32,841 nt of DNA from an uncultured Nitrospirales bacterium (GTDB taxonomy: Bacteria; Hydrogenedentota; Hydrogenedentia; Hydrogenedentales; CAILVY01): contig CAYXPO010000002.1 of assembly GCA_964466925.1 (NCBI GenBank), positions 1 through 32,841 on the forward strand. Direction: 5' to 3'. Position 1 is the stretch's first letter, and every line of letters starts with the position of its first letter. The notes below the pieces were generated by a model. It saw nothing but the letters and a program-made list of their open reading frames with translations, searched no databases and had not been told where the DNA came from. The position numbers and the translations under genes were made by a program. This document shows positions 1 to 32,841 of the stretch, one piece after another.

Positions 1-39
1 GTGAAATGAGGAAGGCCGGTTTCGGACCGGGGATTCGCC

Positions 40-627
40 TCAGAGTTTGTTTTCCTCACCCCGGAGCATCCTCTTGATGTTGGTGCGGTGTTTCACAATG
101 ACCAGCAGGGCCACGGCCGCCGCCACAAGGCGAACGGGCGTGGACAACGGCACGAGGAACGCCGCCGCGCAAACCGCCGCCGCGCCGGTAATCGAACCGG
201 CGCTCACCATGCGGGTGGCCGCCACCACAAGGCCGAATACCACCGCCCCCGCCAGCATCGGCAGGGGTGCAAGCGCCAGGAAGACCCCGGTGCTGGTGGC
301 CACGCCTTTTCCGCCTTTGAATCGCAGAAACAGGGAAAAGGTATGGCCGAGAATCGCGGCCAGGCCGCACGCCAGCGGGAGGTGCGCCCAGTCCCCCAGC
401 CGCGCGAACACCAACACCGGCACAAGGCCCTTGGCCACGTCGCCGGCGAGCGCGAGGGCGCCCAATTTCTTGCCCAGCACGCGCATCGTGTTCGTGGCGC
501 CGATGTTCTTGCTGCCGTGTTCGCGGATGTCCATTTTTCTCAGCCACAGGCCCAGCCACAGGCCCGTGGGAACCGAGCCTAAAACGTAGGAAAGCAGCAG
601 GGCCGTGAGGATCATGATCCCGTTCAT
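40..627 (-). CDS. plsY: Acyl-phosphate:glycerol-3-phosphate acyltransferase PlsY
   Basis: 195-aa multi-pass membrane ORF with the PlsY signature HGSKNIGATN and FKGGKGVAT. Its ATG overlaps the der stop codon in an ATGA junction at 624-627. Confidence 0.9.
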   Translation of the reverse strand: MNGIMILTALLLSYVLGSVPTGLWLGLWLRKMDIREHGSKNIGATNTMRVLGKKLGALALAGDVAKGLVPVLVFARLGDWAHLPLACGLAAILGHTFSLFLRFKGGKGVATSTGVFLALAPLPMLAGAVVFGLVVAATRMVSAGSITGAAAVCAAAFLVPLSTPVRLVAAAVALLVIVKHRTNIKRMLRGEENKL

Positions 628-1973
628 TTCTTGGGCGCTCCTTCACGCAACTCGAGGGTAATGGGCACGCCCGCGAAACCATAGCGCGCGCGCAATTCAT
701 TTTCGATAAACCGCATGTAGCTGAAATGGAACAGGCGTTTCTGGTTGACAAACAACACGAACGTGGTCGGTTTCACGCCGGCCTGGGTGATGTAGTAGAT
801 GCGCGCGGCTTTTCCCTTCTGCGTGGGTGGCTTGTGTTTGGCGCGAACCTCTTCCACAAACCGGTTCAATTCGCCCGTGCCGATCCGCAATTTGGCCGAT
901 TCCGCCACGCGATCAATGTGGTCGAACACCATGAACAGCCGCTGGCGCGACAGGTTTGATATGGTCACATAGGGCACGTGCTTGATATGCGGCATGCGGA
1001 GATCAATCTCGTCCGCCAGCGCCTTGAACCGTTTCTCCTTCTGATCCACCAGGTCCCACTTGGTGAACACCAGCACCATGGCCGTGCCCTGTTCCCCGGC
1101 ATACCCGAGAATGCGCTTGTCCTGGTCCGTCAACCCTTCCACGCCGTCCACCATGATCAGGCATACGTCGGCCCGGCGGATGGCCCGCAAGGAACGCGCG
1201 ATGCTGAAATGCTCGACCTGTTTTTTGATGCCCGCCTTTTTGCGCAGGCCGGCCGTGTCAATCAACAGGTAGTCTTTCCCCTTCCAGTGAAATTCAATGT
1301 CAATGGCGTCGCGCGTGGTGCCGGGCGTGTCGTCCACAATCGTCCGCTCTTCATTGAGAAGGGCGTTGATGAACGACGATTTGCCCACGTTCGGCTTGCC
1401 CACCACCGCCACCCGGGTCACCTCTTTCTCCGGCGCTTCTTCCGGTTCTGCCGCGGCGGGCGGTTCCGCCAGGGGCGCCGTCACGGCTTCCATCAAGGCG
1501 TCGATCCCCAGCCCATGCGTGGCGGAGACCGGAAACGGGTCGCCCAAACCCAGCGAATAAAACTCGACGTACTGTTCCTGCATCGAGAAGTTGTCCAGTT
1601 TGTTGACGGCGAGCACCACGGGCTTCCCGTATTTGAACAGGTCGTCGCGGATTTGCAGGTCCACGCGGGTCAGTTCCTGCTGTCCGTCCACCACAAAGAC
1701 GATCACGCGGGCTTCTTTCAGCGCGGCGCGCACCTGGGTCTGCATCTTGCGCGCGATGGAATCCTCCGGATGCTCCATGATGCCGCCCGTATCCACGATC
1801 CGGAACCGGCGCCCGTTCCATTCGGCCTCCCCGAAAAACCGGTCGCGCGTGATGCCTTCTTCATCGTGGACGATGGCGCGGGCCTTGCCCACGATGCGGT
1901 TGAACAGCGTGGACTTGCCCACGTTGGGACGGCCGCAAACGGCCACCAGGGGGAGCGTGTGTTTACGGGGCAT
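624..1973 (-). CDS. der: Ribosome-associated GTPase Der/EngA (two GTPase domains plus KH-like C-terminus)
   Basis: 449 aa. Two P-loops (GRPNVGKST, GKPNVGKSS), two DTxG motifs (DTGG, DTAG) and two NKxD-type motifs (NKLD, TKWD). Resembles the family over its full length. Confidence 0.95.
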   Translation of the reverse strand: MPRKHTLPLVAVCGRPNVGKSTLFNRIVGKARAIVHDEEGITRDRFFGEAEWNGRRFRIVDTGGIMEHPEDSIARKMQTQVRAALKEARVIVFVVDGQQELTRVDLQIRDDLFKYGKPVVLAVNKLDNFSMQEQYVEFYSLGLGDPFPVSATHGLGIDALMEAVTAPLAEPPAAAEPEEAPEKEVTRVAVVGKPNVGKSSFINALLNEERTIVDDTPGTTRDAIDIEFHWKGKDYLLIDTAGLRKKAGIKKQVEHFSIARSLRAIRRADVCLIMVDGVEGLTDQDKRILGYAGEQGTAMVLVFTKWDLVDQKEKRFKALADEIDLRMPHIKHVPYVTISNLSRQRLFMVFDHIDRVAESAKLRIGTGELNRFVEEVRAKHKPPTQKGKAARIYYITQAGVKPTTFVLFVNQKRLFHFSYMRFIENELRARYGFAGVPITLELREGAPKK

Positions 1974-1985
1974 GAAACGGCCTCC

Positions 1986-2537
1986 TCAGGCCGGGTCCTT
2001 CGCGAACGCCTGCATGCAGCCCGCGTAGAAATAATCCACCAGCGAATAAACGGTAATGGCCAGCGTGGCCATCATCAAATAGGGGGCGAACCACACGCCC
2101 AGCAAAAAGCCGATCAGGGTGCTCATCTGAAAGATGGTCGTGGTCTTCCCGCTCCAGCGCGGCTTCACCTGAATGGGCCCGAAATACTCGTTAATCGCGT
2201 ACGCGCCCAAGACGATGATGATGTCCCGCGAAAGGATGAAGACCGGAAACCACAAGGGCACCACCGGCTCGAAGTGTTCATTGGCCGCCAGGAAAATGAA
2301 GCCCAGATTGACGATAAGCTTGTCGGCCAAGGGGTCCAGGCGCGCGCCGAACAGGGTGCGTTGATTGAACCGCCGCGCCACGTAGCCATCCAGGATATCC
2401 GAGAGCGAGGCCGTGACATAGACCGCCAGCGCGATGTGCCGCAACCATTCGCGTTCGCGGGTGTAACACGCCACCAGCACGATGAACACGGGAATCATCA
2501 TCACCCGGAAGATCGTTATTTTGTTTGCAACCGTCAC
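1986..2537 (-). CDS. pgsA: CDP-alcohol phosphatidyltransferase, PgsA-like
   Basis: 183-aa membrane ORF with a GTG start. Carries the motif D-G-x2-A-R-x8-G-x3-D-x3-D (DILDGYVARRFNQRTLFGARLDPLADKL). Head-group specificity is inferred only from size and the lipid-gene context. Confidence 0.8.
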   Translation of the reverse strand: MTVANKITIFRVMMIPVFIVLVACYTREREWLRHIALAVYVTASLSDILDGYVARRFNQRTLFGARLDPLADKLIVNLGFIFLAANEHFEPVVPLWFPVFILSRDIIIVLGAYAINEYFGPIQVKPRWSGKTTTIFQMSTLIGFLLGVWFAPYLMMATLAITVYSLVDYFYAGCMQAFAKDPA

Positions 2538-2757
2538 GGAACCGTCCGCCTGTGATAAAACTGAAACTTCCTCAAGTACGCCTGCCTACTATACCTTCTT
2601 GAGGGGCCGGGGTCAATATTTCAGGCTATGACACAACGGCCCTTTCCCTGCAAACACTCCAATATCCGGTTACATTTCCCATGGCGGCGCGTACCCCCGG
2701 CGCCTGTTCACTTCACGCCCCTGAAAAGGGGCATTTCGCCAATGGCTCCGCCGGGGA

Positions 2758-3144
2758 TTATTCCACGGGGGCTTCGATGCGCAGATGACGGCGAATCTGC
2801 GCCACCAATTCCGCCGGCATGAACGGCTTGGTGATCAGTTCCACGGCCCCCGCGCGAAGGCTGTGCGCCCGCGCGTCCGGCGTGTGCGCCGAGGATAAAC
2901 AGACCACCGGGATGTGCTGGGTCTGCGGATTGGCCTTAATCTGCTCGCACACCTCGTACCCGCTCATCATCGGCATCATAATGTCCAGCAAGATCAAGTC
3001 GGGTTTCTCCGCGCTGACCAAATCCAGCGCGGCAATGCCATCATACGCATTGAGGGTGTCGAACCCATAGACCTTGAGGGTGCGCTCGATCAGCCCCACC
3101 ACATCCGGCTCATCATCCACTATCAATATCTTAGGCTTAGCCAC
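2758..3144 (-). CDS. Stand-alone response-regulator receiver (CheY-like REC) protein
   Basis: 128 aa. Acidic pocket ILIVDDEPD, phospho-acceptor context LILLDIMMPMMSGYE and conserved Lys context ITKPF. No output domain. The GTG start at 3144 overlaps the stop of the upstream PilZ-like ORF by 8 nt (GTGGCTAA on the minus strand). Confidence 0.9.
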   Translation of the reverse strand: MAKPKILIVDDEPDVVGLIERTLKVYGFDTLNAYDGIAALDLVSAEKPDLILLDIMMPMMSGYEVCEQIKANPQTQHIPVVCLSSAHTPDARAHSLRAGAVELITKPFMPAELVAQIRRHLRIEAPVE

Positions 3145-3652
3145 GGTTCCTCCCGGTACGGCGTACGCCGTGGTCGTCCACGGTTAAATCCATCAACGAA
3201 TACATCCGCGTGCCCATCCGCCGGCGGGGACGCTGCGGCTCGCGGGTAATCATCCGCTGCTCCTGAATCCGCCGTATCTTGGCCACGCGAACCTTGATCC
3301 CGTGATCCACAAATCCTTCCATACTGCTCGTCATGCGCACAATCCGCGCCTTGATCGGCGGCGACAACGGCACGCGAAACTCTTCATCGCGCATCATCTG
3401 CACCATGATGTCCGTGCCCGTCTCCACCGGGGCGAGCATCCGGATTCTCATTCCATACGGATTCAAATCCATAATCACGCCCTGCAACGTATGCTCCGGC
3501 AACTCTTCACGCCAAACCAGGCAGGGACGGCACACTTCGGTGCGCGGGGCGGTCCGCTGACCCCGGCGGACAGACTTCGCGTCTTTCGACACAAACATCT
3601 CCTCGCCTTTGTTGCGGCGCGTATTTTCCAACGGTGAAACCTTCCTCCGCAT
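3137..3652 (-). CDS. PilZ-like (putative c-di-GMP binding) protein
   Basis: 171 aa from the first ATG (3652); the ORF extends two codons further to a TTG at 3658. RRGQR (RxxxR) is followed 28 residues later by DLNPYG, which resembles the PilZ D/NxSxxG motif with S replaced by N. Beta-rich middle and Arg-rich tail. The family call is by motif only. Confidence 0.55.
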   Translation of the reverse strand: MRRKVSPLENTRRNKGEEMFVSKDAKSVRRGQRTAPRTEVCRPCLVWREELPEHTLQGVIMDLNPYGMRIRMLAPVETGTDIMVQMMRDEEFRVPLSPPIKARIVRMTSSMEGFVDHGIKVRVAKIRRIQEQRMITREPQRPRRRMGTRMYSLMDLTVDDHGVRRTGRNRG

Positions 3653-4129
3653 GGTCAACCTTAGCCTTTTCTCACCCTAGGGCGTGTCTCAGTATAATTC
3701 TTTCCTCAAATAAGCATACCGAAATTAGGATGAAATGTCCAGAAACTTCCAAAACCGCCATACGTGTTAACTCATACCTCTATAGTAATCTTTTCGAGGC
3801 GTTTCGTTACTGCTAAATGTGTAATAGGATACGAAATGATCACCGCGACTTCAACTATCAATAAAAAGGACGGAGTTGAAGGACGCAGTGAAGAAAACAG
3901 CGCGGGAAGGGAAATTGTTGACAAGGGGGAAATCGGAGGCGGTGCCGGATATTTCAACCATGCTTTAGGCTCCGTAAATCCCGCAAAATGACCGGTAAAT
4001 TCGCGTAGAACACTCCGCATGCGGCATCACAAACCCACACGAATACCGACATACAGTTGCTTTGGCCCCTAATCCGCTCTGGTTTAATTGATTTTTTCGG
4101 TTTGGAGGGGATTGGGGGTTTTTGAGGGG

Positions 4130-4149
4130 TTTTCCACAAGTTGTCCACA
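4130..4149 (+). promoter_or_regulatory. Two tandem DnaA-box-like 9-mers (TTTTCCACA AG TTGTCCACA)
   Basis: Each 9-mer is one mismatch from TTATCCACA. They are same-orientation, 2 nt apart, and sit in a 0.98-kb non-coding divergent region. No further good boxes lie nearby, so function is uncertain. Confidence 0.25.
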
Positions 4150-4631
4150 GGTGGGGAAAACGTATTCCCGGAGGTCTTTGGACAGGCGCTTGATAGGCAA
4201 TAAGATATTGTTGCGATTGGATTTAGTACATAGACAGTTCTTTAATGCCGCAGGCGCGGCGGGAGTGGAGAGGTGCGGGATCGGGGAAGTAATCCACCGT
4301 TCTTTTATGGGAGTCGGTAATACTGAAAAAGGAGGGTGAGGGCTAAGTAGTTACGGGGCTTGGAGCTGGGAGGAATTCAGAAGTGCTTGCGCGGCGGGAA
4401 TTAACCATGTAAGGAGGGAAAACGAATCCGTTGGGCGCGAAATACTTTTTGGGCATGGCCGTTTTCTTGGCCGGAGCCTTGTCGGAAATTTATTGACAGG
4501 ATTTGAGAAGAAGCGTAGTTTATGGAGGTGTGTATGGTGGCGGCGGCGCGGACGGAATTTATTTTGGCTGAAAATTTAGTTTCTTTTTGCTAAAAAAAGG
4601 GCTGTTTTTTGCAACGTGGTTGAGGCGGATC

Positions 4632-5183
4632 ATGCGGATCATTGCGGGTCAAGCAAAAGGCATTAAATTGTCGCCTCCACCGAAGGAGTTGGCAATTCGG
4701 CCGACGTTGGACCGGGTGCGGGAAGCGTTGTTCAGTATTTTGATGCCCCGGCTGGAGGGGGCGCGGTTTCTGGACCTGTTCGCGGGGACGGGGGCGAACG
4801 GGATTGAGGCATTGAGCCGGGGGGCGGCGGCATGCGTGTTTGTGGATGGGGATGCCCGGGCACTTAAGCTGGTCCGGGAGAATGTGGTGCGGGCGAAATT
4901 GGAGCGGGGTGCGGAGTGTCTGAAACTGCACATTCCGAAAGACCTGCGCCTCTTGAAGGGACCGTTTGATGTCATTTTCGCGGACCCGCCGTATGCCTTT
5001 GGGGAGCATGAGGGGGTGTTGAAGGGATTGCAGACATACCACCTCCTGGCGCCGGAAGGGGTATTTGTCCTGGAGCATGGGCGTAAAGCGGACCTGCCGG
5101 AACAGGTGGAAAACCTGGTTCGGACCCGGCAGGCGGCCTACGGCGATACTTTGTTGTCGTTTTACGGTTGGAGAACGCCGTGA
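4632..5183 (+). CDS. rsmD: 16S rRNA (guanine966-N2)-methyltransferase RsmD
   Basis: 183 aa starting MRIIAGQAKG. SAM-binding motif DLFAGTGANGIEALSRGA and catalytic FADPPY. GAGG lies 6 nt upstream of ATG 4632. The 15 extra N-terminal codons of the tracked ORF (from a TTG at 4587) are rejected. Confidence 0.9.
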   Translation: MRIIAGQAKGIKLSPPPKELAIRPTLDRVREALFSILMPRLEGARFLDLFAGTGANGIEALSRGAAACVFVDGDARALKLVRENVVRAKLERGAECLKLHIPKDLRLLKGPFDVIFADPPYAFGEHEGVLKGLQTYHLLAPEGVFVLEHGRKADLPEQVENLVRTRQAAYGDTLLSFYGWRTP

Positions 5184-5209
5184 TGCTTTTATTATCCGAA
5201 ACCTTCACC

Positions 5210-5327
5210 CCTTTGGAGTGCGGGAGCTTGCTCCCGCTTTTTCGCAGTTTGCCGCCAACCTAAAGCGGCAGCAAGCTGCCGCAGTCCAAAGGGGGAAACA
5301 GCGGCAGCAAGCTCCCGGAAGCCAAAG
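5210..5327. repeat. REP cluster 1 (one plus-strand copy followed by two minus-strand copies)
   Basis: Copy A, 5210-5242 (+): CCTTTGGAGT GCGGGAGC TT GCTCCCGC TTTTT. Copy B, 5262-5292 (-), in its own sense: CCTTTGGACT GCGGCAGC TT GCTGCCGC TTT. Copy C, 5296-5327 (-), is a degenerate hybrid of the two variants with a mismatched stem. Confidence 0.85.
5220..5242 (+). terminator. Intrinsic-terminator-like hairpin formed by REP copy A downstream of rsmD
   Basis: Perfect 8-bp GC-rich arms GCGGGAGC/GCTCCCGC around a TT centre, followed by TTTTT, 37 nt after the rsmD stop codon. Confidence 0.5.
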
Positions 5328-5542
5328 CAGCAGCTTGCTTTATCATTGTTGAGAATACCACGGCCGCGAAAAAATGCTCTCTTAATCGGTGCAAATTCAT
5401 GGAATCCGTGTTTTCTAAAAGTACCTTCATCACATCTTGGCGGCTTTGCGTGAGTCGCTCAAGCCTCAAGTCTTACGCCTCACGCCTCTCTTGGGTTGCG
5501 GGTGTGCAGCTCTGGGTATACCAATTACCTCGAATTTCCCCG

Positions 5543-5886
5543 TTCCCGCTTATACGGGAATGATGAACTGTAGAATAGGCAAAGTGTAACTTTGCAAACA
5601 AGTGCGTTCCAAAGTAAAACTTTGGAACGAGAGGAAATGGGTGCCGGGATCGGGTATTGGGGAACAACAAGAGGGTTCGGGCTTGAAAAAGGAAAGTCCA
5701 CGCGAAGCCGCCAAGGTGCAAAGAAAAAGAAGTCTTTTATAATTTGGAGGCAAAATGGTTAATGTGTCCCGTCTTTGTGTCCTCACCCCGTCAGGGGTGA
5801 AATGTGAATAGCCGGGGCGTCGAGTCCCCGAGACCCCCGGAAATCTCACCCCTCTCGCTAGATATTCGACCCCGAAGCGGGTCGAA
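5543..5886. repeat. Field of unrelated short palindromic (hairpin) units in non-coding DNA
   Basis: Five hairpins: TTCCCG-CTTATA-CGGGAA (5543-5560); GCAAAGT-GTA-ACTTTGC (5579-5595); GTTCCAAAGT-AAA-ACTTTGGAAC (5606-5628); TCACCCC-GTCA-GGGGTGA (5783-5800); TTCGACCC-CGAAGC-GGGTCGAA (5865-5886). No credible ORF lies between 5340 and 5790. Confidence 0.7.
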
Positions 5887-6657
5887 CAAAAAGAGGGCAA
5901 AGCCTTCTTTCATAGTCACCACCGGGTCGGTTGTGGCGGTATAGGTGCCCGCCGCCACCCAAATTTCTTTATCCAAGGTGGCGGTATTGAGACCTTCCTG
6001 TATCGAACCCAAGGGCGAATCCCAAGAGGAACCATCACCATCGCCTCCTTGCACTACATACACAATCCCGTTGACATCAAATAATGCCGCTACATTAATA
6101 TCGTTTGTCATCTTGCTATCCGTGCGTGGATTGTCGGTTCTTCCGTCACTCCATTGGACGAAATGGTAATGGGGGTTCGGTATGGCCGAGACCTTGCTTC
6201 CGGAACCGCCGCAAACCACTGTCTGCGGAGAAATACCGGAAATGGAGCCGTTGGCGTCCGCGGAATACGTGAGAGTATGTTCACTGGATTCATGCGAACC
6301 AGGTCCTGGGGCGAAGATATCTTCGGAATCGCATTGGGTGTGGTAGCCACTGGAATTGAAGAATTGAATCAAGCGGAGGAGTTCGGAAAGGCTGATGTGC
6401 CAGTCTTGCGGGATGTAATCGCTGTTGTGCGGCGTACAACTCGTATCTCCGGGGCCGGGCGCGAAGCTATCTTCGGTTCCTGTTTCACAATGGAATCCGT
6501 TTGAGTTGAAGAATTGGATGACCCGGAGCAATTCGCTCAGGTTGATGGCGTAATCTTTATCGGTGTCAGCGGAATGGTATTGCGCCAAGGCAGGGAATAC
6601 AACGCACGTCCACGCAACACATCCGATGGCGATACCCGCCATCCTACAGCTAATCAT
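5791..6657 (-). CDS. Secreted repeat protein, probably a 3'-truncated remnant of a beta-helix surface protein
   Basis: 288 aa from ATG 6657, which has a strong AAGGAGG upstream. Signal peptide MISCRMAGIAIGCVAWTCVVFPALAQ. Two tandem modules of about 45 aa (D..INLSELLRVIQFFNS.G.H...ED.FAPGPG). One InlB/Listeria-Bacteroides-type repeat (TLTYSADANGSISG...HYHFVQWSDG). Then the start of a right-handed beta-helix domain (VYVVQGGDGDGSSWDSPLGSIQEGL...EIWVAAGTYT). The family-like sequence stops near 5885 and the last 30 codons read through hairpin repeats. The 40 extra N-terminal codons of the tracked ORF are rejected. Confidence 0.75.
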   Translation of the reverse strand: MISCRMAGIAIGCVAWTCVVFPALAQYHSADTDKDYAINLSELLRVIQFFNSNGFHCETGTEDSFAPGPGDTSCTPHNSDYIPQDWHISLSELLRLIQFFNSSGYHTQCDSEDIFAPGPGSHESSEHTLTYSADANGSISGISPQTVVCGGSGSKVSAIPNPHYHFVQWSDGRTDNPRTDSKMTNDINVAALFDVNGIVYVVQGGDGDGSSWDSPLGSIQEGLNTATLDKEIWVAAGTYTATTDPVVTMKEGFALFLFDPLRGRISSERGEISGGLGDSTPRLFTFHP

Positions 6658-6776
6658 AGGCCCTCCTTTCTCACGGCAAAGCCGCTTTGAGACGTTGCCG
6701 TGTTTCGCACACGTACTATCGCAGGGATTACAAGCCATGGGCATGGGGAAGGAGAATAGCCGGGGCGCCCGGCGCA

Positions 6777-6928
6777 CCTTTGGAGTGCGGAAGCTTGCTT
6801 CCGCTTTGGGTTGGCAGCAACCTGCGAAAAAGCGGCAGCAAGCTGCCGCAGTCCAAAGGGGTGAAAGCGATGGTAAGTTACCACCATCCTAAGGGTAAAA
6901 AGCGGCAGCAAGCTGCCGCAGTCCAAAG
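6777..6928. repeat. REP cluster 2 (one plus-strand copy followed by two minus-strand copies), abutting the RAYT 3' end
   Basis: Copy D, 6777-6807 (+): CCTTTGGAGT GCGGAAGC TT GCTTCCGC TTT. Copy E at 6827-6859 (-) and copy F at 6897-6928 (-) both read ..CTTTGGACT GCGGCAGC TT GCTGCCGC TTTTT in their own sense. F ends 1 nt before the RAYT stop codon. Confidence 0.9.
6897..6919 (-). terminator. Intrinsic-terminator-like hairpin formed by REP copy F immediately after the RAYT gene
   Basis: On the minus strand, GCGGCAGC TT GCTGCCGC is followed by TTTTT, starting about 10 nt after the RAYT stop codon. Confidence 0.45.
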
Positions 6929-7459
6929 TCAGAAGTCGTCAGGGACGGATACTTTGTCCCATTTGAAGGATAGGACGGTGTTACGGAAAGATGCCTTTGC
7001 TTCCCGCATGAACCACGCCATTGAACACCAAGGATACTGCTCCGCATTTTGCACCAAGCCGTGTTTAACGGGGTTGTTGTGAACGTAGTTGAGGCGGGCG
7101 AGATAGCTTTTTTCGAAGGTCAGGCAGGTATCGCGATATTGAAACCATACTTGGCGGCCCGGGGTGTTGTCTTGTACGTTCAGCGCGCGGGCCGTGAGGG
7201 AATGCACAGATTGAAGCATAGGTTTCAGGGTTGTTGCATCTTCGGGCGCATGGGCGACAAGGTGGTAATGGTTCGACATCACGGCCCATGCCTGGAGTTC
7301 CCATCCGAAGGTGGTGGCTTGTTCAAACAGTGCCGAAAGCACCAAAGACATCCGTTCGGGGGTGTTGAGGAGTCGTTTCTTGGCATGTGTGGAGGCTGTG
7401 ATGAAATATGCGGCGCCGGGTACGAAAAGATGTGAGGGTGAATGCGCCCAATGGGTCAT
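6929..7459 (-). CDS. REP-associated tyrosine transposase (RAYT; IS200/IS605-type Y1 HUH transposase)
   Basis: 176 aa from ATG 7459. HUH motif in SNHYHLVAHAP. Catalytic-Tyr region YVHNNPVKHGLV. N-terminus AAYFITASTHAKKRLL is typical of the family. REP clusters flank both sides. The tracked ORF extends to 7519, but those 20 codons (..ESGSKLPHSK..) translate REP copy G. No clear SD precedes either start, so the start is uncertain. Confidence 0.85.
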   Translation of the reverse strand: MTHWAHSPSHLFVPGAAYFITASTHAKKRLLNTPERMSLVLSALFEQATTFGWELQAWAVMSNHYHLVAHAPEDATTLKPMLQSVHSLTARALNVQDNTPGRQVWFQYRDTCLTFEKSYLARLNYVHNNPVKHGLVQNAEQYPWCSMAWFMREAKASFRNTVLSFKWDKVSVPDDF

Positions 7460-7469
7460 GTACGCATCA

Positions 7470-7601
7470 TCTTTGGAGTGCGGGAGCTTGCTCCCGCTTT
7501 CGGAGGTGTCTGTGTTCATTTCAGGGATAGTATATTCTGTGGGTAAAACGGCAGCAAGCTGCCGGAAGAAAAAGCGGTAGCAAGCTACCGCAGTCCAAAG
7601 G
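7470..7601. repeat. REP cluster 3 (one plus-strand copy followed by two minus-strand copies), upstream of the RAYT
   Basis: Copy G, 7470-7500 (+): TCTTTGGAGT GCGGGAGC TT GCTCCCGC TTT. Copy H, 7545-7568 (-), has an intact 7-bp stem CGGCAGC/GCTGCCG and a diverged tail. Copy I, 7569-7601 (-), in its own sense: CCTTTGGACT GCGGTAGC TT GCTACCGC TTTTT. Confidence 0.85.
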
Positions 7602-7732
7602 GGTGAAAGCGGGCGCAGACGGTGATGCGGATACTATTTTGTAATTGGCGGGGGAAGCCTTATAGGATGAATAGCGCCCATCGTGTTGGCAGTGGACGGA
7701 ACAGCAACTCAACGGTGAGAGAGGCGGTACAC

Positions 7733-9946
7733 ATGAGACTTCAGGTGTTTTTTGTTGCGTGCGTGGCGATCCTGATGTTGGGATGGAATGGCTATTCGGC
7801 GGAGGGCGGTTCGGCGGCGGCGATGAAGACCGGGGTGGATTTTTCATATGCGTTCGGCACGCCGCACCGGATGACGGTGGCGCGTCCGGACAGCAGTGAC
7901 AAGACGCTGTTGGACGTGGAGCCGGGGAAGCTCAAAATCTCATGGTCGTATGAGAGTTTAATGAATCTTCCGTTTGGGGCGTTTCAGACGCCGCCCGCGA
8001 ATTGGAGTGTGAACGTGCAGCCACAGATGAATGGTCAAGCGTTTGAAACGAGCACTTGGACGCGGGCGGACGGCTTCCTGCCGGTATTGAGCAACACGTA
8101 TGCGTCGGAGAAGGGGAACATGACGCTGGAGGTGACGGGCGGGGCCTCGGCGGCGGTGGTGCGGGTGACCATGCGGAATACCGGGACGGAACCCGCGCAA
8201 TTCAGTCTGGTGTGTGCATCGGGGCGGGGATTTTTTGGGTACAATCCGGCGTTCGTGGATGTGGTGCGTCCGAACGATTGTTTGCTGGCGGGCTGGGGGG
8301 CGCGCGCGGACCGCATCATTGTGCTGGCGCCCGGTGCGGATAGTTATTCGATCCAGGGTGCGGTGACGGTATGTCCGCAGTGGGAGGTGGCGCCGGGCCA
8401 GACGCGCGTGGGCTGGTTGATCCGCCCCTATGAGAAGTACGCGGCGGAATTGGATGCGTTGCGCGCCCACGATTGGGAAAAGGAAGTGGCGGAGGCGAAA
8501 ACGGAATGGAAGACGTTGTTGGGGCGCGCGGCGCGGCTGCATGTGCCGGACCCGGAAGTGGAGCGTGCTTTTTACGCCTGCCTGGGCGATCTGTATATCA
8601 TGCGCGAGCCGGTGCCCGGCGGAAAGATGGCGGCGGCACCCGGCACGGATGGGTATCGCGCGGCCAGTGCGGGAGAATCCGCCATCATATCGCTTGTGCA
8701 AGATGCCTTTGGTTTGTATGAGAAGTCGTCGGACAGCTACAGTCCCTTCTTCGATTCGCAGGGCGAGGACGGCGATTGGGCGGATCCGCAGGGCTGGGGC
8801 CATTTGATGTGGCTCGTGCCGGGGTTCAAGTCGTGGGTGGCGATGGAACATTACAAATTCACGAAGGACCGGGAATATCTCGAAGACGTGTATCCGCACA
8901 TGCTGGCGAGCACGCGGTTCAATGAGCGGATGCGCGCGCGGACACGCGTGCTGCAGGACGGGCAGCGCCCGCTGACCTATGGGCTGATGCCGCCCGGCAT
9001 GGGCGATTGCGGTCTCAAGGACGGCGACAGCCTCTATGGCGTGTTTCTGCCGCATAATTTCTGGTCGGTGTACGCGGACCGGGTTACGCTGGAGGCCGCG
9101 CAACTCTTGGGGAAGACGGAGGACATTCCCGAACTTGCCAAGATTCATGACACGGCCCTGGCGGATTTGCTGTACGTGCTGGACAAAGGGGCGATTCAGG
9201 AACAGGACTACCGGTGGATTCCCGGCGTGGCCGGGAAAACCTGCGGAAGCCGGTGGGGCGCGTTGAACGCGCTGATGCCGTGCGGGATACTGCCGCCGGA
9301 CCATGAATTGATTACGGGGACGTTGCGGCACTTGGAGTCGAAGATGAGCGAAGGCGGCCTGCCGCTGAACACCGGGTGGATGCCGGAAGGATTGTGGGTG
9401 GCGATTGCCCTGGATAATCTCGCGGAGGCGCATCTGCTCCGGAATGAAGGGGACATGGCCGCCAAACTGTTCTATGCCACGCTCAATCACGGCACGCCGC
9501 TGTTCACGTGGTGCGAGGAGCGCGCGCCGCAGCCGGGCGCGCAGGAAACCACCGGGGACCGCCAGCATTTGTGGACGCCCGTGGCGGTTGCGCGCGCCCT
9601 GCGCGACATGCTGGTCCTGGAGGACGGCGATTGCCTGCATCTGGCGCGCGGCACGGATCGGGAATGGCTGGCCTCGGGCGGAACGATTGGGGTGGAAAGG
9701 CACAACACGCATTTCGGGCCGGTGTCGTATGAAATGGCCTACGATGCCGCGGCGCATGTCGTGAAAGGGAAAGTAATCTTTCATGGGGACGGCCCGAAGA
9801 CCGCCGTACTGCACCTCCGGCTTCCGAAAGGGCTGAACGTGTCGGGGATCGGCGCGGGCTGCACGGCAACGGTATTGCCGGACGGCGCGGGAATCCAGTG
9901 GGCGAATCCCAAGGGCGAACTGACGGTCCAGGTGAACGTTTCGTGA
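7733..9946 (+). CDS. Secreted hypothetical protein, possibly a six-hairpin (alpha/alpha)6 glycosidase-like fold
   Basis: 737 aa from ATG 7733, with GAGAGAGG 8 nt upstream. Signal peptide MRLQVFFVACVAILMLGWNGYSAEG. Composition is coding-like throughout. The C-terminal two thirds are rich in Trp/aromatic helix-pair segments (WGHLMWLVPGFKSWVAMEHYKFTKDREYLEDVYPHML). I cannot place it in a family by eye. The upstream 37 codons of the tracked ORF run out of REP cluster 3 and are rejected. Confidence 0.8.
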   Translation: MRLQVFFVACVAILMLGWNGYSAEGGSAAAMKTGVDFSYAFGTPHRMTVARPDSSDKTLLDVEPGKLKISWSYESLMNLPFGAFQTPPANWSVNVQPQMNGQAFETSTWTRADGFLPVLSNTYASEKGNMTLEVTGGASAAVVRVTMRNTGTEPAQFSLVCASGRGFFGYNPAFVDVVRPNDCLLAGWGARADRIIVLAPGADSYSIQGAVTVCPQWEVAPGQTRVGWLIRPYEKYAAELDALRAHDWEKEVAEAKTEWKTLLGRAARLHVPDPEVERAFYACLGDLYIMREPVPGGKMAAAPGTDGYRAASAGESAIISLVQDAFGLYEKSSDSYSPFFDSQGEDGDWADPQGWGHLMWLVPGFKSWVAMEHYKFTKDREYLEDVYPHMLASTRFNERMRARTRVLQDGQRPLTYGLMPPGMGDCGLKDGDSLYGVFLPHNFWSVYADRVTLEAAQLLGKTEDIPELAKIHDTALADLLYVLDKGAIQEQDYRWIPGVAGKTCGSRWGALNALMPCGILPPDHELITGTLRHLESKMSEGGLPLNTGWMPEGLWVAIALDNLAEAHLLRNEGDMAAKLFYATLNHGTPLFTWCEERAPQPGAQETTGDRQHLWTPVAVARALRDMLVLEDGDCLHLARGTDREWLASGGTIGVERHNTHFGPVSYEMAYDAAAHVVKGKVIFHGDGPKTAVLHLRLPKGLNVSGIGAGCTATVLPDGAGIQWANPKGELTVQVNVS

Positions 9947-9951
9947 CAAGT

Positions 9952-9976
9952 GGCCCGCGCGGGGCGGATTTCTTTA
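9952..9976 (+). terminator. Possible weak intrinsic terminator after the 737-aa gene
   Basis: Imperfect GC hairpin GGCCCGCGCGGGGC followed by a T-rich tract (GGATTTCTTTAT), 6 nt after the stop codon. Confidence 0.3.
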
Positions 9977-10017
9977 TACTAGGGGCCGTGGGGCCATGAA
10001 GAAAAGGAACTCGTTGC

Positions 10018-11823
10018 ATGCAGAAAAAGAAATCCGCGCCGTTGCGGAGTCAGTTGAAGCCGGAGGACACCTGGGATTTAACGCCGTTGTTCAAGAGCGA
10101 CGCCGCGTGGGAAAAGGGGTATAAGAAGCTTGAACGTCTGATCCCGGAGTTTGACGGATTCCGGGGCACCCTGGGGACTTCGGCGCAGCGGCTGCGGGCC
10201 TGCTGCGAGTTTGAAGTGAAATTCAACCGGCTGGCGGAACGCCTGGGTGTGTATGCGGGGCTGAAGTCTTCGGAGGATGTGGCCAACAGCGTGTACCAGG
10301 GCATGATGGCCCGTTTTTCCTATCTGGCGACCATTGCGGCGGAGAAGGCGAGTTTTGTCGAGCCGGAAATCCAGGCGATACCCCGAAAGACGATGGAGGC
10401 GTTCCTGCGCAGCCGCGCACTGGCCCCCTACCGGTTCAACCTGGAAAAACTGCTGCGGTTCCGCCCGCACATCCTGTCGGCGAAAGAAGAGCGGGTGCTG
10501 GCGATGCAGGGGGAAGTGGCGGGCTCGGCCTCGCGGATTTTCGAACAGCTTAACGACGCGGACCTGAAATTCGGATATGTGAAGAACGAAGACGGGGTGC
10601 AGGTGGAGTTGACGCAGAGTTCGTTCCGGAACCTGCTCGAATCGCCGAAGCGCGCGGTGCGCAAGGATGCGTTCACGAAGTTTTACACCGGCTACGCGGA
10701 CCATGCCAACACCATCGCGGCCACGCTGAGTGCGTCGGTGCTGCAGGACGTGTACCACGCGCGGGTCCGGAATTTTTCGTCGGCGCGCGAAGCGGCCTTG
10801 TTTGGCGACAAGGTTCCCGTGGCGGTGTATGACAGCCTGATTGACGCCGTGCACCAGAACCTGGACACGGTGTACCGGTATGTGGCCTTGCGGAAGCGGG
10901 CCTTGCGCATCGAGGCGGTGCACGCCTACGACACGTATGTGCCGATTCTCCCGGCGGGGAAAGTGAATATACCGTATGCGCGCGCGGTGGACACGATTTG
11001 CGCGGCCTTGCGTCCGCTGGGCGAAGCCTATGGCCAAACACTGCGCGCGGGATTGCTGGAACGGCGCTGGGTGGACCGCTATGAGAACAAGGGCAAGCGG
11101 AGCGGCGCCTTCTCGTACGGCTGCTACGACAGCCCGCCCTACATTCTGATGAATTACAAGCGCGAGGTGCAGGACAGCATGTTTACGCTGGCGCATGAGG
11201 CGGGCCATTCGATGCACTCGCACTTCAGCGCCCAGGCCCAGCCCTATCACTACAGCCATTACACGATTTTCGTGGCGGAAGTGGCGTCCACGTTCAATGA
11301 ACAACTGCTGAATGCGCACCTGCTGCGCCAGGCGAAGGACAAGCGGGAGCGCGCGCGGCTGATTAACCGCGAGATCGAGGAGATTCGCGGCACCATCATC
11401 CGGCAGACGATGTTCGCGGAATACGAGAAGATCATTCACGCCATGGCCGAGCGGGGCGAACCCTTGACGCTGGAAAGCCTGCGCCACGAATACTTGAACC
11501 TGTTGAAGCAGTACTTCGGCCCCGCGTTTGTCATTGATCCCAACCTCGATTTGGAGGGGTTGCGCATCCCGCATTTCTACCATGCGTTTTATGTGTACAA
11601 ATACGCCACGGGACTGTCGGCGGCGATTGCCCTCTCGCAAAGGGTGCTGCACGGCGGCCCGGAGGAACGGGACCGCTATCTTGCGTTCCTGAAAAGCGGG
11701 GGCGCACAATACCCGCTGGATCAGCTTCGGGACGCGGGCGTTGACCTGGAAAAACCGGAACCGGTGGCCAATGCCATGGCGCATTTCAAGGCGCTGGTGG
11801 AAGAATTGGAAGAACTGGTGTAA
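10018..11823 (+). CDS. pepF: Oligoendopeptidase F (M3B metallopeptidase)
   Basis: 601 aa. Zinc motif HEAGHSMH followed by a downstream Glu (FVAEVASTFNE). Length and N-terminal helical domain are typical of PepF. Confidence 0.9.
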   Translation: MQKKKSAPLRSQLKPEDTWDLTPLFKSDAAWEKGYKKLERLIPEFDGFRGTLGTSAQRLRACCEFEVKFNRLAERLGVYAGLKSSEDVANSVYQGMMARFSYLATIAAEKASFVEPEIQAIPRKTMEAFLRSRALAPYRFNLEKLLRFRPHILSAKEERVLAMQGEVAGSASRIFEQLNDADLKFGYVKNEDGVQVELTQSSFRNLLESPKRAVRKDAFTKFYTGYADHANTIAATLSASVLQDVYHARVRNFSSAREAALFGDKVPVAVYDSLIDAVHQNLDTVYRYVALRKRALRIEAVHAYDTYVPILPAGKVNIPYARAVDTICAALRPLGEAYGQTLRAGLLERRWVDRYENKGKRSGAFSYGCYDSPPYILMNYKREVQDSMFTLAHEAGHSMHSHFSAQAQPYHYSHYTIFVAEVASTFNEQLLNAHLLRQAKDKRERARLINREIEEIRGTIIRQTMFAEYEKIIHAMAERGEPLTLESLRHEYLNLLKQYFGPAFVIDPNLDLEGLRIPHFYHAFYVYKYATGLSAAIALSQRVLHGGPEERDRYLAFLKSGGAQYPLDQLRDAGVDLEKPEPVANAMAHFKALVEELEELV

Positions 11824-11844
11824 CACGAGTATGGGAGGTTGAAC

Positions 11845-13392
11845 ATGGGGATGTGGTGGAAGACCGCAACCGTGGCATGGATGATGCTTCTGGCGTTTCC
11901 GGTGTTTGCCCAGACGCCGGGCGCGGGCGCGTTGGACGCGTTGGACGCATTGAGCCGTCAGCAGAATTATGAAGCGCGGCGTACCAGCAGTTCAAACCCT
12001 GATATTACAAAGAACGGCGATGCGCGCGGCATCGAAACCGGCGGAACCCTGGTGTTGATGGAGGAAGACGGCCCAGGTGTCATCACGCATTTCTGGAACA
12101 CCGTCGGCTCGGCGGACCCTTTTGTAAGCGCCTCCCTGGTGCTGCGGGTGTATTACGATGGCGGGGAAAAGCCCAGTGTCGAGTCGCCGCTGGGGGATTT
12201 CTTCGGCGTGGGGTTCGCGGCCGCGCGCGACTATGCCTCGATGCCGGTGACGGTGTCCTCGCACGGGCGGAGCCGCGTGTGCTTTTGGCGGATGCCCTTC
12301 CGGCAGCACATCAAAATCACCCTCACCAATGAATCGCCGGTCCATAAGGTGGATTCCTTCTATTACTACCTGGACTGGCAAAAACACACGAGCCTGCCGG
12401 AGGACACGGCGTATTTTCATGCGCGCTATCATCAGGCCATGCCCGCGCCACCGGGCCGGTACGTGCTGCTGGACACCCAGGGGCGGGGGCATTACGTGGG
12501 AACGGTGTATTCCGTGTTTCAAATGGAGACGGGCTGGTTTGGCGAGGGCGATGATTTTTTCTTCATTGACGGCGCGGAACAGCCGCAATTGCGGGGCACG
12601 GGCACGGAGGACTATTTCAATGATGCGTGGGGGTTTCGTGAATTCGCCGCGCCGTTTCACGGCGTGACCATGTATGAAGGCGTGCTCACGGGCGACCGGG
12701 TGAGCGCCTACCGCTGGCATATACAGGACCCGATTCCGTTCAAGCAATCGCTGCGCCTGGAAATCGAACATCGCGGCAGCATTTACAATGAAAAGGGCAA
12801 CATCACCACATTGGACTTGGGCGGTTTTGAAGAGCGCCCGGACTGGATCAGTTCCGTGGCGTTCTGGTATCAATACCCGCCGGCCGTATCCGATGAACCG
12901 CTGCCGCCGCTGGAGAAACGGCTGCCGCCCTATCGCGTGCTGAAAGGTTCCGAACTCACGTTCCGGGCGGAACCGCCGATTCTGGTGGTGCCGGTGGACG
13001 CCTTTGTGGGGTATTTGCCGAATACCAAGGAGGCCGCCATCGAATTTGATTTCGAGGTGGAAAAAGACGGCCGTTACCGTCTCGATGGCGCGCTGTTGGC
13101 CAGCTTGATATCCGGGGTGTATCAACCCTTCCTGGACGGACGGAAAATCGGCGGGCCGCTGGATTTTGTCATTCCGAATTTCGATCCCGTTTGGGTGCGC
13201 CTCGATACGCATGATCTCACGGCGGGCAAACACACGCTGCGGTTCGAGAGCCAGAAAGAAGACTCCCCCAACCTGCGCGCGATTGGCCCGAAATTCAACG
13301 CCTTCGGCCTGGCCGGATTGACGCTGTTGCGGCTGGACGACATGGAAGGCTACCAACAGGTCATGCGCCAATTGCTGGAGAAGAAACAATAG
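11845..13392 (+). CDS. Secreted DUF2961 / glycoside hydrolase family 172-like protein
   Basis: 515 aa from ATG 11845, with GGGAGG 6 nt upstream. Signal peptide ..WWKTATVAWMMLLAFPVFAQ. DUF2961-type blocks: GDFFGVGF, YYYLDW, GEGDDFFFIDG, GTGTEDYFNDAWGF. Confidence 0.85.
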   Translation: MGMWWKTATVAWMMLLAFPVFAQTPGAGALDALDALSRQQNYEARRTSSSNPDITKNGDARGIETGGTLVLMEEDGPGVITHFWNTVGSADPFVSASLVLRVYYDGGEKPSVESPLGDFFGVGFAAARDYASMPVTVSSHGRSRVCFWRMPFRQHIKITLTNESPVHKVDSFYYYLDWQKHTSLPEDTAYFHARYHQAMPAPPGRYVLLDTQGRGHYVGTVYSVFQMETGWFGEGDDFFFIDGAEQPQLRGTGTEDYFNDAWGFREFAAPFHGVTMYEGVLTGDRVSAYRWHIQDPIPFKQSLRLEIEHRGSIYNEKGNITTLDLGGFEERPDWISSVAFWYQYPPAVSDEPLPPLEKRLPPYRVLKGSELTFRAEPPILVVPVDAFVGYLPNTKEAAIEFDFEVEKDGRYRLDGALLASLISGVYQPFLDGRKIGGPLDFVIPNFDPVWVRLDTHDLTAGKHTLRFESQKEDSPNLRAIGPKFNAFGLAGLTLLRLDDMEGYQQVMRQLLEKKQ

Positions 13393-13404
13393 GCCGGGGC
13401 GTCC

Positions 13405-14427
13405 ATGAAAACAGAGGAACTGGACTACGAACTCCCGGAATCGCTGATTGCCCAGCACCCCGCCGAACCGCGGGATGCGGCGCGCCTGCTGGTGCTGAAC
13501 CGCCAGGCGAAAACCGTGCGCACCGATGTGTACCGGAACGTGGCGCGGTACCTGCGGCGCGGCGATTGCATGGTGGTGAATGACACGCGCGTGATCCGCG
13601 CCCGGTTGATGGGCCGCAAGCCGACCGGCGCCCGCATCGAGATATTCCTGTTGCACGAAGACGCGCCGGGGGTATGGACGGCGCTGGTGCGGCCCTCCGC
13701 CAAGGTGAAGCCGGGGTCAAAAATACGCCTTCCGGAAAACATCGAGGTGGAAGCCGGGGAAATACTGGAGGAAGGCCGCCGCCGCGTGCGGTTTGATCGT
13801 CCGGACGTGTTGCCACTGTTGGAACGCGCGGGCCAGATTCCGCTGCCGCCGTATATTCACCGGGAGGCGCCGGAGGCCCGGGACGCGGACCGGTATCAAA
13901 CGATTTATGCGGCGCATCCCGGGGCGGTGGCCGCGCCCACGGCGGGACTGCATTTCACCAAAGACGTTTTCACTGCACTGTCGGAAGCGGGGGTTCGCCG
14001 GGCCGCGGTGACGTTGCACGTGGGGTATGGCACGTTCAAGCCGATCACGGCCGGAACCCTTGAGGCGCATCGCGTGGACCCGGAAGACTTCAGCATGCCG
14101 GAAACCACCGCGGCGGTCCTGAATGAAACGCGCGCCCAGGGGGGGCGTGTCGTGGCGGTGGGCACCACGGCGGCGCGGGTGTTGGAAACCCAATGCCGGG
14201 GGGGCCGTTTTCATGCGGGCGCCGGTGTGACGGACACCTATATTTATCCGCCGTATGCATTTTCGGGGGTGGACATTCTTCAGACGAATTTCCACCTGCC
14301 GCGTTCGAGCCTCCTGGCGCTGGTGTGCGCCTTCGCGGGAACGGAATTTGTCCTGGAGGCTTACCGGTACGCCGTTAAGGAAGCGTTCCGTTTTTATTCC
14401 TATGGCGATGTCATGCTGATTCTCTGA
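13405..14427 (+). CDS. queA: S-adenosylmethionine:tRNA ribosyltransferase-isomerase QueA
   Basis: 340 aa. N-terminus LDYELPESLIAQHPAEPRDAARLLVL, PLPPYI, AAPTAGLHFT and AVGTTAARVLE are all typical QueA blocks. Confidence 0.95.
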   Translation: MKTEELDYELPESLIAQHPAEPRDAARLLVLNRQAKTVRTDVYRNVARYLRRGDCMVVNDTRVIRARLMGRKPTGARIEIFLLHEDAPGVWTALVRPSAKVKPGSKIRLPENIEVEAGEILEEGRRRVRFDRPDVLPLLERAGQIPLPPYIHREAPEARDADRYQTIYAAHPGAVAAPTAGLHFTKDVFTALSEAGVRRAAVTLHVGYGTFKPITAGTLEAHRVDPEDFSMPETTAAVLNETRAQGGRVVAVGTTAARVLETQCRGGRFHAGAGVTDTYIYPPYAFSGVDILQTNFHLPRSSLLALVCAFAGTEFVLEAYRYAVKEAFRFYSYGDVMLIL

Positions 14428-14528
14428 CCCGGATTCCTCACCCGTCATAATTCGCGGCGGCCATGGCGGGCGCCGCACCGCCTTCGGCAACGATTCGTAC
14501 AAGTACCCATGGCCAATCCGCCGCCGCG

Positions 14529-15968
14529 TCAAATGGTTTTCTCCGGTGTTTCGCCCTTCCGGCGCGATAATTGATGGATCCCGTCCAGGGCGGTATCGGC
14601 CACCGAGGGCCACACCCGCCGGGGCGCCGGTTCAAGTTCTTTTCGCGCTTCGGCATACATTTGTGCGCACAGGCATTTTGCGGCATGGGTAATGAGGCCA
14701 CCCGCGGCAGGTTCGAGGAAGCTGCTGCGCGCGGTGCGGATTTCGTATCCGCCGCCCGTAAACGCCTCCGGAGTGCAGATATAGCCATTGTATCCATTGG
14801 CCAGTTCGACGCAACAGGTAAAGGGGAAGGGGGAATCCGCGCGCACGTCCAACGCGAACTGCTGGAAAAATTCTCCGGGAACGCCCCAGAACAGCGCCTC
14901 GCCAACACGCACCGCCATAATTTCCAGCGCACGCGTGCGCGGACGCATCGCCGCGACCTTCAGCAGTTCATTCGCATAAATGGTTTCCACATCGTCCGCC
15001 GTGATGGGGTTTCGCGCCAGCAGCGCGCGCGCGGCGGCACAGCCGCGCCGGGAGACCGTCCGGACCGCGGCGCTGACCGCCACCTGGGTGCACGCCACGG
15101 TGCTTTTGGCGGCGTAATCGGTGCGCGCCAGCGCCTGGACGGCCGCGCCGCCCACGACGCGCCCCGTGCGTTCGCACCAATAGGCGCCAAACTCGCCGGG
15201 CCGCGGATGGAGATTGTCGAGTTGCGTGACATCCCCGCACGCGCCGTTCAGATAGACCACGCCAAACGCCGGGCCATGGACCGCTTGCAACGTATCCACC
15301 ACCCATCGCACATAATCCGCGGAATAGCGGTATCCGTTCATGTGCGTGGCGTGACAGGCGAAATTCACCACCGCGCCCAGGGGCCGCAACGTTTTCGGAT
15401 CGCAGAACCCTGTCACCGTGACCGTGGGATCCGCCGGACCCGCCGGATGCAGGATGTCCGGATTCATTTTTCCCGGATGCGTTTTCCCGGAACCGTCTTT
15501 CATAATGAACCGCCGGTTGAACGCCACGCCGTCCGCCCGTGCCGTGGAGGTTCCGCACAAGGCCGCTTTACGGGTGCGGTGCGCCTCCACCACGGCATTC
15601 ACGATTTGCCGCGCGGCGAAATCCATGTAGCGGGGGTCCGGCTCGGAAAGGAATCCGCCGAAAAGCGGGCCGCCGGAATGGGTGTGCGTGGCGGCAATAA
15701 AACAATGGTTGCCGGAAATGCCGCAGGCGCGCTGTATTCCGCGCCGCGCCTGGCCCACCACGCATTCGGGCACGGCAATCGCATCGAGTTGCACGAGCGC
15801 GATACAGCATGCGCCGTCGTCAATAACGGCCGCGCGCGCGAAGAGATCATCATGGACGCCTGTTGCCAGACGGCGTTCAAACAATCCCGGGATTTCGAGT
15901 CCAATCCCGGGAGTGATGCAACATTGGCCAAAACCTGCTTTGAACATGAGGGGTGAGACTCCTTCCAT
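14529..15968 (-). CDS. Neutral/alkaline ceramidase N-terminal-domain-like hydrolase (function unknown)
   Basis: 479-aa ORF. The FKAGFGQCCITP...GVHDDLFARAAVI...ALVQLDA...FIAATHTHSGGP pattern matches the bacterial ceramidase-like family. An alternative start at ATG 15947 (MFKAGFG) has AAGGAG upstream. Confidence 0.75.
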   Translation of the reverse strand: MEGVSPLMFKAGFGQCCITPGIGLEIPGLFERRLATGVHDDLFARAAVIDDGACCIALVQLDAIAVPECVVGQARRGIQRACGISGNHCFIAATHTHSGGPLFGGFLSEPDPRYMDFAARQIVNAVVEAHRTRKAALCGTSTARADGVAFNRRFIMKDGSGKTHPGKMNPDILHPAGPADPTVTVTGFCDPKTLRPLGAVVNFACHATHMNGYRYSADYVRWVVDTLQAVHGPAFGVVYLNGACGDVTQLDNLHPRPGEFGAYWCERTGRVVGGAAVQALARTDYAAKSTVACTQVAVSAAVRTVSRRGCAAARALLARNPITADDVETIYANELLKVAAMRPRTRALEIMAVRVGEALFWGVPGEFFQQFALDVRADSPFPFTCCVELANGYNGYICTPEAFTGGGYEIRTARSSFLEPAAGGLITHAAKCLCAQMYAEARKELEPAPRRVWPSVADTALDGIHQLSRRKGETPEKTI

Positions 15969-16018
15969 TTCCGGCGCTGATCCTACGGGAAAGAGAACGA
16001 AGAATCCACACGGGGAGG

Positions 16019-17290
16019 TTATATATCCGCCAAATCGTCTGGAATGGAATGCGGGCGGGCGAGAATGGCCCGGATCGCCGTTTCAAAACGGTGGAGGACC
16101 CGGTTGCGTTCATGGAAGCCCGCGCGGCGCCGCGCATTGGCCTGCCACGCTGAAAACTGGGCGGGGTGTTCCCGGATGGATTCCAGCATCCGCGGCACTG
16201 CGTCCAGGGTGTCCCATGAAAACCAGGGGCCGGGGTGTTCAGTGTTCATTTCTTTTCCCAGCGGGCTGTCCGCGTCGGAGATGGCGAGAATGGCGCTGCC
16301 GGAGGCCATGCCCGGGATCATTTTGCAGGGGATAAAGGAACCGCCGCTGCCGCTTTTCTCGGTGATTACGAAAAAATCCGTATCGTGCAGGGCTTCCGCA
16401 AAGGCGGGTTCGTCGAGAAAAGGGCCGAATGAAAACCGCGCATCCTGCGTCTGTTCCACCCACGTGCGCATGGCCTCCGCATGGCCTCCGTCCCCGTGAA
16501 TGCGGAAAAGAAAAGGCGCCGGGCTGGCGTGCAGGGTTTCACAGAAGCGGAGCAGGTCCTGTTTGCCGCCAATATTACCCGCGTACAACAAACGGACGGG
16601 ATCGTGCGGCGTGCCCGCGTCTTTTCCCGGTTGTTGTTGAAGGGCGTCCGCCATGGAGGCATTCAGCCAGTTCGGCAGATACAAAATGGGCTGGCCCTTC
16701 CGCCGGACGGCCTGCAGGCGCTCAATCATCACGGGGGATATGGAACTCCACACCTGCGCTTGATTGAACAACCCTTGTTGGATGCCGCGGAACAAGGCGC
16801 GCACCGCTTTCCCGCGTGCCATGCCGCTGGCCGCGGCGGCATCGGCGGAGAGGTCCTGTACATTGAGCCACAGCGGCTTCCGGTGAATCCATTTGTTCAG
16901 GGTGGCGAAACCCACCGCGCCCACGAGCGGGCAGAACACCATGACCATGTCGAAGCGGCCCCGGTGCAACGAGCGCAGCAGGGAAAAGAAAAAGGACGCT
17001 TCATACACCATGCGCTGGATCAATGAGTTGGGGCGTGCGGGGATAAAAATACCGTACCGCTCCACATGCACCCCTTCTTCCTCGCTCCGTTCAATCGCCC
17101 AGCCGTTCTTGCCGCTTTTGTCCTTCCATTCCGGATAATACGGATACGCACACCGCACCGTGACATCGAAGCCGCGCTCCGCCAGCCCCCGGGCCAGATC
17201 GGTGAAAATGGCGCCGCCGCCGCCCCGGTCCGGGTGAAACACATTCACCACGATGAGAAGGCGTGGTTTTTCATCGCGTATCCGGTTCAT
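16019..17290 (-). CDS. Glycosyltransferase family 4, WcaI/WbuB-like
   Basis: 423 aa from ATG 17290 (MNRIRDEKPRLLIVVNVFHPDRGGG...). The PYYPEW motif after the first Rossmann strand-helix is typical of WcaI-like GT4 enzymes. The C-terminal GT1 fold has the EKSGSGGSFIPCKMIPGMASG block. The 31 upstream Arg-rich codons are rejected. Confidence 0.8.
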   Translation of the reverse strand: MNRIRDEKPRLLIVVNVFHPDRGGGGAIFTDLARGLAERGFDVTVRCAYPYYPEWKDKSGKNGWAIERSEEEGVHVERYGIFIPARPNSLIQRMVYEASFFFSLLRSLHRGRFDMVMVFCPLVGAVGFATLNKWIHRKPLWLNVQDLSADAAAASGMARGKAVRALFRGIQQGLFNQAQVWSSISPVMIERLQAVRRKGQPILYLPNWLNASMADALQQQPGKDAGTPHDPVRLLYAGNIGGKQDLLRFCETLHASPAPFLFRIHGDGGHAEAMRTWVEQTQDARFSFGPFLDEPAFAEALHDTDFFVITEKSGSGGSFIPCKMIPGMASGSAILAISDADSPLGKEMNTEHPGPWFSWDTLDAVPRMLESIREHPAQFSAWQANARRRAGFHERNRVLHRFETAIRAILARPHSIPDDLADI

Positions 17291-17399
17291 GCGCCCGCCC
17301 CGCCAATCGTATCCATGTGCCGCATTCCTTTTGATCCGCCGCATGGAAAAAACGCCCCGGCGGCGCCGCCGAGGCGTTTCCATGCGCTGAATGGTGAAA

Positions 17400-18116
17400 T
17401 TATTGCATTACAGAAACGCCGTCCACAAACGCGGGTTCTGTTCCCCCCGCCTTATGGATAATTTGCAGCCGCAAGGAGTTGGGCTCGACGTCAAGAGGGA
17501 TGGCAATGGGTCTGGCAATTTTTTCCCATGCGCCCGCGGTTTTATTCGTTATCCGCTCTTTGACCTCTTTGCCGTTTTGAATGTAACTGAACAGGACATG
17601 CACTTCCTGCGGTTTGCCCGCCTTGATCATGGCGGTAAACAATGTCGGGCGGCCGGCGCCCAGGCGATTGGGGCTTATGGTTTGGCTGACAACAATCTGA
17701 CCGCCCTTGGGGGGCGCGGGCAATTCAAGGGATGCCTTCCCCTCGTTGGCGTCCGTGGAGGCTTTCACGGCGGCCGGCTTCCAGTCTTTGCCTTCGTTCA
17801 ACGAGGCGTTCCAGCCAACCAACACGCCGTCTTTCCAGTCCTCGAATGATCCATTGGCAATGCCTTCCCACTTGGGATTGGCGGGGCCTTTGATCTCCGC
17901 CGGTTTTGCCGCCGGCGCTTTCTTTTCGGCCGCCGGGGCCGGGACGGCTTCCTTTTGCACCGCGGGGGCGGGGGCGGGGTCCGCCTTCTTTTGCACGGCC
18001 GGCGCTTTTTTCTTGGCGGCGTCGCCTTTCGCGGCCGCTTCCCCGGAAGGCGTGCAACTCAATGCCGCCACAATCGCCACTACCCATATCGCCACAAACC
18101 ATTTTTTCATTGCCAT
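17400..18116 (-). CDS. Lipoprotein with Ala/Pro/Lys-rich linker and a carbohydrate-binding-module-like beta-sandwich
   Basis: 238 aa from ATG 18116, with GGAGAG just upstream. Lipobox-like sequence AIVAALS-C. Low-complexity linker KKKAPAVQKKADPAPAPAVQKEAVPAPAAEKKAPAAKPAE. The C-terminal domain opens with NGSFEDW, as CBM4/9-type modules do. The domain call is weak. Confidence 0.7.
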   Translation of the reverse strand: MAMKKWFVAIWVVAIVAALSCTPSGEAAAKGDAAKKKAPAVQKKADPAPAPAVQKEAVPAPAAEKKAPAAKPAEIKGPANPKWEGIANGSFEDWKDGVLVGWNASLNEGKDWKPAAVKASTDANEGKASLELPAPPKGGQIVVSQTISPNRLGAGRPTLFTAMIKAGKPQEVHVLFSYIQNGKEVKERITNKTAGAWEKIARPIAIPLDVEPNSLRLQIIHKAGGTEPAFVDGVSVMQ

Positions 18117-18379
18117 TCTCTCCTCTTGGTTCAAAGGACGTTTAACGTTCGGCCCCTGCCCGCCATTTCTGGCGCCACACATCACCGCCAGCATTCCATG
18201 CAGAGGCCCGAGGTGTGAAGCCGTATTATACGCCACCGTACCCGGTTCATCAAAAAAACACGGGCGTGCGCCAACGTGAAAAAACCGTTCTAGCGCCCCG
18301 GCGCCGCCGCACGGCAAGGAAGTCTTTGCATAACGCGGCGAACGGCCTTTGCGTTGACGGACGGAAGAAAAAGACGGTC

Positions 18380-19702
18380 CTAGAAAACGCCCTTGAGCAC
18401 GGAACGCAGGATTACCGCGCTGGTGGACAGGCAGAACCCCGCCGCCAAGGCCAGCCCAAGAATCAGACTGCGCACCGGCTTGATTTTCCGGTCGGGCAGC
18501 ACCGCTTCGGTGATTTGCTTGATGTCGGGCATGCTGGCCTCTTCGGATTCCGCGATTTTGGCCTGCTCGAGCTTTTCCGCCAACAGATCGTAACTCTTTT
18601 TCAGCGGCACTTCCTGAAGGTCGAGTTGTTTGCGCTCGAATACCCGGTTCGCAATTTCCGCCCGAAGTTCCTGCAACTCTTTGGCCAGGGACTCCATCTG
18701 GCCCGCCAATTGCCGTTCGTGCTCTTCCATGCCCTTCAACTCGCTGTTTTTCAACAGTAATTTCTGCTCCAGGTAGATATAGGTGTCATTCAGCACTTCC
18801 TCCTGATAGCCGGCTTTTTTGCCGGCTTCCGGGGATTGATCTTTCCCGTCCGCGGGAGTCTTTTCCAGAAAGACCGCGGTCATGGGCGGCGATTTCCACA
18901 GGGTTTTCAATTCGGGTTCCGTGGCGAAGTTTTTTTGAAGATCGGCGATCTCCTCCTTGGTGGTGGCGATTTGCATCCGCAGGTCAACCAATTTTTCCTC
19001 ATACGAGATCAGGCGCTCATGCTTTTTGGCCAGGCGGGCATGTTCCAATTCGTCGTTATACTCGATCTCCACGTCCCGGATTTGCCTGCGAATGCCTTCC
19101 AGCCCCTGTTTGGAACTGTCAAACCGGCCCGTAATAAATTCTTTAAGTCCGGATTTCCCTTTTTTGTTCAGCTTGTTCGCCAGTTCCTCGCCCACCTCGG
19201 CCCAGGCTTGGGCCAAATCCCGGGCCTTTTCCGGGGTGTCACTGCGGGATTTCAACAGGATCACCGGGGAGCGCACCACGCCCTGCACCGTTTTTTCCGT
19301 AATCTCGACGTACGTGTCCATGCATTTGCGCATTTGACTGATTTCTTCGATGGATTCAATGTCTTCGGGAGACCACGTGCCCAGGGCTTTTATTTTTTCG
19401 GCCACTTGCTTCAGGACGCCGTCGCTGTTCAAGAGGATTTCATAATCCGACACCGCCAACACGCGCGGGATCAAGGCGCTGGCTTCCCCGCCCGCCTGCT
19501 TGAAGGGCGTGGGGAACAGGGCCAGCGTGCTGCTGGCTTCATACGTTTCCGGCAATAGAAAAGCCGTGACAAGCCCCGCCAGCGCGGCAACAATGGTGCC
19601 TGCGGCGATAACCCACAGATGCGCCCGCATTTCCCGCAGGATGCGCACATAACTCAGGGGGATAACCACGCCATTCACGGGTTCTTGCGTTTCCGGGTCC
19701 AT
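18380..19702 (-). CDS. Polysaccharide co-polymerase / chain-length determinant (Wzz/GumC-type, no kinase domain)
   Basis: 440 aa. N-terminal Wzz block with TM1 (LWVIAAGTIVAALAGLVTAFLLPETYEASSTL), a long coiled-coil periplasmic region, and C-terminal TM2 (LILGLALAAGFCLSTSAVIL). No Walker A/tyrosine-kinase tail. Confidence 0.8.
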   Translation of the reverse strand: MDPETQEPVNGVVIPLSYVRILREMRAHLWVIAAGTIVAALAGLVTAFLLPETYEASSTLALFPTPFKQAGGEASALIPRVLAVSDYEILLNSDGVLKQVAEKIKALGTWSPEDIESIEEISQMRKCMDTYVEITEKTVQGVVRSPVILLKSRSDTPEKARDLAQAWAEVGEELANKLNKKGKSGLKEFITGRFDSSKQGLEGIRRQIRDVEIEYNDELEHARLAKKHERLISYEEKLVDLRMQIATTKEEIADLQKNFATEPELKTLWKSPPMTAVFLEKTPADGKDQSPEAGKKAGYQEEVLNDTYIYLEQKLLLKNSELKGMEEHERQLAGQMESLAKELQELRAEIANRVFERKQLDLQEVPLKKSYDLLAEKLEQAKIAESEEASMPDIKQITEAVLPDRKIKPVRSLILGLALAAGFCLSTSAVILRSVLKGVF

Positions 19703-19750
19703 TGCTCTGTTTGCTCCTTCCGAAGTCCGTCGTTTCCGTTTCCGTTAGGC

Positions 19751-20995
19751 TTATTTCGCGGCCGTATGCGGGACGCTCCGCGCCGGCCGCCGCGCCGCGA
19801 TAACCTGTTGATACACGTCCAGGGTTTGCCGGGCCAGCGCGTCCCAGTTCAACTCCCGCTCGATCAATTCCCGGGACAGCGCGCCCATCCGGAGGCGGCG
19901 CGCCTCGTCGGACACCAGCGAGAACAGCGCCTCCGCCAGGGCCTCGGCGTTTCCACGTTCAAACACCAAACCGTTGTTGTTGGTCAGGGCATACCGGGAA
20001 TATTCGCGGTCGGGCAGCACCAGCGGCACGCCGCAGCTTGCACATTCCAAATATGTGATGCTCGCGTCGCCCGGCCAGACCCCGATGTCCGCCGCCGAAT
20101 ATACGGCGGGCAGATCCTTGTTCGGCATGAAATTCAACCAGCGAATATGCGGGGCCAAATCATATTTGGCGATAATGGCGTCAAGTTCCTTGCGCAATTC
20201 AGCGGGGGCGCCGCCGATCATGATCAAATATACGTTCGGCGTCCGGGGCGTCAGCCGCCCCATGGCTTCCAGCAACACGTCATTGTCCTTGCTCCGCGTA
20301 ATTTTCCCGGCGTTCACCAGCACCACGGCGTCTTCCGGAATGCCCATTTCGCGCCGGATGCGCTTTCCTTCCTCCGGCTGGCGGAAAAAAAGCGCCGGCT
20401 TGGTGCCCAGCGTGCTGATCGTCACATCGTCCGGCGGGATGCCCAGTTCATGATCGAGGTAATCGCGCACCTCATGGCTGATGGCCAGCACCCGCCCCAC
20501 GGAGTTCATCAGCACCGGACGCATCATCCGCCGGAACAGCACGGTATAGAGAAATTTTTTCGCGGGCGTGTAGGGCTGGATGTTGAAGTAATTGTTGTGA
20601 TCGTCCACCACAATCGGATACCGCCGCCAAAAGTTGCCCCATAAAATCTGAAAGGTGGAACTGGCAATCACCGCGCAATGCGTGTGGATAATGTCCGGTT
20701 CAAATTCGCGCACCGCGCGCCAGAGCCCCCGCCACAGCACCCACCAATGCGCCTTCCATTCCCACACCACCTGCAGCCGCACCACGTCGAGACCGTCCTC
20801 CTCCCGGTGCGTCACCCCCGTGATGCGCTCCGCGTCCGACATGTTGACCGTCTCTTTGTAATCGGGATGCGGATGGTAGCGGTCCGACGTGATCAGCCGC
20901 ACCTGATGGCCCAAACGCATCTGCGCCGCCAGCAGGCCGTTTTCCTGATAACCCATGCCGGGTTGGAAGTATCGTGTTATGTGGAGAATCCGCAT
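19751..20995 (-). CDS. Glycosyltransferase family 4 (GT-B fold)
   Basis: 414 aa. MRILHITRYFQPGMGYQENGL... N-terminal domain and a C-terminal GT1 block (VLVNAGKITRSKD...ADIGVWPG...E..SCGVPLV). Confidence 0.85.
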   Translation of the reverse strand: MRILHITRYFQPGMGYQENGLLAAQMRLGHQVRLITSDRYHPHPDYKETVNMSDAERITGVTHREEDGLDVVRLQVVWEWKAHWWVLWRGLWRAVREFEPDIIHTHCAVIASSTFQILWGNFWRRYPIVVDDHNNYFNIQPYTPAKKFLYTVLFRRMMRPVLMNSVGRVLAISHEVRDYLDHELGIPPDDVTISTLGTKPALFFRQPEEGKRIRREMGIPEDAVVLVNAGKITRSKDNDVLLEAMGRLTPRTPNVYLIMIGGAPAELRKELDAIIAKYDLAPHIRWLNFMPNKDLPAVYSAADIGVWPGDASITYLECASCGVPLVLPDREYSRYALTNNNGLVFERGNAEALAEALFSLVSDEARRLRMGALSRELIERELNWDALARQTLDVYQQVIAARRPARSVPHTAAK

Positions 20996-21092
20996 GCCCT
21001 ATACCATGATTCGCGCAACGGGTATTTTACGCACCCCCCCGCGGGCAATCAATTTATGCAAGGCCGCCGCGGACCCTGAGAGCCGGCGTGGT

Positions 21093-21557
21093 TTATAAAC
21101 CATCGTCCAGATGACTGGGCGGGACCGGCAGCGTGCCTGCGTCCACGCGCGCGGGCATGTCCTGCAACAACGGACGCACCACCGCGCTGTAGGTGAACCA
21201 GCCGAACAGGAGCAGCGCGCACACGGTGGCCCAGGCCAGTGCATCCCGGGTCCAGCGGGGACGCCGCCACGTGGACAGAGAACGCGCGTTGAAGAACGGA
21301 CGTTCTCCCGGCGCATCGTGCAGGCAGGCGCGAAATTGGTCAAGAAACGGTTCCGGGTCCAGATCGAGAAACGCGCAATAGCTGCTGATGAACCCCATGG
21401 CATAGGCTTTGATTGGCAGCGCCTCGATACGGCCCTCTTCGATGGCGCGCAAGTATTCAATCGGCACATGCGTGTGATCATGCGCCTCTTGAAACGACAC
21501 ACCAAGGGCTTCGCGCTGCGTGCGGAACGCCTCGCCGGGAAACCGTATCTGTTTCAT
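21093..21557 (-). CDS. RodZ-like helix-turn-helix membrane protein
   Basis: 154 aa. N-terminal Xre/HTH_25-like segment (FRTQREALGVSFQEAHDHTHVPIEYLRAIEEG), the RodZ-typical KAYAMGFISSYCAFLDLD, and one TM (ALAWATVCALLLFGWF). The start overlaps the ftsK stop by 4 nt. Confidence 0.6.
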   Translation of the reverse strand: MKQIRFPGEAFRTQREALGVSFQEAHDHTHVPIEYLRAIEEGRIEALPIKAYAMGFISSYCAFLDLDPEPFLDQFRACLHDAPGERPFFNARSLSTWRRPRWTRDALAWATVCALLLFGWFTYSAVVRPLLQDMPARVDAGTLPVPPSHLDDGL

Positions 21558-24043
21558 GCCACTTCATCCTCCGCCGGCGGGGGCGCGTTGACCAGTATCT
21601 CCCGCGCCTTGCTGCCGGTATGGGGGCCCACAATGCCCCGCAGCTCCATCATGTCAATGAGCCGGGCCGCTCTAGTGTACCCTACTCGCAACCTTCTTTG
21701 CACCATGGATATGGAGGCCTGCCCTGTTTCTAGCACGACGCGCACTGCTTCGTCAAATAATGGATCGCTTTCGTCGAGCAGCTCCTCCAGACTTTCCTTG
21801 GTTTTGCCGAAATTCTCGATTTCGTCCCGGTACTGCGGGGGGGCCTGCGTCTTCAAATACAGGATGAGCGAGTTCATTTCCTGGTCGCTTACAAACGCGC
21901 CCTGGAGGCGTGTGGGCTTGGATTGCCCCGCCGGCAGGTACAGCAGGTCGCCCTGTCCAATCAGCCGCTCCGCCCCGATTTCATCCAGGATGCACCGGGA
22001 GTCCACCCGGGAGGAAACCTGGAACGAGACCCGCGCGGGGAAATTGGCCTTGATGACGCCGGTCAGCACGTCAACCGACGGACGCTGCGTCGCGATGATG
22101 AGATGAATGCCCACGGCGCGGGCGAGCTGGGCCAGCCGCGCGATGGCGTCTTCCACTTCCGCCCGGGCGAGCATCATGAGGTCCGCCAATTCGTCAATGA
22201 TGCACACAATATAGGGAAGCTTGCGGACCAGGTGGAACGATTGCGCGGGGCTGTCGTCTTCGCCTTCCATTTCGATCTCGCCGTTCTCCACGCTCTGGTT
22301 GTACACCTCGATGTTGCGGACGCGCAGTTCCGCGAACAACCGGTAGCGTTCCTCCATTTCGCTGATCAGCCAGGTCAGCGCGGTGGAGGCTTTTTTCGGG
22401 TCCGTCACCACCGGCGTGATCAAATGCGGGATGTCGTTGAAGATGGAGAGTTCCACCATCTTGGGATCGATCAGCATGAGCTGCAGTTCGTCGGGCGTGA
22501 ATTTGTACAGCAGGCTTGCCAGCAGGGCTTTCACGCACACCGTCTTGCCCGCGCCCGTGGCGCCGGCCACCAGCAAATGCGGCATGGACGTCAAATCCGC
22601 AATCTTCACCTCCCCCGCAATGTCTTTGCCCATGGCAAGATTCAGCTTGCCCTTGCTGCGGGTGAACGTGTTGCTGGCAAGCAGCTCGCGAATGAGCACC
22701 TGATCACGCTCCGCGTTCGGCACTTCGATGCCCACGCGGCCCTTGCCGGGGATCGGCGCCTCCACGCGTACCCGGTGCGCTTTCAAGGCCAGCGCGATAT
22801 CGTCCGCCAAGGCAAGAAACCGGCTTACTTTTATGCCGGGCGCGGGTTCCAGTTCAAACCGCGTGATCGTGGGGCCGCGCGTGATGTCCGTCACATGCGC
22901 CTCCACGCCAAAGGTCTGCAAGGTGTCTTCCAACAGCGCGCTGGTGGCGCGAAGCTGTTCGCCCAGGTTCGGAATCACGCGGGGCGTCGGAAGATCGAAC
23001 AAATCAATCGTCGGCGGCGTATACTGCCGGGGATATTCGTAATCCGGCGGAAGCTCTTCCATCGCCACCACCTTGCGGCGCGGCTTCCGCGCGCGGCGCT
23101 TGGGTTCCACCGAAAACGAGCCGTTGCCCGTGGGCATCAGTTCCAGCTGACCCTCGCTGGGCACCGGGTCCAGCTCTTCCGCCACCGCCCGCGGTGTCTC
23201 CCTGGTGGTCTCCTCCAGTGCGGCCGCCGGCGCGGGCATCGGCGGCACCGCGTCAAACGGCAATTCCTGTTCCACCGGCTTGGGTATGATTTGAGGCATT
23301 GGACGCGGCTTGGGTGCGGGCGGCTCTTCTTTCGCTTCGATCCCGGACGTTTTTTCCACCCCGCTGGTATGCAACCGCAATATCGGCGGGCGCTTGGTCA
23401 AGGTATCCGCCGGGGTGAGGTCTTCGGTGCGTTTTGGCTTCCGGAACAGGGCGAGAAAACCGTTCAGCAGGATCAGGTTGCCCCGCAGTAAATAAACCGT
23501 GAATTGCTTGGCCGCCACCAAAACATGCACAAATAAGAAATCTGTGGATAACAATAGGCCAATCGCCAAAAAAGTAAACCCCACCACGTTCGCCCCCACC
23601 AATCCCAGAAACGGCACAAACAATCGGTCCGCCACAAACGCCCCAAAGGCCCCGCCGGGCTGTGCATTTGATAATCCCGTGTGAATATCTATCTGTAATA
23701 TGCCCGCCAAAGAACACACCGTCACAAACATCCCCAGAAACCGCGTCGGGAGCCGGTCCAACGGCCGGTGCGTAAAGAGCATCAACCCCCATATAAAGGT
23801 AATGGCATACAGGATGTGCGCCGCATCCCCCACCAGAATCGCCAGCACCGTCGCCAGCAGCGCTCCAGGCATGCCCAGTAAATTGGGTATGGCGGACATC
23901 CCGTCCAGATAGCGCCGGGTGTGTCCTTGTGAACGATAATCATCGGTTACTAACGCCAAAAACAGGAGAATCGTGAGACCCAATACCAGAATGCCCAGTA
24001 TTTCAGATTTTCTATCGCCGCGTATCTTTTTGGCCTTGCTCAC
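21554..24043 (-). CDS. ftsK: DNA translocase FtsK/SpoIIIE
   Basis: 829 aa with a GTG start and GAGGGAG 9 nt upstream. N-terminal 4-5 TM domain and a Pro-rich linker. Motor domain with Walker A GATGAGKTV and Walker B IIDELADLMM. C-terminal gamma winged-helix (ASISMVQRRLRVGYTRAARLIDMMELRGIVGP). Confidence 0.95.
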   Translation of the reverse strand: MSKAKKIRGDRKSEILGILVLGLTILLFLALVTDDYRSQGHTRRYLDGMSAIPNLLGMPGALLATVLAILVGDAAHILYAITFIWGLMLFTHRPLDRLPTRFLGMFVTVCSLAGILQIDIHTGLSNAQPGGAFGAFVADRLFVPFLGLVGANVVGFTFLAIGLLLSTDFLFVHVLVAAKQFTVYLLRGNLILLNGFLALFRKPKRTEDLTPADTLTKRPPILRLHTSGVEKTSGIEAKEEPPAPKPRPMPQIIPKPVEQELPFDAVPPMPAPAAALEETTRETPRAVAEELDPVPSEGQLELMPTGNGSFSVEPKRRARKPRRKVVAMEELPPDYEYPRQYTPPTIDLFDLPTPRVIPNLGEQLRATSALLEDTLQTFGVEAHVTDITRGPTITRFELEPAPGIKVSRFLALADDIALALKAHRVRVEAPIPGKGRVGIEVPNAERDQVLIRELLASNTFTRSKGKLNLAMGKDIAGEVKIADLTSMPHLLVAGATGAGKTVCVKALLASLLYKFTPDELQLMLIDPKMVELSIFNDIPHLITPVVTDPKKASTALTWLISEMEERYRLFAELRVRNIEVYNQSVENGEIEMEGEDDSPAQSFHLVRKLPYIVCIIDELADLMMLARAEVEDAIARLAQLARAVGIHLIIATQRPSVDVLTGVIKANFPARVSFQVSSRVDSRCILDEIGAERLIGQGDLLYLPAGQSKPTRLQGAFVSDQEMNSLILYLKTQAPPQYRDEIENFGKTKESLEELLDESDPLFDEAVRVVLETGQASISMVQRRLRVGYTRAARLIDMMELRGIVGPHTGSKAREILVNAPPPAEDEVA

Positions 24044-24384
24044 TTCGTACCGCTCCCTCGATTCATCTCCTTTTAGTGCACTCTATGGTAACAAATATCT
24101 TCTTTATATGCAACAAAATATTGTGGTCGGCTTGTGATGCCCACAACCTGTTGAAAATAAAAGGCTTCCACGCCCATTAAGTCGTATTTGTTGTGTAGAT
24201 TTGTTTGAGAATACAATCTGTAGTGCGCTTTTGTTTCCTATTTTGCGAAATTATCCCTATTGTCACGCCCCATGGTGGCCACTTTTGTCATATAGCAGGG
24301 CTCCCCTTGTGTGGCGATAGTCGCAAAGGGCCCTTGATGTGTCATGGCATTGCAACGGCTATATGCTGTATATGAATTTTATAA

Positions 24385-24400
24385 ACACAATATATAGTGG
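24385..24400. promoter_or_regulatory. Best NrdR-box-like palindrome (15/16 to the consensus as I recall it)
   Basis: ACACAATATATAGTGG against acaCwAtATaTwGtgt; only the last base differs. Confidence 0.55.
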
Positions 24401-24448
24401 ATTGTTCTTTTCTGTGGATTGTGTCATGTGTCGGCCAAAGGAACAATA

Positions 24449-24494
24449 CAACAATATATTGCGGCTTATATTTTTGCACCACAATATATTGATT
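24449..24494. promoter_or_regulatory. Tandem pair of NrdR-box-like palindromes, centres 30 bp apart
   Basis: The cores CAATATATTG at 24452-24461 and 24482-24491 are identical. The spacing is close to the roughly 31-32 bp reported for tandem NrdR boxes. Confidence 0.45.
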
Positions 24495-24749
24495 TCTATA
24501 AAAACAATTTCCAGGCACCAAAGCACATTATTTTGTATGTGAAAAACTTATATATACAATATATAGTACTCTAGCGATTTTGGCGCCAGTAGTACCAGTC
24601 CAGCGGCAGAAAAGCGGTAGAAATGAAAAACGACCACTATATATTCGGTATATTCCGTATTTTATTGTTATATCTACGGCTATTTTGGGTTTTGTTGCAT
24701 TGTTTTTTATACTTGCGAAAAAAGCTAACAACGCTTACAATACAGCCCT

Positions 24750-25850
24750 ATGAAAACCTTATGGGCATGGAGCGTGTTTGGAGGGCTGTTGCTCCGCTAT
24801 TTGGCCTACAAGGCCGGGCGGGGACGCCGGCCCATGTTTACGGACCGTCTGGACGCCATGCCGCTTGTGGGGCGGCAGGTGTTGCGTTGGAACCGGTTGC
24901 GGGTGGTGAATCCGGAACAATGTCCGCAATCGTATCCGGCGGTGTTTGTGGGCAATCACATTGGCCTGGATGATCCCAATTATATCTGGCCGGCCATTTA
25001 TTATTCGAGCGGCATGCGGGTGGTGGTGCATTTCATGATGCGGGATGATTTTTTCCGGGGTTTCCCCTGGGATTTCCTTCCGGTGAACGTGGATGACCTT
25101 GCGGAGATGTGCGGGGCGGTCCGCATTTCGCGCGACAGTGTTCAGTGGTCGCAACTGAAGCCGTTTTTGACCATTCTGGAAACGCCGGGCGCGTTTTTGA
25201 TGTTTCCCGGGCGGACCCGCAGCCGCAGCGGCCTGCCGATGGAATACCGCGAAGGCATTGAAGAGCCGGGGGGCACGTCGTTTTTTTTGGCGCACGCGCA
25301 GCGCCGCATGAAGCAGCCGGTGCCCGCGGTGCCGATTGCGCGCACCACGCATCCCGTGACGAAACGTTGCGCGGTGGTTTTTGGGGCGCCGTTGTATCTT
25401 GATGCGAACGCGGACCGCGCGGCGCAGCGCGAGTTTGATCAACAACTCCCCGTGCACATTTCCAATCTGATCGAAATTCACGCTCCGCATCTGGTGTGTG
25501 CGATGCTGTACTTGCATTGCCTTCATCGCGGAACTGCACCGGTGGAGATTGCCGCGCTGGCGCAGGCGGTGAAATCCATCGCCGGGAAATTGGACGGACG
25601 CTTTGTGGAACCCGACACGCTGACGCGGACGGAAGAGGAGGTGCGGCGGTGCGTGCGGTGGCTGCACAAGCGCGGCATGGTGCGCGTCACGGGATCGGCC
25701 ATTCATCCGGAAGCCGCCAAGGTTTTGTCCGTTCCGGCGTTGGACACGAAATACCGCAAGCGCAACCCCGTCAAGTTTTACGCCAATCAAATCCTGCCGC
25801 TTACCGATGTCATTGCGCGTATCGAAGACACCCTGCCGGACCTGCGCTAA
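24750..25850 (+). CDS. Lysophospholipid/glycerol-phosphate acyltransferase family protein (PlsC-type) with a C-terminal extension
   Basis: 366 aa. Acyltransferase block I GNHIGLDD (NHxxxxD) and block III FPGRTRS (FPEGTRS-like). About 150 C-terminal residues lie beyond the catalytic core. No obvious SD precedes ATG 24750. Confidence 0.8.
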   Translation: MKTLWAWSVFGGLLLRYLAYKAGRGRRPMFTDRLDAMPLVGRQVLRWNRLRVVNPEQCPQSYPAVFVGNHIGLDDPNYIWPAIYYSSGMRVVVHFMMRDDFFRGFPWDFLPVNVDDLAEMCGAVRISRDSVQWSQLKPFLTILETPGAFLMFPGRTRSRSGLPMEYREGIEEPGGTSFFLAHAQRRMKQPVPAVPIARTTHPVTKRCAVVFGAPLYLDANADRAAQREFDQQLPVHISNLIEIHAPHLVCAMLYLHCLHRGTAPVEIAALAQAVKSIAGKLDGRFVEPDTLTRTEEEVRRCVRWLHKRGMVRVTGSAIHPEAAKVLSVPALDTKYRKRNPVKFYANQILPLTDVIARIEDTLPDLR

Positions 25851-26021
25851 TCCGGATTTCGCAGAAAAGAAACTTGCTTGTTGGCAAAAAGAGGATTGTG
25901 CGGCACGGAGGCCGCGGATACACGCGGATCAGAAACGACATCCGCCACGTACGCCGAAAATACCCGCCCGCGCGATTCTCCCTTGTTTGCAAGGGGCCCT
26001 GACAACGCGCGAATCAAAAAA

Positions 26022-27320
26022 TCATTCGATACTCTTGAGGTGTTCCCAGGAGAAGATGCCGGAACTGTGGCCGTCGCTCCAGGTGATGGCGATGGCGTAG
26101 TTGCCGAGGGGCGCGATTTCCTCCGCGTGGATGTCTTCCGGAACGCTGCCGGGATCGAGCAGCGGTTCGCCGGTGTATTCGCTCACGCACATCGCGCAGG
26201 GGCATGACAAGCGCAGCTTCCGGTTGGGAATCCGGCTCCGGGCGCCATCGGGCCACTGCACCACGATGAAGCCGGGGGTGATCTCCGCCGTTGGTTTTTT
26301 TTCATCCGTCACGCGGCGTTTTCCGAGTGCGCGGTGGACGTGTTCGGCGAGTTCCGCAAAGGCGGGCACCGCCGCGCCGGCGTTTTTGTGCGCCGCGTCC
26401 GAAAGGCCGGGGAGTATGGGCAATTGCGCCAGGGTGTCGAGTCCGAATCGGTCTTTGAACGTCGAGGTGCTGCTTCCGAAGAGGTGGTGTTGCTTCCCGC
26501 AATCGGTACACGTGAAATAGGCCATGTTTTCCACCACGCCGAGCACGGGCACGTTCACCTTCTCGAACATCAGGATGCCGCGCGCCACGTCCACCAGTGA
26601 CAGCGCCTGCGGCGTGGTCACAATCACGGCGCCGTCCAGCGTGGTTTGCTGCACGAGGGAAAGCTGGATATCTCCCGTGCCGGGCGGCAGATCGATCAGC
26701 AGGTAGTCCAGCGCGCCCCATTCGGTTTGCTGAAGCATTTGCAGGGCGTAACCCGATGCCATCGGCCCGCGCAGCACCGCCGGCTTGTCGCCAATGAGAT
26801 AGCCGAAGGACATGGTTTTCAGTCCGTCCACCTCGACCGGGAGAATAATGTTGCCGGACATCCGCACCTCGGGTTGATGCATGCGGAAGATGGTGGGAAA
26901 GGACGGCCCGTACACGTCCATATCGAGCAGGCCCACGGAATGGCCTTCGCGTTGTATGGCCCGCGCCAGATGCGCCGCCACCGTGGACTTGCCCACCCCG
27001 CCCTTGCACGAGGACACGGCCAGTATGTTTTGCACCGGCGCGAGAAAATCCATGTCCGGTGTGGTCACGCGTTTGGGTTTCATCGCGGACAGGGTCACCT
27101 GGACGGATTGCACGCCCGGCAAGGCCTTCACCACGGCCTCCGCCTTCGCCTTGAATTCCGCCTTGATGGGGCATGCGGGCGTGGTGAGTTCGAGCGTGAA
27201 ACTGACCGCGTCTTTTTCTATATGAAGGTTTTTAACAAAACCCAGAGAGACGATATCCCGGCCCAAATCCGGGTCAATAATCACCTTCAAGGCGTCCAGG
27301 ACTTCTTTTTCCGCAATCAT
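26022..27320 (-). CDS. mrp: Mrp/NBP35/ApbC Fe-S cluster carrier ATPase with N-terminal DUF59-like and C-terminal DUF971-like domains
   Basis: 432 aa from ATG 27320, with AAGGAG upstream. N-terminus VLDALKVIIDPDLGRDIVSLGFV. Deviant Walker A SCKGGVGKST. CxxC motif (CTDCGK). The C-terminal 90 aa (VQWPDGARSRIPNRKLRLSCPCAMC...ITWSDGHSSGIFSWEHL) match DUF971-type zinc-ribbon domains. Confidence 0.85.
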   Translation of the reverse strand: MIAEKEVLDALKVIIDPDLGRDIVSLGFVKNLHIEKDAVSFTLELTTPACPIKAEFKAKAEAVVKALPGVQSVQVTLSAMKPKRVTTPDMDFLAPVQNILAVSSCKGGVGKSTVAAHLARAIQREGHSVGLLDMDVYGPSFPTIFRMHQPEVRMSGNIILPVEVDGLKTMSFGYLIGDKPAVLRGPMASGYALQMLQQTEWGALDYLLIDLPPGTGDIQLSLVQQTTLDGAVIVTTPQALSLVDVARGILMFEKVNVPVLGVVENMAYFTCTDCGKQHHLFGSSTSTFKDRFGLDTLAQLPILPGLSDAAHKNAGAAVPAFAELAEHVHRALGKRRVTDEKKPTAEITPGFIVVQWPDGARSRIPNRKLRLSCPCAMCVSEYTGEPLLDPGSVPEDIHAEEIAPLGNYAIAITWSDGHSSGIFSWEHLKSIE

Positions 27321-27443
27321 GGGATACTCCTTTTCTTCATGGACATGAAATGACATGAATCCGCAACGCGCTTTTCAATGGCACTTCGCGGGAGGGCGCG
27401 CATGCGCACGCGCCGGACAAGTATACCGGATTGCGAACCCTTT

Positions 27444-27887
27444 TTATAATTTCGCCATGTTGGCCAATTGCTCATTCACGGTTTCCAGGCGCTCGCTCAA
27501 CACATGTATGATGTTCAGCAGCATCCGCACCGCGACATGCTTTTCCAAAATCCCGTTGATTTGTTTTTCGTCCAGGGTGAAAAGCTTGGTTTCACACAAC
27601 GCCGCCGCCGTGGCCGTGCGCGGTTCATGGTTCAGCACCGCCATCTCTCCGAAGGCGTCCCCCACCACGCACGTGGCGATCTGCTTGTTCTTTTTGAAGA
27701 TGCCAATCTTGCCGCTCAACACAACAAACAGGTTGCTCCCCAATTGACCCTCAAAAAAAACCGTCTGCCCTTCCCGGAACACCAATATCTTGCCGTTGTG
27801 AAGGATGTACTCCACCTCCCCCGGATCGAGCCCGTTGAAAATCCGAATTTTTTCCGCGTACCGCCGGTACTTGCTCTCGTCGCTCAT
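27444..27887 (-). CDS. Stand-alone cyclic-nucleotide-binding (CAP effector-type) domain protein
   Basis: 147 aa, with AGGAG 7 nt upstream of the ATG. cNMP-binding pattern FREGQ....LFVVLSGKI....GDAFGEMAVL...PRTATAAA. No HTH or other output domain. Confidence 0.85.
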   Translation of the reverse strand: MSDESKYRRYAEKIRIFNGLDPGEVEYILHNGKILVFREGQTVFFEGQLGSNLFVVLSGKIGIFKKNKQIATCVVGDAFGEMAVLNHEPRTATAAALCETKLFTLDEKQINGILEKHVAVRMLLNIIHVLSERLETVNEQLANMAKL

Positions 27888-28066
27888 AACGCCACTCCTG
27901 CCATCTCACATCGGCCCTGTCAACCGCGCACCACAACCAGGTTCTTTCATTGTATACGACTTCCACACAAAAATCACTTCAAAAAACCCGGCGGGAAAGG
28001 GAATCCGGGGAATCCTTCCTCATTCTGGGAGGGGATTCCCCGGAAATGGGCATTTACACGAGAAAA

Positions 28067-29953
28067 TTACAGTTCCCGGATGCGGATGTTCCGGTAATCG
28101 AGCCGGGAGCCATGATTTTGCAGGCCGATAAAACCTTTGGTGCGCTTCAGGCCCGGATGATCCTTTACCTTGTCCAGATGTTCGCTCAGATCGCCGTTTA
28201 CAATCTCGACGCCGTTCAGATTGACTGTAATCTTCTGGCCCTGGACTTTGATGCGGAATTTTTGCCAGGTGCCGGCCGCGAGCGAAGCGCGGCGGGACGG
28301 CGCAATAGTCGAATACACGCTTCCCGTGAACTGCCAGGGCTTCAATTCGCCAAAGGCTTTCGAGTCGTCGTCCAGCACCTGGATTTCACTGCCTTCGAAC
28401 GCGGGATTGCCGTCGCGCGGTGCGCGGATGAACACGCCGCTGTTTCCGTCCTTCGGCACGTTGAATTCCAACTCCAGTTCGAAGTCGCCGAATTCCTGTG
28501 TGGTGGAGAGCCAGCCGCCTTCGCCGCCCGAGGTGTAGAGCAGGCCGTTCTCCACGCCCCAGGTTTGTTTTGTGCCGCCGACCTGCTCCCAGCCGCTCAG
28601 GTCTTTGCCGTTGAACAAATCCCGCCAGCCTTCGCCGCGCGGGATTTCGCGGATGAAGACGTTGCGGAACCACAATTCCGAATTGTGATTTTGCAGTTCA
28701 ATCTGGCCCGACGGATAGATGGGTTTGTCGCGTTCCCAGTAATTTTCCAGCGTGACATTGTCCGCCACCAGTTTGTCATTCAGCCAGACGGTTACTTTCT
28801 CGCCGATCATCTTGATGCGGAAAGTGTTCCACTCGCCGATGGGTTTGTCCGCGCACACCAGCGGGTCTTTGGGATTCTTCTCGTTGTTGTACAAGCCGCC
28901 CGAACCCTGCGGCCATTGCGCGGGGTCCCAAATCTGCACTTGGGGCGCGCCGCGCAAATAAATGCCGCTGTCGCCCTTGGGGCCGATTTTCCAATCCACC
29001 AGCATATCGAAATCTTCGTAGTCGCGCGCGGTGCACAGGCTCTCGCCCTTGCCGTCATACGCCAGCACGCCATTTTCCACGCGCCAATGCTGCCGCATAT
29101 TTTCATCCGCCGCCGCCTGTTTCTTCGCCAGTTCTTCCGGCGCCATTGCCGCGCGCGTTTTGGGATTCTCCACCAGCCCCTTCCAGCCGGTCAATGTCTT
29201 CCCGTCGAACAGCGGCACAAACCCTATCGGGGCCTTGCCCGCCGCCGTTTCGCCCATCAACTCCGCCACCTTCGGTTCAATCGCGTCCGCCCAAATCTGA
29301 TACCCCTTCGCGTTAGGATGCAGGAAATCCGGCATGATCTCGGGGGGCAGCGTGCCATCCGCCTCCAGGAACGCCCGTCCGATGTCCATGTAATGCACCA
29401 TGTTGCCATCCGCCGCTTTCGCCGCAATCGCACTGGCTTGGGCCAGCTTTTCGCGGTCCGGTCCGGGTTTCGGCGTGCGCGGGAAAATCGCCAGGATTAG
29501 AATTTTGGTTTGCGGAAGCTGCGCGCGCAATTTGTTGACAATGGCCTGGATGCCCTCGCCAATTTCTTCCGCCGTGTTGGCCTGATAATTGTTTGTGCCA
29601 ATCATGATTACGGCCAGCTTGGGCGAGATGCCCGCAATGTTGCCGTTGTCCAACCGCCACAAGACGTGTTCCGTTTTATCCCCGGAGATGCCCAGGTTCA
29701 CCGCGTTGCGCCCGGCATAGTACTTCTCCCACACCGCCTTGCCTTCGCCGTCCCACGCATGGGTGATGGAGTCGCCAATCATGATCAAATCCACATTCCC
29801 CTGCTTCACCCGCTCATTCATCGCTTCATGCCGCGCCTTCCACCAGTCGTCCCCGCGCGGCACCGGCTTGACCGCCGAGTTTTCCGCCAGCGCCGGCAGC
29901 ATTAGGGATAGTGCAATCAAAACAATCCATGGAACAAACCGTGCCTTTTTCAT
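28067..29953 (-). CDS. Secreted SGNH/GDSL hydrolase fused to two DUF1080 (3-keto-disaccharide hydrolase-like) domains
   Basis: 628 aa. Signal peptide MKKARFVPWIVLIALSLMLPALA. SGNH block I IMIGDSITH, block II NLGISGDKT, block III IGTNN. Two DUF1080-type modules follow, each opening with LF(D/N)GK(T/D)L(T/S)GW and containing W.VENG.L and IGLQNHGS/IELQNHNS. Confidence 0.85.
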   Translation of the reverse strand: MKKARFVPWIVLIALSLMLPALAENSAVKPVPRGDDWWKARHEAMNERVKQGNVDLIMIGDSITHAWDGEGKAVWEKYYAGRNAVNLGISGDKTEHVLWRLDNGNIAGISPKLAVIMIGTNNYQANTAEEIGEGIQAIVNKLRAQLPQTKILILAIFPRTPKPGPDREKLAQASAIAAKAADGNMVHYMDIGRAFLEADGTLPPEIMPDFLHPNAKGYQIWADAIEPKVAELMGETAAGKAPIGFVPLFDGKTLTGWKGLVENPKTRAAMAPEELAKKQAAADENMRQHWRVENGVLAYDGKGESLCTARDYEDFDMLVDWKIGPKGDSGIYLRGAPQVQIWDPAQWPQGSGGLYNNEKNPKDPLVCADKPIGEWNTFRIKMIGEKVTVWLNDKLVADNVTLENYWERDKPIYPSGQIELQNHNSELWFRNVFIREIPRGEGWRDLFNGKDLSGWEQVGGTKQTWGVENGLLYTSGGEGGWLSTTQEFGDFELELEFNVPKDGNSGVFIRAPRDGNPAFEGSEIQVLDDDSKAFGELKPWQFTGSVYSTIAPSRRASLAAGTWQKFRIKVQGQKITVNLNGVEIVNGDLSEHLDKVKDHPGLKRTKGFIGLQNHGSRLDYRNIRIREL

Positions 29954-30035
29954 AACCGTTCACTCTTTCTTTTTTGTTGCATTGAAGAGAAAGACGCCCT
30001 AAATCCAGCGCTTTCTCAAACACTTATTTCGACTC

Positions 30036-30058
30036 GTTCCCATGGTGCACATGGGAAC
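30036..30058. other. 9-bp stem-loop (GTTCCCATG-GTGCA-CATGGGAAC) between the nadE 3' end and the SGNH gene start
   Basis: The inverted repeat is seen directly. Neither strand has a flanking U-tract, so a terminator role is only a possibility. Confidence 0.4.
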
Positions 30059-30175
30059 GCACTTGCGCCACACGCTTCGCTTTGAAACGGGAGAGACTTC
30101 CTTCTCTGAAGCGCGATTCAGAAACATTGTCCATTCGCGATGACGACAGACCTATAGTTGCACAAATAGGATTCA

Positions 30176-32104
30176 CTACTCCAACTCCGCTTCCTTCAGT
30201 GCATCGAGTTCGTGCTGGATGCTTTGCGACACGGGGAACCGGAATCCTGTTTTCGGGTCCAAATCGAGGTCCATGACTTTCATCGCCACGGGATGTTGAT
30301 CCCGTTTCCATTGATTCGCGCAGAACCGCGCCCCGAAGTTGGCGGTCCATTCCCGGAGTTGTTCCGGCGCGTGGTCCGGATGCCGCGGACACAGCACCCG
30401 CCAGCAATCCGCCAATGACAACCGCCGCCGCGCATACAAATACATCAGGTCGTCCAAAATCACATACGGCATCAAGTCTGTTTCGTCCAATTGATTTGGA
30501 GCAAGCTCCGCGCTCGGCGGAATCGCCAGCACGCTGTGCAGCGACGTGATGCCGTCGCGTTGCGCCAGATACTCGAGCAGCCGCGAGACGAGGGTCTTCG
30601 GAATGTTCGCAATGGGGGAGTACCCGCCTTCATTGTCGCCGCCGGTGGTGGTATAGCCCACCGCCGCCTCGCTCAAATTCGAGGTCACCAGCAACAGCCC
30701 GCCCACGCTGTTCGCCCAGTTCAACATCATTGCGCCGCGCACCCGCGCCTGAAGGTTTTGCTTCGCCATCGCGGCCACGTTTTTCTTCCCGCCCGCCATT
30801 TCCGCCGCCTTCGCCAGCGCCACCTCCGCCTCTTCGTGAATGGACACCACCTGGAACGGCACGCCCAATTCCTGCGCCAGCGAACGCGCCGCCTCCTGGG
30901 TCCCGCTGCTGCTCAGCGATTGATTCGGCAGATACACCGCGCTGACATGTTCCGCATAGCGCTTGGGATCCGTGCATTCGTTCAGGGCCTTCGCCGCCTC
31001 CACCGCCATCAACAGACACAACGCGCTGTCCCGTCCGCCCGAGAGCGCCACCAGAATCCGCTTGAACGCCCCCACCTTCTCAAAATAGTCCCGCAATCCG
31101 AGCACCAGTCCGTCAAACAATTCATCCAGATACGGGTTGCGGTCGTGCTTGCGGTCTTTCAGCGCGCCCACGTAAAAATTCTTTGGCAATTGGGCCGCGT
31201 ATTCCGCGATGGAGGCTTGTTGAAAGGCATAATCGGCCGCGTTGATAACCGTGGTCCGGCCCGCGCCGTTTTTCGACGAGGCATCCAGCCGCCAGGTCGT
31301 GTTTTCCGCGCGCAGGCGCGCGATATCATCCAAATCCACCACCGCCGTCGAAAGCGTCCAGGATTTTTTCGACAATAACCGCCCCTCACACACCAGTTCC
31401 TCCGGCGTGGCTATCAAGCCGCCCCCGTCGAACACCAGGCGGCTGCTGTCGCATCCCAACAAATTCGCATACGCGTACACGGCCTTCAAATGGCTTGCCG
31501 CCCCCAGCACCAGCCGCTTCCGTTCCTCATTCTTGCGCGGCGTGAACGGCGACGCGCTGGGATTGCACACAATCTCCGCGCCCGCCAGCGCCCGCTCATA
31601 GGCCGGGCTGGACGCCGACCATAAATCCTCGCAAATCTCGGCCGTCACCATCCCGTAGGGCGTTTTGAACACCAAATCGCCCGCGGGCACGCCATTGACC
31701 TCGGTGATCCCGCCGGTCCACGCGGTCCAATTGCGCCCCTCATAAAAAATGCTGTAGGTCGGAAGATGGCGCTTCAATACCAGCCCCCGCACCATGCCAT
31801 GGCTCAGAAACGCCGCCGCGTTGTACATCATGGAGTCCAACCGCACCGGGAGCCCCACGAACACACTGATCCCCTCCGAAGCCTTTGCCAGCGATTGCAG
31901 CGCCGTCCAACTATGCGCGGCGATGTCCGGCCAGAACACCCGGTCCTCCAGGCTGTACCCCGATATGCCCAGTTCCGGCGTCACCAGCAAATGCACGCCC
32001 TGATCTTTCGCCGCCTCCATGACCACCCGCAGCCGCCCCGCATTCCACGTGAAGTCCCCCACCTTCACCGAGATGGCCGCCACGCCGATTCGTACAAGCC
32101 GCAT
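30176..32104 (-). CDS. nadE: Glutamine-dependent NAD+ synthetase
   Basis: 642 aa. N-terminal carbon-nitrogen hydrolase domain (LLVTPELGISGYSLED...EICEDLW) and a C-terminal NAD synthetase ATP-PPase domain with SGGRDSAL (SGGxDS). Confidence 0.95.
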   Translation of the reverse strand: MRLVRIGVAAISVKVGDFTWNAGRLRVVMEAAKDQGVHLLVTPELGISGYSLEDRVFWPDIAAHSWTALQSLAKASEGISVFVGLPVRLDSMMYNAAAFLSHGMVRGLVLKRHLPTYSIFYEGRNWTAWTGGITEVNGVPAGDLVFKTPYGMVTAEICEDLWSASSPAYERALAGAEIVCNPSASPFTPRKNEERKRLVLGAASHLKAVYAYANLLGCDSSRLVFDGGGLIATPEELVCEGRLLSKKSWTLSTAVVDLDDIARLRAENTTWRLDASSKNGAGRTTVINAADYAFQQASIAEYAAQLPKNFYVGALKDRKHDRNPYLDELFDGLVLGLRDYFEKVGAFKRILVALSGGRDSALCLLMAVEAAKALNECTDPKRYAEHVSAVYLPNQSLSSSGTQEAARSLAQELGVPFQVVSIHEEAEVALAKAAEMAGGKKNVAAMAKQNLQARVRGAMMLNWANSVGGLLLVTSNLSEAAVGYTTTGGDNEGGYSPIANIPKTLVSRLLEYLAQRDGITSLHSVLAIPPSAELAPNQLDETDLMPYVILDDLMYLYARRRLSLADCWRVLCPRHPDHAPEQLREWTANFGARFCANQWKRDQHPVAMKVMDLDLDPKTGFRFPVSQSIQHELDALKEAELE

Positions 32105-32620
32105 CGTTCACAATCTCCTGTATTTAACGATAGTATATAGGAAAAAGCGGGATGCAAGATACTTTAATATGAAGTAAAGCCATCATTACCGTCCCACGGA
32201 AGCCACGGAAAACGGTTATTGCCCCGCCTTGCATAAACGCGGGCAAACCCGGAATACCGGAGGCGTAACCCTGAACGCCAATCCGGCCCCTTTCAAAATG
32301 GAGGCAATGGAACCCTCATCGCCAAGAACCCCTGTTCCAGCCCTCCAAATTTTCCATCATAATTCGCAATGTTCATAGATATAATAAAAATTACATATTG
32401 TGCAACCCAATCACCCTCGTTTTGCAGCGTCCTTCAGGGACCCTTTTTTTGCCGCGCCATCCGCTTCGGATTGCAGCACAGCCGTAAGCCCACGCAAGCT
32501 GTTTCAGAATGCGTCATTATCCGGTGTGCACTGCACCGGCCAACGTGCGAAAGGCTGTAAATCCACCCCCGTTTCGCACGTGTTCTCCTTAGCCTTGGCG
32601 AAGGAGGATTCCGCATTTGG

Positions 32621-32658
32621 CCCTCCCCCCCTTGTTTCCCACCCTGCACCCCCAACCC
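32621..32658 (-). other. Dense C-tract cluster (G-quadruplex-capable on the minus strand, i-motif-capable on the plus strand)
   Basis: Six C-runs of at least 3 nt within 38 nt: CCC T CCCCCCC TTGTTT CCC A CCC TGCA CCCCC AA CCC. Confidence 0.5.
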
Positions 32659-32841
32659 GTTTTGTGTTTCCGCAACCCCAAGGCGGGCAAAAGGTTGCGC
32701 TGGACCGCCATAATTAGGTATAGTAAGGAGTTGATAAGGACGTAGAGCCGTTATAGATGCGCAGGCGCGCCGCGTGTCTTTCGGGGTACACCCGGAGCGG
32801 AGAATTTTTGTTTCCAGATCATAATCAGGAGCGCGCCATTT

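Follow-up and report, generated by a model that had tools for sequence, protein, structure and literature searches.

NrdR, which represses genes for DNA-precursor synthesis, is regarded as specific for ribonucleotide reductase (RNR) genes, and its single claimed non-RNR target, topA, has been doubted (PMC12051234). What, then, are NrdR-box-like palindromes doing between ftsK and an acyltransferase gene? The question is raised by the window, i.e., the whole 32,841-nt stretch of DNA analyzed here, whose host organism belongs to Hydrogenedentota. Between these two divergent genes lies a 706-bp intergenic island (24044–24749) with 38% G+C, when compared to ∼60% in its flanks. The first-pass annotation had described the island as AT-rich and ORF-poor, flanked by ftsK and a PlsC-type acyltransferase gene and with no RNR gene nearby. 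All of this was borne out: none of its ORFs is conserved in the closest relative (L001), and neither an nrd nor an nrdR gene is present in the window. In the relatives with gene calls, no RNR gene was found within 2.5–10 kb of ftsK. The genes and promoters concerned are:

21093–21557, minus strand: rodZ-like gene, with an HTH_25 domain and one transmembrane segment; overlaps the ftsK stop codon
21554–24043, minus strand: ftsK, 829 aa, with 4TM, alpha, motor and gamma domains (Pfam)
24085–24113, minus strand: ftsK promoter, −35 TTGCAT (24113→24108), 17 nt, −10 TACCAT (24090→24085)
24713–24741, plus strand: acyltransferase promoter, TTGCGA, 17 nt, TACAAT, its end 8 nt upstream of the ATG
24750–25850, plus strand: PF01553 acyltransferase gene, 366 aa, the right-hand neighbor

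At E ≤ 1e-100, FtsK has 3138 homologues, of which the nearest with a name is from Candidatus Hydrogenedentes. The rodZ-like gene comes after ftsK in all relatives with gene calls. The best NCBIfam match of its product is RodZ, at 38.6 bits, well below the model cut-off of 375. The HTH domain of RodZ binds MreB rather than DNA.

The island holds six CWATATATWG cores, starting at 24114, 24388, 24452, 24482, 24557 and 24637, and each 16-mer box starts 3 nt before its core. The placement of the six copies (24111, 24385, 24449, 24479, 24554 and 24634), their spacings (274, 64, 30, 75 and 80 bp) and their scores against acaCwAtATaTwGtgt (12, 15, 12, 13, 13 and 13 of 16) were reproduced exactly as originally reported. 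In shuffles of the whole window, 1.0 core with ≤1 mismatch was expected and 7 were observed. Dinucleotide-preserving shuffles of the island alone (n = 2000) gave a mean of 0.30 cores and a maximum of 3, compared with the 6 observed. All six key positions of the NrdR box (C4 A6 A8 T9 T11 G13) were matched at 7 positions in the 32.8-kb window, 5 of them inside the island, and at none in the remaining low-GC stretches. The island shuffles and the empty low-GC stretches counter the suspicion that such words are common in any AT-rich DNA.

Four weaker boxes, at 24141, 24211, 24356 and 24523, had been overlooked. They are the sole further island positions with at least 5/6 key positions, and three of the four are placed exactly 29–31 bp away from a strong box (P ≈ 7e-4). 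The layout is thus one of up to ten boxes within ∼540 bp, arranged as four tandem pairs and two single boxes:

24111–24126: proximal box of the predicted ftsK operator, CAACAAAATATTGTGG (in ftsK orientation CCACAATATTTTGTTG), 6/6 key positions
24141–24156: distal box of the predicted ftsK operator, CCACAACCTGTTGAAA (in ftsK orientation TTTCAACAGGTTGTGG), 5/6, 14-bp linker
24211–24226: single box, ATACAATCTGTAGTGC, 5/6
24356–24400: central pair A, CGGCTATATGCTGTAT (5/6), 13-bp linker, ACACAATATATAGTGG (6/6; 15/16 to consensus)
24449–24494: central pair B, CAACAATATATTGCGG, 14-bp linker, CCACAATATATTGATT, each 6/6
24523–24569: central pair C, GCACATTATTTTGTAT (5/6, tolerated A6T change), 15-bp linker, ATACAATATATAGTAC (6/6)
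24634–24649: single box, CCACTATATATTCGGT, C4 followed by G at position 14 (C–G distance 9 bp)

The earlier judgment that the six copies do not fit the pair pattern was wrong in part, since it fails for the pairing: four tandem pairs with linkers of 14, 13, 14 and 15 bp are present. Box 24211 has no partner with ≥5/6 key positions, a weak 4/6 candidate lying at 24180, and no partner was found for the box at 24634. Long-range helical phasing was not detected among all boxes, the Rayleigh-type statistic lying below the 95% level of the null.

How well do these sites fit the definition of an NrdR box? Such a box spans 16 bp with C4 A6 A8 T9 T11 G13 and an AT-rich center, and two boxes are required (PMC13584703); the consensus is quoted as acaCwAtATaTwGtg (PMC4009431). 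Five island boxes carry 6/6 key positions and five more 5/6. The A/T content between C4 and G13, for which the rule is ≥63%, is 8/8 in the five strongest boxes, and the distal ftsK box CAACCTGTTG is borderline at 5/8 (62.5%). NrdR linkers measure 15–16 bp; a published search admitted 14–17 bp, and binding in vitro tolerates 14 bp (PMC13584703; PMC12051234). The linkers of the relatives, at 14, 15 or 16 bp, lie inside this range, and one window pair (13 bp) lies just outside 14–17. With 13–15 bp, the window linkers are one shorter than the 15–16-bp optimum, which counts against NrdR. In vitro, a linker of 13–14 bp costs ∼1.3- to 3.5-fold for the NrdR proteins of E. coli and S. coelicolor, and 13- to 72-fold for that of S. 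pneumoniae (PMC12051234). Pair B satisfies the published regular expression for NrdR pairs, and L001 keeps it at equal spacing. Overlap with the RNA polymerase site is a feature of NrdR sites (PMC13584703) and of the ftsK pair (3 nt of the −35), whereas the central pairs overlap no conserved promoter. The boxes do not lie ahead of an RNR operon.

The proposed ftsK promoter (TTGCAT, 17 nt, TACCAT) was indeed found at 24113→24085 on the minus strand, and in ftsK orientation the last 3 nt of the proximal box are the first 3 nt of its −35. The comparison covered 15 ftsK promoters from Hydrogenedentota genomes or contigs (13 tabulated, L135 and L136; FtsK identity 58–100% where measured). Complete or near-complete genomes with such promoters include OW818658.1 (GCA_942492815.1), ERZ21873832 ctg9770l, ERZ21831104 ctg97346l and the MAG CAYYRW01. 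In 15/15, the proximal box was present and directly joined to the −35 (TTGCnn), always with 6/6 key positions and identical or near-identical in sequence. Relatives gathered by FtsK protein identity, independently of the motif, all have it. The layout TTGCnn, 17 nt, TAnnAT was conserved in the relatives read. A distal box (≥4/6 key positions) at a linker of 14–16 bp accompanied it in 11 of the 15 promoters, including those of L004, L005, L007, L010, L011, L132 and L133. The distal boxes of L009 and L136 are weak, and in L134 and L135 a full box lies 62–63 bp upstream, together with a half-site. The distal box of the window (24141–24156) is 100% conserved in L001, with homologous distal boxes in other relatives. 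The gene upstream of the ftsK promoter varies between genomes; since this neighbor differs in each relative, ftsK is the sole constant partner of the box. A check of island conservation, which the first-pass annotation had asked for, thus separates the ftsK-proximal box (15/15) from the central boxes (24356–24649), which occur in the window and L001 alone.

A metagenome scan with ACAATATTTWGTTGCA returned mostly chance 16-mer matches. The informative ones were two ftsK promoters (L036 and L039) and a scpAB-nrdD promoter (L016, L030, L079 and L089, the last with the proximal box alone). A metagenome protein scan with the acyltransferase found no more relatives.

We estimate a probability of roughly 60% that the island acts as a long control region for transcription, made of predicted NrdR-type operators that repress the ftsK–rodZ-like operon; ftsK, the first gene in the operon, is proposed as the regulated gene. 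The conserved core would be one tandem pair, with the proximal box (24111–24126) over the −35 and the distal box (24141–24156) one 14-bp linker upstream. An NrdR tetramer carrying ATP and dATP would bind both boxes, bend the DNA and block RNA polymerase. Accumulation of dNTPs would then shut down the ftsK–rodZ-like operon along with the nrd genes, and consumption of dNTPs by replication would release the repression. In the lineage of the window and L001, the upstream DNA would have gained three further tandem pairs and two single boxes (24211–24649). These added boxes may serve as auxiliary operators that strengthen repression cooperatively or by looping, or that store NrdR locally.

The acyltransferase gene is probably not the target of the boxes. 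Its promoter is near-leaderless and no box overlaps it, and L001, L002, L003 and L004 have an equivalent promoter. The acyltransferase homologues in L002, L003 and L004 are without the array. The central boxes were therefore rejected as acyltransferase operators: the promoter is gene-proximal, near-leaderless and box-free, and the array is missing at the homologues. No record of the exact window acyltransferase protein was found. It had been suggested that dNTP-sensing control extends to chromosome segregation or membrane synthesis; the segregation half gains support from the boxes on 15/15 ftsK promoters, and the membrane-synthesis half finds no support, the acyltransferase promoter being box-free and its homologues without the array.

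Is NrdR the protein that would bind these sites? Motif and architecture are what point to NrdR as the predicted binding protein. NrdR, a protein with a Zn-ribbon and an ATP-cone, has been reported in 77% of bacterial genomes, and in vitro it can bind boxes from other species (PMC13584703). A different DNA-binding protein, either a lineage-specific LexA-like SOS repressor or the HTH_25 protein acting as autoregulator, is an unlikely occupant. A search for the NrdR signature in the window and L001–L011 (12 loci) did not find it, which speaks for such a protein. However, the boxes agree with NrdR at its six key positions and share its specific layout of two boxes three turns apart, and the same box pair stands ahead of an nrdD-containing operon in another organism. 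In that gut-metagenome bacterium (L016, L079 and L030), the pair lies upstream of a tight scpA-scpB-nrdD operon with an identical proximal box, ACAATATTTTGTTGCA, and a distal box 15 bp away, so an NrdR-type box does accompany an RNR gene. There too segregation genes lie downstream, although the segregation link is made by operon fusion with nrdD, whereas the Hydrogenedentota ftsK operon is without an RNR gene. A LexA-like repressor would have a precedent in E. coli ftsK, which is under DNA-damage control, its essential promoter being the SOS promoter dinH (PMC4080785). The likeness to dinH is that ftsK transcription would follow DNA status through a repressor site on its main promoter. In E. 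coli, however, this involves LexA, DNA damage and CTGT-N8-ACAG, whereas here the motif is NrdR-type and the dATP/ATP ratio would be the signal. The boxes read ACA...TGT around an AT-rich center, with C4/G13 in fixed tandem, and an E. coli-type LexA box, which usually occurs singly, was rejected, the consensus being that of E. coli, which may not be that of the phylum. The constant place of the HTH protein gene downstream of ftsK would suit an autoregulator, but the protein has a transmembrane segment and only the sub-threshold RodZ match given above.

The central boxes raise a separate question. Between the window and L001, box cores in the central region are 80% identical, compared with 52% in the remainder of that region (permutation p = 0.0005). 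The first box of pair A is a perfect 6/6 in L001 (TGCCTATATATTGTAT, linker 14 bp); the second box of pair C is conserved there and its partner is not; and the box at 24634 has a counterpart, TATCAATATATTCGGT, at the matching place. The core of box 24211 is identical in L001 and partly retained in L004. The consensus of 15 central boxes is nnACAATATATnGTnn. L004, with 87% FtsK identity and equal gene layout, is without the central boxes, and for this reason they are dispensable. Promoters conserved in both the window and L001 do not overlap the central boxes, which counts against the reading we favor.

A single flanking inverted repeat (24108–24118 and 24690–24700) is present in the window and is not conserved in L001. 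A mobile-element insertion found no support: the repeat is not kept in L001, and L004 carries unrelated sequence, not an empty site.

The central region (24356–24649) could instead hold the promoter and operators of an unannotated transcript, either a small RNA or a long acyltransferase 5′ leader, co-regulated with the nrd genes, rather than auxiliary ftsK sites. We hold this improbable. The excess identity of the cores indicates that the region is under selection, −10-like TATATT or TATAGT hexamers lie inside boxes, and L001 shares with the window two weak promoter-like sites whose −10 falls within a box (RTGAAA, 17 nt, TATRGT, ending at 24567; and TAGAAA, 16–17 nt, ending at 24645). With the promoter form of the lineage (TTGnnn, 16–18 nt, TAnnnT), however, conservation is limited to the promoters of ftsK and the acyltransferase gene, the inter-box sequence shows just ∼52% identity and contains indels, and there are no Rfam matches, conserved terminators or conserved ORFs. 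A known RNA family was rejected, with nothing in Rfam at gathering thresholds and otherwise only chance-level microRNA matches (E 0.9–4.8), and the window contains no tRNA. The micropeptide locus entertained earlier is likewise disfavored: no ORF is conserved, the indels are not multiples of 3, and a six-frame comparison of the window with L001 gave only short matches, in all frames, over a conserved DNA block.

It is quite unlikely that the central array titrates the repressor as a decoy, holding several tetramers beside ftsK and buffering free repressor for the whole regulon. A genome has few nrd operons, and three extra pairs plus single boxes would exceed the number of sites expected there. 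Even two pairs ahead of a single promoter have been called atypical (PMC12051234), and the boxes are conserved though they overlap no conserved promoter. NrdR titration arrays are, however, without precedent, the array is missing in the close relative L004, and titration and cooperative repression would leave the same trace in sequence data.

The idea that nothing functional is present, with ACAATATAT-type words arising by chance in an AT-rich spacer, or that the island, lying between divergent genes and adjoining ftsK, is a replication origin or dif site, can be set aside, since chance is opposed by the shuffles, the empty low-GC regions and the retention of boxes while spacers diverge. An oriC was rejected: no DnaA box (TTATCCACA, ≤1 mismatch) occurs in 24044–24749, and the GC skew tracks the gene strand with no origin-type switch. 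For the 28-bp dif site (core ATAATRTAYATTATGT), no match with ≤3 mismatches exists anywhere in the window. A dif resemblance seen by eye in L001 did not hold.

Operators repressing the ftsK–rodZ-like operon, the reading we favor, can be compared with known systems. Like the NrdR operators of E. coli nrdAB, nrdHIEF and nrdDG and of S. coelicolor nrdAB and nrdRJ, the sites are 16-bp partial palindromes with the same key positions, set as two boxes about three helical turns apart and overlapping the RNA polymerase site. In contrast to these, the downstream operon is ftsK–rodZ-like without an RNR gene, the window linkers are 13–15 rather than 15–16 bp, and up to ten boxes share one intergenic region. 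More than one tandem pair in one upstream region is also found at the Listeria monocytogenes nrdAB promoter, whose authors proposed that the extra pair may tighten or fine-tune repression (PMC12051234). Listeria, however, has two pairs ahead of an RNR operon, whereas here four pairs and two single boxes span ∼540 bp ahead of a non-RNR gene, and the extra pairs are limited to one sublineage. Pseudomonas aeruginosa topA is likewise a non-nrd DNA-metabolism gene with an NrdR-like promoter box (PMC4409342). Its mechanism was questioned because topA has a single box and NrdR needs two (PMC12051234); unlike topA, the ftsK site has two boxes on the −35, with the proximal box in 15/15 genomes or contigs. 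A literature search for a connection of NrdR with ftsK or with Hydrogenedentes returned nothing relevant.

These comparisons suggest that the Hydrogenedentota phylum may tie ftsK expression to DNA-precursor levels. More tentatively, and with somewhat less than even confidence, we propose that (i) NrdR of Hydrogenedentota would not be RNR-specific and would include the ftsK–rodZ-like operon in its dNTP-sensing regulon (15 genomes or contigs); and (ii) the expansion in one sublineage would surpass every NrdR operator cluster described so far, its four or more tetramer sites within 540 bp forming a cooperative or titrating super-operator. Whether NrdR tetramers act together or are titrated is a question for which the multi-pair array is a natural substrate. 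If the proposal is true, comparative genomics would have yielded, with ftsK, the first well-founded NrdR target outside the RNR genes. Control of ftsK by a dATP/ATP signal would parallel the LexA (dinH) control of E. coli ftsK, and some bacteria would couple the completion of chromosome segregation to the same dATP/ATP signal that sets the dNTP supply.

Two divergently transcribed genes flank the island, and ten 16-bp boxes lie between them.

Features of the island (24044-24749) and its flanks; box positions are starts
21554-24043, minus strand: ftsK, GTG start, left flank
24111 / 24141: ftsK pair, linker 14 bp
24356 / 24385: central pair A, linker 13 bp
24449 / 24479: central pair B, linker 14 bp
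24523 / 24554: central pair C, linker 15 bp
24211, 24634: single boxes, no linker
24750-25850, plus strand: PF01553 acyltransferase, ATG start, right flank

The G+C content of the island is 38% vs. ~60% in the rest of the window. The six CWATATATWG cores reported by the first-pass annotation were re-located (starts 24114, 24388, 24452, 24482, 24557 and 24637), and the re-counted 16-mer scores against acaCwAtATaTwGtgt were 12, 15, 12, 13, 13 and 13 of 16, in order of position. Dinucleotide-preserving shuffles of the island alone (2000 trials) yielded a mean of 0.30 cores and a maximum of 3, when compared with 6 observed. Seven sites in the entire 32.8-kb window matched all six key positions, five of them inside the island, and none was detected in the stretches of the window that rank next in A+T content. 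The cluster is therefore not a by-product of AT-richness, and the proposal that such words are common to any AT-rich spacer fails on the same counts.

An NrdR site consists of two 16-bp boxes with conserved C4, A6, A8, T9, T11 and G13, at least 63% A/T from C4 to G13 and a linker of 15-16 bp (14-17 bp accepted), and binding requires both boxes (PMC13584703; PMC12051234); the consensus is also quoted in PMC4009431. The six copies had been thought not to fit such a pair pattern. Outside the strong boxes, just four weaker boxes with at least five of the six key bases were found in the island (24141, 24211, 24356 and 24523), and three of them sit 29-31 bp from a strong box (chance ~7e-4). The arrangement is instead four tandem pairs (linkers 13-15 bp) and two singles. 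Two of the four pairs were matched by the published regular expression for NrdR sites at RNR promoters, and no long-range helical phasing of the boxes was found.

The ftsK loci of relatives were fetched by FtsK protein identity, with no use of the motif, and the upstream DNA was read afterwards; L036 and L039, from a motif-based metagenome scan, are ascertained by the box itself. In all 15 ftsK promoters (window, L001, L004, L005, L007, L009, L010, L011, L036, L039 and L132-L136) a proximal box nnACAATATTTWGTTG was present with the six key positions matched (L009 variant, CTACTACATATTGTTG). The overlap of the 24111 copy with the ftsK -35, already noted in the window, recurred throughout: the terminal TTG of the box starts the -35 TTGCnn, followed by 17 bp and the -10 TAnnAT (15/15). 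The start codon, as annotated or as inferred, follows 60-92 nt downstream of the start of the proximal box, the exceptions being L132 and L136 (~176-178 nt).

Distal boxes at ftsK promoters (locus; FtsK identity; distal box; linker)
window, L001; 100%, n.d. (acyltransferase 89%); TTTCAACAGGTTGTGG; 14
L004; 87%; TTTCAATAGGTTGTGT; 14
L005; 75%; TTTCAACATTTAGCGA; 15
L007; 69%; TATCTATATTTAGTGA; 15
L010; 70%; TTACAACATTTTGTGT; 14
L011; 66%; GGCCTATATCTAGTTA; 16
L132; 74%; ATCCCACATTTAGTAA; 15
L133; 83% over 61% of FtsK; three boxes in phase; 16 and 15
L134, L135; 62%, 58%; full box 62-63 bp upstream and half-site between; none
L009, L136; 63%, 61%; weak only; none
L036; n.d.; GCACAACAGGTAGTGG; 15
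L039; 72% over a 265-aa partial match; TCACTATGGATAGTGC (4 of 6); 15

One Hydrogenedentota subclade has a three-site layout upstream of ftsK (L133 2846-2924, L134 2859-2937, L135 2358-2435): a full box, a half-site in which just the ATTTAG half is retained, and the proximal box, spaced by ~31-32 bp, with the outer full boxes 62-63 bp (two pair lengths) apart.

The gene upstream of ftsK varies by genome (acyltransferase, an unknown 666-aa protein, TauE, HMGL-like, rpsU, priA, pagL-like or URO-D-like), whereas the order ftsK then HTH_25 gene is constant in the relatives and usually continues to pgsA, alr and yacP. On this gene order the operator is assigned to ftsK, which is very likely the conserved target. 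No RNR gene was found in or adjoining the ftsK operon in the window or the relatives' loci, so the presence of the operator does not trace back to a fused RNR gene. The gene after ftsK (window 21093-21557) encodes a short RodZ-like HTH_25 membrane protein, as in most relatives, where pgsA-alr-yacP follows; in the window and L004, glycosyltransferase and Wzz genes take that place, and a pgsA-like gene of the window is located at 1986-2537. The same rodZ-pgsA linkage occurs in B. subtilis.

NCBI names on the closest FtsK proteins include Candidatus Hydrogenedentes, and one contig is labelled Hydrogenedentiales. L001 (contig CAYYRW010000026.1), the closest relative that shares the locus (acyltransferase identity 89%), carries the MAG title 'uncultured Nitrospirales bacterium'. 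It is syntenic with the window at this locus, and the FtsK relatives of the window are named Hydrogenedentes/Hydrogenedentiales; the label or binning of the L001 contig looks wrong. In the window-L001 alignment the boxes are conserved blocks within a diverged, indel-rich spacer (24240-24700: box cores 80% identical, elsewhere 52%; permutation p = 0.0005). The sites and their conservation are established, and the sites are very probably functional. An 11-nt perfect inverted repeat (ATGCAACAAAA at 24108-24118, TTTTGTTGCAT at 24690-24700) brackets nearly the entire island, its second arm copying the ftsK half-box and -35 in opposite orientation near the acyltransferase; not being conserved in L001, it is probably due to chance.

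Conservation of the island is uneven: the ftsK proximal box is found in 15/15 promoters, but the central boxes only in the window and L001. L004 has the same divergent layout and retains the ftsK pair and, in degraded form, box 24211; the rest of its spacer is shorter and unrelated, with no boxes matching 24356-24649. The acyltransferase promoter (TTGCGA, 17 nt, TACAAT, ending 8 nt before the ATG) overlaps no box, and its form is conserved in L001-L004 (TTGCnn, 17-18 nt, TAnAAT, ending 8-10 nt before the ATG).

Acyltransferase promoter regions
window: 24713-24752
L002: ~5962-6004
L003: ~5961-6004
L004: ~5690-5640, reverse strand

The short distance to the ATG, with no Shine-Dalgarno detected in L001-L004, suggests a leaderless or near-leaderless mRNA. 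The acyltransferase homologues L002 and L003, with other neighbours, have short, box-free upstream regions. A membrane-synthesis target, as once proposed, thus finds no box at the acyltransferase promoter. Since L004 has no central boxes and the acyltransferase has its own box-free promoter, the central array is read as a recent gain, or else as lost in L004, selectively maintained in two genomes and dispensable for both flanking promoters. It contained no conserved promoter of the lineage's form, no terminator beyond one weak match, no Rfam match and no conserved ORF; the last of these disfavours the micropeptide option.

The key positions, AT-rich centre, tandem spacing at three helical turns and polymerase-site overlap agree with NrdR, and from these we infer, with fair assurance, that NrdR is the binding protein. 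According to the literature, 77% of bacterial genomes have NrdR; its signature was not found in the window or the 11 loci L001-L011. A gut-metagenome bacterium (~55% G+C) has the same proximal box and a distal box 15 bp away.

Gut-bacterium box pair regions
L016: 8131-9830
L079: 5801-7500
L030: reverse strand

This pair (CCACAAGTTCTAGTGG, 15 bp, AAACAATATTTTGTTG, then TTGCAT) sits upstream of a tight scpA-scpB-nrdD operon, and nrdD (ATP-cone and NRDD) starts at or overlaps the scpB end, so a single NrdR-controlled operon appears to hold both scpA-scpB (chromosome condensation) and nrdD. Near nrdD, these loci contained no further strong tandem pair. The arrangement adds support for NrdR. A LexA-like regulator could be considered, since the SOS promoter dinH is needed for ftsK expression in E. 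coli (PMC4080785), but the box motif differs from the CTGT-N8-ACAG of E. coli LexA, and LexA sites are not characterised by fixed tandem spacing. The HTH_25 protein co-transcribed with ftsK, as the regulator binding the boxes, is disfavoured by its RodZ-like character and transmembrane segment.

Elsewhere in the window, ~900 bp without a credible ORF (3660-4590; G+C 0.43-0.53, strong positive GC skew, no Rfam or tRNA match) contain two DnaA-box-like 9-mers in direct orientation, 11 bp apart (TTTTCCACA at 4130, TTGTCCACA at 4141). An ORF at 6929-7519 (minus strand), which marginally matches the IS200-like Y1 transposase family (PF01797, 23.0 bits, at the cut-off), adjoins a low-GC stretch (5000-7500, ~53% G+C).

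When compared with RNR promoters, the window site agrees with the NrdR-box class in all the sequence features that define it, but no RNR operon lies downstream. To our knowledge, four pairs and two singles at one locus have no precedent. Rodionov and Gelfand reportedly predicted, in 2005, occasional replication-related NrdR targets; our literature search found no paper linking NrdR boxes to ftsK. The two pairs at L. monocytogenes nrdAB were called atypical (PMC12051234), vs. four pairs and two singles here. Outside the RNR genes, P. aeruginosa topA is the one target that has been discussed; it carries a single box and has been called into doubt (PMC12051234), and the ftsK site has two boxes. 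We favour, with a probability of roughly 0.6, a real selected regulatory feature: NrdR-type operators at the ftsK promoter in all Hydrogenedentota examined, with array expansion in this lineage.

In the published model, a rise of dATP vs. ATP yields DNA-binding NrdR tetramers, and ATP only yields non-binding oligomers (PMC13584703). We infer the sign of regulation and the array role as follows: (i) at a raised dATP:ATP ratio, NrdR tetramers would bind the proximal and distal ftsK boxes, kink the DNA there and cover the -35, which would repress ftsK together with its downstream genes; (ii) the central pairs, up to three extra tetramer sites, may reinforce repression or store repressor locally; and (iii) with ATP alone, NrdR oligomers would be off the DNA, and the ftsK operon would be expressed alongside the RNR genes.
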